DNA of 64,000 nucleotides from Selaginella moellendorffii (Eukaryota; Plantae; Lycopodiophyta): positions 186,001-250,000 of the forward strand of contig NW_003314348.1 of the NCBI RefSeq assembly GCF_000143415.4. The letters run 5' to 3'. The notes below the pieces were generated by a model. The model did not search any database. It was not told where the DNA came from and saw nothing but the letters and a program-made list of their open reading frames with translations. The position numbers were made by a program, and so were the translations under genes. How positions within the stretch are numbered: the stretch's first letter is position 1; every line of letters begins with the position of its first letter. This document shows, piece after piece, positions 1 to 64,000 of the stretch.

Positions 1-420
1 ATTGTGGATGCGTACTGGCTCCCAAGTTGCCCCTTGACGAGCAAGATCTTGATGAGCTTGGAAACCGGAGCTGCGAATTTTTTCTAAGATTTTATTTTTC
101 TTCCCGAGCGAAAAGAATTGAATCACTCACCTTGTATGAGCTGCTGGAAAAACGCACTGCCATCCTTGAGGAGCTCGGATACCGGGAGGCACTTGAAGGA
201 CTGGAGATGATCCTTGACTTGCGGAGCAAAGTAAACGCCGATCTTGGTGAAGATGACGTGAATTGTCTCGATGGTCATGTCCGTGATGCCTGCGAAAAAA
301 GCAATGGTCCGCAATCACAGCGAGCAGCAAACAGAGATTCTTACCATGCCCCAGGAGAATGAGTGTCTCCGACGAGGAGGGAGATTGAATGGATTGCGCA
401 AAAGTGGGATCCATCTCCAT
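1..420 (-). CDS. Hypothetical spliced protein, 3' part outside the window
   Basis: ATG at 420 and GT-AG introns join MEMDPTFAQS...LLGH / GITDMTIETIHVIFTKIG...QQLIQ / APVSKLIKILLVKG in frame. Family not recognised. Confidence 0.45.
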
Positions 421-695
421 CGCTTGAGCTTGGCCACTGGAGAAAAAAGCACGAAAGAAAGAAGAAAAAGAGAATTCAAGTGCTTCTATCTTTGCGTACT
501 CCAAAGCATTGAAGACAGGGATGAGAGGAGGGCATTGGGGAAACGTTGAGAAGATCGACAGTAGCCACGTCTTTGTTGTGTGAGGTCCCAAACTCCGCTG
601 ATTCTCCTCCTACCCGACGACGCTCGGCTTGACTGGCCGGTGTCAAAGAGAATTATTAGGGTTCTTCATAATCCATTTGAAATATTTGTAATGTT

Positions 696-2640
696 ATGTG
701 CCCTAAATCGATGAGAGCATTGAGGAGCATGAAGGCGATGCTCGCCTTGGGTGGGATTACTGCGGTGTGGCTCTTCTTCCAATGGATCATGCTTCTAGGT
801 ACCAACATTGGATCTATCTCCTCAAATCCTCTTCCTATCGTTTTTTTGGTTTGGATTTCTAGTTCCAAAGCCCTGGGTTTCTCTATCGCATGAAGATAAG
901 AGCACATTGAAGGAGTTCCATGGTAAATTTCATCAGTGTGTTGTAAGTGCTGGCGAGCTTATCAAGTTTTATCCTGGCTGCGATGATTTGCTTGCAGCGA
1001 ACAAACGGGATTGGAATCTACAGCAGGTCTATGGATTACTGCACTGCAAACTTCTACTTTTCTCATGATACTGAAGCGAAATGGGTATGCTTCAATAGTT
1101 TTCATGGTTGTTTTGATCTCCTCGCTTGTTTTATAGACGGATCCAAAGACTGGAAATCTCGAGCCTCTCACTTACAATCTGGATTTGTGCGAGGCAATGA
1201 GAATCTGGGAACAAGTGAGATTTTTTTTGGTTTCTTGACATCTTTTTTTGCTTATACATGAATGAACTTAAAATTTGCTCCAGGTTCGCAACAGCAGTAC
1301 GATTCTTACAAAGGAATACATCGATGGTTTACCAAATGGCTGGCATGACTACGCTTGGAAGAGAATCAACAAAGGCATTTTGCTGTATGTGATTCTTTTT
1401 CTTTTGGTTTTAATACCATTAAACATGACAACGCACAGGAGAAATTGCGAGGATAAAAAGCTGTGCTTGGATAAACTATCGAAAGTGCTGCCAGATACTC
1501 CACCCTTTGTGCCTCGTCAATTTGGACGCTGTGCTGTTGTGGGAAATTCTGGTGACTTGCTCAAGGCAAAGTTTGGCAGGGAAATAGACGGCTTCGACGC
1601 TGTAGTAAGGCATAATGGTGCTCCAATAGAGGTAAATGATTTTTTTCTTTACGATTCGTGTTATCATTCGATATCCTGATAGTTCGTGACAGAACTATAC
1701 AGATTATGTTGGCTCCAAGCGTAGCTTTCGACTTCTCAACCGCGGATCTGCCAAGGCGCTGGACAAAGTAGCAGAATTGGATGGTTAGTAGCTTTAAGTT
1801 TTTGATGTTCTATAGTTAAATGGATATCTCAGGAACGGGAAAGGAAGTTCTGATTGTCAAAACCACGATCCATGACGTGATGACGAAAATGATCAAGGTA
1901 ATCTTTCTGTCGTCTCTGGTTTCTCGTTTAAGCTCTGTAGTTTCATCAGGAAATACCGATCATCAATCCAGTTTATTTGATGCTCGGTGCGTCCTTAAGC
2001 TCTTCGGCAAAGGGGACCGGCGTAAAAGCTTTGGAGTTTGCATTATCAGTTTGCGAGACGGTGGATATCTACGGATTTACTGTCGATCCTGGCTACGTTG
2101 AATGGTTTCCTTCTCTTTCTTTACTTTTTTCCTGCTGCTTGAATTCTACTTCACGTTTTTACAGGTCTCGGTATTTCTCGGAATCAAGAGGCGGTCACAC
2201 TCCGCTACTGGGAAGAGCTTATTACCAAATGATGGAGTGCTTAGGAGTAAGAAGAACTACTTCATCTCGATGATTTAGCTAATCCATTGCGTTTTGCAGC
2301 TAATCCGGATCCACTCGCCAATGCGCTTGGCAAGGGGCAGCAAAAGTGGCCAAGTTCCCAGCAAAAGCACTCTTGATGCTGCAAGAAGAGTTTCTCAAAA
2401 GATAGTGAGGTGAGGTTTCTTACACTGTAGAAAAGTCACTCAAGTTTTTTGTGGGCCTCACGCAGGAACGATGCTCACAGTGATCCACTGAGCTCTTGTT
2501 CTATATGGAAAAAGAGGTCGCACGGCCATCGCCGTGTGCTTCCAGCGAGTAAAAAAGCGGCCGAGCACGATAGAGTCGTAAAGAGCGTCACTCAGTACCC
2601 ACTAGAGCATGGCACTGGGATGCTTTGTGTCCAAAGCTAG
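696..2640 (+). CDS. Sialyltransferase-like protein (GT29), multi-exon
   Basis: N-terminal TM anchor; sialylmotif L ([12 protein letters not shown]...[14 protein letters not shown]) and motif S ([22 protein letters not shown]); stop at 2640. Start may be 696, 711 or 729. Confidence 0.9.
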
Positions 2641-3101
2641 CGCGTTTGCTCCAACCTTTCAAGTCCCCACAGGTGGGCGTTTCGAATCCCGACGCGTGCA
2701 AAGCCTGCTCCATTGCCACGCGTCAAAATTATTTCCCTTCTCGGATACGAGCATTCAAAAAATTTCTTTTTTATGGCGTACAGATTTTAGGGCTTAGCGA
2801 TTCCAGCGCTCTGGCGGGAGCGGCGGGTTCCGGGCGAAGCTTGTAAGTCTCTACTCGTAGATGTAGCTGCGATTTCTTCGTGTAATGCACTGGACTTTCT
2901 CGCGGCATTGGCTAGAATGCGAGCTGCTTGAGCTTAATCCATCGCTCTTTCTCCGGAAGAACTTTCGCGATTGAGTTTAGTCCATGTTAGAGCTGCTTGA
3001 ACAATCGAATTCATCGCTTAGAAGAGGGAATTCTCACTCTTTATGGTTTTTTTTTGTGTGTTCCAGATATTGGAGGGATATTTTTCTGGATGTATATCTA
3101 G

Positions 3102-5772
3102 ATGGTTGTTTCTTTGGCGGTGGCTCCAGTGCCCTTGTACACAGCAATTGCCGGAGCCTGTGGAAGTACTATCGCGAGCACTCATCACAACAACGAGGCT
3201 GATGGAAAGGTGAAGCTTTCAACGTTCTTACGTATCGACTCGCGGGGGGTTCCGTTCTATGGTTTGAAGGCAGACGTCCATTTTCTATCGTCGAAACGCT
3301 GGCGCTATACACTCTTGACGTGCGTCGCGTTGGACAAGGGATGGAGCCAGAAGCGTAGCGGCGATTCGGGTTTTAAGCCGCTGGTAGAGCACACGTACAG
3401 AACTGCTGCAAGTTTAGTGTCCGAAGCCACAGGAAAGGAGAAGAGTTTTGAGGCTACAGTTGCTACAGGATCTACTCCAAGTTCATCATGGGACTATGCG
3501 AACTCGTCCAGGGTGCTCGGTGCCTCTCGGTTTGCTGTCCTCCTTGGAGTGGTGATCACGATTTTTGGAGCGGTGTCATTGACGGCTGTTTTATTTGGAA
3601 GGTGGTGGAATCGGTTGAGAAATCAAGACAGGAATGATTTGAAGACAAGTGATTCTTGGCCTGGAGGAGTCGCAAGTCCGTCAGTTGTGTTTGAGGCTCC
3701 CTCGGCTTTTTCGTTCTTTCTGAAGAAAGACTTGAAGCGGAAAGAGTCTGTAGAATGGGTGAACATGGTTCTTGGCAAGCTCTGGAAGATATATCGCCGT
3801 GGCTTGGAAACCTGGCTCGTTGGACTTCTTCAGCCTCTGATCGACAATCTTCATAAGCCGAGCTATGTGCGGAGAGTTGTGATCCAGCACTTTCACTTGG
3901 GAGACGAGCCCTTGACGGTAAGAAGTGTGGAAAGAAGAACATCTCGTCGAGCGAATGACTTGCAGTAAGTTGACGTGACTGTGACTATGTGAGTACTGAC
4001 TGCCTTTTTATCAAGGTACCATATAGGCCTCAGGTACACGGGGGAAGCAAAGATGCGTCTTATGATCACTTTAAGCGCCGGCTTTCTTCCTGTCATGATT
4101 CCTGTTGGAGTTCGGGGTTTCGATGTGGACGGAGAAATTTGGGTGAAACTACGATTGGTTCCGTCAGAGCCGTGGATCGGCACCGCAACCTGGGCCTTCG
4201 TATCTTTGCCAAAAATAATTCTGGCCTTGGCACCTTTTGGTCTTTTCAACATAATGAGTAAGTGAGCTACTGCTCTTTGAGCCTTACTAATCGTCATTTT
4301 TGTGTTCTACACCAGCATTTCCGTTCATTTCAAGGTATTTAATACTCTTTACTTTTGTCAATTTCTGGCTCTCTAAGTTTTGATTGTGTGCATGAAGATT
4401 TTTGACAAAGCTGCTTACCGAAGATCTGCCACAGCTGTTTGTAAGGCCGAACAAGATAGTTGTCAATTTTCTAAAAAATCCGGCAAGTGGTCCATTTGCT
4501 CAACAGTTTCAAGACGAAGGTGTTAACGTGGAAGGCAGCAAAGACTTTACTGGGGAGTTGTCTGTCACTCTAATGGATGCACGGAAGCTGAAGTATTTCC
4601 CAATTGGTGAGTTAGTTTTTTTTGGATTTGAACGATTTCATTGACATTATTGTACCTCCCAGGTAAGACGGATCCGTATGTAAAACTGATGTTGGGCGAT
4701 CAAGTGATTCGTAGCAAGAAAAACAGCCAAACATCTATCATCGGACCTCCGGGAGCCCCGATATGGAATCAAGTAAGTTTTTCTTCGTTTACAAACGATA
4801 CGACGGTGTTTGGTGCATTTACAGGACTTTCAGCTGCTGGTTGAGGACCCAAAGACCCAAAAAGTAGCTGTCCGTGTTCGAGATGCCGTTGGCTTGGGAG
4901 TTTTCACTATCGGGTATGGCGAGGTAAATGATCCTTCAGTCTGAAAACTATATGCTGATGTGCCTCTTTGTTTTGTAGATTGATCTGAGCACACTACAAG
5001 ATACCGTTCCTGTTGATAAAATCGTGACACTTCGAGGTGGCTGGGGTTTTCCTAAACGTTTTGCTGGAGAGATTATGGTCCGATTGACTTACAAGGCATA
5101 TGTGGAAGATGATGAGGAAGAAGATGACGGGCCTTTCAATCAACTCTCGGACGTCGAATTGGACTCGGACAAGGACGAGTTTAGTACGAGGAAATTCTTT
5201 CGCAAGAAGAGGAGACTGGACTTTCTGAGGGACTTATTCGCTGCTGTGAACGTCGTCATCAAGGACTTCGGCTACGATAACGTCCTTGTAGAACCAAAGA
5301 AATTCGTCGACAAGAAGCGAGAACACGCGCAAGGTGATGGTCACAGGGGATCATCTCAAAGTGAACCGAGGCGTCACGGTGATACGGGACGGCTACCGCC
5401 TTCAAAAGCCAAACACAGACAGGTGCCACCATCTCAAAGTGACGATGGCGCTGGGAAGAAATCACAGGAGGTGACGGACCAGGGAAACTTGCAAGAACCA
5501 AGACCTGATATTCCTGCACAGACACCGGAAGCCGAGAAAGAACAAGCCGAAAAAGAACAAGCTGAGGAGACAAGAAGAACGAGCTTGAACTCCGGAGGTG
5601 GAAGAACCAAAGCTTCCGGACGGTGGACCGAGAGTAAGCAGTAGATCATCTTTTCTCAGTTCCTCAGTCGTGGTTTGCTGCAGATCCAGCAGTGTTGTGG
5701 CTTGGTCTAGCGACGGGCATTGCGCTGCTGGCAGCGCTAAGCCTCAACTTCTCCAACTTGGTCAATCCGTGA
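3102..5772 (+). CDS. NTMC2T5: NTMC2T5-like TM-SMP-C2 membrane contact-site protein
   Basis: Transit-peptide-like N-terminus, TM, SMP domain (KESVEWVNMVLGKLW), C2 domain (GKTDPYVKLMLG), and a hydrophobic C-terminal exon ending NLVNP*. Confidence 0.85.
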
Positions 5773-5881
5773 TCATTTTGCAATTTTTTGTAAGTAAGTT
5801 CGCAATGTTATTACGATTCTTTTCCTGTCAATAGCCAGAAGAGAAAGGCAGGGATTTAACTCTCTAGCCGATCGAAAATTG

Positions 5882-6091
5882 CTACTGGAGACCAATTCTT
5901 TGCGCTACAGACCCCTTGCTTCTATCCTGCCCGAGCGACGACGACGCCGATACCTTGGAAGGTCGGGAAGGAGCTCCCTCACCAGTAGTGGCCGCGGCAG
6001 CGGCGGCGGCGGCGGCGCGCTTGCGAGCATCCTCCAGCTCCTCCTTGTCCTCCGCCTTGAGCTCCAGGCGCGTGGGCTTGCGACGCAGCAT
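5882..6091 (-). CDS. CDC26: Anaphase-promoting complex subunit CDC26/APC12
   Basis: 69 aa; hallmark N-terminus MLRRKPTRLELKAEDKEELE and plant-type C-terminus RIGLQ; intronless. Confidence 0.9.
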   Translation of the reverse strand: MLRRKPTRLELKAEDKEELEDARKRAAAAAAAAATTGEGAPSRPSKVSASSSLGQDRSKGSVAQRIGLQ

Positions 6092-6292
6092 TTTGACCGA
6101 TCAATTCTTTAGGGTTCTTATCTTAAGTTCTTTCTCCGTACATTCCTGTGATAGTTTTCGGGATTTTACATTTTGTTATCCGTACATCCACGTCACTATG
6201 ACCAAGGGCCTAAATTCGTAGGAATTCCCCCTATGATGTGTCTGAAACTCGAGGGAAGCTAGGCTTAGATGGCGGTGCTATCTATCTTACAA

Positions 6293-6965
6293 TCATGCTG
6301 CGGCCATGTCTTCCGGATTGGGGCCTGCGACGGAGGAGCCCGGGCGCACTGGAACTTGGGCCTGCCTCTCGTGGAAGTCCTTGATCGCCGGCTCCATCGC
6401 CTTCTTCCTCTTCGCGTCGTAATCTTTGATCGCGGCTTTGATCGCATCCTCGGCAAGCATGCTGCAGTGGAGCTTCACTGGCGGCAGCGACAGATGCTTG
6501 GCGATGTCACTGCGAAGAAGAAAGAGGAGAGAGCTTAGCCTCGGAGAAATCCTCTCAAGAAGAAAAGTTACTTGTTTGTGATCTTCGACACCTCGTCCAT
6601 CCCCTTGCCTTTGATCCACTCCGAGGCTACAAATCCAGCGAGCCAGTGCGAGATGAGAGGGCCAAAAGAGGAATTCCAAGAAAGAATCTCTTACCCACGG
6701 AAGACGATGCGATAGCCGAGCCGCAGCCAAACGTCTTGAAGCACGAATCGACGATCTTGCCGTCGTCGCCGACGCGGATTTGGAGCTTCATCACGTCGCC
6801 ACAGGCGGGAGCTCCGACCAGGCCGGTGCCAACACTGGGGTCGCTGGCATCGAAAGAGCCCACATTCCTGGGATTGTTGTAGTGATCCACGACCTTCTCA
6901 TGGTAGAATCGGACCCTAGACGCTCCGCCAGCGCGGCCACGCGACACGATCTGCCTCAGCATCAT
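6293..6965 (-). CDS. ISU1: Mitochondrial Fe-S cluster scaffold IscU/ISU1
   Basis: YHEKVVDHYNNPRNVG, GAPACGDVMKLQI, KTFGCGSAIASSS and LPPVKLHCSMLAEDA motifs; three exons. Confidence 0.95.
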
Positions 6966-7139
6966 CTAGAAATCACGCCCAGAGCATCAGCAAACCGGCA
7001 CAAACGCGCCAAAACCTACCTTCTCTAAAGCGACTAGCTAGGGTTTCTAAAGTGCCCAGGCACTAAAGACTGCAACGTGGGGCCATCACAGCCGTACACG
7101 TGTCCTTAAAAAGGTATATTCGCATTTCTTCTCTACAAG

Positions 7140-8845
7140 TATCTCCTCATGCGCTTACTTCCGGGGCCGAATCCACCATTGTTTGACTGTTGGAGCTCCT
7201 TCCAAGGATCTGGCCAGGGGAATCGAAGGATCTTAGCTATCCAGGAAACGAATGCCTACCTTGTAGAGTAAGATCGTCGGTGATCATATCCAGCTCGAGG
7301 AGATTGAGCAAGCGCCCAGGTCGACACCGCTCGTCCACTTCTCGGGCTGATCGGACCCATGCCGCAGCTTCAGTCGCCCTCGATTCATCGAGCCTCCCCA
7401 GATCAATCCCACCGGCCTGGGCTTGTCACCGTGGAGCGCAAAATCAGGCTGCCACTGTCGCCCTCCGCGTCAAAGTCCCCGCCATCGCCCACCACCAAGA
7501 GATCCGTGAACAAGCACCCGCCCCCTTCGTCTTGGTACTCCACCCCGTACGCGACCACGGTGCCCCGGGTGAGCCCGGTGCTCCTCCCAACTTTGATCGC
7601 CGCCTTGCCCACCAGGTCGTCCAAGTTGATGGTGAAGAGCTCGCCAACCTCGCCAACGAAGGGGATGGTGGCGGTCACGGAGGAGCAGTCGAAGCTGGCG
7701 GCGAAGGGAACGAAGGCTCCATCGGCCCGGACGAAACTTTCTAGCACGTAGCGGCAAATGTTAGACAAGCATTCGGCATTTGCTGGAGAGCGAGAGAGAA
7801 GGCAAGACCTGAACAGCAGGAAGCAAACATCCCGTACCAAAGATCGTCGGTGACGAACGAGGACGCCGGCTCCACGGCGCCCAGGTAGACGCCCTGCCCG
7901 AGCCTCCCAGGAGGTATCGGGTGGAACGTCTTCCGGTACGGGAAGTCAAGGTCCACGGCAACGTGTGTGTTAGTGAGGAACCATAGTGTCGCTTCCCAAT
8001 GCGGCTGCGCACCACGGGCCCAATGGTTCCAAAGAGCTTTAAGCTCGCCACCTTTTCCATCGGGCATCATATGAGCAAATAACTCGGCTATGGTATCTAC
8101 CTGGGATCCAGGACCGATGCGTTGGCTATTCCCTCGCAAGTAGTTGATGAGCTCCGAGTACACCCGTTCTTTTGGGGCCGGAGCCGGCGTGCCATGGAAC
8201 GAGAACTCCACAACGTCGACATCACACCAAGTGAGATTCCCCGGGCCCTGAAAGAAAGATCAAGACTCGAAACGATCCCAAGTGGGGAACCCAAGAGAGA
8301 GGCCAGTGCGAGGACAACCTGCAAGATACGGGGCAGCATTTGCCCGTCGAGCACCCAGGGCATGCAGCTTGCGCGGGACGAAGACGATGATGGCGGGGCG
8401 ATCGGTCACCTGGCTGTTGCGGGTGCGGAAGCCCAGCGCGGTGCCCAAACTCCGGCGGCGGAACAGCTTCCCGTGGATGGCCCGGATCGCCATGAGCTCG
8501 CGCAGCGTTCTGGCCTGGCGTCCCGTCCCCATCGTCTCGCCGCTCGCCATGTTGCTCCAGTGGTGGCTGAGTAGTAGGCGATGCGCTCCACCGCGCATTC
8601 CTCGACGTGGAAGCATGGCAGGCACAGCACGTAGTCGAATAATCCGTCCTTGCGGCCGCGGTAGCGCGATCCTGAGGCGTAGGCCCGCATTAGCGAGCGA
8701 TCTGGTTTCGGGACGGGACTGCCACCAGTGTGTCGAGTCCAAAGATAGCTTAAATAGCGTGGCTAGCCTGCGTTGTTTGGGCTTCCGAGCTCTCGGCGGG
8801 TACGAAGCGCCCGCCAGAGCAACACGAAGAGAATCTTAAACCCAT
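7140..8845 (-). pseudogene. Degraded NAL1-like trypsin-fold protease pseudogene
   Basis: Colinear with 9470-11402 but broken into different frames, with many small deletions; retains RADGAF and GDSGS. Confidence 0.85.
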
Positions 8846-9066
8846 CTTAAACCTTCCAAAAAAACAAAAAAAAAAAAACAAACAAACAAAACAACTCGAG
8901 TAGAAAACTCCACGAGTTGCCACAGCTGATGTTCTCGCTGTGCCTTGAAAGGCTCCCCGTGAGTGTCCAGTAATGGCAGACAGCTGGTGTGTTCTCTCAG
9001 GCCAGAAACTCGTTCTGACATTATTAAGATAGAAGATTGTTCTATGTGGTCGATTGCGAGTCTTTA

Positions 9067-9460
9067 TTGCTACTGAAGACCAACTCTTTGACCCTGCTCC
9101 TGTAAGAATATGTTCGCCTTTTATCCGTATATTTTAGCTTTATCCGTATATGGCTCGTCAAACGTGCTATATCACAATCATGTCTTGAGCACGCCTTCTG
9201 GGTCGTGGAAGTCTTTGATCCATTGGCTCCATTGGCGTCATACTCCTTTGAAATCTTCAAGAAAAACAAATACTGATCTTATTCCCACTTTCGACGCAAC
9301 AATCCAGCGAGGCAGCGAATGTCGAGAAAGAATCTCTTTCCCCACGATGGGATCGGGCCAAACGTCCTCAAGCACGAATCGACTCTCAATTGGCGCGGTT
9401 TTCTTTTCGTTAGGGTTTCTGGCAACGTGTCTTCATGTGACAAAAAGGGATCTTGGGATT
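9067..9460 (-). pseudogene. Heavily deleted relic of the CDC26 + ISU1 block
   Basis: Ordered short matches to 5879-7140: ttgctactgaagaccaa, tcgtggaagtctttgatc, aatccagcgag, aaagaatctc, gccaaacgtcctcaagcacgaatcgac, tagggtttct. Confidence 0.75.
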
Positions 9461-9469
9461 TTCTTCTCT

Positions 9470-11402
9470 CTACAAACTTATCCTCGTGCGCTTGGCGTTC
9501 TGGCGCCCCTCGGCATCGTCGCTACTTCCGGGGCCGGATCTCTTGATCTCGCCTTCCCGTTGCCATGACGAAGGCCCGGGAATGTCTCCAGGTTTCAACT
9601 CGGTGCTACAATCCTTGGACTGTTGGAACTCCTTCCAAGCATCTGGCCAGGACAAGTCAAGGAAGAAGCTAAAGCCTAAAGCGATGGGAATGGATGCATA
9701 CCTTTGAGAGCAAGATCGTTGCTGATGATATCCAGCTGGAGGAGATCGAGCAAGCGGCCCAGGTCGACACCGCTCGTCCAGTTCTGGGGCTCGTGCCCCT
9801 GCCGCAGCTTGAGCCGCCCTCGATTCGACGTGCCCCCCCAGATCATTCCCACCGGCCTGGGCTTGTCGCCGTCGCACAGCAGAATCATGCTGCCGCTATC
9901 GCCCTCCGAGTCAAACTGGCCCCCATCGCCCACCACCAAGAGATCCGTGAAGAAGCACACGCCCTTGTCGTCGTGGTACTCCACCCCGTACGCGACCACT
10001 GTGCCCCGGGTGAGCCCGGAGCTCCGCCCGACTTTGATCGCCGCCTTGCCCACCAGGTTGGCGATGGGGTCGTCCAAGTTGATGGTGAAGAGCTCGCCAA
10101 CCTCGCCAACGCCCTTGATGCTGGCGGTCACGGAGGAGCTGTCGAAGCTGGCGGCGAAGGGAACGAAGGCGCCATCGGCCCGGACGACAGTTTCTGGCAA
10201 CGCGGTAAGCAACATGTTAGACTAGAGAAGCAAGGCATTTGCTGCAAAGAAAAGTAAAGCTTTCGGGACACCTGAGCAGCAAGTAGCAAACATCCCGTAC
10301 CAAAGATCGTCGGTGACAAAGGAGGTCGCCCGCTCCACGGTCCCCAGGTAGACGCCAGGCCCCAGGTTGGGAGGCAGCGGGTGGAACATCTTCTGGTACG
10401 GGAAGTCGAGGTCCACGGCAACGTGCCTGTTGGTGAGGAACCCTATCTGGTGCTCTCCGGTGCGGCTGCGCACCACGGCCCCCATGGTTCCGTATACCTC
10501 CAAGCTCGCCACCTTTTCCATCGTATAGCGTATCATATATGGCGATAGCTATAAGCTGAGACTGTTACCTGGGATCCCGGACCGACGCATTGGTCATCCC
10601 CTCGCAGGCACTCGACGAGCTCCGAGTAGACTTGCTCCTTGGGAGCCGCGGATGAGGCGCCATGGTAGGAAAACTCCACAACGTCGACATCACACCACAG
10701 ATCCCCCGGGCCCTGCGTGACGAGCGAAGAAGAAACAATCAAAACCCAAGAGGGGCCAGTTGGAGGACAAAACCTGGACGGTGCTGGGCAGCATTTGCCC
10801 GTCGAGCACCCACTGGGCATGCAGCTTGCGCGCGACGAAGACGATGATGGCGGGGCGGTCCGTCACCTGGCGGTCGCGGGTGCGGAAGCCCAGCGCGGTG
10901 CCCAGGCCCAGGCGCCGGAACATCTTGCCGTGGATGGCCCGGATCGCCATGAGCTCGCGCAGCGTTCCGGCCTGGCGCCCCGTCCCCATCGACTGCCGGC
11001 TGTCGTCGCTCGTCGCCAGGCTCGCCATGTCGCTGTACTGGCGGCTGAAGAAGCTGCTGCGCTCCACCGCCCATTCCTCGACGTGGAAGCATGGCAGGTA
11101 CAGAACGTAGTCGATCGATCGGTCCTTGTAGCGCGACCCCGATGCGTATGCCCGCATGTAGCGGGCGATCTGGATCCTCGGGACGGGATGCTTGCGGCGG
11201 CTGCCAGATCCACGGTATGTCAGCGCAAAGATCTATCTATCGGATCATACCATGGGAAGAGCTCTCGCCTGCGCTGCTTAGGAAGTGGGCATCCCCGCGG
11301 CTTGGATTTGTGGCACGACAGCGCTACACAGGTATGGTGCGGCGAGTCAAACAGGCAGCTCTCGGCGGGCATGAATCGCCCGGGAGAGCATTTAAAACCC
11401 AT
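9470..11402 (-). CDS. NAL1: NARROW LEAF 1-like trypsin-fold serine protease
   Basis: TLRELMAIRAIHGK...LGTALGFR and WCDVDVVEFSY; triad motifs LTNRHVA, RADGAF and GDSGS; GT-AG introns restore the frame. Confidence 0.85.
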
Positions 11403-11594
11403 CTCTAAACCCCCCGCTCTCCCACTCCCCTCTCCCCCTCCCCCTGGTTCTATCTCTCTCTCTCTCTCTCTGGTTCTCTCTCTCTCTTTCGCCCATCCAC
11501 GCGTCAAAACTCGAGATTCCATATTTAGAAGCGTGCGCTGTCGTCAATGGATTGTTTTGGTCACAGAATATCCCTTGTCAAGGGCTTCATAGAT

Positions 11595-13494
11595 TTAAGT
11601 AGTGTCTCGTAACAGTGTGTCCATGGCAGCGTAGACGCAATCCCTCAGGAAGCTCACGTCAGGGACGATCTTCTCCTTCGCCATGACCGCGATCCTCACG
11701 TCATTCGCGTAGCTTGTCATGTGGACCAGCAGCCCCTTTTTGTCACCCGAGGGATTCGCAAACTTTGTCAGGACTTGGTGTGTGCTTGTGTCGATGATAA
11801 GAGATCTTAAAACGTACCTGTGGAAGGCCCGAGCTCGTGGGGATGATGTAAAGGAGAGGATTTCCAGCGAACGTTACGGTCTCCACAGGGCCAACAATGT
11901 TGGAGATTGTGAGGGTGGTGTGGAGCGCGGCCCTGTATGTCATGTCTCGCCCGCCCTGCCGCGATCGAGCAATGAGCTAGCTTTGATTGACGCTCAGACA
12001 GTACCTTGATTCCGAGGAGATGGATCAACAAAACCCCTCCAGAGTACGTGAGCTTGGCCTCGTAAGAGAGCTTCTTCCGGGTGGAAATGGATTTTGCGTG
12101 GTGGACGTGCTCGAGTGACGGGTGTGTAGGTGCGTTGACCTTATTGACCGAGAGGGGAACGAGCATGTAACCCAGGCTATTGCCCCATCTTGCCTTCGAC
12201 CTGGTGTTCATCATCTCGTTTACTTCCTACACAAAGTCAGTCAAACATTCGCAAAGTCATGGTTGAAGGACTTTGACTAATGGTTTGACTGACTTGCAAA
12301 CCTGGGGAAGGTCTGGTGTTGACCATCACTAGCGCCCGGATCGAGAGGCTCTTCAACCATTTTGCTGTGGAAACCATGTCAGAGAGAGAGATGGTTGAAT
12401 GATGGTTGGGAACTCTTAAACTTACAGTGATTGCCATTGTCATTGCCAGTTTGAGCGTGATGCGTGAGATACTTCTGGAGAGCAATCGAGACAATCGCGA
12501 GTAGCACATCGTTCACCGTCTGGGATGGGTAGAAGTGGAGTGAAATTCTTGTTCTCTGTTACGTGAAAACGCCCAAGAAACTTACCGCATTGGCGGCATT
12601 CTTGACGCGCTTGACATCGTCGAGCTTGAGGTCGGCGATGGCGAGCCGACTTGGCTCGTTCTCGGCTCCACGATAGCCTCGCAGGCATGAACGGCTGTCC
12701 TTGACCCACGCCTGCATGCACAGAAACTTGACAATCTCCGTGATAGAGAACCATGCCACGAGCACGAGCCTCCATATCCGCGGCACGAGAGACCTCCAAA
12801 TCCACGCCAGTGGATCAAGATCATTCTCTGGCGCCGGCGCTGGCCTGGGAATCGTGGGCAGCATCGCGGGATTTTCCAGCTGCCGTGTAGATGCCAGGAA
12901 GAGCGACATGAGCGAAGTTCCATCGCCGAGCGCGTGATGGAAGACGAGGATACAAACACCTCTCGCGCCACCACGAAGAGAGATTTGTGGGCGATCATCA
13001 TCCATCGCCAGGACGTGGACCTCCCACAGAGGCTTGCTGGCATCCAGGCGAGCGGCGCTGAGCTCGGCGGTGTAGTCCTCCACGATCGTGGGCGAATCCC
13101 GCGGGAAGCGCGAGAGATCCGCTACGATGATGTGATCGTCGATGTTTACGTGGGTTCTCACCCAGATCTCCCTCCCTCTACCGTTTAGCCTCTACAGTGT
13201 TTACGATCGATCGATCGATTCGAATAGAAATGGAATACGAACCATGAGGCTGGAGAATCGTGGGTGTTTTGCCAGTGTGTTGGAGAGCTCGCTCTTGAGC
13301 GCCGGGAGATCGATTGGGTTCTGGAATCCAAGAATGCACTGGGCCGTCAAGTAGAAATCCGGCTGGAGGAACAATCGCCCCGCCGGTGTCACCGGCTCCT
13401 CCACTCCATCTCCAATCCGCGGGAGAGAGTTTTCATTCTCATTCCCATCGCTAGATCTTTGCTGAGAGGTTTTGATTCGCCGAAGCACTCCCAT
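11595..13494 (-). CDS. Wax ester synthase/diacylglycerol acyltransferase (WSD1-like)
   Basis: EEPVTPAGRLF, LDASKPLWEVH, catalytic HHALGDG, TVNDVLL and RWGNSLGY; stop at 11595. Confidence 0.92.
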
Positions 13495-13625
13495 TTTTTT
13501 CTGGGCGAGAAAGCAGAGCTTCGATGTTATATAGTTCCGCACGACAACTCGTGATGATACTCGAGCCCGAGACCTACTTCATTGTTCTAGGGCTCGCTGT
13601 GAATGGCGCTGTGAATGCCGCTGCC

Positions 13626-14778
13626 ATGGCGTCCCCAGCGATGATCGAGTCGGCATTCTTGTCTCGGAGCTGCGCAATCCTGCTCGCGCGCAGGATCGGC
13701 GTGGGGAAGCGATCTAGGGTTGCAAATCTGCGGAGGAAGTCCGCGAGCTTCGTTTCCGCCCGATGCTGTGCCAGTGCGAGTGCTGGCCCGGATGTGTCGC
13801 CTTCTCCTGCTACAACAAGCAGATCCAAGGTTTGCGCGAACAATCAATCGCTCGTGGTTTTCCTGATTCTAGGATTTGTTCCTTCTTTCTTTCACTGTAG
13901 AACACACTGGGCCCAAAATTTAGTTTTTGCCCAGTTTGTGGAGGTCCTGCCGATCAAAGAGTTCCAGACGGGGAGCACGAGCCTAGAAGCGTTTGCACCT
14001 TGTGTGGATTTGTACACTATCAGAATCCAAAGATGGTGAGAGCTGGAAAACAAGTCTTTCATTCATTCCAGAGACGAAAGCATCACTTTCTTTTACCAGG
14101 TTGTAGGATGCGTTGTAGAACACGATCGGAAGATTCTTCTCTGCCGGAGAAGCATTGAGCCGTGCTACGGTCTCTGGTAAGATCAAAGCTCCATTTCCTT
14201 TTGTCGATTGAAGAAGGTGATTTTCTGCCTCAGGACTTTACCAGCGGGATACATGGAACTTGGAGAATCGGCTGCCGAGGGTGCGGTGCGCGAAACGCAG
14301 GAAGAAGCTCACGCGCAGGTGGAGCCAGTTTCGCTGTTTGCTCATCTCGACATTCCGCTCATTGGCCAGGTTCTCGTTCTCTCCTCGTTCCTTGGGTTTT
14401 CGTTTATCTCTGGTGTTTCTCATTCTTAAGATGCGTGTGCAGTGCAGAGCTATGTAATTTTTCGTGCCAAGTTCGCGCACGGCGTGCAGTACTCACCGGG
14501 CCCCGAGTCCTTGGAATGCGCTCTCATCGAAATGGATGAGATTCCGTTTGATAAGATTGCCTTCTCAACCATAAGCGTGGCTCTCAAGCTGGTAAGCTCT
14601 CGGAAAGTTTCCGTTCTCGCTTTCTTGGTTATTTGGTTTACGTATCCCTTGGCATCAGTACATCCAGGATTACAAAGCAGGACGGTTTAGAGTTCACTCA
14701 GGGGTGATCGATAAGAGGCCCGGTGCCAGTCCATCCGATCCTCAAGGCTTCGTTCTCCGAGACTACCTTTCATCGTAA
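13626..14778 (+). CDS. NUDT23: Nudix hydrolase 23-like (plastid FAD pyrophosphatase)
   Basis: Transit peptide, FCPVCG...[14 protein letters not shown] zinc ribbon, and Nudix box [21 protein letters not shown]. Confidence 0.9.
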
Positions 14779-15097
14779 ACTCCCGGAGAGTTTTGTTTCA
14801 AAAACAGCAGGAAAAATTACCAAGGCCATTTGATCTCTTTGTTTTGTTTATTCTCTTGGATTATCACTCGTTATTCCACTCTTCCTAGGAAGAACAAAAG
14901 TTCTTGGGGTTATTTGGTTTTTATATGATAGATTTAAATATTTCTTCCTTTTGCCTTATTTGTTTAAATTTTGCAAAACCCGAAAACCTTTTGGGTTAAA
15001 CTCTGCCGCGTGGCATTTTGGACGGTGTAGATTAAGGGCCATGTCCATCTTCCCTTTAAATTGGCATTAAATCCTTTGACTCAAATCAGGGTAAAGG

Positions 15098-16018
15098 ATG
15101 ATGGTGAGCACTTTTGTGGAGATGCACGGCGGTATGCCCGTCATCAAGGAGCTGATAGTTGACAATGACGAGCTTATGGAGGCTTTGGCCGAAGCTGGCG
15201 AGGCAAGCAGGAAAAGAGAGCGCAAGGAGGAAGACAAAGATGGGCAACCCCTCAAGAAGGTAAGGAGAGATGACGTCCGAGAGGAACCCTGCAAGGATCA
15301 AGGGCAAACGATGGCGAGTACTTTTGTGGAGATGCACGGCGGTATGCCCGTCATCAAGGAGCTGCTAGTTGACAACGACGAGCTCATGGAGGCTTTGGCC
15401 GAAGCTGGCAAGGGAAGTAAGAAAAGGCAGCGCGAGGAGGACTGCAAAGATGGCCAACCCCTCAAAATGGTAAAGAGAGATGATGCCCGAGAGGAACCCT
15501 GCAAGGATCAAGGCAAGTCGAGGGGTCCCATAATCGTGAGGATCAAGCTGCACAAGAAGGGAGATGCAGTCGTCAAAGAACCCTGCAATGATCACTGCAA
15601 AGATCAAGTCGCGAGGATCGAGCTCCACAAAGAAAACAAGGAAAGCAGTAGCGCTGTTGCAGAGGAGACATTGAAACCCAACGAGGGCAAGAAGAGGAGT
15701 GAGACAGAGCTGCCAATCGCTAGGAGCGCGACAAAGACAGTGGGAAGGGCGATCAAGCCTTGCAACACGGCAAGAAAGGCGTCACAGCAGCGGAGGAGTC
15801 ATAAGGAGCTTGAGACTAGCGCTAGCATGAAAATCGAGTGTGCGCCAGTGAAGAAGGTGCTCAGTGCTAGGTGCTTGAACGTGCCATTGGGTGATGCTGC
15901 GAAGAGACGAGATGCCCCCGTTCACTATCTCGATTTTGGTGCTGGCAACGGCTGCGCTGCTCGTTCCACAGCTCCAAAGATCAAGTGGAACCCCATGCGC
16001 TCCTCCACTCGCGCATGA
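15098..16018 (+). CDS. Intronless orphan protein with a tandem 70-aa repeat
   Basis: 306-aa ORF; two 210-bp copies starting at 15101 and 15311; K/R-rich NLS-like clusters. Confidence 0.6.
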   Translation: MMVSTFVEMHGGMPVIKELIVDNDELMEALAEAGEASRKRERKEEDKDGQPLKKVRRDDVREEPCKDQGQTMASTFVEMHGGMPVIKELLVDNDELMEALAEAGKGSKKRQREEDCKDGQPLKMVKRDDAREEPCKDQGKSRGPIIVRIKLHKKGDAVVKEPCNDHCKDQVARIELHKENKESSSAVAEETLKPNEGKKRSETELPIARSATKTVGRAIKPCNTARKASQQRRSHKELETSASMKIECAPVKKVLSARCLNVPLGDAAKRRDAPVHYLDFGAGNGCAARSTAPKIKWNPMRSSTRA

Positions 16019-16570
16019 TTTGCAACAACTTCGTTAATGTTAGAAAACAAGATTAAGATAGGAACTGAAGTTTTTTTAGTAGAACAAATTTGTCTTGATT
16101 AATTTGTGCAAATCAAAGAATATAGTGTTTTTTTTCTCCCATGATAATATTACCCGGACGCTGCAAAGAACACCGACGACATAAAGCTAGCCTCTTCAAA
16201 CAAAGACCGAGTGTGTTAGTGCCGCAGGCTGGCTGAAGAAAAACTTCCAAAACAAAAGCTAAAACCATCACTCCTTCTCTATGTATACTCTTTCTCAACC
16301 CAGCCATTCTCCCTCTTTTATCATCCCAGTCCCGGAGTACCAAGCCACACAATGAAAGGAAAAAAAATAATAAATAAATATAGCGTCCCCCCCTCAGTAC
16401 CAATGAAAAACAAAAAAAGAAAAAAGAAAAACGAGGAAAACCAAAAGACAAAAGAAGAAAAGAAAAGAGTAAAAAGCTTTGCTCTCTTACGTTACCTCCA
16501 TGGAACGCTGGATGGAACGCTGCTAGAAGTGTCACTGTGATCCTCTTTTCTAAGCCGCCGGAGGAAAGAG

Positions 16571-18367
16571 CTAGCTACTGTGATCAGCCGTGGAAGGATA
16601 TGGCCTAAAGCGAGCGTCTGGATTCCCTCCTCTCTGGGATTGTCTACTGCTCGCTCCATAGTTCGCACCATAGCCTCCTCCATTCCCTGTCCCATCACCT
16701 GTTGCTCCACTGTTTCCCATCCCTCCGCCATAATTCGATCCAACACCGCTACCACCGCCGCCACCACCGCCACCACTTCCACCACCACCGCCGCCACTCC
16801 CGCCACCGCCGCTATATCCATCTACACTCCCAGCTCTCCAGGTGTTGTCCGGATAACCAGAGTACGCATCTGCATAACTCGAGCCATAGCTACCTGCATT
16901 ACCACCACCGCCACCACCGTATCCTCCGCTGTTATTCCCATATCCTCGCCCACCATAGCCAGCGGCAGCACTGCCATACCCCGCGTCGCTACTATAACCA
17001 TAGCCGCTCCCGCTATACCCCGGACTCGTCGCAGCATTCCCCTGTCCGCCACCTCCAGAGCCACCCCATCCAGCGTTCCCATATCCGCTCATATTACTCC
17101 CACTGCCTCCATATCCACCGGAACCAGCAGCTCCACCATATCCCGGAGCACCGCCACCACCCCAAGCGTTCCGTCCACCTCCATACCCGGGGCTGCCACC
17201 TCCGGCTCCGCCATACCCCGGACCGCCACCTCCGTATCCCCCGCCACCTCCGCTAGCGTAGCCACCGTATCCTCCCCCAGCAGCAGCAGCAGCAGCAGCA
17301 GCACTGGCACCATATCCTCCACCGTAGCCATATCCAGCAGCGCTTGCGCCGTAGCCTGTTCCTACAGCTCCATACCCGCCAGCGCCACCGTAACCAGCAG
17401 CTCCATAGCCAGCAGCACCGCCGTAGGAAGGATAGCCACCCCGGATCCCTGGAGTCGGACTGTACCGGCTGGCAGCGGCGTAGGCACCGGCAGCTCCACC
17501 ACCTGGACTGCTCGGGTAGCCGGGGCCGTAGGCGCTGTATCCTCCGGGCCTGGGAACTCCCGAGTAGCCGGCTCCTCCGGGACTCCTGGCCGGCCCGGCC
17601 GAGAGCTCCTTGGGCACCGCCCGCTTCACCTCCACCATCTTCTCCTTGAGCTCGTGGAAGGTCTTGTGCAGGACGTTGTCCACGGCTTCCTCGGTGTCGA
17701 AGGTGATGAATCCAAAGCCGCGGGGGCGCTGCGTCGCGTGGTCGTACATGACGACGACATCTGTAATAGTACCAAACTGCTCAAAATACTTTCGGAAGTC
17801 ATCCTCAGTTACATTAGAGCCTAAACCACCCACAAAAATCTTTTTGGTTTTAGACGAGGCATGGCCGCCCGGCCCAGCCACGGCACTCCCGTTGGCCTTT
17901 ACTACACTGTGCTGCTCATCCCTGGGCACGGCCTTTTTCGCTTCCACCTATGTAGAGTTAAAAAAGAAAACAAGCTAGCACTAGTTATAAACCAGCTAAA
18001 GACCACACACACTCTCACTCTCTTCAAACACATCACACACACAAGCAAGCCAAGCAAAGAGAGGAAAAAGTATGGAACAAAACACTCTATAGCGCTACTA
18101 TCACGTAGAGAAATCTAGCGAGCTATGGAGGGAGGGGGGACGTACCACTCTTCCATCGATCGTGTGCTTGTCCAGCAGCACCCGGTCGGCGCAATTGGGA
18201 TCCGAGAACACCACGAATCCAAACCCGCGGGCGCGCCCAGTGGTCCGGTCCCTCATAATCACCGTCTCCACGACCTCGCCATAGGCCTGGAAGTAATCCT
18301 TGAGCTTCTCCTCGGTCGTCTCCCACGAGATCCCGCCAATGAAAAGCTTCCCCTGATCTGTTTCCAT
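16571..18367 (-). CDS. hnRNP A/B (Musashi-like) protein with 2 RRMs and a Gly/Tyr-rich tail
   Basis: KLFIGGISW...RGFGFV and KIFVGGL...RGFGFI; C-terminal RFRPY; one intron at about 17949-18144. Confidence 0.93.
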
Positions 18368-18808
18368 GGTCTACAGCAATGCGCGCCCCCGGATCTGAAT
18401 GCCTGGCCGCCGCGCTTAGATCCGCGGCTGGAGCTCCATCCCCGCGCCCCCGGCGCTGCAATGCGCTGCTAGATCTGGCCTGGAACCGGGAATGCGCCAA
18501 TTCAGATCCCTGGCAAAGCCGGCGCCTCGGCTGGAAGGCGCCTGCTCTGCGATTATCCCAATCGTCGCCGCCAAAGAGAGAGGGGAAGAAGAAAAGAGAG
18601 ATTCTCCGAGAGAGTGTGAGTGTGAGTGTGTGTCGTGGTGAAACCCTACAGATCTCCTCGCTCTGGATTAGGGTTAGGTCAACCGGTACGGCACGCGATG
18701 ACAAGTTAACGGCTAGGATTGCACTCCCGCGATTCCCACGTGGTCGTACCAAGTGTCGGGATAAAAGAAAGGTGGCCGTACGTAGTGTCTGGATAAAAAA
18801 GTTAATGA

Positions 18809-18881
18809 TGGAGATGAGGGGCATCGATCCCCTTACCTATCGCATGCGAAGCGATCGCTCTACCATCTGAGCTACATCCCC
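18809..18881 (-). tRNA. tRNA-Ala(CGC)
   Basis: GGGGATGTAGCTCAGATGGTAGAGCGATCGCTTCGCATGCGAT...CATCTCCA; G3:U70 pair; T6 terminator downstream. Confidence 0.97.
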
Positions 18882-19037
18882 AATCGTTGGACGCTAACCA
18901 TGTGCTCGCCTAAAACATGAGACTATAACCTAATTTATTATTCTAAGAATATTCGATGTTTAAATTTCCTAGAGCCTCTCAAAACTCTTTTGCCAGAGAG
19001 TTTATTTCATGGACACACTCGCAGCACTGGGAAATCT

Positions 19038-20634
19038 CTACCCGAAAACGCGGACCAAGTTCTCCACAAACTGGTAGCTCCGCTCCTCCTCTCCACCTCG
19101 CCTGGGCTGGCGCTCGCGCCGGGGGAAGATGTAAGCCTCCTCGGCGCGACGATCCTCGAGCTTCTGCTGGAGCTGCTCGTCGATCTGGAGCGCGCTGGAC
19201 ATGACGCTGCGCGGGACTCCCTTGTACACCGAGTTCCTGCCCGCGAGATACGATTCTATCGGCCTGGGAAGAACCAAGACATGATCAAACAAAAAATCCA
19301 AAGCAAACGATCCAGGAACTTACAAGTGGGTCTTGTAGATCACCGCGAAATCGAGACCTTCATTTCCGGCCAGCTTTGCGGAGGGATAGTTCGCCGGGAC
19401 AACGAGAAGAGAGCCCTCGTCCATGTCCGCCTCCACGGCCTGCTCGCCATTCTCGCGCACAACTTCAATCCTCCCGCGTCCCTCGTTGACGTAGATAACT
19501 TTGTGTGCGTTGTGTGCCCACGCTGGAGCGGTCAGAGCACCCTGGAAGCCAAGAATCCATCAAAAAAATCACTTTTTTCCCGATCGATCTTACCGATTTG
19601 AGCTGGTAGCATGCAGCCGAGAGTCCGAGCTCCTTGAGAATCGGCATCTTCATGCTGTTAAGCTGGCGCAACTCTCCACCGCGCGGAACGTAGACATCGG
19701 GCTGCGAATCACCCAGGCGGTAGACGAAGTCCATGTAGATTCCGCTGTTGGTCACCGACGGCAGGCTCCTTCGCTGCTGCTCGTCCACTTTGATGATCTG
19801 TGAGCCCTTCTGGCCCTCGCGAAGTCGCTGCACGATCGACTCGTCCACGCCCCACGCCTGAGCCAGGATCTCCTTGCTGAAACCGTGGAGCAGGGAGTTT
19901 CCGGTGGACTCGTCCTGTGATTCTCGGCGCCGGCGTGGAGATCTCTCAGACTCTTGCTCGTCACTTCCCGCGAGATGGAAGACCTGCGCAAACAAAGCTG
20001 ATTGTTTCAGATGAGAACGAATGGGAGAGTGATCTTTGCGGACCTTGAATCGTCCACACTCGCAGCTAGTGGTGGTGTCAGCGACGTCGAGGAATCGAGC
20101 GCGCTGGTTTCCATCGTTGAAGAGCCACGCCGCGAATCCTCGCGGGATCGCCATGGTATCTCCTTTCTTGAGCTCAAACACGCTCTTCTCAGTCACCTTA
20201 TCTGTGAAGGGACTCACGATTCCAGCCCGGAGCCTCCCTGGAGCAACAACATCAACGCAAACACCGTGAGAAACAATCCAAGATCGAGAATGTGGGTGGC
20301 GAGCGATCATACCTTCCATGACCGTGAGAAGGACATGCGAGTCCTTGTAGCCCGGAAGAACAAGACCATTCGGCTCCACGGTGACGCGCTTCACTCCAAA
20401 CTCGGCGTCGCACAGCGCGCGGTAGTCACCGGCGTCATACTCCTCGATCCTGCCACCCTCGGAGCGGAAGATCTCGCGGGGCTTGCGCGGCTTCAAGTCC
20501 CGGAACGCCTGGCGCTGCTGGCGCCGATCGCTCGACTCTCGATCGTGGTGCTGGCGATCACCCTCGCGACGAGCGTGAACATCCAGAGCCAGCACCGCGA
20601 GAGCCAGCGCGAGAACAAAGAGCTTCTTTCCCAT
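19038..20634 (-). CDS. Legumin/11S globulin-like bicupin storage protein
   Basis: Signal peptide MGKKLFVLALALAVLALDVHA; RSEGGRIEEYD, VEPNGLVLPGY, AIPRGFAAWLFNDG, PNAHKVIYV and YLAGRNSV motifs. Confidence 0.85.
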
Positions 20635-20698
20635 CTCTAGCAGCTCGAAAAGAGGAAAAAGCGATGGTGGATGGAAGAAACCATAGCCGGGGACGAAG

Positions 20699-20729
20699 CT
20701 TATATACTCGCTGGCCAAGCTTGTGCATG
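20699..20729 (-). promoter_or_regulatory. TATA box plus RY element (CATGCA) upstream of the globulin gene
   Basis: TATATAAG at about 20699-20706; GCCATGCA on the minus strand with the core at 20724-20729. Confidence 0.45.
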
Positions 20730-20932
20730 GCATCCATTTGGCGTCGCGTATCCTGCCACTATACTTGCCATTTGGGGGCACCTTCCAAATCATCTCCAGT
20801 GTGGAGCTGGAACTTCACCATAGCTCAAAGCACCCGTTTAGAAGATCAAATGGAAACGAGTGTGATACCTTTGATTCTTTACGTGTACAAACAAAGCTCG
20901 CGGCCTCTTCGCTCTCTCGCTCCGCGCTTGCG

Positions 20933-22798
20933 TTACGAGATAGCATGGCCGAATCCGAGCTCCACCGCGTGAGTGGCATCCAAACCACACCCCATGCCTT
21001 CGTACCACTTATCATTCTCTGCGCAGTAGCTGCTCAAGCCTCCATCTTCGCTGGGCTGCCGGAGGAGCGTCTCGCAGTTCTTGCAGTAGCCCGTCTCGAG
21101 CAGGACGTCCGCCTTGCAGCAGCACCTCGTGCAAGAGAGCGTCGGGGCTTTCTCCGCGGCCTTCTTTGCTGGCCGTCGTCTCGAAGATGGCTTCGCCATT
21201 GCGTCGTCCTTGGTGTCGGCCTCCCTGCTCATCTCGTCCTCCCGGGACCAGTGCTCCACCAGGCTCATGTCGTCGGCCAGGCTTTGCTGCTGAGCACCAA
21301 CACCCGCCGCAACGATCGCTCCCGCCGCCTTGTCGATGCTTCGGAGCCTCAGCACCGCCGACGATACGTCCTGGCAAACGCTGTTGAGAACGTCCACGCT
21401 CGTGTTCCCCAGCCTTTGTTCCAGGCTCCCAAGTTCCATCTGGAGCTCCTGTATCTGCCGGAGTAGAACCTGGCGCGCTTCATCCTCTTCCTTCTCAGCC
21501 GCAAGCTCCTCGGAGATGCTGTTCGGGTCGACAAACCGGTGAATTACCCTCGCGCTGCCTTCGTGCGGACCCGGCTCATGGCCGGAGTGAACCGCATAGA
21601 GCTTGAACGTTGCGACGCCTTCTTCCTGGTACGCAAACGTTTTCTCCTTCTCGTCGTAGTTCGTGATGGGAACTATCGCCCGGATCCGGAAGCTGCATCC
21701 ACACCGCTTGGACATGTACCGCTTCCTCTTGAGCACACCGGGCTTCCTCCCAGTCGGCTCTCCACCCCTGTGGCAGCAGTAGTCTTTCACCTCGGCTAGA
21801 AACGGCTTGTATCTGATATACTTCTGCCGGATGCACAACACCACCTTGTACTTGGCCGCGAGATGCTGCAACCGCTGAGGGACGTCTCGAGCCACCACCT
21901 CGAACGACTCCGTGTACTCGAATCTCTTCCTCCTGGATTGCTGGAGAGCGGCACTAGCAGCAGCAGCGGCAGTATCAGTAGTAGCAGCAGTAGAAGTTCC
22001 GCCACCACCATTACCACCATCACCACCAACACCAGTAGGAGCATGACTAGCGACGCTACCACTGCCAGCACCAGCAGCATCACCGCTTCCTCCAATGCTC
22101 TTGATGCTCTTCCCACCGCCGAGGGACGAGCGCTCGCTAGAGCTCCCACAAACCGGGCACGTCGAGATACATACCTTGACATACGACTCTGGAACTCCAT
22201 AAACCTTGGCACCGACAGTCCACACGTCTCGCATCCTCTCCAGCGTCTCCTTGCAGCCGAGGTGCTTGAGATCCGGGCGAATGTGGAACTGCTGGACGAT
22301 CCCACCCCATTGCTCGATGAATGGCACGAACTGATAAGGATTGCTCTTGAAGAACAGCACCTCGTTGCCGAGATCGTCAACTTGGGCCTGGAGCTTGTCC
22401 TGGATCCTCCTCCAGCCCGTGAGATAGGCCGTGTCTTCGTGACGATCCTTCCACACGCCGCGCCAGGAAGCTAGAACCGGCGGCGTCGCCACGCCCCGGA
22501 TCTCGTCCGGCGATGGATGCCGCCCGGCCATGAGGCAGCGCACCATGAGCCTGTGAGACGCGCGATTGAATGTGTAGAACTGGCTCGACATGTGAGGCTC
22601 TGGATCCACGGGCATCATCATCACGGAGGAAGCTCGCGACGAGGATGGATTGGCGGCGGCGGATTGAGGATTGGAGAGATTTGGCGGCGGGACGATGGCG
22701 ATTGCCGAGCTGCTGGCCGCGGCTATGCATTCCGCCCCGGCGTAGAGCTCTTCCTGGTCGGGATCGGTCATGGCCGCGTCCTCGCTCAGCACAGACAT
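20933..22798 (-). CDS. Intronless protein with integrase-type H2C2 and FAR1/WRKY-GCM1-like zinc fingers
   Basis: 621-aa ORF; FHIRPDLKHLGCKET...CPVC and YCCHRGG...SKRCGC...HSGH; C-terminal coiled coil. Confidence 0.75.
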   Translation of the reverse strand: MSVLSEDAAMTDPDQEELYAGAECIAAASSSAIAIVPPPNLSNPQSAAANPSSSRASSVMMMPVDPEPHMSSQFYTFNRASHRLMVRCLMAGRHPSPDEIRGVATPPVLASWRGVWKDRHEDTAYLTGWRRIQDKLQAQVDDLGNEVLFFKSNPYQFVPFIEQWGGIVQQFHIRPDLKHLGCKETLERMRDVWTVGAKVYGVPESYVKVCISTCPVCGSSSERSSLGGGKSIKSIGGSGDAAGAGSGSVASHAPTGVGGDGGNGGGGTSTAATTDTAAAAASAALQQSRRKRFEYTESFEVVARDVPQRLQHLAAKYKVVLCIRQKYIRYKPFLAEVKDYCCHRGGEPTGRKPGVLKRKRYMSKRCGCSFRIRAIVPITNYDEKEKTFAYQEEGVATFKLYAVHSGHEPGPHEGSARVIHRFVDPNSISEELAAEKEEDEARQVLLRQIQELQMELGSLEQRLGNTSVDVLNSVCQDVSSAVLRLRSIDKAAGAIVAAGVGAQQQSLADDMSLVEHWSREDEMSREADTKDDAMAKPSSRRRPAKKAAEKAPTLSCTRCCCKADVLLETGYCKNCETLLRQPSEDGGLSSYCAENDKWYEGMGCGLDATHAVELGFGHAIS

Positions 22799-22972
22799 AT
22801 TTTCGCTGCTTGGCGAGATCGCTAGAACCTGACAATCATCTGGATTGGTGTCGCGTCCCGTCGGGCCGCCGGATCGAGCGGAAGAGATCCCTCCTCCATC
22901 GCCATAGCCGGCTACCTCTGCCCTACTCTCTATATACCCTAATCATTGTTTCGCCAAGAACCCTATTCTCGG

Positions 22973-23470
22973 ATGGGAGGAGGACACCATCACGCCGCCC
23001 AGGTCCCCGCGAGCTTGGGCAGGGATCTACGCGCTTGTCTTCGATGCCGCCTTGTCAAAACCTACGATCAGGTGAGCTCACGCCGTGGTTCTTAGAGCGA
23101 TCGATTGATTTTCATTCCCGATTCTTCGCAGTTTAACAAGAATGGCTGCGAGAATTGTAAGTTCTTTCACATGGAACAGGAACACGATCGAATTCTAGAG
23201 TGCACTACTGTGAATTTTTCCGGGTAAGATCAAGCTCTCTCTCTCTCTCTCTCCAACTTAACTCCTCTCTCGCGATTGACAACTCGTGAACTCCATCGAT
23301 CACCCATCTCTCTCTCTTGACAACTTATGGATTGTGGATTGACAACTCGTGAACTCTATCGATCACCCATCTCTCTCTCTCTCTCGATTGACAACTCGTG
23401 AACTCTATCAATTACCCATCTCTCTCTCTCTCTCTCTCGATTGACAACTCGTGAACTCTATTGGTCACCC

Positions 23471-23509
<39 letters not shown>

Positions 23510-23871
23510 AACACTAACATTTTTTGGTAGGCTTATATCCTCGATGGATCCAACTGGGAGCTGGGCAGCTCGATGGTTGAGAATAAGTGAGTGGATTTTT
23601 TTTTTTGTTCTTCCTGTTTTAACTCGAAGTGCTTGACTCGAGCAGGCAAATTCGTTCCTGGCTGCTACGCCCTGGCTGTCTCGGGCGTTCTCAACGAAGA
23701 TATGCAGGTCAGTCTCACTTGTTCGTCTTTCATTTCTCGGTGATTTCGAGATCTCTTTGTTTCTGGCATGATTCTTGTAAAACTTTTGTTCGTCCATGCG
23801 CTAAGCTACTTCTGGTCATTGCCGTGCAGAACATCTGCGAAGACAATAACATCAAGTACGTTCCTCGGTGA
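22973..23871 (+). CDS. SPT4: Transcription elongation factor SPT4 (five small exons, largely missed by the ORF track)
   Basis: LRACLRCRLVKTYDQ / FNKNGCENC...CTTVNFSG / LISSMDPTGSWAARWLRI / KFVPGCYALAVSG / NICEDNNIKYVPR*. Confidence 0.95.
23274..23506 (+). repeat. Minisatellite: four 34-bp units separated by (CT)n tracts, in SPT4 intron 2
   Basis: GATTGACAACTCGTGAACTCTATCGATCACCCAT variants at 23274, 23337, 23386 and 23439. Confidence 0.9.
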
Positions 23872-24193
23872 GCAGCCGATGATCGCAAGCACAGGAAAAA
23901 AAAAAATTAGAAGATCACAGATTCAGAGGAGAAAACAGTGAGAAAAATGTGAATTTTGTCTTTCTCCGCTACTTATTACGCTACTTGATAATGAGATAAG
24001 TAGCCTCGCCTTTTACAAGAAAGGACGTAGAATCGACACGAGTTTTGGCCGAGGCACTAGGTAGAGCAGCCATAGCTCGCTGGTGTTTGTTGACCGGATC
24101 AATCGCTTGGCTCTCCAGTGCATGACTTGGGCTCTTAGATTTGGCGAGGAGGGAGCGACCCAAGTCGCCAAAATCGCGGCTTAGGCACGGCTT

Positions 24194-25081
24194 ATGGCCC
24201 TAGCGGCATCGTCGTCCTCCTCGTCCGGATTCCTGCGCCTCGCCGACGCCCGGAGGAAGAATTTGCCGCTCCGCCCGCAGCGCAATCTCCCCCAGCTCCG
24301 GACGATGAGCGCCAGGGCCTGCTCGTCCCCGAATTCGTCGTCGGGCACCTCCGCCGGTGGCGATCTGGTGACGAGCGGCAAGAAAGTGGTGCCGTATGCC
24401 AACTATGCCGTGCCCATCGACAATTCCAGCGCCTCCTCCTTCATCACCCGCCCCCTGGCCGAGATCCTGCGCGACATGAACAAGAGGGTGCCGGACAAGG
24501 TGATCAAGATCAAGGTGGACGAAGATGGCAACGAGCTCAAGTACATTCCTTGGTATGTTGAGCTCTTTGCTCTCCTGGTGTTCTTGTGCTTGGAATTTGT
24601 CTTTGTTTTCTCGGTTTCGAAGACTTTTCTTGTCGTAAAAAACATGTTTTTGGTTGTACTGCTCATCGATCTGATGGTTTTGTAGGTTCCATGCCAACAG
24701 GATGCTGAGCTTCTACGCTCCAGGTACGAATTCTCCTTCTCAAGCAAGAAAAGTAACGAGAAAAAGGATTGTTTTTCTCGCAGGCTGGAGCGGAGAAGTT
24801 CGCAACTTGACATTCTCGCCGGACAGCAAGACCGTCTCAGTCGTGTACCGAGTGACGATCCGAGGCTCCGATGGCGAGGTAAGCAAAAATTCCTCTTTTT
24901 TCTAGGCGAGAGCTCTGGAGATCTGTTCTTCCAGATCTCTCGCGAGGCCTCGGGCACCGCTTACATGCACGATGTGGAGTTTGGCGATCCCGTCCAGAAG
25001 GCCGAGGGCATGGCGTTCCGGAGAGCCTGCGCGAGATTCGGGCTGGGCCTCTACTTGTACCACGAAGACGATGCGCAGTGA
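24194..25081 (+). CDS. RAD52-2: Organellar RAD52-like ssDNA-annealing protein
   Basis: Transit peptide; ITRPLAEILRDMNKRVPD, YIPWFHANRMLSFYAPGW and AFRRACARFGLGLYLYHED. Confidence 0.9.
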
Positions 25082-25282
25082 GTGAGAGACAAGCAAAGCT
25101 CTTATAGCTAAGATTTTGCAGTGTTTGAGAGACCTCGCTACGAGAGAAACGACGACTAAGAAATACTCCTTGTAAAGTTGGAGGTGTCTGTTCCATTTTT
25201 TCTATCTTTCCTGCTGGTCACACTTTATTTGAAAAATCATGTAGCACGATTTCGTCGTGAAAACGGAGGCTGTTGCCAAAAG

Positions 25283-25355
25283 TTCCGTTGCCGGGAATTG
25301 AACCCGGGTCTCTCGGGTGAGAGCCGAGTATCCTGACCGACTAGACTACAACGGA
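25283..25355 (-). tRNA. tRNA-Glu(CTC)
   Basis: TCCGTTGTAGTCTAGTCGGTCAGGATACTCGGCTCTCACCCGAG...GGTTCAATTCCCGGCAACGGAA, followed by a TTTT run. Confidence 0.97.
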
Positions 25356-25561
25356 TTACATTATCTTACCATTGACAATCACTGTTTTAAATGATTTTCT
25401 AAGAAGACAATGAATGCCATCTTTATCACTCATGTGTTCCATAGTGTCCTGCACTGTGCAAATGCATAAAATTGCCCACCCCAACTACCCCCCTATGATA
25501 GAGAATCTACCAGAATATGCTTACAGCCTGATTTCCACCTTTATTAAAAGAATCAATTATT

Positions 25562-26915
25562 TCACAAAAGACACAGCTGGCGCACATTGATTGGGGAGGC
25601 ATCGTCCAGGCCCCCATCAAACAGCCGCTTGCCCAGCACAACATTTGCAGCATCTGTGGGGTGGTACGGATCCCAGAACACGTATTTCGTACGGTCGGGG
25701 CAGTACTTGACCAGCCCACCTGGCAGGCATGGGACTTGACCGTTGAATGGCCCGGCTCCACAGCATCCTCGGTTCCCATAGTCAAAGCCTATGCGTTGGA
25801 TGGATGGATCGATTAGAACACGCAAAGGATAGAGGAAAGCATCCAGTCAGAGGGATTACCAAACTTGGATGGGTGGTCGATGACGTCTCGAAAGATGTTG
25901 TACACGTTTCCATAGACGATGGTGGCTCCGGGGAGTTGGGAGTTGAGCTCCACCAGCATGGGCTTGAGCGCGTCGTTGAAATCCCTCACGATGGCTTCCA
26001 CGGGCTCGATGCATCCCCCGGTGGTGGAGTTGTAGAGGAAGAGCGACGATGGGATGCAACCCAGGGGACCAACGTTGGCCACCACGATCTTGCGAGCGCC
26101 AAGTCGATAGATCTCCTGGAAGAAACCGCGATAAAATCCAGAGCTCTTTCGAGCTCTGGGCGATTCAATCTTCCAGACTTACTTACCTGGAGCTGCTTGG
26201 AGAAGATCGAGAGGAGCGTGTCTCGAAACGTGGATGTAGGAAGATTGTGGCTCCGGGTGTAGGGGAGGAAGTAATTGTTGATGTAATCGTTGCTGCCCAT
26301 GATGATCGCGACGAGCGAGCGGGAGATGAGGCTGGATGCGGCGGACGGACCCAGCATGGAGCTGATCTCTCCGATGCTGTTGCCGAACCACTGGATTTGC
26401 TTCCAGAACGTGATCCTTTCAGCCTGATCGAATCGACCGAAAGAAAACGATGTCACAAACAATGGCATTCCAATATCTCGACGATTACTCACATAGTTTC
26501 CCCCGGTTTCATCCTCAATCCCCGCTGCTCCCGACGCATAGCTCACGCCCTGGAGGATCTTGCTCCCTTTCGCGGATGGATCCAGATATGGTGGCACCAG
26601 AGGCAATCCAATGAGCTCCCCTGTGACAATTACATCCAAGATCAAGGACAAGAAATCCACAGAGTCTCTGTTACCGACGACGTCCACCACTGTCCTCCCG
26701 TTGGAGAATCTCCCAGTCGCTCCCAGCGGGAAATCAATCCCATTCGGCGCCGTGTCGCCCCTGGCCACCGCGGCCAGGTGATTGTTGTTGCCCACGTCCA
26801 CCAGCGAATCCCCAAAGATGAATGCCGCAGGGACGAGGGGCTGCGATTGCTGCGCGGCGCAGCAGCAGAGCATGATCGTCGCGACGACGAACAGCAGCGC
26901 TAATACCAGCGCCAT
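25562..26915 (-). CDS. GDSL esterase/lipase
   Basis: Signal peptide; FGDSLVDVGN, TGRFSNG, GSNDY and FWDPYHPT. Confidence 0.95.
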
Positions 26916-27185
26916 GTTGAATCGCCTCGCGACTGCTGATCGCTCTCAAGAAGCCCATGGAAGGAGAAGAAGAAGAGATCTTTAATCCATCTCTTTCCAA
27001 GCGCAGGCGATCACGCGCTCGTCATAAAACTATGGTACTCACAAGAAAGCCGACAGAGCATTGAAACTACCAGTCGGAATTATTCCTGGAATAATTCTGG
27101 GTCGAATTTACGCTAGCCCTAAAACCTAAAGTGCAGGTCAAAGCCAAATAAAGTCAACATGGAGTCGTTTTGTTCTATTATGTTT

Positions 27186-28822
27186 TTAGTTTACTTGCTG
27201 GCCGTACACCTGGTAACCAGTAGTATAGACAAGCGCCGGATCTTGCGGATAGAGGTAAGCGTACGGAGCCTGGCTATGGTTGTAGGGGTAGAACGCGTTC
27301 CATTGAGAATCAAACGGCGGCTGGTACCACGGCAGTGCAGACGACGAGAGCCTCTGGAAGAAAAAACTTGTCTTGATGAACAAGAGAGCAAGGGAGCGAA
27401 TTTGCTACACAAATTACCTGCTTGTTCGCGGGGTGACGCCCCCAAGACAATCGGACAGTTTGCTGGCCTATGACGGAGCCATGGACTTGCTTCAATGCTT
27501 CTTCAGCACTGGCCCTGAGAGAGATCGAGTAGAGCATTAGAACAGAAACTTCGCTCGGGCATGAGTACCTCGTCATGAACTGTACAAAGCCGCAGCCTCT
27601 ACCCGGGGGGATCTTGGTGTACTTGATCTCACCATACGGGGAGAAGACGTCTTTCAAGTCGTCCAACGAGACATTCTGGTCTAAGCCGCCTACAAAAATC
27701 TGCAAAGCGCACAAAGAGTGCTGAAACGTGAAAGGAAGGAAACACAAAGACTCACGGTCGTGTTTGTAAAGTCGTCCTCACCTGCCGGAGCGGGCATTGC
27801 GTAGGCAGGGACCAGCTGATACGAAACTGCGACAAGTCTCAACACACGCGATTACTTCACGAATCAATGCGATGCAAAGCCAGCAGCCAGAATGCACAGA
27901 GAGAGCAAACCTATGATGAGTAAAAGGTTCCTTGCTCAAAGTTTCATCAGAGGTTGCTCGAGTAGATTACTTCCCAGAGTCTGCTCAGAGTTCTCTCTTT
28001 TGGTGGTTCCTTTGAGTCATAGGGTCCGCCTTTAAAACCAATCAGCCTTATAAGCTTTTCCTTTCCTGCCCATGAAATCACAAGTTTCCAGAAACATGCA
28101 GCTAGAGAACAAAGAAACATCCACGAACAAAGGATAAAGGACGAAAGAAAAGGGAAGAACACATACCTCTTTGTACAGGGTGCTGTTGAGTTTGCTTTTT
28201 CGGCGTAGCAGTACGTATTCTCATCGGCCGGGAAGAGCAGTAGACTCCATGCATCTCCGTCATTGCCGAGCTCTTCTCGGCCTCGTCTCCAAACCTCACA
28301 AATCCATAGCCTCGGCACCTCCCGGAGTTGACATCCATGACAACTTTGGCGCTCTTCACCGAAGGATACCGGCTCTTGAAAGTCTCGAGCAGCATCGCGT
28401 CGGTCACGTCCGCCGCAAGGTCCCCCACAAAGATGGAGTCATCGGCTCCAGAGTCGCGCTTGTCACCTCCGACGCAAGCCCAATTCAGCCGAAACGCTTG
28501 CTCGGTGCGCGGCATCACGGCCCCGGTGAAACTCTGGAGCGCTTTCTCGGCGGCAGCGTGTGATTCAAACTCCACGAATCCATAGCCTTCGTGGTGGCCG
28601 GTTATCTTGTTTCTAATCACCTTGGTGGACACCTGAGAGGCAAAAAAGGGAAGATCTTCCACCGCTTTGCTCCAGAAAAAATCGGAAAGAACTTACGATC
28701 GTGGATTGCGGGAAGCAGCTCTTGAGATAGCTCTCGTCCATCCAGTACTGCAAATCGCCGATCCAAAGGCTGCGAACATCGTCCCGAGCTTGCGCTTGCG
28801 TCGCGCCCGGCTGCTGCTCCAT
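27186..28822 (-). CDS. RBP45/RBP47-family three-RRM RNA-binding protein
   Basis: SLWIGDLQYWMDE, FRLNWA, IFVGDLAADVTD, CSSRPMRI, IFVGGLD and VRLSWGR. Confidence 0.93.
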
Positions 28823-29073
28823 GCCGCAAATAAACTTCCAACCCTAATCGTGGACGGTCAAGATATGATGCCCGGACACGTGGCGGGCGGAAAAGGCCGT
28901 TGGATGAAGCACCATAGACGTGGCACAGATCCGGGCGTCGATTGATTCCTCTGCCCTAATTCCTTGAGTGCCCCAGCCGCCTTGTTGCTGTGCGCGCTCC
29001 AAGCTCGATCGAGGTATGTATGATCTTTGGCCCCCTTGCGCGCCGGAATCTCACAGAGAATCGCTGCTTAGAA

Positions 29074-30718
29074 ATGTCGGATGATGAGAGTAAGGAGGAG
29101 AAGGAGCTCGATTTATCGTCGGCGGATGTAGTGACCAAGTATAAGCTCGCCGCAGAGATTGTCAACAGTAAGAGCGTTAATTCTTTCCCGTTGTTCTTCC
29201 GGTGCTAAAATTTTTGTTCCAGAGGCTTTGCAAGCTGTATTGGCGGAGTGTAAGGCAGGGACCAAAGTCGTAGAGCTTTGTGATAGAGGTGACTCTTACA
29301 TAAAAACGTAAGTGTTTTTTCTTCATTGAGACGGGGAAGGAGAACTTAGAACTTTGGTGTTTTGTTTCACAGCCAAACGGCCAGCGTCTACAAGAATGCA
29401 AAGAAGAAGATCGACAAGGGCGTCGCCTTCCCGACTTGCGTCTCGCTAAACAACACAGTATGCCATTTCTCTCCCTTGGCTGGCGATGAGACGGCTCTGT
29501 CCGAGGGTGACATTGTAAAGATGTAAGCTATGGTTATGTGCTGGTTTAAGTTGTGGTTCTCATCAAAGCTTTTTCGCAGTGACCTCGGCTGCCATATCGA
29601 CGGCTTTGTGGCTGTAGTCGCTCACACGCACGTCCTCCAGGAGGGTCCAGTGACTGGAAGAGCAGCGGATGTTTTAGCAGCTGCCAACACTGCGGCAGAA
29701 GTTGCTCTCAGGCTCGTGAGGCCTGGAAAGAAGGTGTCTTTACCAGTCTGAGTATAGGTGGTCGTTACTCACGGTTTCTTTCTGTTTGTGTTTCTGAATA
29801 GACCAGGGACGTCTCGGAAGCCATCCAAAAGGTAGCGGCGGCTTATGACTGCAAAGTTGCCGAGGGCGTCTTGAGCCACCAAATGAAGCAGTTCGTCATC
29901 GATGGCAACAAAGTCATACTGAGTGTTTCGAATCCGGAAACCCGCGTGGACGAGTCAGAGTTCGAGGAGAACGAGGTCTACGCCATTGACATCGTCACAA
30001 GCACCGGTGAAGGAAAGGTTCGTAGCTTTGACTTATCGTTGAAATCTAACGAAGTAAGAAACGCAAACGCTATCACAGCCGAAGCTTCTCGACGAGAGAC
30101 AGACAACAGTCTACAAAAGGGCCGTGGACAAGAGCTATCATTTGAAGATGAAGGCCTCGAGGTTTATATTCAGTGAAATAAGCCAGAAGTTTCCGCTCAT
30201 GCCCTTTACCGCCAGGCAAGTTGTTTTCTTCTGTAATTCTATCCTTCCGGTGAGCTCAAATTTGCATTTTCCAGGGAGCTGGAAGAGAAGCGTGCAAGGC
30301 TGGGGCTGGTCGAGTGTGTCAACCATGAGTTACTGCAACCGTACCCTGTTTTACACGAGAAAACAGGTCTCCCTCTTTACTTTTCAGTCTTTGGATCGAA
30401 CTTAAGTTTCTCTTTTCGCAGGGGATTTGGTAGCTCACATCAAGTTTACGGTGTTGTTGATGCCAAATGGCTCGGATCGAATCACCGGACACAGCGTTCA
30501 AGACGTACAACCATCCTCGACCGTGGACGATCCGGAGATTAAGTCGTGGTTAGCCATGGGTATAAAGTCAAAGAAGAAAGGAGGTGGAAAGAAAAAGAAA
30601 GGTTTGTAGTGATTGGATTTTCTCTTGGGAAGATTTTAAGATCGCAACCGTGTGCCGTGCAGGGAAGAAGGGTGAAGAAGCTGCCGAGGCTAATGAAGAG
30701 GAGGAGGCCACTGTTTAG
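29074..30718 (+). CDS. EBP1: ERBB3-binding protein 1 (PA2G4 homologue)
   Basis: [56 protein letters not shown] and a Lys-rich tail. Confidence 0.95.
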
Positions 30719-31027
30719 CAAAGCAAAAATTTTGACTGCCAGGTGTTTGTAGGCAATACTTCGACTTGCAAAGAAACAAGAAAAGATTCCATCTTGGAGA
30801 GCGCCACGTACAAAGTTTGGAGGAATTGATTTGTCTTGGCAGCAAAGTCAGACTTTTGTTGGCCTACTCCTGAGAAAAATGATGGTTTCTTCTGGACTTC
30901 GACAATCGATTGAGTTCGTAAACATCCAATAGCTTTTGTTTACTGCCGACAACATAAGAACCTCTTGTTATTTTCTTCTTTCTACCAAAACGTCGCTCAG
31001 TTTAGTGGTTTTTTTCTTCATCGTTCC

Positions 31028-32196
31028 TCAAGGCTTGATCACGAACAAAGGCTGCACAAACAAAAACAAAATCAGGGAATCCAGAACTTTTGAGATCTGG
31101 AGACGAGACTTACATCATCGGCAGCGACGGGCTTTCCATCCTCGGCGACGATCTCGACAAGCGTCCCGTCTTGATCGGACTGTTAACAGTAGGTGGAATA
31201 AGAAATGAGAAGCTGGCAAAAAAGATCCCCACCTCAATGCTGTTCATCAGCTTCATTGCCTCAATGATGCAAAGAACTTGGCCTTTACGGACTTTGTCCC
31301 CCAGCTAAAGGAAGTAACCCGATGAAAAGCTATGCAGCAAAGTAAGAAAAAGTCTCACCTTTACAAATGGAGGCTCTCCTGGTCCTGGCGATCGATAGAA
31401 ATTCCCAGCCATGGGTGAGACCATGGGTGGATATTGTGGAGCGCTTGGAGCAGCTTGCGGAGCCTCAGCAGCTTGCGTTACCGCGGGAGATGGAGATGGA
31501 GCTGCTGGCATGGGAGCTGGAGTCGGCATCGCAAAAGCCGACGGTGGAAACATTGGATATGGAAGCCCAGCGGCGGCGGGGACGGGAGGAGCTGCCGCTG
31601 GTGGTGGTGCCAAAGCCTCGGCCTTCCTGATGACGATCTCATAGTCCTTGTGCTTGAGTTCCAGCTCCACTATGTCTTTGGAATCCACTAGCCTGGACGA
31701 AAAGTTCGTGGCATAAGAACAAAAGATTGCTTTGTTGTTTTGGGAGTACTTACTTGACCAAGCTCGACACGTCGGCTAGAAAGGATTTCACGTCCGCGGC
31801 CGCGAGAGGCGGCTCCTCCTCTATAGCCGGCTCCTCCACTGGACTCGTCGCTCCCACTGCCTCGGTGAGCTTCTCTTCCGCCTTGACGCCATCGACAGTC
31901 ACCTGCGACGAGACTTAGCCACTGATCTAAAGCGCGAGAACAAAGAACAGGGGAAGTTCTAAGCCCGCATTGCGCAATGCAGCCAGTGCAATCCAATCAA
32001 ACCTAGCACGTACCGCCTCCGCCACTGCCACGCTCCTCCACACCCCGGCTTTTCGTTGTAGATCCGCCGCCGATCTGCCGCCAAGCCGGACGCTCCGCCC
32101 GTAGAAGCACGACGATGCCGGCGCCGCGGCCGCCCGCGGCACTCCACAGCATGCATCCTCGCACCGCGGGGGGATCAAAATCCGGCATGCCGCCAT
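31028..32196 (-). CDS. BCCP: Biotin carboxyl carrier protein of plastid ACCase
   Basis: Transit peptide, DIVELELK, SPMAGNFYRSP and biotinylation motif EAMKLMN. Confidence 0.93.
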
Positions 32197-32574
32197 AGCT
32201 GTCGCTCGAAATCGCCCGCTGGAATCGCTCGCGCTCTAGAAATACTTCCTCTCTCTCGCGCTCGCTCGCCCTAGGGATTAAATTGTGGAGCTTGGCTTGA
32301 AATAGGACAGGAGGCAACTGGACATACCAATGCCTGTGTGTCGGATCGGCCCAAGCGCTGGGCCTTAAGGACAATACGTGGATTTACACTGGTAATTTCG
32401 CAAGGACTCCATGCGAAAGATACGAGCCCCTCTTTCTTGCATGGCTGGGCTCCACTAAATACCGGGGGTTCGATTCCAAGGAAAGAGAATATGCTTTGGC
32501 ATCACCTACATTTGAATGTTTTAGTTTTTGGCGCCGATTCAAGATTAGGGCTCTTGCGAGGATAGGGTTTGCTG

Positions 32575-33662
32575 ATGAATTTGGCGAGGGCGATCGGCAA
32601 TCGTGCGCGGAGGAACGCGATCGGCGCCAGCGCGCTGGGCCGGATCCGGCATTTCGATGCGCCACGGACCTCGCGGCCGTGTTTCCAGGTTGGGGGAGGG
32701 ATCGATGCTGCCCATGGGGCTCCGCGGTTCTTCTCTGCGGGGCGGCTGCTCCAGGGGGGCAATGGCGCCGGGAAATCGGACGTTTCTAAGCAGAAAAAGG
32801 GGGGATTTGTGGGATGGTACTTGAATAATCTGGACAAGCGGCCAGTCGTCACGAAATCTCTCACTGCCTGTACGATTTACACCACAGCGGACCTCGTTGC
32901 GCAGGTAAGCTCTTTCTTTCTCTGCGATTTCCAGGTGTGCTTTTCGCGTGCTTGAGCTCATATATTTTTTGGCAGGGTGGTCTACACACTTAACGAAAAC
33001 GTTATGAAAAGTAAGATAATCCAGTGTTCTGTGTGTGTGTGCATAGTTTCTTCTCCTGGTTTTTTTCTTTGTGTGACAAACTTCAAGGTGGTCTTTCCAG
33101 AAACTCACGGCTATGAAGCTGGGTAACGATTCTCCATGGGATCACGTACGTACACTGCGCATGTCCGCTGTTGGATTGCTTATGTCGGGGCCAACGTTGC
33201 ACCTATGGTTCAATTTCTTGAACAAGATACTGCCGGGGAGAGATATGATCAGCACGCTGAAGAAAATGTTGCTGGGACAAACAACCTACGGGCCTGCGTT
33301 TACAGCCACGTTTTTCTCTATAAATGCCCTCGCGCAAGGTCTGAAGTCATGGCTACGTAGTGTTACTGTTTCTGATGCTGGTGTATGTGTGTGTTTTGCA
33401 GGCGAGAATGGTGCCCAAATCTGGCACAGGTTGAAAAGGGACCTTATTCCCACTTTAGCGAGTGGGCTTATGTATTGGCCATTTTGTGATCTGATCACGT
33501 TTCGCTATGTTCCTGTGCATTTGCAAGTACGCTGCGCTTTCTCCTTGGCTTTAGTTCTCTCCAGTTGCTGACTTGTGTTTTTTTGTAATGCAGCCTTTGG
33601 TTAGCAACTCTTTCTCGTTAATATGGACCGTCTACCTTACATACATGGCAAGCTTGAAGTGA
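32575..33662 (+). CDS. Mpv17/PMP22 family membrane protein
   Basis: GWYLNNLDKRPVVTKSLT, ADLVAQ, GPTLHLWF and YWPFCDLITFRYVPVHLQ. Confidence 0.9.
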
Positions 33663-34098
33663 GGTAAAAACTTGCCTTTCAATTTTGTATACATAGGCAA
33701 GCGATGCCCCCAGTCACACGCACACGAACTCGTTATTTTGAGGTCCGGTTAAGTTTGGTTAGATTGTGGACAAAGACCAGCTCTGAACTTTGCTGTTCTT
33801 GCCACGTTAAGTTATCGGTTTCACTTTATAAAGCTCCGCTAGTTGATCTCGATCCAGTGTCACCGCCAGGAAGACAGATTTATCAACCTTGCAAAGAAAA
33901 TTTCTTTGACAACATCCATTTACAAAGATTTTTTTTGGCCACACGATTATTTTCCTCACGAGACGCTCTTCATGCAAAGGTGCGGCGGAAGATTTCGATG
34001 ACTGACATTCTTTATATATATATGTTGTTACAAATGACAAGGAAACCACTTCCGACCGTGGCCCTTCGGTCGCTGCTCATTTATAATCCGGGTTGACC

Positions 34099-35805
34099 TT
34101 ATGAAGCTCCCAGCCCAAGGAAATCTATGAAAGGTCTGCTCGTCGATCCTCCGGATCCAGCATCGCAGCTGATAGCAGGACCTGGGCTTGACGACGGTGT
34201 CAAAAGCAAAGAACTGGCATCCTGAGCAGCAGCGGTGGTCGACTCCAATCCAAGAGCTGGCTTCACTGGAAACGGATGAATGCACTCGGACACATCGGAG
34301 ACGGAGGAGGAGCTGCGTTTGCTATCCTCCAGAGACTGTTCGTGGTGGCCTATCAACCAGGAACTGGCAGCATCGAGATGGTGGTGGTGGCTCCTTTTAT
34401 TCACGGCGGTGGCGGCGGTGGTGGTGGTGGTGGCGGAGGTGGCGGCGACTTTGCTTAGAGACGGACTTTGGTGGCTGCTGAGAGCGCTGCCCAGAGACGT
34501 GACTCCGTTTGCGCTGATATCGTCGAGATGGAAGAGGCCATGGTGGTGCATTGGAGCAGGGCCAGTGTAGATCTTTCCGGCGAGAGCGTCTTGGCTGCAA
34601 GTGGGATGGCCCCAGGGACAGGCTTGCGAGAGGAGAAGAGTCGGCTGAGAAGGAGGTGGCCCGGAAGAAGCTGCACAAAGAAAGACGGGGCCAGCAATGT
34701 GAGAACGATGCGTGATGGCCTCGGTCGAGCTCTCACCTCTTGTGGCCGCATTGCTCCCGAGTTTGCGAGCGCTCGCGTCGAAATGATCCTGCGGCACGGC
34801 ATTGAGGTCCAGGCGGTCCGCCGCTCGATGGAAGAGGGTGCTGTTGATCGACTTGGTGGCACCGCCGGCGTTGCAAGCCGATTTCAAGCGATCGTCGTTG
34901 ACAAGAGAGTACTTTTGGATCCACGCCGTGAGGGACTGGGCTACCGTCTGGCCGATGCTGGGACGCTTGGTTCTCCAGGAAGCCTGGCTCTTCTTACGTC
35001 CTTGCATCCGGGACCTCTCGCGGAGCTTCCTGGCCATGACAACGTGCCAGTGGTTCTTGACAGCGTTATCAGTTCTCCCGGGGAAGATCCTGGCGATCAT
35101 CGCCCACTTGTTCCCGTGAAGCTGGTGCGCGGCGAGCAGTCGCTCCTCCTCTTCCTCGGAGAATGGCTTGCGGTTGATCCGGGGATCCAGCTGGTTGAAC
35201 CATCGCAGCCGGCAGCTCTTTCCTGCGACATCATCGACAGTGGTGGTGAGAAAAAACAGATTTTCAAACAGGAGGACGAGGATGAGAGAGCTGTGACATT
35301 CACCTGATCGACCCTCGAGCTTCTCGGCAATCACGTTCCAGTTCTGAGGCCCGTGGATCCGGACGAGCTCCTTGAGCTTCTCGTCCTCGGCGGGCCGCCA
35401 GTGGCCGCGGTGGCACAGCTTGGACTGCGAGCAATCGGCGTCCCTGTCCACGGAATTCTCCGACTCGTCGTTCATGGTATCCTGCGTCTGGTTGTTGAAG
35501 CTGCCTTGATCCATGTACTCATCGCCACCACCACCGCCACCGCCACCGCCGCCGCCACTACTTCCAACAACTTGGGGACTCCTTTGCTGCTGCTGCTGGT
35601 GTTGGAGCCCCCAGGTCCAAGGAACTGGCGGCATTTGCATCTGGATGGACGGAGCTACAACACTAGACTGCTGCTGCTGCTGCTGCTGCTGTTGGTGCTG
35701 GCTGCTCCATCCGATCCGAGAGTTACTTCCGGCCATCGCCTGTGCTGCTGCTGCTACTGCTGCTGCTGGCGTTCCTCCCAGTTCTCCAGCGGCAGCACCA
35801 TTCAT
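34099..35805 (-). CDS. R2R3-MYB, subgroup 21-like (MYB52/105/117 type)
   Basis: [43 protein letters not shown] and C-terminal PFIDFLG; intron at 35223-35303. Start may be slightly upstream. Confidence 0.92.
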
Positions 35806-38800
35806 GAAGTCGAGGAACATGAGCATATGGATCGATGTGTGGGGGGAGGGGGCGAAGGAATAGGAGGAGGAGAGAGCGCGAGAGAGATGGGAGAAGTTAC
35901 GCAACAACAATGCAAAAGTGGCAGCACAGAGAGGCGAGCAAGGAGGGCGGCCGAAAAAAAAAGGAGAGAAACAACGAGAAACAAAACAAACAACTTACTT
36001 ATACCCGGGGCCGAATGACTGGACTCCGTTACGCGCGCCCGCATTCCGGCGGCGCGCGCGCCACACACTGGAAAAAAAAGAAAAAAAACAGTTTGGTATA
36101 ATTGCCACGTGGCTGACACGTCAGTGCCACGCGAACGACCAGATTCTTTTTTAAGCGCTTTAATTATGACGTCACCAAGCATCACACGTCATAGTGACTA
36201 AAGAATCTTTGTTGGATTCGCGTTTCTTTTATTTCTCTCTTCGCGGGCGACAACGTCACAGTGTGAAAGAATTAACTTTTGCTTTCACGATATAACGACG
36301 CTTAAAAAGAATAGCACCAACAAGCTGGTACCTTGCGAAAGAAAGAACGCTATCAAAAAATTCGTGCCTCTTTCTCAATGGGTTCTGTTATTCACACACA
36401 CATTTCCACGAGCGTGAGAAGAACACAAGCGAAGAGAAATCAGCTCACCAGTAGCGAAGGATCACATCGCATCCCATCGCATTGTCACGGAGCACGGACT
36501 GGTTCCTGGCTGTCAAATTCGGGAAGAACAAAAAAGAAAAAACCAAAAGCCACACTTATCTCCCGAGTGAATGTGGCTCCAGCTGAGGCAGGCCGGATTC
36601 TCCTCCATCTTCCAACGATGCTTTTCTTTCTCCGTTGTCTCTCGAATCTCGCTCTCTCGATCAAGCGCTTCTTCCATGAAAGTAAAGAGAAAAGGTTCCA
36701 AACTCCGAGGCACTGTGTCTGTGTAGGTGGCGCTCCCTGCTTGGCGGTGACGCTTTTGTCTTTCTCAACCCGTCAGGCCCGAAGATAATTGCACACCCGA
36801 GGTACCACCACCAGTACCACCACAAGTCACCGAGTTCGCTGACTTTAGCTTCCCGAGAGACAACACCGCAATGAGTGCCTTGGAAGGCAGAATCATAATT
36901 CCAGCAGCAACTTATCTGCCATAAAACCCACGAGTGACGACTTCCTGTAATGCTGCTGCTGCTATCCTGCTGCTGCTGCTGTTACTTTTCCCCTCCGAGA
37001 TGCAAAGAGAGAGAGGGAGAGCTCTCCCTTCAAGTCCCTGCTTACTTCCTGCTATTCTATCTATCTATATGCTGTTTATATTCCTTTCCTCCCTCCCTCC
37101 CTCCCTCTCTCCCTCCTCTGGCTGGCCCCTGGCACTCCCAAATTCCCAGATTCCCAAAGGTACCCCTAGTGCTATAGCTAGAATTGGAGATAGAGAGATG
37201 ATCTGGCCTAGGCAGGAGTATGAAGCCTATAACAAACAGAGCACACTGTTGTAAGGCCTGACTATGGACAAGACGACTTCTTTCTAGCGGGGCTTCTGGT
37301 AAGTCTGCCTATTACGGACGAGACGAGGAGATGGTGGATGGAGATATAGAGAGAGGATGGTGATGCTAAAAGAGAGGACGCTTAGGGAAGCACACGCGCT
37401 GCTGCAATCAATACCACATGCAACATCAACAAGCCAAGAAAGGACCGACGACGCAGCTCGCAAGAGCGATCTTTCGAGCAAGGAATGAAAATCTAAGCTA
37501 CACAAAAAGCCCACTTGTAAACTACACATACCTTTCAAAGCCTCATTACGACAGCCGATATCACCACCACCCCCACCACAGACACACCGTTGCTGCTGCT
37601 GCTGCTCCTGCGTAAGTATTCCTTTTCGTGGACTCACAAGGTACACGTCCCCTGTGCGCAATGCACGTGGATGGATACGGAGGGTTGAAACTCCACGGGA
37701 CTGCACTGCCACATCGGCTCTGTGCCTGTTCTGTCTGCCTGCGCAGAACCAAAACCGAGGTGAGTATGAGGACTTTTTAGCATTTAGCATTAGGCTCACC
37801 TTGATGATACCATTACCAAGTGGTCAACTTAGCATAGCTACCTAAGGTGGAAAATGAGGAGAGAAAAAAAGAAAAGATCGTCAATAAGAATGAAATCAGA
37901 TTACCTCTGCCTGCGCGATGCTCTTTTACACACCAGTATCAGTAGCGTTGGATCTCGGTTGGAGCGCCTCTTCTCTAGCTTTATAGACGCCTAGGACATA
38001 GTTCCTCTGCCTGAGATGTGCTCTGACTTGTCCAAACAGCTGCCAGCGGAGAAGCCGCCCATAACCAATACCAAATCCCACCAAGTACTTATGGTGGATT
38101 TGATCGATCACATGGAAAGGCCTTCACAATCGGTGCAGACAGTAAGCAGCAACAACAACAGCAGCAACGAGAGAGCCTGGTTAAGCTGTTTTTCCCTGCT
38201 GCAGGAATCCAACACCACAACCTTGCCTTTGCTGACGACCCGGATGATGGAAGCCTCACACGCAAAAGGCACCCCAAGGACGACCTGGGAAGAGTCAGCC
38301 ACCTTTGCATAAAATACCCCCGCTCCACGAACTGATGTATGAAAGGGGCGCCTGAGAGGCAGTCCATATCCATCCAGAGCCAAATCTATATCCAATGTTC
38401 CCCTGCCACTGTACTCGAGCCTCGCCATCAATACCGCCCCACCTTCCAAAGCCGAGAAAAAGACCATTCCTGGCACCAATTGAACCGACAAGTGACCGGA
38501 TTCGAGCTCCATGAGGTGCACGAGAAGGCAATCTCATCGGACACATAGTCCTGATTCGAACCACCTTCGTTTCTCCTGTGCCTGTGCCGCTCAGTCGCCA
38601 GAGAAAGAAAAAAGAATAAACAATATGCTTACCCCGATTTGTTGTGGACTGTAAGATCCAGGATACGAAAGCCAACTAAATCCTGCCTGATGATGGTAAT
38701 AAAACACAATGATTGCACGATTGCCTAATTTAACCAGATTATCTGCACCAACACATCAGAAAGACCCCACGAGGCGAGCTAAGATAAGCAAATCGAACTG

Positions 38801-38827
38801 TCTATGTACGCATCATACCTTATACGT

Positions 38828-39493
38828 CTAGGCCCGTGGTAGATTACGAGCTGTTTGATGCTCAAGTTGCTCCACGGTTTCCCGTAGCATCTTTCTGTCC
38901 GCGCTTGTCAAGGCTTTATCTACGTGAAAAAAACAAAAGAAGAAAACCGCGAAAGGATACACTTGAGCTGCCAGGAGATGGATATCCTTCATCTCCTCGT
39001 TAAGTCTGCAACTCACAAGAAAAACATGAGAAACAAGCATCTAGAGAGGAAGCAGAAAAAAAGAAAAAGAAAAGAAAAGAAGAAAAAGCTCACCTGAGAC
39101 AAGAATTTACAAACTTATTTCCTTTCGTAGCAGCGTCAATGCCTGCATTAGAATCGCATATCAAAAAACAAGAAAAAACAAGAAAAAGAATAACTTACAT
39201 CCATTTTGTAGACTCCCGGCAGCATTATTGTAGCACGCCAGATGATCCCGCGTACTGCCAGTGACCTAGACCAGAAATCTTCACTCCAGAGGCCAAAATT
39301 TAGGCTTGCAGAACCATACCTCGCTCATCGCCTCCCTCAGCGATGCCACCAGCGAGCAGAAGCTACCCGCGGCATCTCTCGCTTCATCCTCCACGGCTTG
39401 CAGCAGCTGCGTCGCCCTGCGCACATCCGCCGTGGAATCAAACACGGGCTGGATCTCGTTCTGGAGGGCGCCTCCTCCTCCTCCCCCCGCCAT
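38828..39493 (-). CDS. BORCS6 (BLOC-1-related complex subunit 6)-like helical protein
   Basis: Five exons give SLREAMSEVTGSTRDHLACY...IDAATKGNKFVNSCLRLNEEMK...KMLRETVEQLE. Family recalled from plant homologues. Confidence 0.7.
38895..38960 (-). other. U12-type (minor spliceosome) GT-AG intron
   Basis: 5' splice site GTATCCTTT; branch site CCTTGAC (38907-38913) just before the CAG acceptor; removal restores the frame (AQV|KML). Confidence 0.85.
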
Positions 39494-39763
39494 CGCTCCT
39501 CCAAAGCCCTAAAGCAAACGCGGCGGGATTAACACGAGATAAGAACAGTGAAGTAAAAATTCGCATTGCTGTGATAGACGGCTCAAGGTTTTTCCATACA
39601 AAACGTTTCTTTTCATACGCTCGACTGTGGTGAGGGAGACTCGGGAAGAAGGAGAAGAGTCTAGCCTGACCCGGGGAGCATTATCGACCAGTAATGGCTG
39701 TGTCCCATTGATTTATCGCGCTGCGGACCTGGATTATCGCTATGTCGCCCACTGACGATCGCC

Positions 39764-40938
39764 TCATTTTTTCTCAGTGGTGACTCCCACCGCCACACTG
39801 GTCACCTGGAAAGTTTTCACAAAGTTTAGAGATCTTTCCTACAGCAAGGAGCGCAAAGAAAGGAAAGAGATCATACTAGCTTGCCGGTTTCATCCATGGT
39901 CATGGGGTTCTCCACAACCACAGTCTGCGATGGTTGCCTCGTCGGCGCAGGCTGCGTGATAAGATACATTAGTGATCGAGTGCTATGTCAATCAAGCTGT
40001 GAAAATGGCTGATACCTCTGATACGGATGCGGGCTGGGGAAGGGGAGCGTAGGTTGGTCTTTGCACAGGGAGGGGCATTCTCGCGTTGCTGAGATGCTGG
40101 TCACACAGGGAGAAGTGGCGTGATAAGATCAAAACATAACGTCGCCCTCAAGAAAAGACTTACCGGTATCGTCGTGACATACTGGCAGAGCGCGCATTTC
40201 ACCGATTGCGCTCCAAACGCATACATGAGAGTCGTATTACAGCCTCCGCAGCTAATATGCGCTACTTGGTTCGCTAAAATCACAAAACAAGTGCGTTAAG
40301 AAAACCAAAACCAAAGATAAACGAACGAAGAAAGGGACCACACCTTCCATCGCCAAGTTGATTGTGTGACAGCACGAGCACTGGACACTAGTGGCACCAC
40401 GCACATACATGAGTAGCGTCCGGCATCCCCCACAAACGAGCTGAGCCATCTCGGTTCCTACAGGGACCACTCGCAAAACAAGACAAAGTCAACAAAAAAC
40501 GTAGCAAGAGAAAAGATTTCTTTGCTTTTTTCTTTGATTTTTTTTTTTTTTTTCTTGATGGAAACCGACCTGGAGGAGGAACGGGAGTGACAGAGCTGCA
40601 TAGCGCACAGCGGACATTCGTAGCACCTTGAGGATATACGAGCAAAGTCCTACATCCACCACAGATCAGCTGGCCTTGAGACCCTGCAAAACAATTTTGA
40701 CAGACAACATAAGATAAGGGATGAGAGAGGAAACCAAAGACAAAGTAAAAGCGATGAAAGCGAAACGATTCGTTATCTCCCTCCCCCCTTTTCACGATTT
40801 CACGAGATTATGGAGCAGCGATCGGTCCGGGGGGAAATTCTGGAGAAATCGGGGCAAGAAGGGGGGAGCGATTGATTTCTCACCTGGCGGTGGCGGCATA
40901 TGAGGCTGGGGAGCGTAGGGCACCAGCGGAACCGGCAT
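39764..40938 (-). CDS. LSD1: LSD1/LOL1-type zinc-finger cell-death regulator
   Basis: Three CxxCxxxLxYxxGAxxVxCxxC fingers; [26 protein letters not shown] tail. Confidence 0.9.
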
Positions 40939-41317
40939 TGGCGCGGAGATTCGCGTGAATCGCTGCCGATGAATCCGATGAATCGCGCGCCCGGAAATTC
41001 CGCCGAGAGATCGAAACAGGGCAACGATCTCCCCCAAAACTTCCCTGCAATGCGCCGATCCGATGGCGCTAGCGCCGCGCCAGGCGCCTCAGCTTCGTCG
41101 AAGCCAAACCCTACGCGTCGCCCGGGAGAGCTAAGCTTTGTGGTGAGAGCTTCTTTGAATCCATGAGAATTTTCGTCGAAAGCCTGATCAGCCAGCGCCA
41201 AGGCTTATCCACACCGTCCATCGCGACAATCGTAAACCGACGGCCGAGATGGGTTAGGTCTCCTCTTGAGTTGAATATTCTCAGCTTAGAACCCTAATTC
41301 TTCCATAGAAGAGGGCG

Positions 41318-42203
41318 ATGAAGATCACGGCGCTGCTGCTGCTCAGGGCGAGCGATTCGGCAGCAGGATCATCGGCTTCCGGCAGCGACCCGGCGGTACT
41401 GGCAAATGCATCGGATGTGAGCCATTTCGGCTATTTCCAGCGCTCCAGCGCCAGAGAATTCATCATGTTTGTAGCTAGAACTCTCGCCAAGCGGACGCCG
41501 CAAGGGCAGCGGCATTCCGTGGAGCAGGATGGTAAGCGTTGATTTCCAGATCCAGTTTTCTCATTCTTTGCGTGTAGAGTATGTGGTGTATTGCTACAAC
41601 AGGAATGGGCTTTGCGGGCTGGCGTTCACGGACAAGCAGTATCCAATGCGAAGTGCTTTCTCAGTAATTAACAAGGTGAGCAATCCAAATTCTTTTGTTC
41701 TTCTCTTGAGCATGATCATCGCTCAGGTGATCGATGAGTACATCCAAGCGTTTGGAAATTCCTGGAAATCAGTGACAACCGATAACACGGAACAATGGCC
41801 GGCTCTAAATCAAGCCTTGATGAAGTACCAGGTTGGTTGCTCCATTCCAGTTTTGCTCTTCAATCGTGAGATCTTTCCGTGAATTGCAGGATCCAATGGA
41901 AGCTGACAAGCTCATGAGGATCCAGAGGGATCTCGACGACACCAAAGTCATACTGGTACGTGACGCCATAGCTTAGCTTCCTTTCGACAAGGATTTATTT
42001 TTCTCCTTGTTTGTACAGCACAAGACCATAGAAAGCGTCCTCGCTCGAGGGGAAAAGCTCGACTCATTGGTGGAGAAGAGCTCTGATCTTAGCATGGCTT
42101 CCCAGGTATCCAAAATCTGTCTTTTCAATCGTATCAAACTCCCAGCCTGCAGATGTTTTACAAGCAAGCCAAGAAAACCAACCAGTGCTGCAGCATCTTG
42201 TGA
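41318..42203 (+). CDS. YKT61: Longin R-SNARE YKT6
   Basis: MKITALLLLR, DVSHFGYFQR, LARGEKLDSLVEKS and prenylation tail CCSIL*. Confidence 0.95.
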
Positions 42204-42406
42204 GAGCGACGCGATTTTGATAAAACTCGCTATACATACCGTGTGTTGACGTAAGCTTGTATAATCTACCAGCACCTCAGAAAAGTATCTATCATCACTG
42301 TAATCAGCCAGATTCACGAAACTTCAAATCCATTCTTTTCTATCTTCCTGAAACAAGCTAGAAAAAAAGTTAAATCTTACAAGTAAGATCAGAGGTGTTC
42401 TTTCCA

Positions 42407-44800
42407 TCACATAGACATTGCTTGCTCACAGCTCTGCAGCGCTTGGTTCGCGAAGTATCTCACGTCCACGTCCGGATCTTCGCTCAACTCCACCAAGCAT
42501 GGGCGAATCGACTGCTCAACAACCTGGAAATACACATTAAAAAGTAGTCTCTAGAAAGCTTGAGAACTTCTGTGACTTTACCTCGCTGCCAACGATCGGG
42601 ATAAACGATTGTAGGATCTTCGCCACGTTGAACTTCACGTTTGGAATCCTGTTACAATTTATTAATTCGACTTCTACCTTGGCTCGACGTACCTGTCTTT
42701 TGCAGCGTTGATCACGACTGGTAGCATCATCTGGCATGTCACTTCCGAGCCAACAACAGGGGCGAACAAAGAAATGGCATACAGTATCGTCAACCGGTAT
42801 AAATAGTGAGGATTGTTAATCATCTCCAACACCTGAGAAAAGCATTACTTTCAAGAGATCTTCACACACAAAAAACTCATACCTGTGGAATAATATGTCT
42901 GCAAGCCCATTCTGTGCCAAACTCTTCGGTCAGCCTCTTCAGGTTGTTTGCGGCAGCTTCCCTGATAGAGCACACCTGGTACACGATTTGGTTGAGTGTC
43001 AACACTTGAGATTTCACGATTCAAACCTGATCTCCAAGCCAATGCATACACAAGGCACCAAGCTTGTCATCAAAGAATTCCACTCCCAGTTGGCTCGCAA
43101 GGAGTGGAATGTACTCAATAATAGCCAGCCGCACCCGCCAGTGTTTGTCTTCGGCCAGTTCCACAATCGCGGGTAGGAGAGATTGCGATAACAAGTCAAT
43201 ACCAATAACCTGTAACGAAAAGATCAACTCAAAACAATGAATCTTCGTTGGGCGAACTTGCCTTGTTGACTTGATCCAGCTTGCTTATGATGTTGAGCCT
43301 AACGTCAGGGAATTCATCCTTCAAAAGGGCCAAAAATATTGGTAAAAGTTGTTCGATTGTCGCGTCCTGCAAACCAAACTAATCAGCACAGGACGAAAGA
43401 GCACAAATTGCCTACTTTTCCAAGAACCGGTGCCATGCCCATTATTACAGAAGCCAAAGCCGCACGAACATGTTGTGACGAGTCTAGAGAAAGTTCCTGT
43501 TGGGAGTCAAAAGAAGGTCATGTCTGTGCACCACAGAAAAATCTCTCGGCTTACCTTTACACATGGTAGAATGCTTTGCATGGCAATCTCGGGCTGGACT
43601 ATCTCACAAAACTTGGTCACTTTATCGGCTGCTGCTATTCTGACTTCCGCTTCGTTATCTCTTAAAAGTCGCACATAGGCGGGGACCAGATCAACCCTTT
43701 GCACATAAAAGAAAAGATCAACAATCCATCAGTGTCCCCAAGAAAAAGCCAATGTCAGTGGACAATACCTAGTACATTCCGGTCCAACAGTTTCACAGAG
43801 TTCATATAGTTGATTAGCAACCATATAACGTACCCGCCAGGACTTGTCCTGTAGAAACAAACACGCACCGCATCAGCAACAGGAACAATAAAAGAATGAG
43901 ACATACTTGTGAGAAATTTAGTATGAGCGGCAACACACAGGCAATGCAGTCGCTTGTTTGTAGCAACCTTCCAAGCGCAGCACAGCCTTCAACAGCTAGA
44001 AGCCTGACCGAATCCTGCTCTGAAACATCGAAAAAGAAATTTGAGAAAAGAAAAAAAAAACAAAAAAAAATATTGGGAAAGCGTTGCTGATCATACCATC
44101 CTGTGTGAGGTCCCGAAAGACAGCCATGATATCGGTCTTTAGAAACGCAGGCTCGATGGTAGCAGCAAACTTCCCGAGGTTGGAGATGGCGGCCCTTCTC
44201 ACCAAAGGCATATCGTCGTGACTTAGTTGGTTGTAGATGGTTCTCAATTCCGCTCGGAGAAGCTCCGGAGCGCTCGGGTAGACAATGTGTAGCAGTCCAC
44301 ACACCGACACTCTAGCCGTGAACCATTCTCCAGCCGCGAGCCTCTGCGAATCAAAGAGATCTCACGCCGTGAGCTCAATGTAGCTACAGATCTACGACCT
44401 TTACCTTGACAACCGGAGCAAACCATTCCACAAGATCGCGCTCGTTCATCACGCTGGCGATCTTGCATAGCGACGCCACCGCCTTCTCCCTCACCGCGCT
44501 CTCCTCCACATCGCACAGCGCCTCCAGCGGGGGTAGCAGAGAATGCGCGTACTCCACGCCCCCAACGTAGGGGACCAGATTCCCCAGCTCCTCGGCCATG
44601 GCAAGAAGAACCTCTTCATCGTCGTCGCTGCCGTCGGCGAGGAAGGGGATCAGCTCCCGCCGCGTCCGATCCTCGCCCAGAGCCCTAGCGATGGTGGACA
44701 GCCGGCGCACCGAGTTGATCCGGAGCTGGACGTCGTCGTTCTTGAGCTCGTCGATGAGCACTGCGATCGGATAGAGCGGCTCCTCCACCATTGCCGCCAT
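42407..44800 (-). CDS. PP2AA: PP2A 65-kDa scaffold (A) subunit
   Basis: [25 protein letters not shown] repeats, [23 protein letters not shown] and [10 protein letters not shown]. Confidence 0.96.
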
Positions 44801-44940
44801 AGCTCCCAGGAGAGAATCCACAAACCCTAGAACGGTATTAGTCCGCCAGGAGACTAGAATATGCCAATCGCGTCTTTTAATTTCTAGAATGGGTCCACCT
44901 GCAAATAAAAACTAGGCCTTCTAGAACTGATCTTTTCTTC

Positions 44941-47290
<2,350 letters not shown>

Positions 47291-47611
47291 GATCATTCTT
47301 GAGAACTTACTTGTTTTCTATTTCTTTTCTTCATCAAGTTTGCGCGAGCTCAACCTCTGTACATTGAGGAATTGCGGTCGTTTATGCGAGTGATGGTTTT
47401 TCCTTTCTTAAAAACATTGTAGTTATCTTTCTCGAGATGTTTTTCTAATCACGATATACCTTTCTATTTTATCCTCCACTATTTTACTGTTATTTTGTAA
47501 AAAGGTTAACATGAAAATAGAATATTAAATTAAATAGATTGGCGTTAAATTAGCAGCATTAGGATAATTTAATGCCGCCCCTTAATTGCAAGCAAAAACT
47601 ATCTTTTCGTC

Positions 47612-49956
47612 ATGGTCTCCATTTTGCTTTTCATGTTCTTCACAGTGACTGCCGCAACGCAGCTTGATGGAACCAATATTTACATAGCTTACTTGGGAGG
47701 GACGAGAAGCATTGAGGCTCAAACTATCACAACAAGCCATCATCAAATTCTTTCTCAAGTCACTGGAACGTAAAGTTTTTTCATGAAAAGCAGGACTCCA
47801 CAAATCACTAATTTCTTTCTTTTCTACCTTAGTTTGGAGTCTGCCATGGACGCCATTGTCTACAGCTACAGCCACGGCTTTAGTGGTTTTTCTGCAAAGC
47901 TAACACCAGATCAGGCCGAGGCATTATCAAGTTAAGTCTGTGATCATGGAGAGGTTCACTAAACAATTTTGTTCTTACCAGAGTTTCCTGAAATACTGAG
48001 CGTTTATCCCAGTAAGACGTATCACATCCAGACAACTCGTTCGTGGGACTTCGTTGGCTTGAGCGAGTCTCTAAGTTCGGAGCAATCAGGAATCGAGTTC
48101 TTACCCCATGAACGTTACGATGTCATTGTAGGAGTTCTAGACAGCGGTATCACTCCTCTTGCCCCTTCATATGCTAGCATAGGAACAACCGTCAGCGTTC
48201 TCGGACAGAAAGTCTGCGAGACAAGCTTACTCATTCTTCGAGAAGTTGATCTTGATCTCGTTCTTGTACAGGAGTGTGGCCAGAATCCAAGAGCTTCCAC
48301 GATGCCGACATGAGACCCGTTCCAGGACGATGGAAAGGAACTTGCATGAATCCAGCTGGTACAAACGCATCTGCCATTATCAAATGCAACAGGTGAAAAG
48401 AAAAAACATAGCAAACTTAACACCAATACACTAACCTGAATCATCTTTACAGGAAGCTTGTCGGTGCTCGTACTTTCGACGCTCACGGCTCACACGTCTA
48501 TGAGAATGCCAGGGACGGCACTGGTCACGGAACTCACGCTGCATCCACTGCGACTGGAAGGCTCGTTGCAAACGCAAGTGTGAATGGAGTTGCCCGAGGA
48601 ACTGCCCGTGGTGGTGCACCGTTATCAAGGCTTGCGGCTTATAAAGTTTGCTGGGGTTTCATCTGTGACGAGGCTGATATTTTAGCTGGATTTGACACTG
48701 CAATACACGATGGAGTTGATATTATCTCAATCTCAGTTGGGAGAAGCCCGCATAGATATAGTACTGATGGATTAGCAATTGGAGCTTACCATGCCGTGGA
48801 GAGAGGCATTGCCGTTGCAGCACCTGCTGGAAACTTCGATTTTTTTATCTATCAAATTGCAAATGGCGCACCTTGGCTCTTCACAGTTGCTGCAAGCACG
48901 ATTGATCGAAAAATCACAGAGGTTAAGATCTTTCAGAATAAAAATGAGGACTTATTTTTTCTTTTTTTTCTTTTATGTTCTTACCTGTTGTGCAGAATAA
49001 TCAGACCGACAATTATAAACCAGCTCCAGTTATGGCTCCATTCTCCTTGACTGGACCAAACAGCTTGGATGCAAGTATCATAAAGGTGAGCATTAGAAGC
49101 AAAGCATTGTTTCATAGATGACTTACACAGATGATTTACATGAGCGACTTTTGTAGCCCGATATCACTGCTCCTGGTGTTGATATTCTAGCAGCCTGGCC
49201 AACCAACATTCCAGTTCATGGTACCAATGCAACTTACGGTGAATACTCACTTCTCTCGGGGACATCGATGGCCACTCCACACGTTGGGGGAGCATTAGCA
49301 TTCCTCAAGTCGATCCATCCGAAATGGAGCCCCGCAGCACTAAAATCTGCACTCATGACAACAGGTAAACTCATCAAACAATTGCGAAAGATGATCATCA
49401 ACGATTCAATGCAGCAAGCACCCTGGATAACACAAACGCCACAATCACGAGAGGAAACGCCCCATCCAATCCATTCAGCTTTGGCTCTGGCATCATCCAG
49501 CCCGCAAAAGCAGTCGATCCAGGACTAATCTATGATATCCATCCAGAAGACTACATACAATATCTCTGGAGCATCAACTATACCTCCGTCGAGATCCAGC
49601 ACATGACTGGCAGCCATTGCCCCAAACACTCCACGGATTTCAGCCTCAACTATCCCTCCATCGCGATCGACAAGCTTGCGCCGGGCGCCAGCCGCACAAT
49701 CTCAAGGATCGTCACGAATGTAGGCACCGGAAGATCTTCCTACACTGTCGCCGTGGCGCCGCCGAGCGATGCCGCGCTTGCCATCGCCGTGAACCCTAAA
49801 ACCCTAGATTTCTTCTTCACTGGCCAGAAGCTCTCTTACACAGTCACGCTATCTTTGAATAAGGAAGCGGCGGGAAAGAGCTGGATATTCTCTGCTTTGA
49901 CTTGGACCGATGGCACCCATCAAGTACGAAGCCCCATTGCTGTGTCCTCTAGCTGA
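47612..49956 (+). CDS. Subtilisin-like serine protease (S8A) lacking the PA domain
   Basis: Signal peptide, I9 prodomain ([16 protein letters not shown]), TTRSWDF, triad VLDSG / GHGTH / GTSMATPH, and Fn-III tail LNYPSI...VRSPI. Confidence 0.9.
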
Positions 49957-50226
49957 TGATCAAAGTGAAAATAAAATTTAGGTCTTGGAAGACCGCTAGG
50001 TCATTGTGGATCTTCACTTCTTGCAGCGTCATCGATTCTTCCGCGTGGATGAACTACTGCTTTCCTGGATCGGCTAGAACTTTTGATCCATTGGATGAGC
50101 CACGGATCGGCTAAGAACTAGCGCTTAATCGATTCTCCGCGTGGATGAGCTTCTCCTCGGCTAGAAATCACAAATGTAAGTGTTCTTCTCTTTTAGAAGC
50201 TTCATTCCACTCTCTCTTTCCATGAA

Positions 50227-62095: not shown

Positions 62096-62405
62096 CTAGA
62101 CCTGTATGGACGAAATATCACAAAACAAGGCCACAAGAACAAGACAATGATTGCGCGCTTACATTGAAACCCTCCTCTCGCAGGCACCGGAGATGGACAT
62201 CGATCCACTTGCCGCAAGCGTCCTCGCCGTGCTCGGCAATGCATTCGTCCCGCAATTTCTTGGTATCAGGGCAAGCGCAGCAAATCTTCTTTTTTGGAGC
62301 CGCCGCTCCAGCTCCGCCCGATCCAGCTGCCGCCGCCGGAGCCGCTGCTCCAGCTGCTGGCTCCGCCAGCGCTCCCGGCGATCGCTCAACTATCTCCTGC
62401 TTCAT
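62096..62405 (-). CDS. COX17: Cytochrome c oxidase copper chaperone
   Basis: KKICCACPDTKKLRDEC...C...HLRCLREEGFN, then intron 62102-62162 and terminal GTC TAG. Confidence 0.93.
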
Positions 62406-62489
62406 CTTGCCCTAATTTCCCAAGGGTATAACGTTGGTACATTCTTTAGTTCCCAAGGTATATTCGTTGCCCTAAAACCCAAAAACCCT

Positions 62490-62533
62490 ATCCCACGAGC
62501 CGGAGCATAAAATCGTGCCACCATTTCTTTAAG
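62490..62533 (+). promoter_or_regulatory. Putative snRNA promoter (USE-like ATCCCAC plus TATA-like TTTAAG)
   Basis: About -70 and -30 relative to the predicted snRNA start, matching the plant Pol II snRNA layout; both elements are degenerate. Confidence 0.5.
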
Positions 62534-62559
62534 AAGGGCGAGGAGGGCTCTTTACACTT

Positions 62560-62716
62560 ACCCGTCCCTGCCGAGGGTGAGGCGACAGGTTTATGACCGT
62601 ATGGGATGACCTGTCGTGCTGACTTTTTTGTATGGACACATCGTATGTGGGAATCACAGCAGTCTTTTACTTGAAAGGCTGCTTCTCACTAATTTTTGGA
62701 GCCTCGTAATGGGGCA
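62560..62716 (+). ncRNA. U4atac: U4atac minor spliceosomal snRNA (probable)
   Basis: 5' ACCCGT...GAGGGTGA; K-turn hairpin; GTGCTGAC; 3' hairpin; Sm site AATTTTTGG at 62691-62699; terminal hairpin. Confidence 0.8.
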
Positions 62717-62779
62717 CACAAAAATCTCCACTACAAAACCCTAACGTGCCACGTCACATTTTTCTAAATTGCCACGTCT

Positions 62780-64000
62780 TCACTCGTTAATGTTGATGTT
62801 CCTCAGGAGCACGTATGGATCGGAGGTTCCCGGATCGAGTCTCTCGGCAGCCCGAGCCGCCAGCGTGGCCTCGCTGTGGATCTGGCACGAGCCAACGATG
62901 GAGCGCCACGTGGCGGGATCCGGCGGGAAGGGCATCCCGTCCGCCAGCTCCTGGGCCTCGGCGAGCTTGCCCGCGCGGCCCAGGATGTCGACCATGCACA
63001 CGTAGTGCTCCGGAATGGGGGTGATCCAATGGTCGCGGATCATCGAGAAGAAGTAATCCCTGGCCATGTCTAGCAGACCCAAGTGGCTGCAAGCCGTGAG
63101 CGTTGCCACAAACACCACATCATTTGCTCCAATCCCAAAGCCTTGCATTTCGTGAAATAGTGATATCGCCTCCGCGGCATGCCCTTCCAGAGCATACGCC
63201 CCAATCAATGTGTTCCAGGACACAAGGCCTGGCTCTGGCATCTTTTCAAAGATCCCCCTGGCATCAAAAAGATGCCCGTTCCTGGCATATGCCGCGAGAA
63301 GATTGTTCCACGCCCAAACATCGTGTCTGGGCATGGCATCGAACACAATCTTCGCCGTTTTGGTTTGGCCGACGTGTCCGTACGTTGCGGCCAGCGACGT
63401 CCACGCGGATATCCCCCGCCCGGTGAGAAGATTAAACATAATCTGGCTCTCCTCTACGTGACCAGCCCGGGCATATGCTTGGAACAATGCATTATACGGC
63501 ACGAACTCAAAGTACGGCATTCGCTCCAGCAGAATCTTTGCCTCTGTGAGGCATCCGTGCAAGGAATATCCCACCACCATGGCGTTCCAAGACAGAAGCT
63601 CTCGCTTTGGGACCGAATCAAACAGGGACTTTGCGCGAGAGAAATCCCCTCGCACGGCATTTGCAGTGATTGTGGTGTTCCAAGTTACCACGTCCCGCTC
63701 GGGAATCTTCTCAAACACCTGTTGGGCGAGAGCCAAGTGCCCGGCCATTCCGTACGCCGTGAGAACACAGTTCCACGATACTAGCGTCCTCTCGGGCATC
63801 TCATCGAAGACCATCTTCGAGGCCGCGGCGTCCTCGTTGTGTGGAATCAAGGCATTCCAGGAGGCAACGTTCCACTGCGGCATTCGATCAAAGACCTCGC
63901 CACTCTCGCGGGCCTGCCCCTCCTGCGCGTACCCAGTGAGGAGCGCGTTCCAGGATCCCAGATTTCTTTCAGGGATTCGCGCGAAGAACTCTCTCGCTTC
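62780..64000 (-). CDS. PLS-class PPR protein with E-type end, 5' part outside the window
   Basis: Tandem short repeats (VSWNxxxxAY...FxxMPER), LTACSHLGL, HYVCMVDILGRAG and PYVLLRNI. Confidence 0.9.
   Translation of the reverse strand, partial: EAREFFARIPERNLGSWNALLTGYAQEGQARESGEVFDRMPQWNVASWNALIPHNEDAAASKMVFDEMPERTLVSWNCVLTAYGMAGHLALAQQVFEKIPERDVVTWNTTITANAVRGDFSRAKSLFDSVPKRELLSWNAMVVGYSLHGCLTEAKILLERMPYFEFVPYNALFQAYARAGHVEESQIMFNLLTGRGISAWTSLAATYGHVGQTKTAKIVFDAMPRHDVWAWNNLLAAYARNGHLFDARGIFEKMPEPGLVSWNTLIGAYALEGHAAEAISLFHEMQGFGIGANDVVFVATLTACSHLGLLDMARDYFFSMIRDHWITPIPEHYVCMVDILGRAGKLAEAQELADGMPFPPDPATWRSIVGSCQIHSEATLAARAAERLDPGTSDPYVLLRNININE

Follow-up and report, generated by a model that had tools for sequence, protein, structure and literature searches.

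Positions 62560-62716 on the plus strand of the window, by which we mean the whole stretch of 64,000 nucleotides analysed here, are likely to be the U4atac snRNA gene of Selaginella moellendorffii, or the copy of that gene in one haplotype. We found the elements of the U4/U4atac architecture there in their proper order, together with stable hairpins and a match to the Rfam U4atac model that runs over the full length of the model and stays below its threshold. Because the Rfam score is sub-threshold and pairing with the U6atac of the same species is a prediction, we regard the assignment as probable rather than proven. The candidate very probably fills a gap in the annotation with a gene of an already known kind; the result is one at the level of annotation and the mechanism is not new.

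U4atac is essential for the removal of U12-type introns; of the minor snRNAs, it is the one missed most often by homology searches. In Arabidopsis it was described as "previously elusive" (PMC545797), and it escaped detection in several species where U11, U12 and U6atac were found (PMC2396436). A lycophyte U4atac would complete the minor-spliceosome RNA set of a key early vascular plant, and a divergent sequence of this sort would help to improve the Rfam model. The candidate is also a test case for the conservation of plant snRNA promoter rules and of kink-turn geometry.

Family assignment and fold

At curated thresholds, Rfam leaves the gap that holds the candidate empty and reports just three tRNA genes in the 64-kb window. 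A permissive scan aligns the U4atac model, RF00618, with 62561-62703 (+) from model position 1 to 132 of 132, at 30.6 bits. This is the sole Rfam family to match the gap at permissive thresholds, and it does so on the strand and with the start that had been predicted. The E-value is 0.0022 when the 601-nt gap region is searched and 0.24 for the whole 64-kb window, both values having been multiplied by 4,227 Rfam families. Taken by itself, the U4atac model has an E-value of about 6e-5 per window and, by arithmetic, of about 0.2 per assembly, the S. moellendorffii assembly being approximately 213 Mb in size and containing two haplotypes. A single-family expectation of about 0.2 per assembly is suggestive of a U4atac gene and is insufficient alone. 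The gathering score of RF00618 is 53, so the match falls 22 bits short of it. For U4 (RF00015), whose model belongs to the clan of U4atac, the 601-nt search yielded neither a reported nor a suppressed match at E<=10. The original prediction was of a divergent U4atac rather than a U4, and a comparison with the Rfam models of both RNAs had been proposed as a check: U4atac was indeed matched at full length with U4 absent, and the score of 30.6 bits remained below the 53 that a curated assignment demands.

The consensus of RF00618 is essentially that of vertebrate U4atac. It agrees with the candidate in the order of the elements and in their approximate sizes, as the claim of a U4/U4atac architecture implied. 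In the alignment, UAUGA of the candidate stands opposite the AAUGA of the model in the 5' strand of the kink-turn and UGCUGAC opposite UGCUAAC in stem I, and both have AAUUUUUGG as their Sm site. The candidate is longer than the model by about 25 nt, with one additional nucleotide in the 3' strand of the kink-turn loop and insertions in the 3' stem-loop, and only the candidate has a terminal hairpin, to which the model does not extend. U4 snRNA (RF00015) has the overall fold, the platform for 15.5K/SNU13, PRP31 and the Sm ring, and the hairpin after the Sm site in common with the candidate, but the pairing strands of the candidate complement U6atac-type and not U6-type sequence.

The predicted RNA body (62560..62716, +) is about 157 nt long. 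Its 5' end was placed by the distance from the TATA-like box and by the alignment to the model, and its putative 3' end by the terminal hairpin. We compared the folding of each hairpin with that of 200 dinucleotide shuffles; the fold of the whole (161 nt) has a z-score of -4.06. The 5' stem-loop (62582..62617, +) consists of a 10-bp lower stem, a UAUGA/GAU internal loop, a 2-bp upper stem and a GUAU loop, and has a z-score of -3.25, with a fold as good in 2 of the 200 shuffles. Its arms, CGACAGGT (62583-62590) and ACCTGTCG (62609-62616), enclose TAT-GA-CC-GTAT-GG-GA on the plus strand. In a canonical kink-turn, the internal loop is 5+2 and contains sheared G.A pairs in tandem; there is also a bulge of 3 nt whose last nucleotide is U, and an upper stem of 2 bp. 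The UAU bulge, the GA on both strands and the 2-bp upper stem are all present in the candidate and two sheared G.A pairs could form, but its internal loop is 5+3, with an extra U at 62607, and it is capped by a tetraloop, where the canonical form is 5+2 with a pentaloop. The alternative alignment given by Rfam keeps the 5+2 loop and the pentaloop at the expense of the GA on the 3' strand, which becomes AU. Thus, the arms and the enclosed sequence of the hairpin that had been called a K-turn are present as described, while the loop is one nucleotide too long on its 3' side. As modelled, the stem-loop may offer a kink-turn-like platform to 15.5K/SNU13 and PRP31.

A central region (62624..62646, +) that opens with a run of six T residues at 62624-62629 is aligned to the single-stranded part of RF00618. 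It is followed by the 3' stem-loop (62647..62689, +), in which 6 bp, a 5-nt bulge and 11 bp are aligned to the 3' helix of the model; this is the most stable of the hairpins relative to its shuffles, with a z-score of -5.20 and an equally good fold in none of the 200. The Sm-binding site AAUUUUUGG (AATTTTTGG in the DNA) occupies 62691..62699 (+), between the 3' stem-loop and the terminal hairpin, and conforms to the consensus PuAU4-6GPu (PMC2396436). The terminal hairpin, GCCUC-GUAAU-GGGGC (62701..62715, +), is outside the Rfam model and has a z-score of -2.77, one shuffle in 200 folding equally well. All three features had been listed beforehand, the 3' stem-loop as GTGGGAA..CAGCAGTCTTT / AAAGGCTGC..TTCTCAC and the last hairpin as GCCTC/GGGGC, and each was read in the sequence at the positions given here.

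Predicted pairing with U6atac

S. moellendorffii has a U6atac (Davila Lopez et al. 2008, PMC2396436) and so it needs a U4atac. The two segments of the candidate that had been singled out as flanking the 5' stem-loop, ACCCGTCCCTGCCGAGGGTGA at 62560-62580 and GTGCTGAC at 62616-62623, were both read in the sequence. The first contains the stem II strand CCCGTCCCTGCCGAGGGTG (62561..62579, +), which is predicted to pair with U6atac and resembles the stem II strand of Arabidopsis. The second is the stem I strand (62616..62623, +), for which the predicted partner in U6atac is a sequence of the GUUGGCAU type. In Arabidopsis thaliana the U4atac gene is At4g16065 and its stem II strand has been deduced to be CCCGTCTCTGTCAGAGGAG (Wang and Brendel 2004, PMC545797). 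This is identical to CCCGTCCCTGCCGAGGGTG at 13 of 19 positions, in keeping with the original prediction, in which the 5' end was said to resemble plant U4atac rather than U4.

The likeness to the Arabidopsis gene extends beyond stem II. That gene, too, is a single small gene lying between protein-coding genes, and it was found by motif logic since sequence searches failed. Its other counterparts to the candidate are a stem I strand, an Sm site close to the 3' end, USE and TATA elements upstream, which in the candidate are USE-like and TATA-like, and a single-stranded centre that is longer than that of the human RNA. The two genes differ in that four positions of the candidate's stem II would mismatch Arabidopsis U6atac, and in that the 3' half of the candidate's USE is unlike that of the Arabidopsis gene.

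Metagenomes were scanned with a plant U4atac pattern composed of stem II, ATGA and the Sm site, and this returned zero matches. A second metagenome scan, with the Arabidopsis stem II 19-mer, did not find U4atac either; it did find two Arabidopsis-type U6atac genes, which carry the reverse complement of the 19-mer. One lies at 7649-7771 (-) of contig L001 (92 bits) and the other at 9575-9686 (-) of contig L003 (72 bits), both in the JGI metagenome Ga0041059, and their presence on two contigs of this metagenome means that the sample holds DNA of the host plant. The L003 gene has a central deletion, as Wang and Brendel described for atU6atac-2 (PMC545797). The other 19-mer matches, on L002, L004 and L005, were rejected as chance occurrences in bacterial coding sequence.

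The L001 gene served as a stand-in for the U6atac of S. moellendorffii. Against it, 15 of the 19 positions of stem II pair in register (two of them as G.U) and four are mismatched, while stem I forms all eight of its pairs (three G.U) and does so in one register only. The two U6atac segments that are paired abut, as a three-way junction requires. We found, however, that the same pairing thresholds are reached at two other places when both strands of the window (128 kb) are taken as background, and counts of in-register pairs that include G.U were rejected as a test for failing to discriminate against it. Two further tests were rejected, namely duplex folding of the whole molecule with Arabidopsis-type U6atac, in which 829 of 1,000 shuffles performed equally well, and a sliding free-energy scan in 60-nt windows, which ranked the site 10th of approximately 4,260. 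Given the control sites and the energy ranking, we treat pairing with this heterologous U6atac as weak evidence.

Two of the four mismatches in stem II are C.A, opposite C62566 and C62570. The U6atac of spikemoss is expected to carry compensating changes, and an A-to-G substitution would repair each of the C.A mismatches. Its predicted sequence is roughly GUYRGCAC followed by CACCCUCGGCAGGGACGGG, where Arabidopsis has GUUGGCAU-CUCCUCUGACAGAGACGGG.

The window was also searched for U12-type introns, the substrates of the machinery to which U4atac belongs. The motif RTATCCTT is present at five sites against an expectation of 2.4. The sole pairing of this motif with a branch site was rejected as a U12-type intron on the grounds that it is antisense to a long coding ORF.

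Promoter and proposed mode of action

The T6 run at the start of the central region would stop RNA polymerase III. Together with the T5 run of the Sm site, it fits a gene read by RNA polymerase II and argues against RNA polymerase III. Upstream of the RNA is a USE-like element, ATCCCACGAGC (62490..62500, +), which spans -70 to -60 and is centred about 65 nt before the start. It agrees with the plant snRNA consensus RTCCCACATCG (PMC545797), which is an angiosperm consensus, at the first seven of 11 positions and differs at the last four. A USE was also read in the promoter of the Arabidopsis-type U6atac gene of L001. The RTCCCAC core is correctly oriented, at -70. Counting both strands of the window (128 kb), it occurs 12 times, as often as chance would produce, and at that rate the chance of finding one within a 26-nt target window is about 0.002. 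Multiplying the expectation of the U4atac score by that of the placement of the USE core gives, by arithmetic, a joint chance expectation of about 0.2 x 0.002 per genome.

The TATA-like box TTTAAGAA (62528..62535, +) starts 32 nt before the predicted +1, the same TATA-to-start distance as in the L001 U6atac gene. Between the USE-like element and the TATA-like box there are 27 nt. In Arabidopsis a spacing of 32-34 defines the Pol II class and one of 23-24 the Pol III class (PMC8287931), so the candidate falls between two classes that may not be those of lycophytes. The USE- and TATA-like elements had been listed beforehand: both were read upstream of the RNA, with the agreement of the USE confined to those first seven positions. 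Plant Pol II snRNA genes have a 3' box with the motif CAN3-10AGTNNAA (PMC545797), and within 62717-62780 there is no AGT-containing match to it, the nearest sequence being CACACAAAAATCTCCACTACAA.

From the established U4atac/U6atac pathway we can suggest how the gene might work. RNA polymerase II would start about 32 nt past the TATA-like box, aided by the USE-like element at about -70, and would yield a capped RNA of approximately 157 nt on whose AAUUUUUGG sequence an Sm ring would assemble, between the 3' stem-loop and the terminal hairpin. The 5' stem-loop would present its kink-turn-like loop for the binding of 15.5K/SNU13 and PRP31, and stems II and I would form between the species' U6atac and the strands at 62561-62579 and 62616-62623, respectively. 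Paired in this way, U6atac would remain inactive until activation of the minor spliceosome on U12-type introns; the presumed function of the RNA is to act as a chaperone that brings U6atac into the minor tri-snRNP.

The features that depart from the textbook design can be read in more than one way. One proposal is that spikemoss has a functional U4atac with departures that are specific to its lineage, these being the 5+3 kink-turn loop with its tetraloop and a type 3 promoter with a USE-TATA spacing of 27 nt. We consider this stronger claim rather unlikely. If it were true, the platform for 15.5K and PRP31 would be altered, and the spacing rule by which flowering plants choose the polymerase would be different or looser in lycophytes.

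Another reading is that the locus is a paralogue or pseudogene derived from U4atac and that the working gene is elsewhere in the genome. The shortfall in the Rfam score and the extra U in the kink-turn loop would be in agreement with such a decayed copy, as would the degenerate 3' half of the USE, the atypical USE-TATA spacing and the absent 3' box, and many plant snRNA matches are pseudogenes (Davila Lopez et al., PMC2396436). Yet every functional element is intact and in order, the Sm site is perfect and the helices are uninterrupted; moreover, the minor snRNA genes of Arabidopsis are single- or low-copy (PMC545797). On balance a paralogue or pseudogene seems improbable, and we prefer the reading of the locus as the U4atac gene itself.

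Neighbouring genes and other features of the window

The candidate had been placed between COX17 and a PPR gene, and Pfam identifies both of the flanking ORFs accordingly. A look-up for exact copies of these two ORFs returned neither of them. The COX17 coding ORF (62118..62405, -; PF05051, E 6e-19) and the RNA gene are head to head, with 154 bp between the COX17 ATG and the predicted +1. This ORF is 98% identical to the S. moellendorffii protein SELMODRAFT_9047 across 80% of the ORF length, and its second-best match has 85% identity, confined to the conserved domain; this assigns the window to S. moellendorffii or to a species very closely related to it. The PPR ORF (62780..63883, -; PPR repeats, E 4e-51) and the RNA gene are tail to tail, the PPR stop codon being 63 bp past the predicted 3' end of the RNA; a word search with the PPR ORF found only paralogues, with no more than 39% identity. 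As both of these protein-coding genes, which lie outside the RNA gene, are on the minus strand, the 375-bp gap between them must house the 3' end of the PPR gene and the promoter of COX17 as well as the candidate RNA gene on the opposite strand.

This crowding bears on the possibility that the resemblance to U4atac is due to chance, hairpins that belong to the PPR mRNA, in its 3' UTR or terminator, or to the COX17 promoter region having come to mimic the U4atac layout. In addition to the demand that the gap house the PPR 3' UTR and the COX17 promoter, such a mimic would be consistent with an E-value of only 0.24 per window with all families counted, with the chance-rate frequency of RTCCCAC in the window and with the failure of heterologous U6atac pairing to discriminate. 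It would have to explain, on the other hand, a match to the whole model in the correct order, its coincidence with a promoter-like element that is correct in both distance and strand, with a canonical Sm site that has a hairpin on either side and with a stem II sequence of the plant type, all in a species whose U6atac requires a U4atac. With the joint expectation per genome as low as that calculated above, we think chance resemblance very improbable. That the locus encodes the U4 snRNA of the major spliceosome is the least credible reading of all: a U4 gene would likewise have a kink-turn stem-loop between its stem II and stem I strands, followed by a 3' stem-loop and an Sm site, and typically the hairpin after the Sm site that the Rfam U4atac model is missing, but the 601-nt search found nothing for RF00015 at E<=10 and the 5' end matches the stem II strand of Arabidopsis U4atac and complements U6atac. 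A probable U4atac gene is the assignment that we retain for the sequence between COX17 and the PPR gene.

Several other features of the gap were observed. A PPR 3' UTR of any normal length would cross the snRNA gene in antisense (window 62716-62782). Telo box motifs, which resemble telomere repeats (AAAACCCTA/AAACCCTAA), occur on both sides of the RNA gene, at 62407-62490 and at 62735-62743. An TTCCCAAGG(G)TATA..CGTTG motif and an TTGCCCTAA motif are each present twice immediately before the COX17 ATG. The telo boxes and these duplicated motifs are probably elements of the COX17 promoter or 5' UTR that lie within the same gap as the snRNA promoter. The sequence CTAA(CG/AT)TGCCACGTC is present twice, the copies being 23 nt apart, at 62741-62778, between the 3' end of the RNA and the PPR stop codon. 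On the minus strand these copies contain GACGTGGC, a core like that of an ABRE or G-box, in a spot that is downstream of both genes.

Elsewhere in the window, the three nuclear tRNA genes reported by Rfam at curated thresholds are Ala(CGC) at 18807-18882 (-), Glu(CTC) at 25282-25355 (-) and Pro(AGG) at 58521-58592 (+). About 0.9 kb from the tRNA-Glu gene, at 24367-24448 (-), is a sub-threshold match to the box C/D snoRNA snoU83B (23.1 bits, the gathering score being 35; E 2.2), which could be a snoRNA or could be due to chance. A long, intron-free ORF of 586 aa at 55197-56957 (-) may, judging by its motifs, encode a protein resembling the splicing factor SKIP/SNW1.
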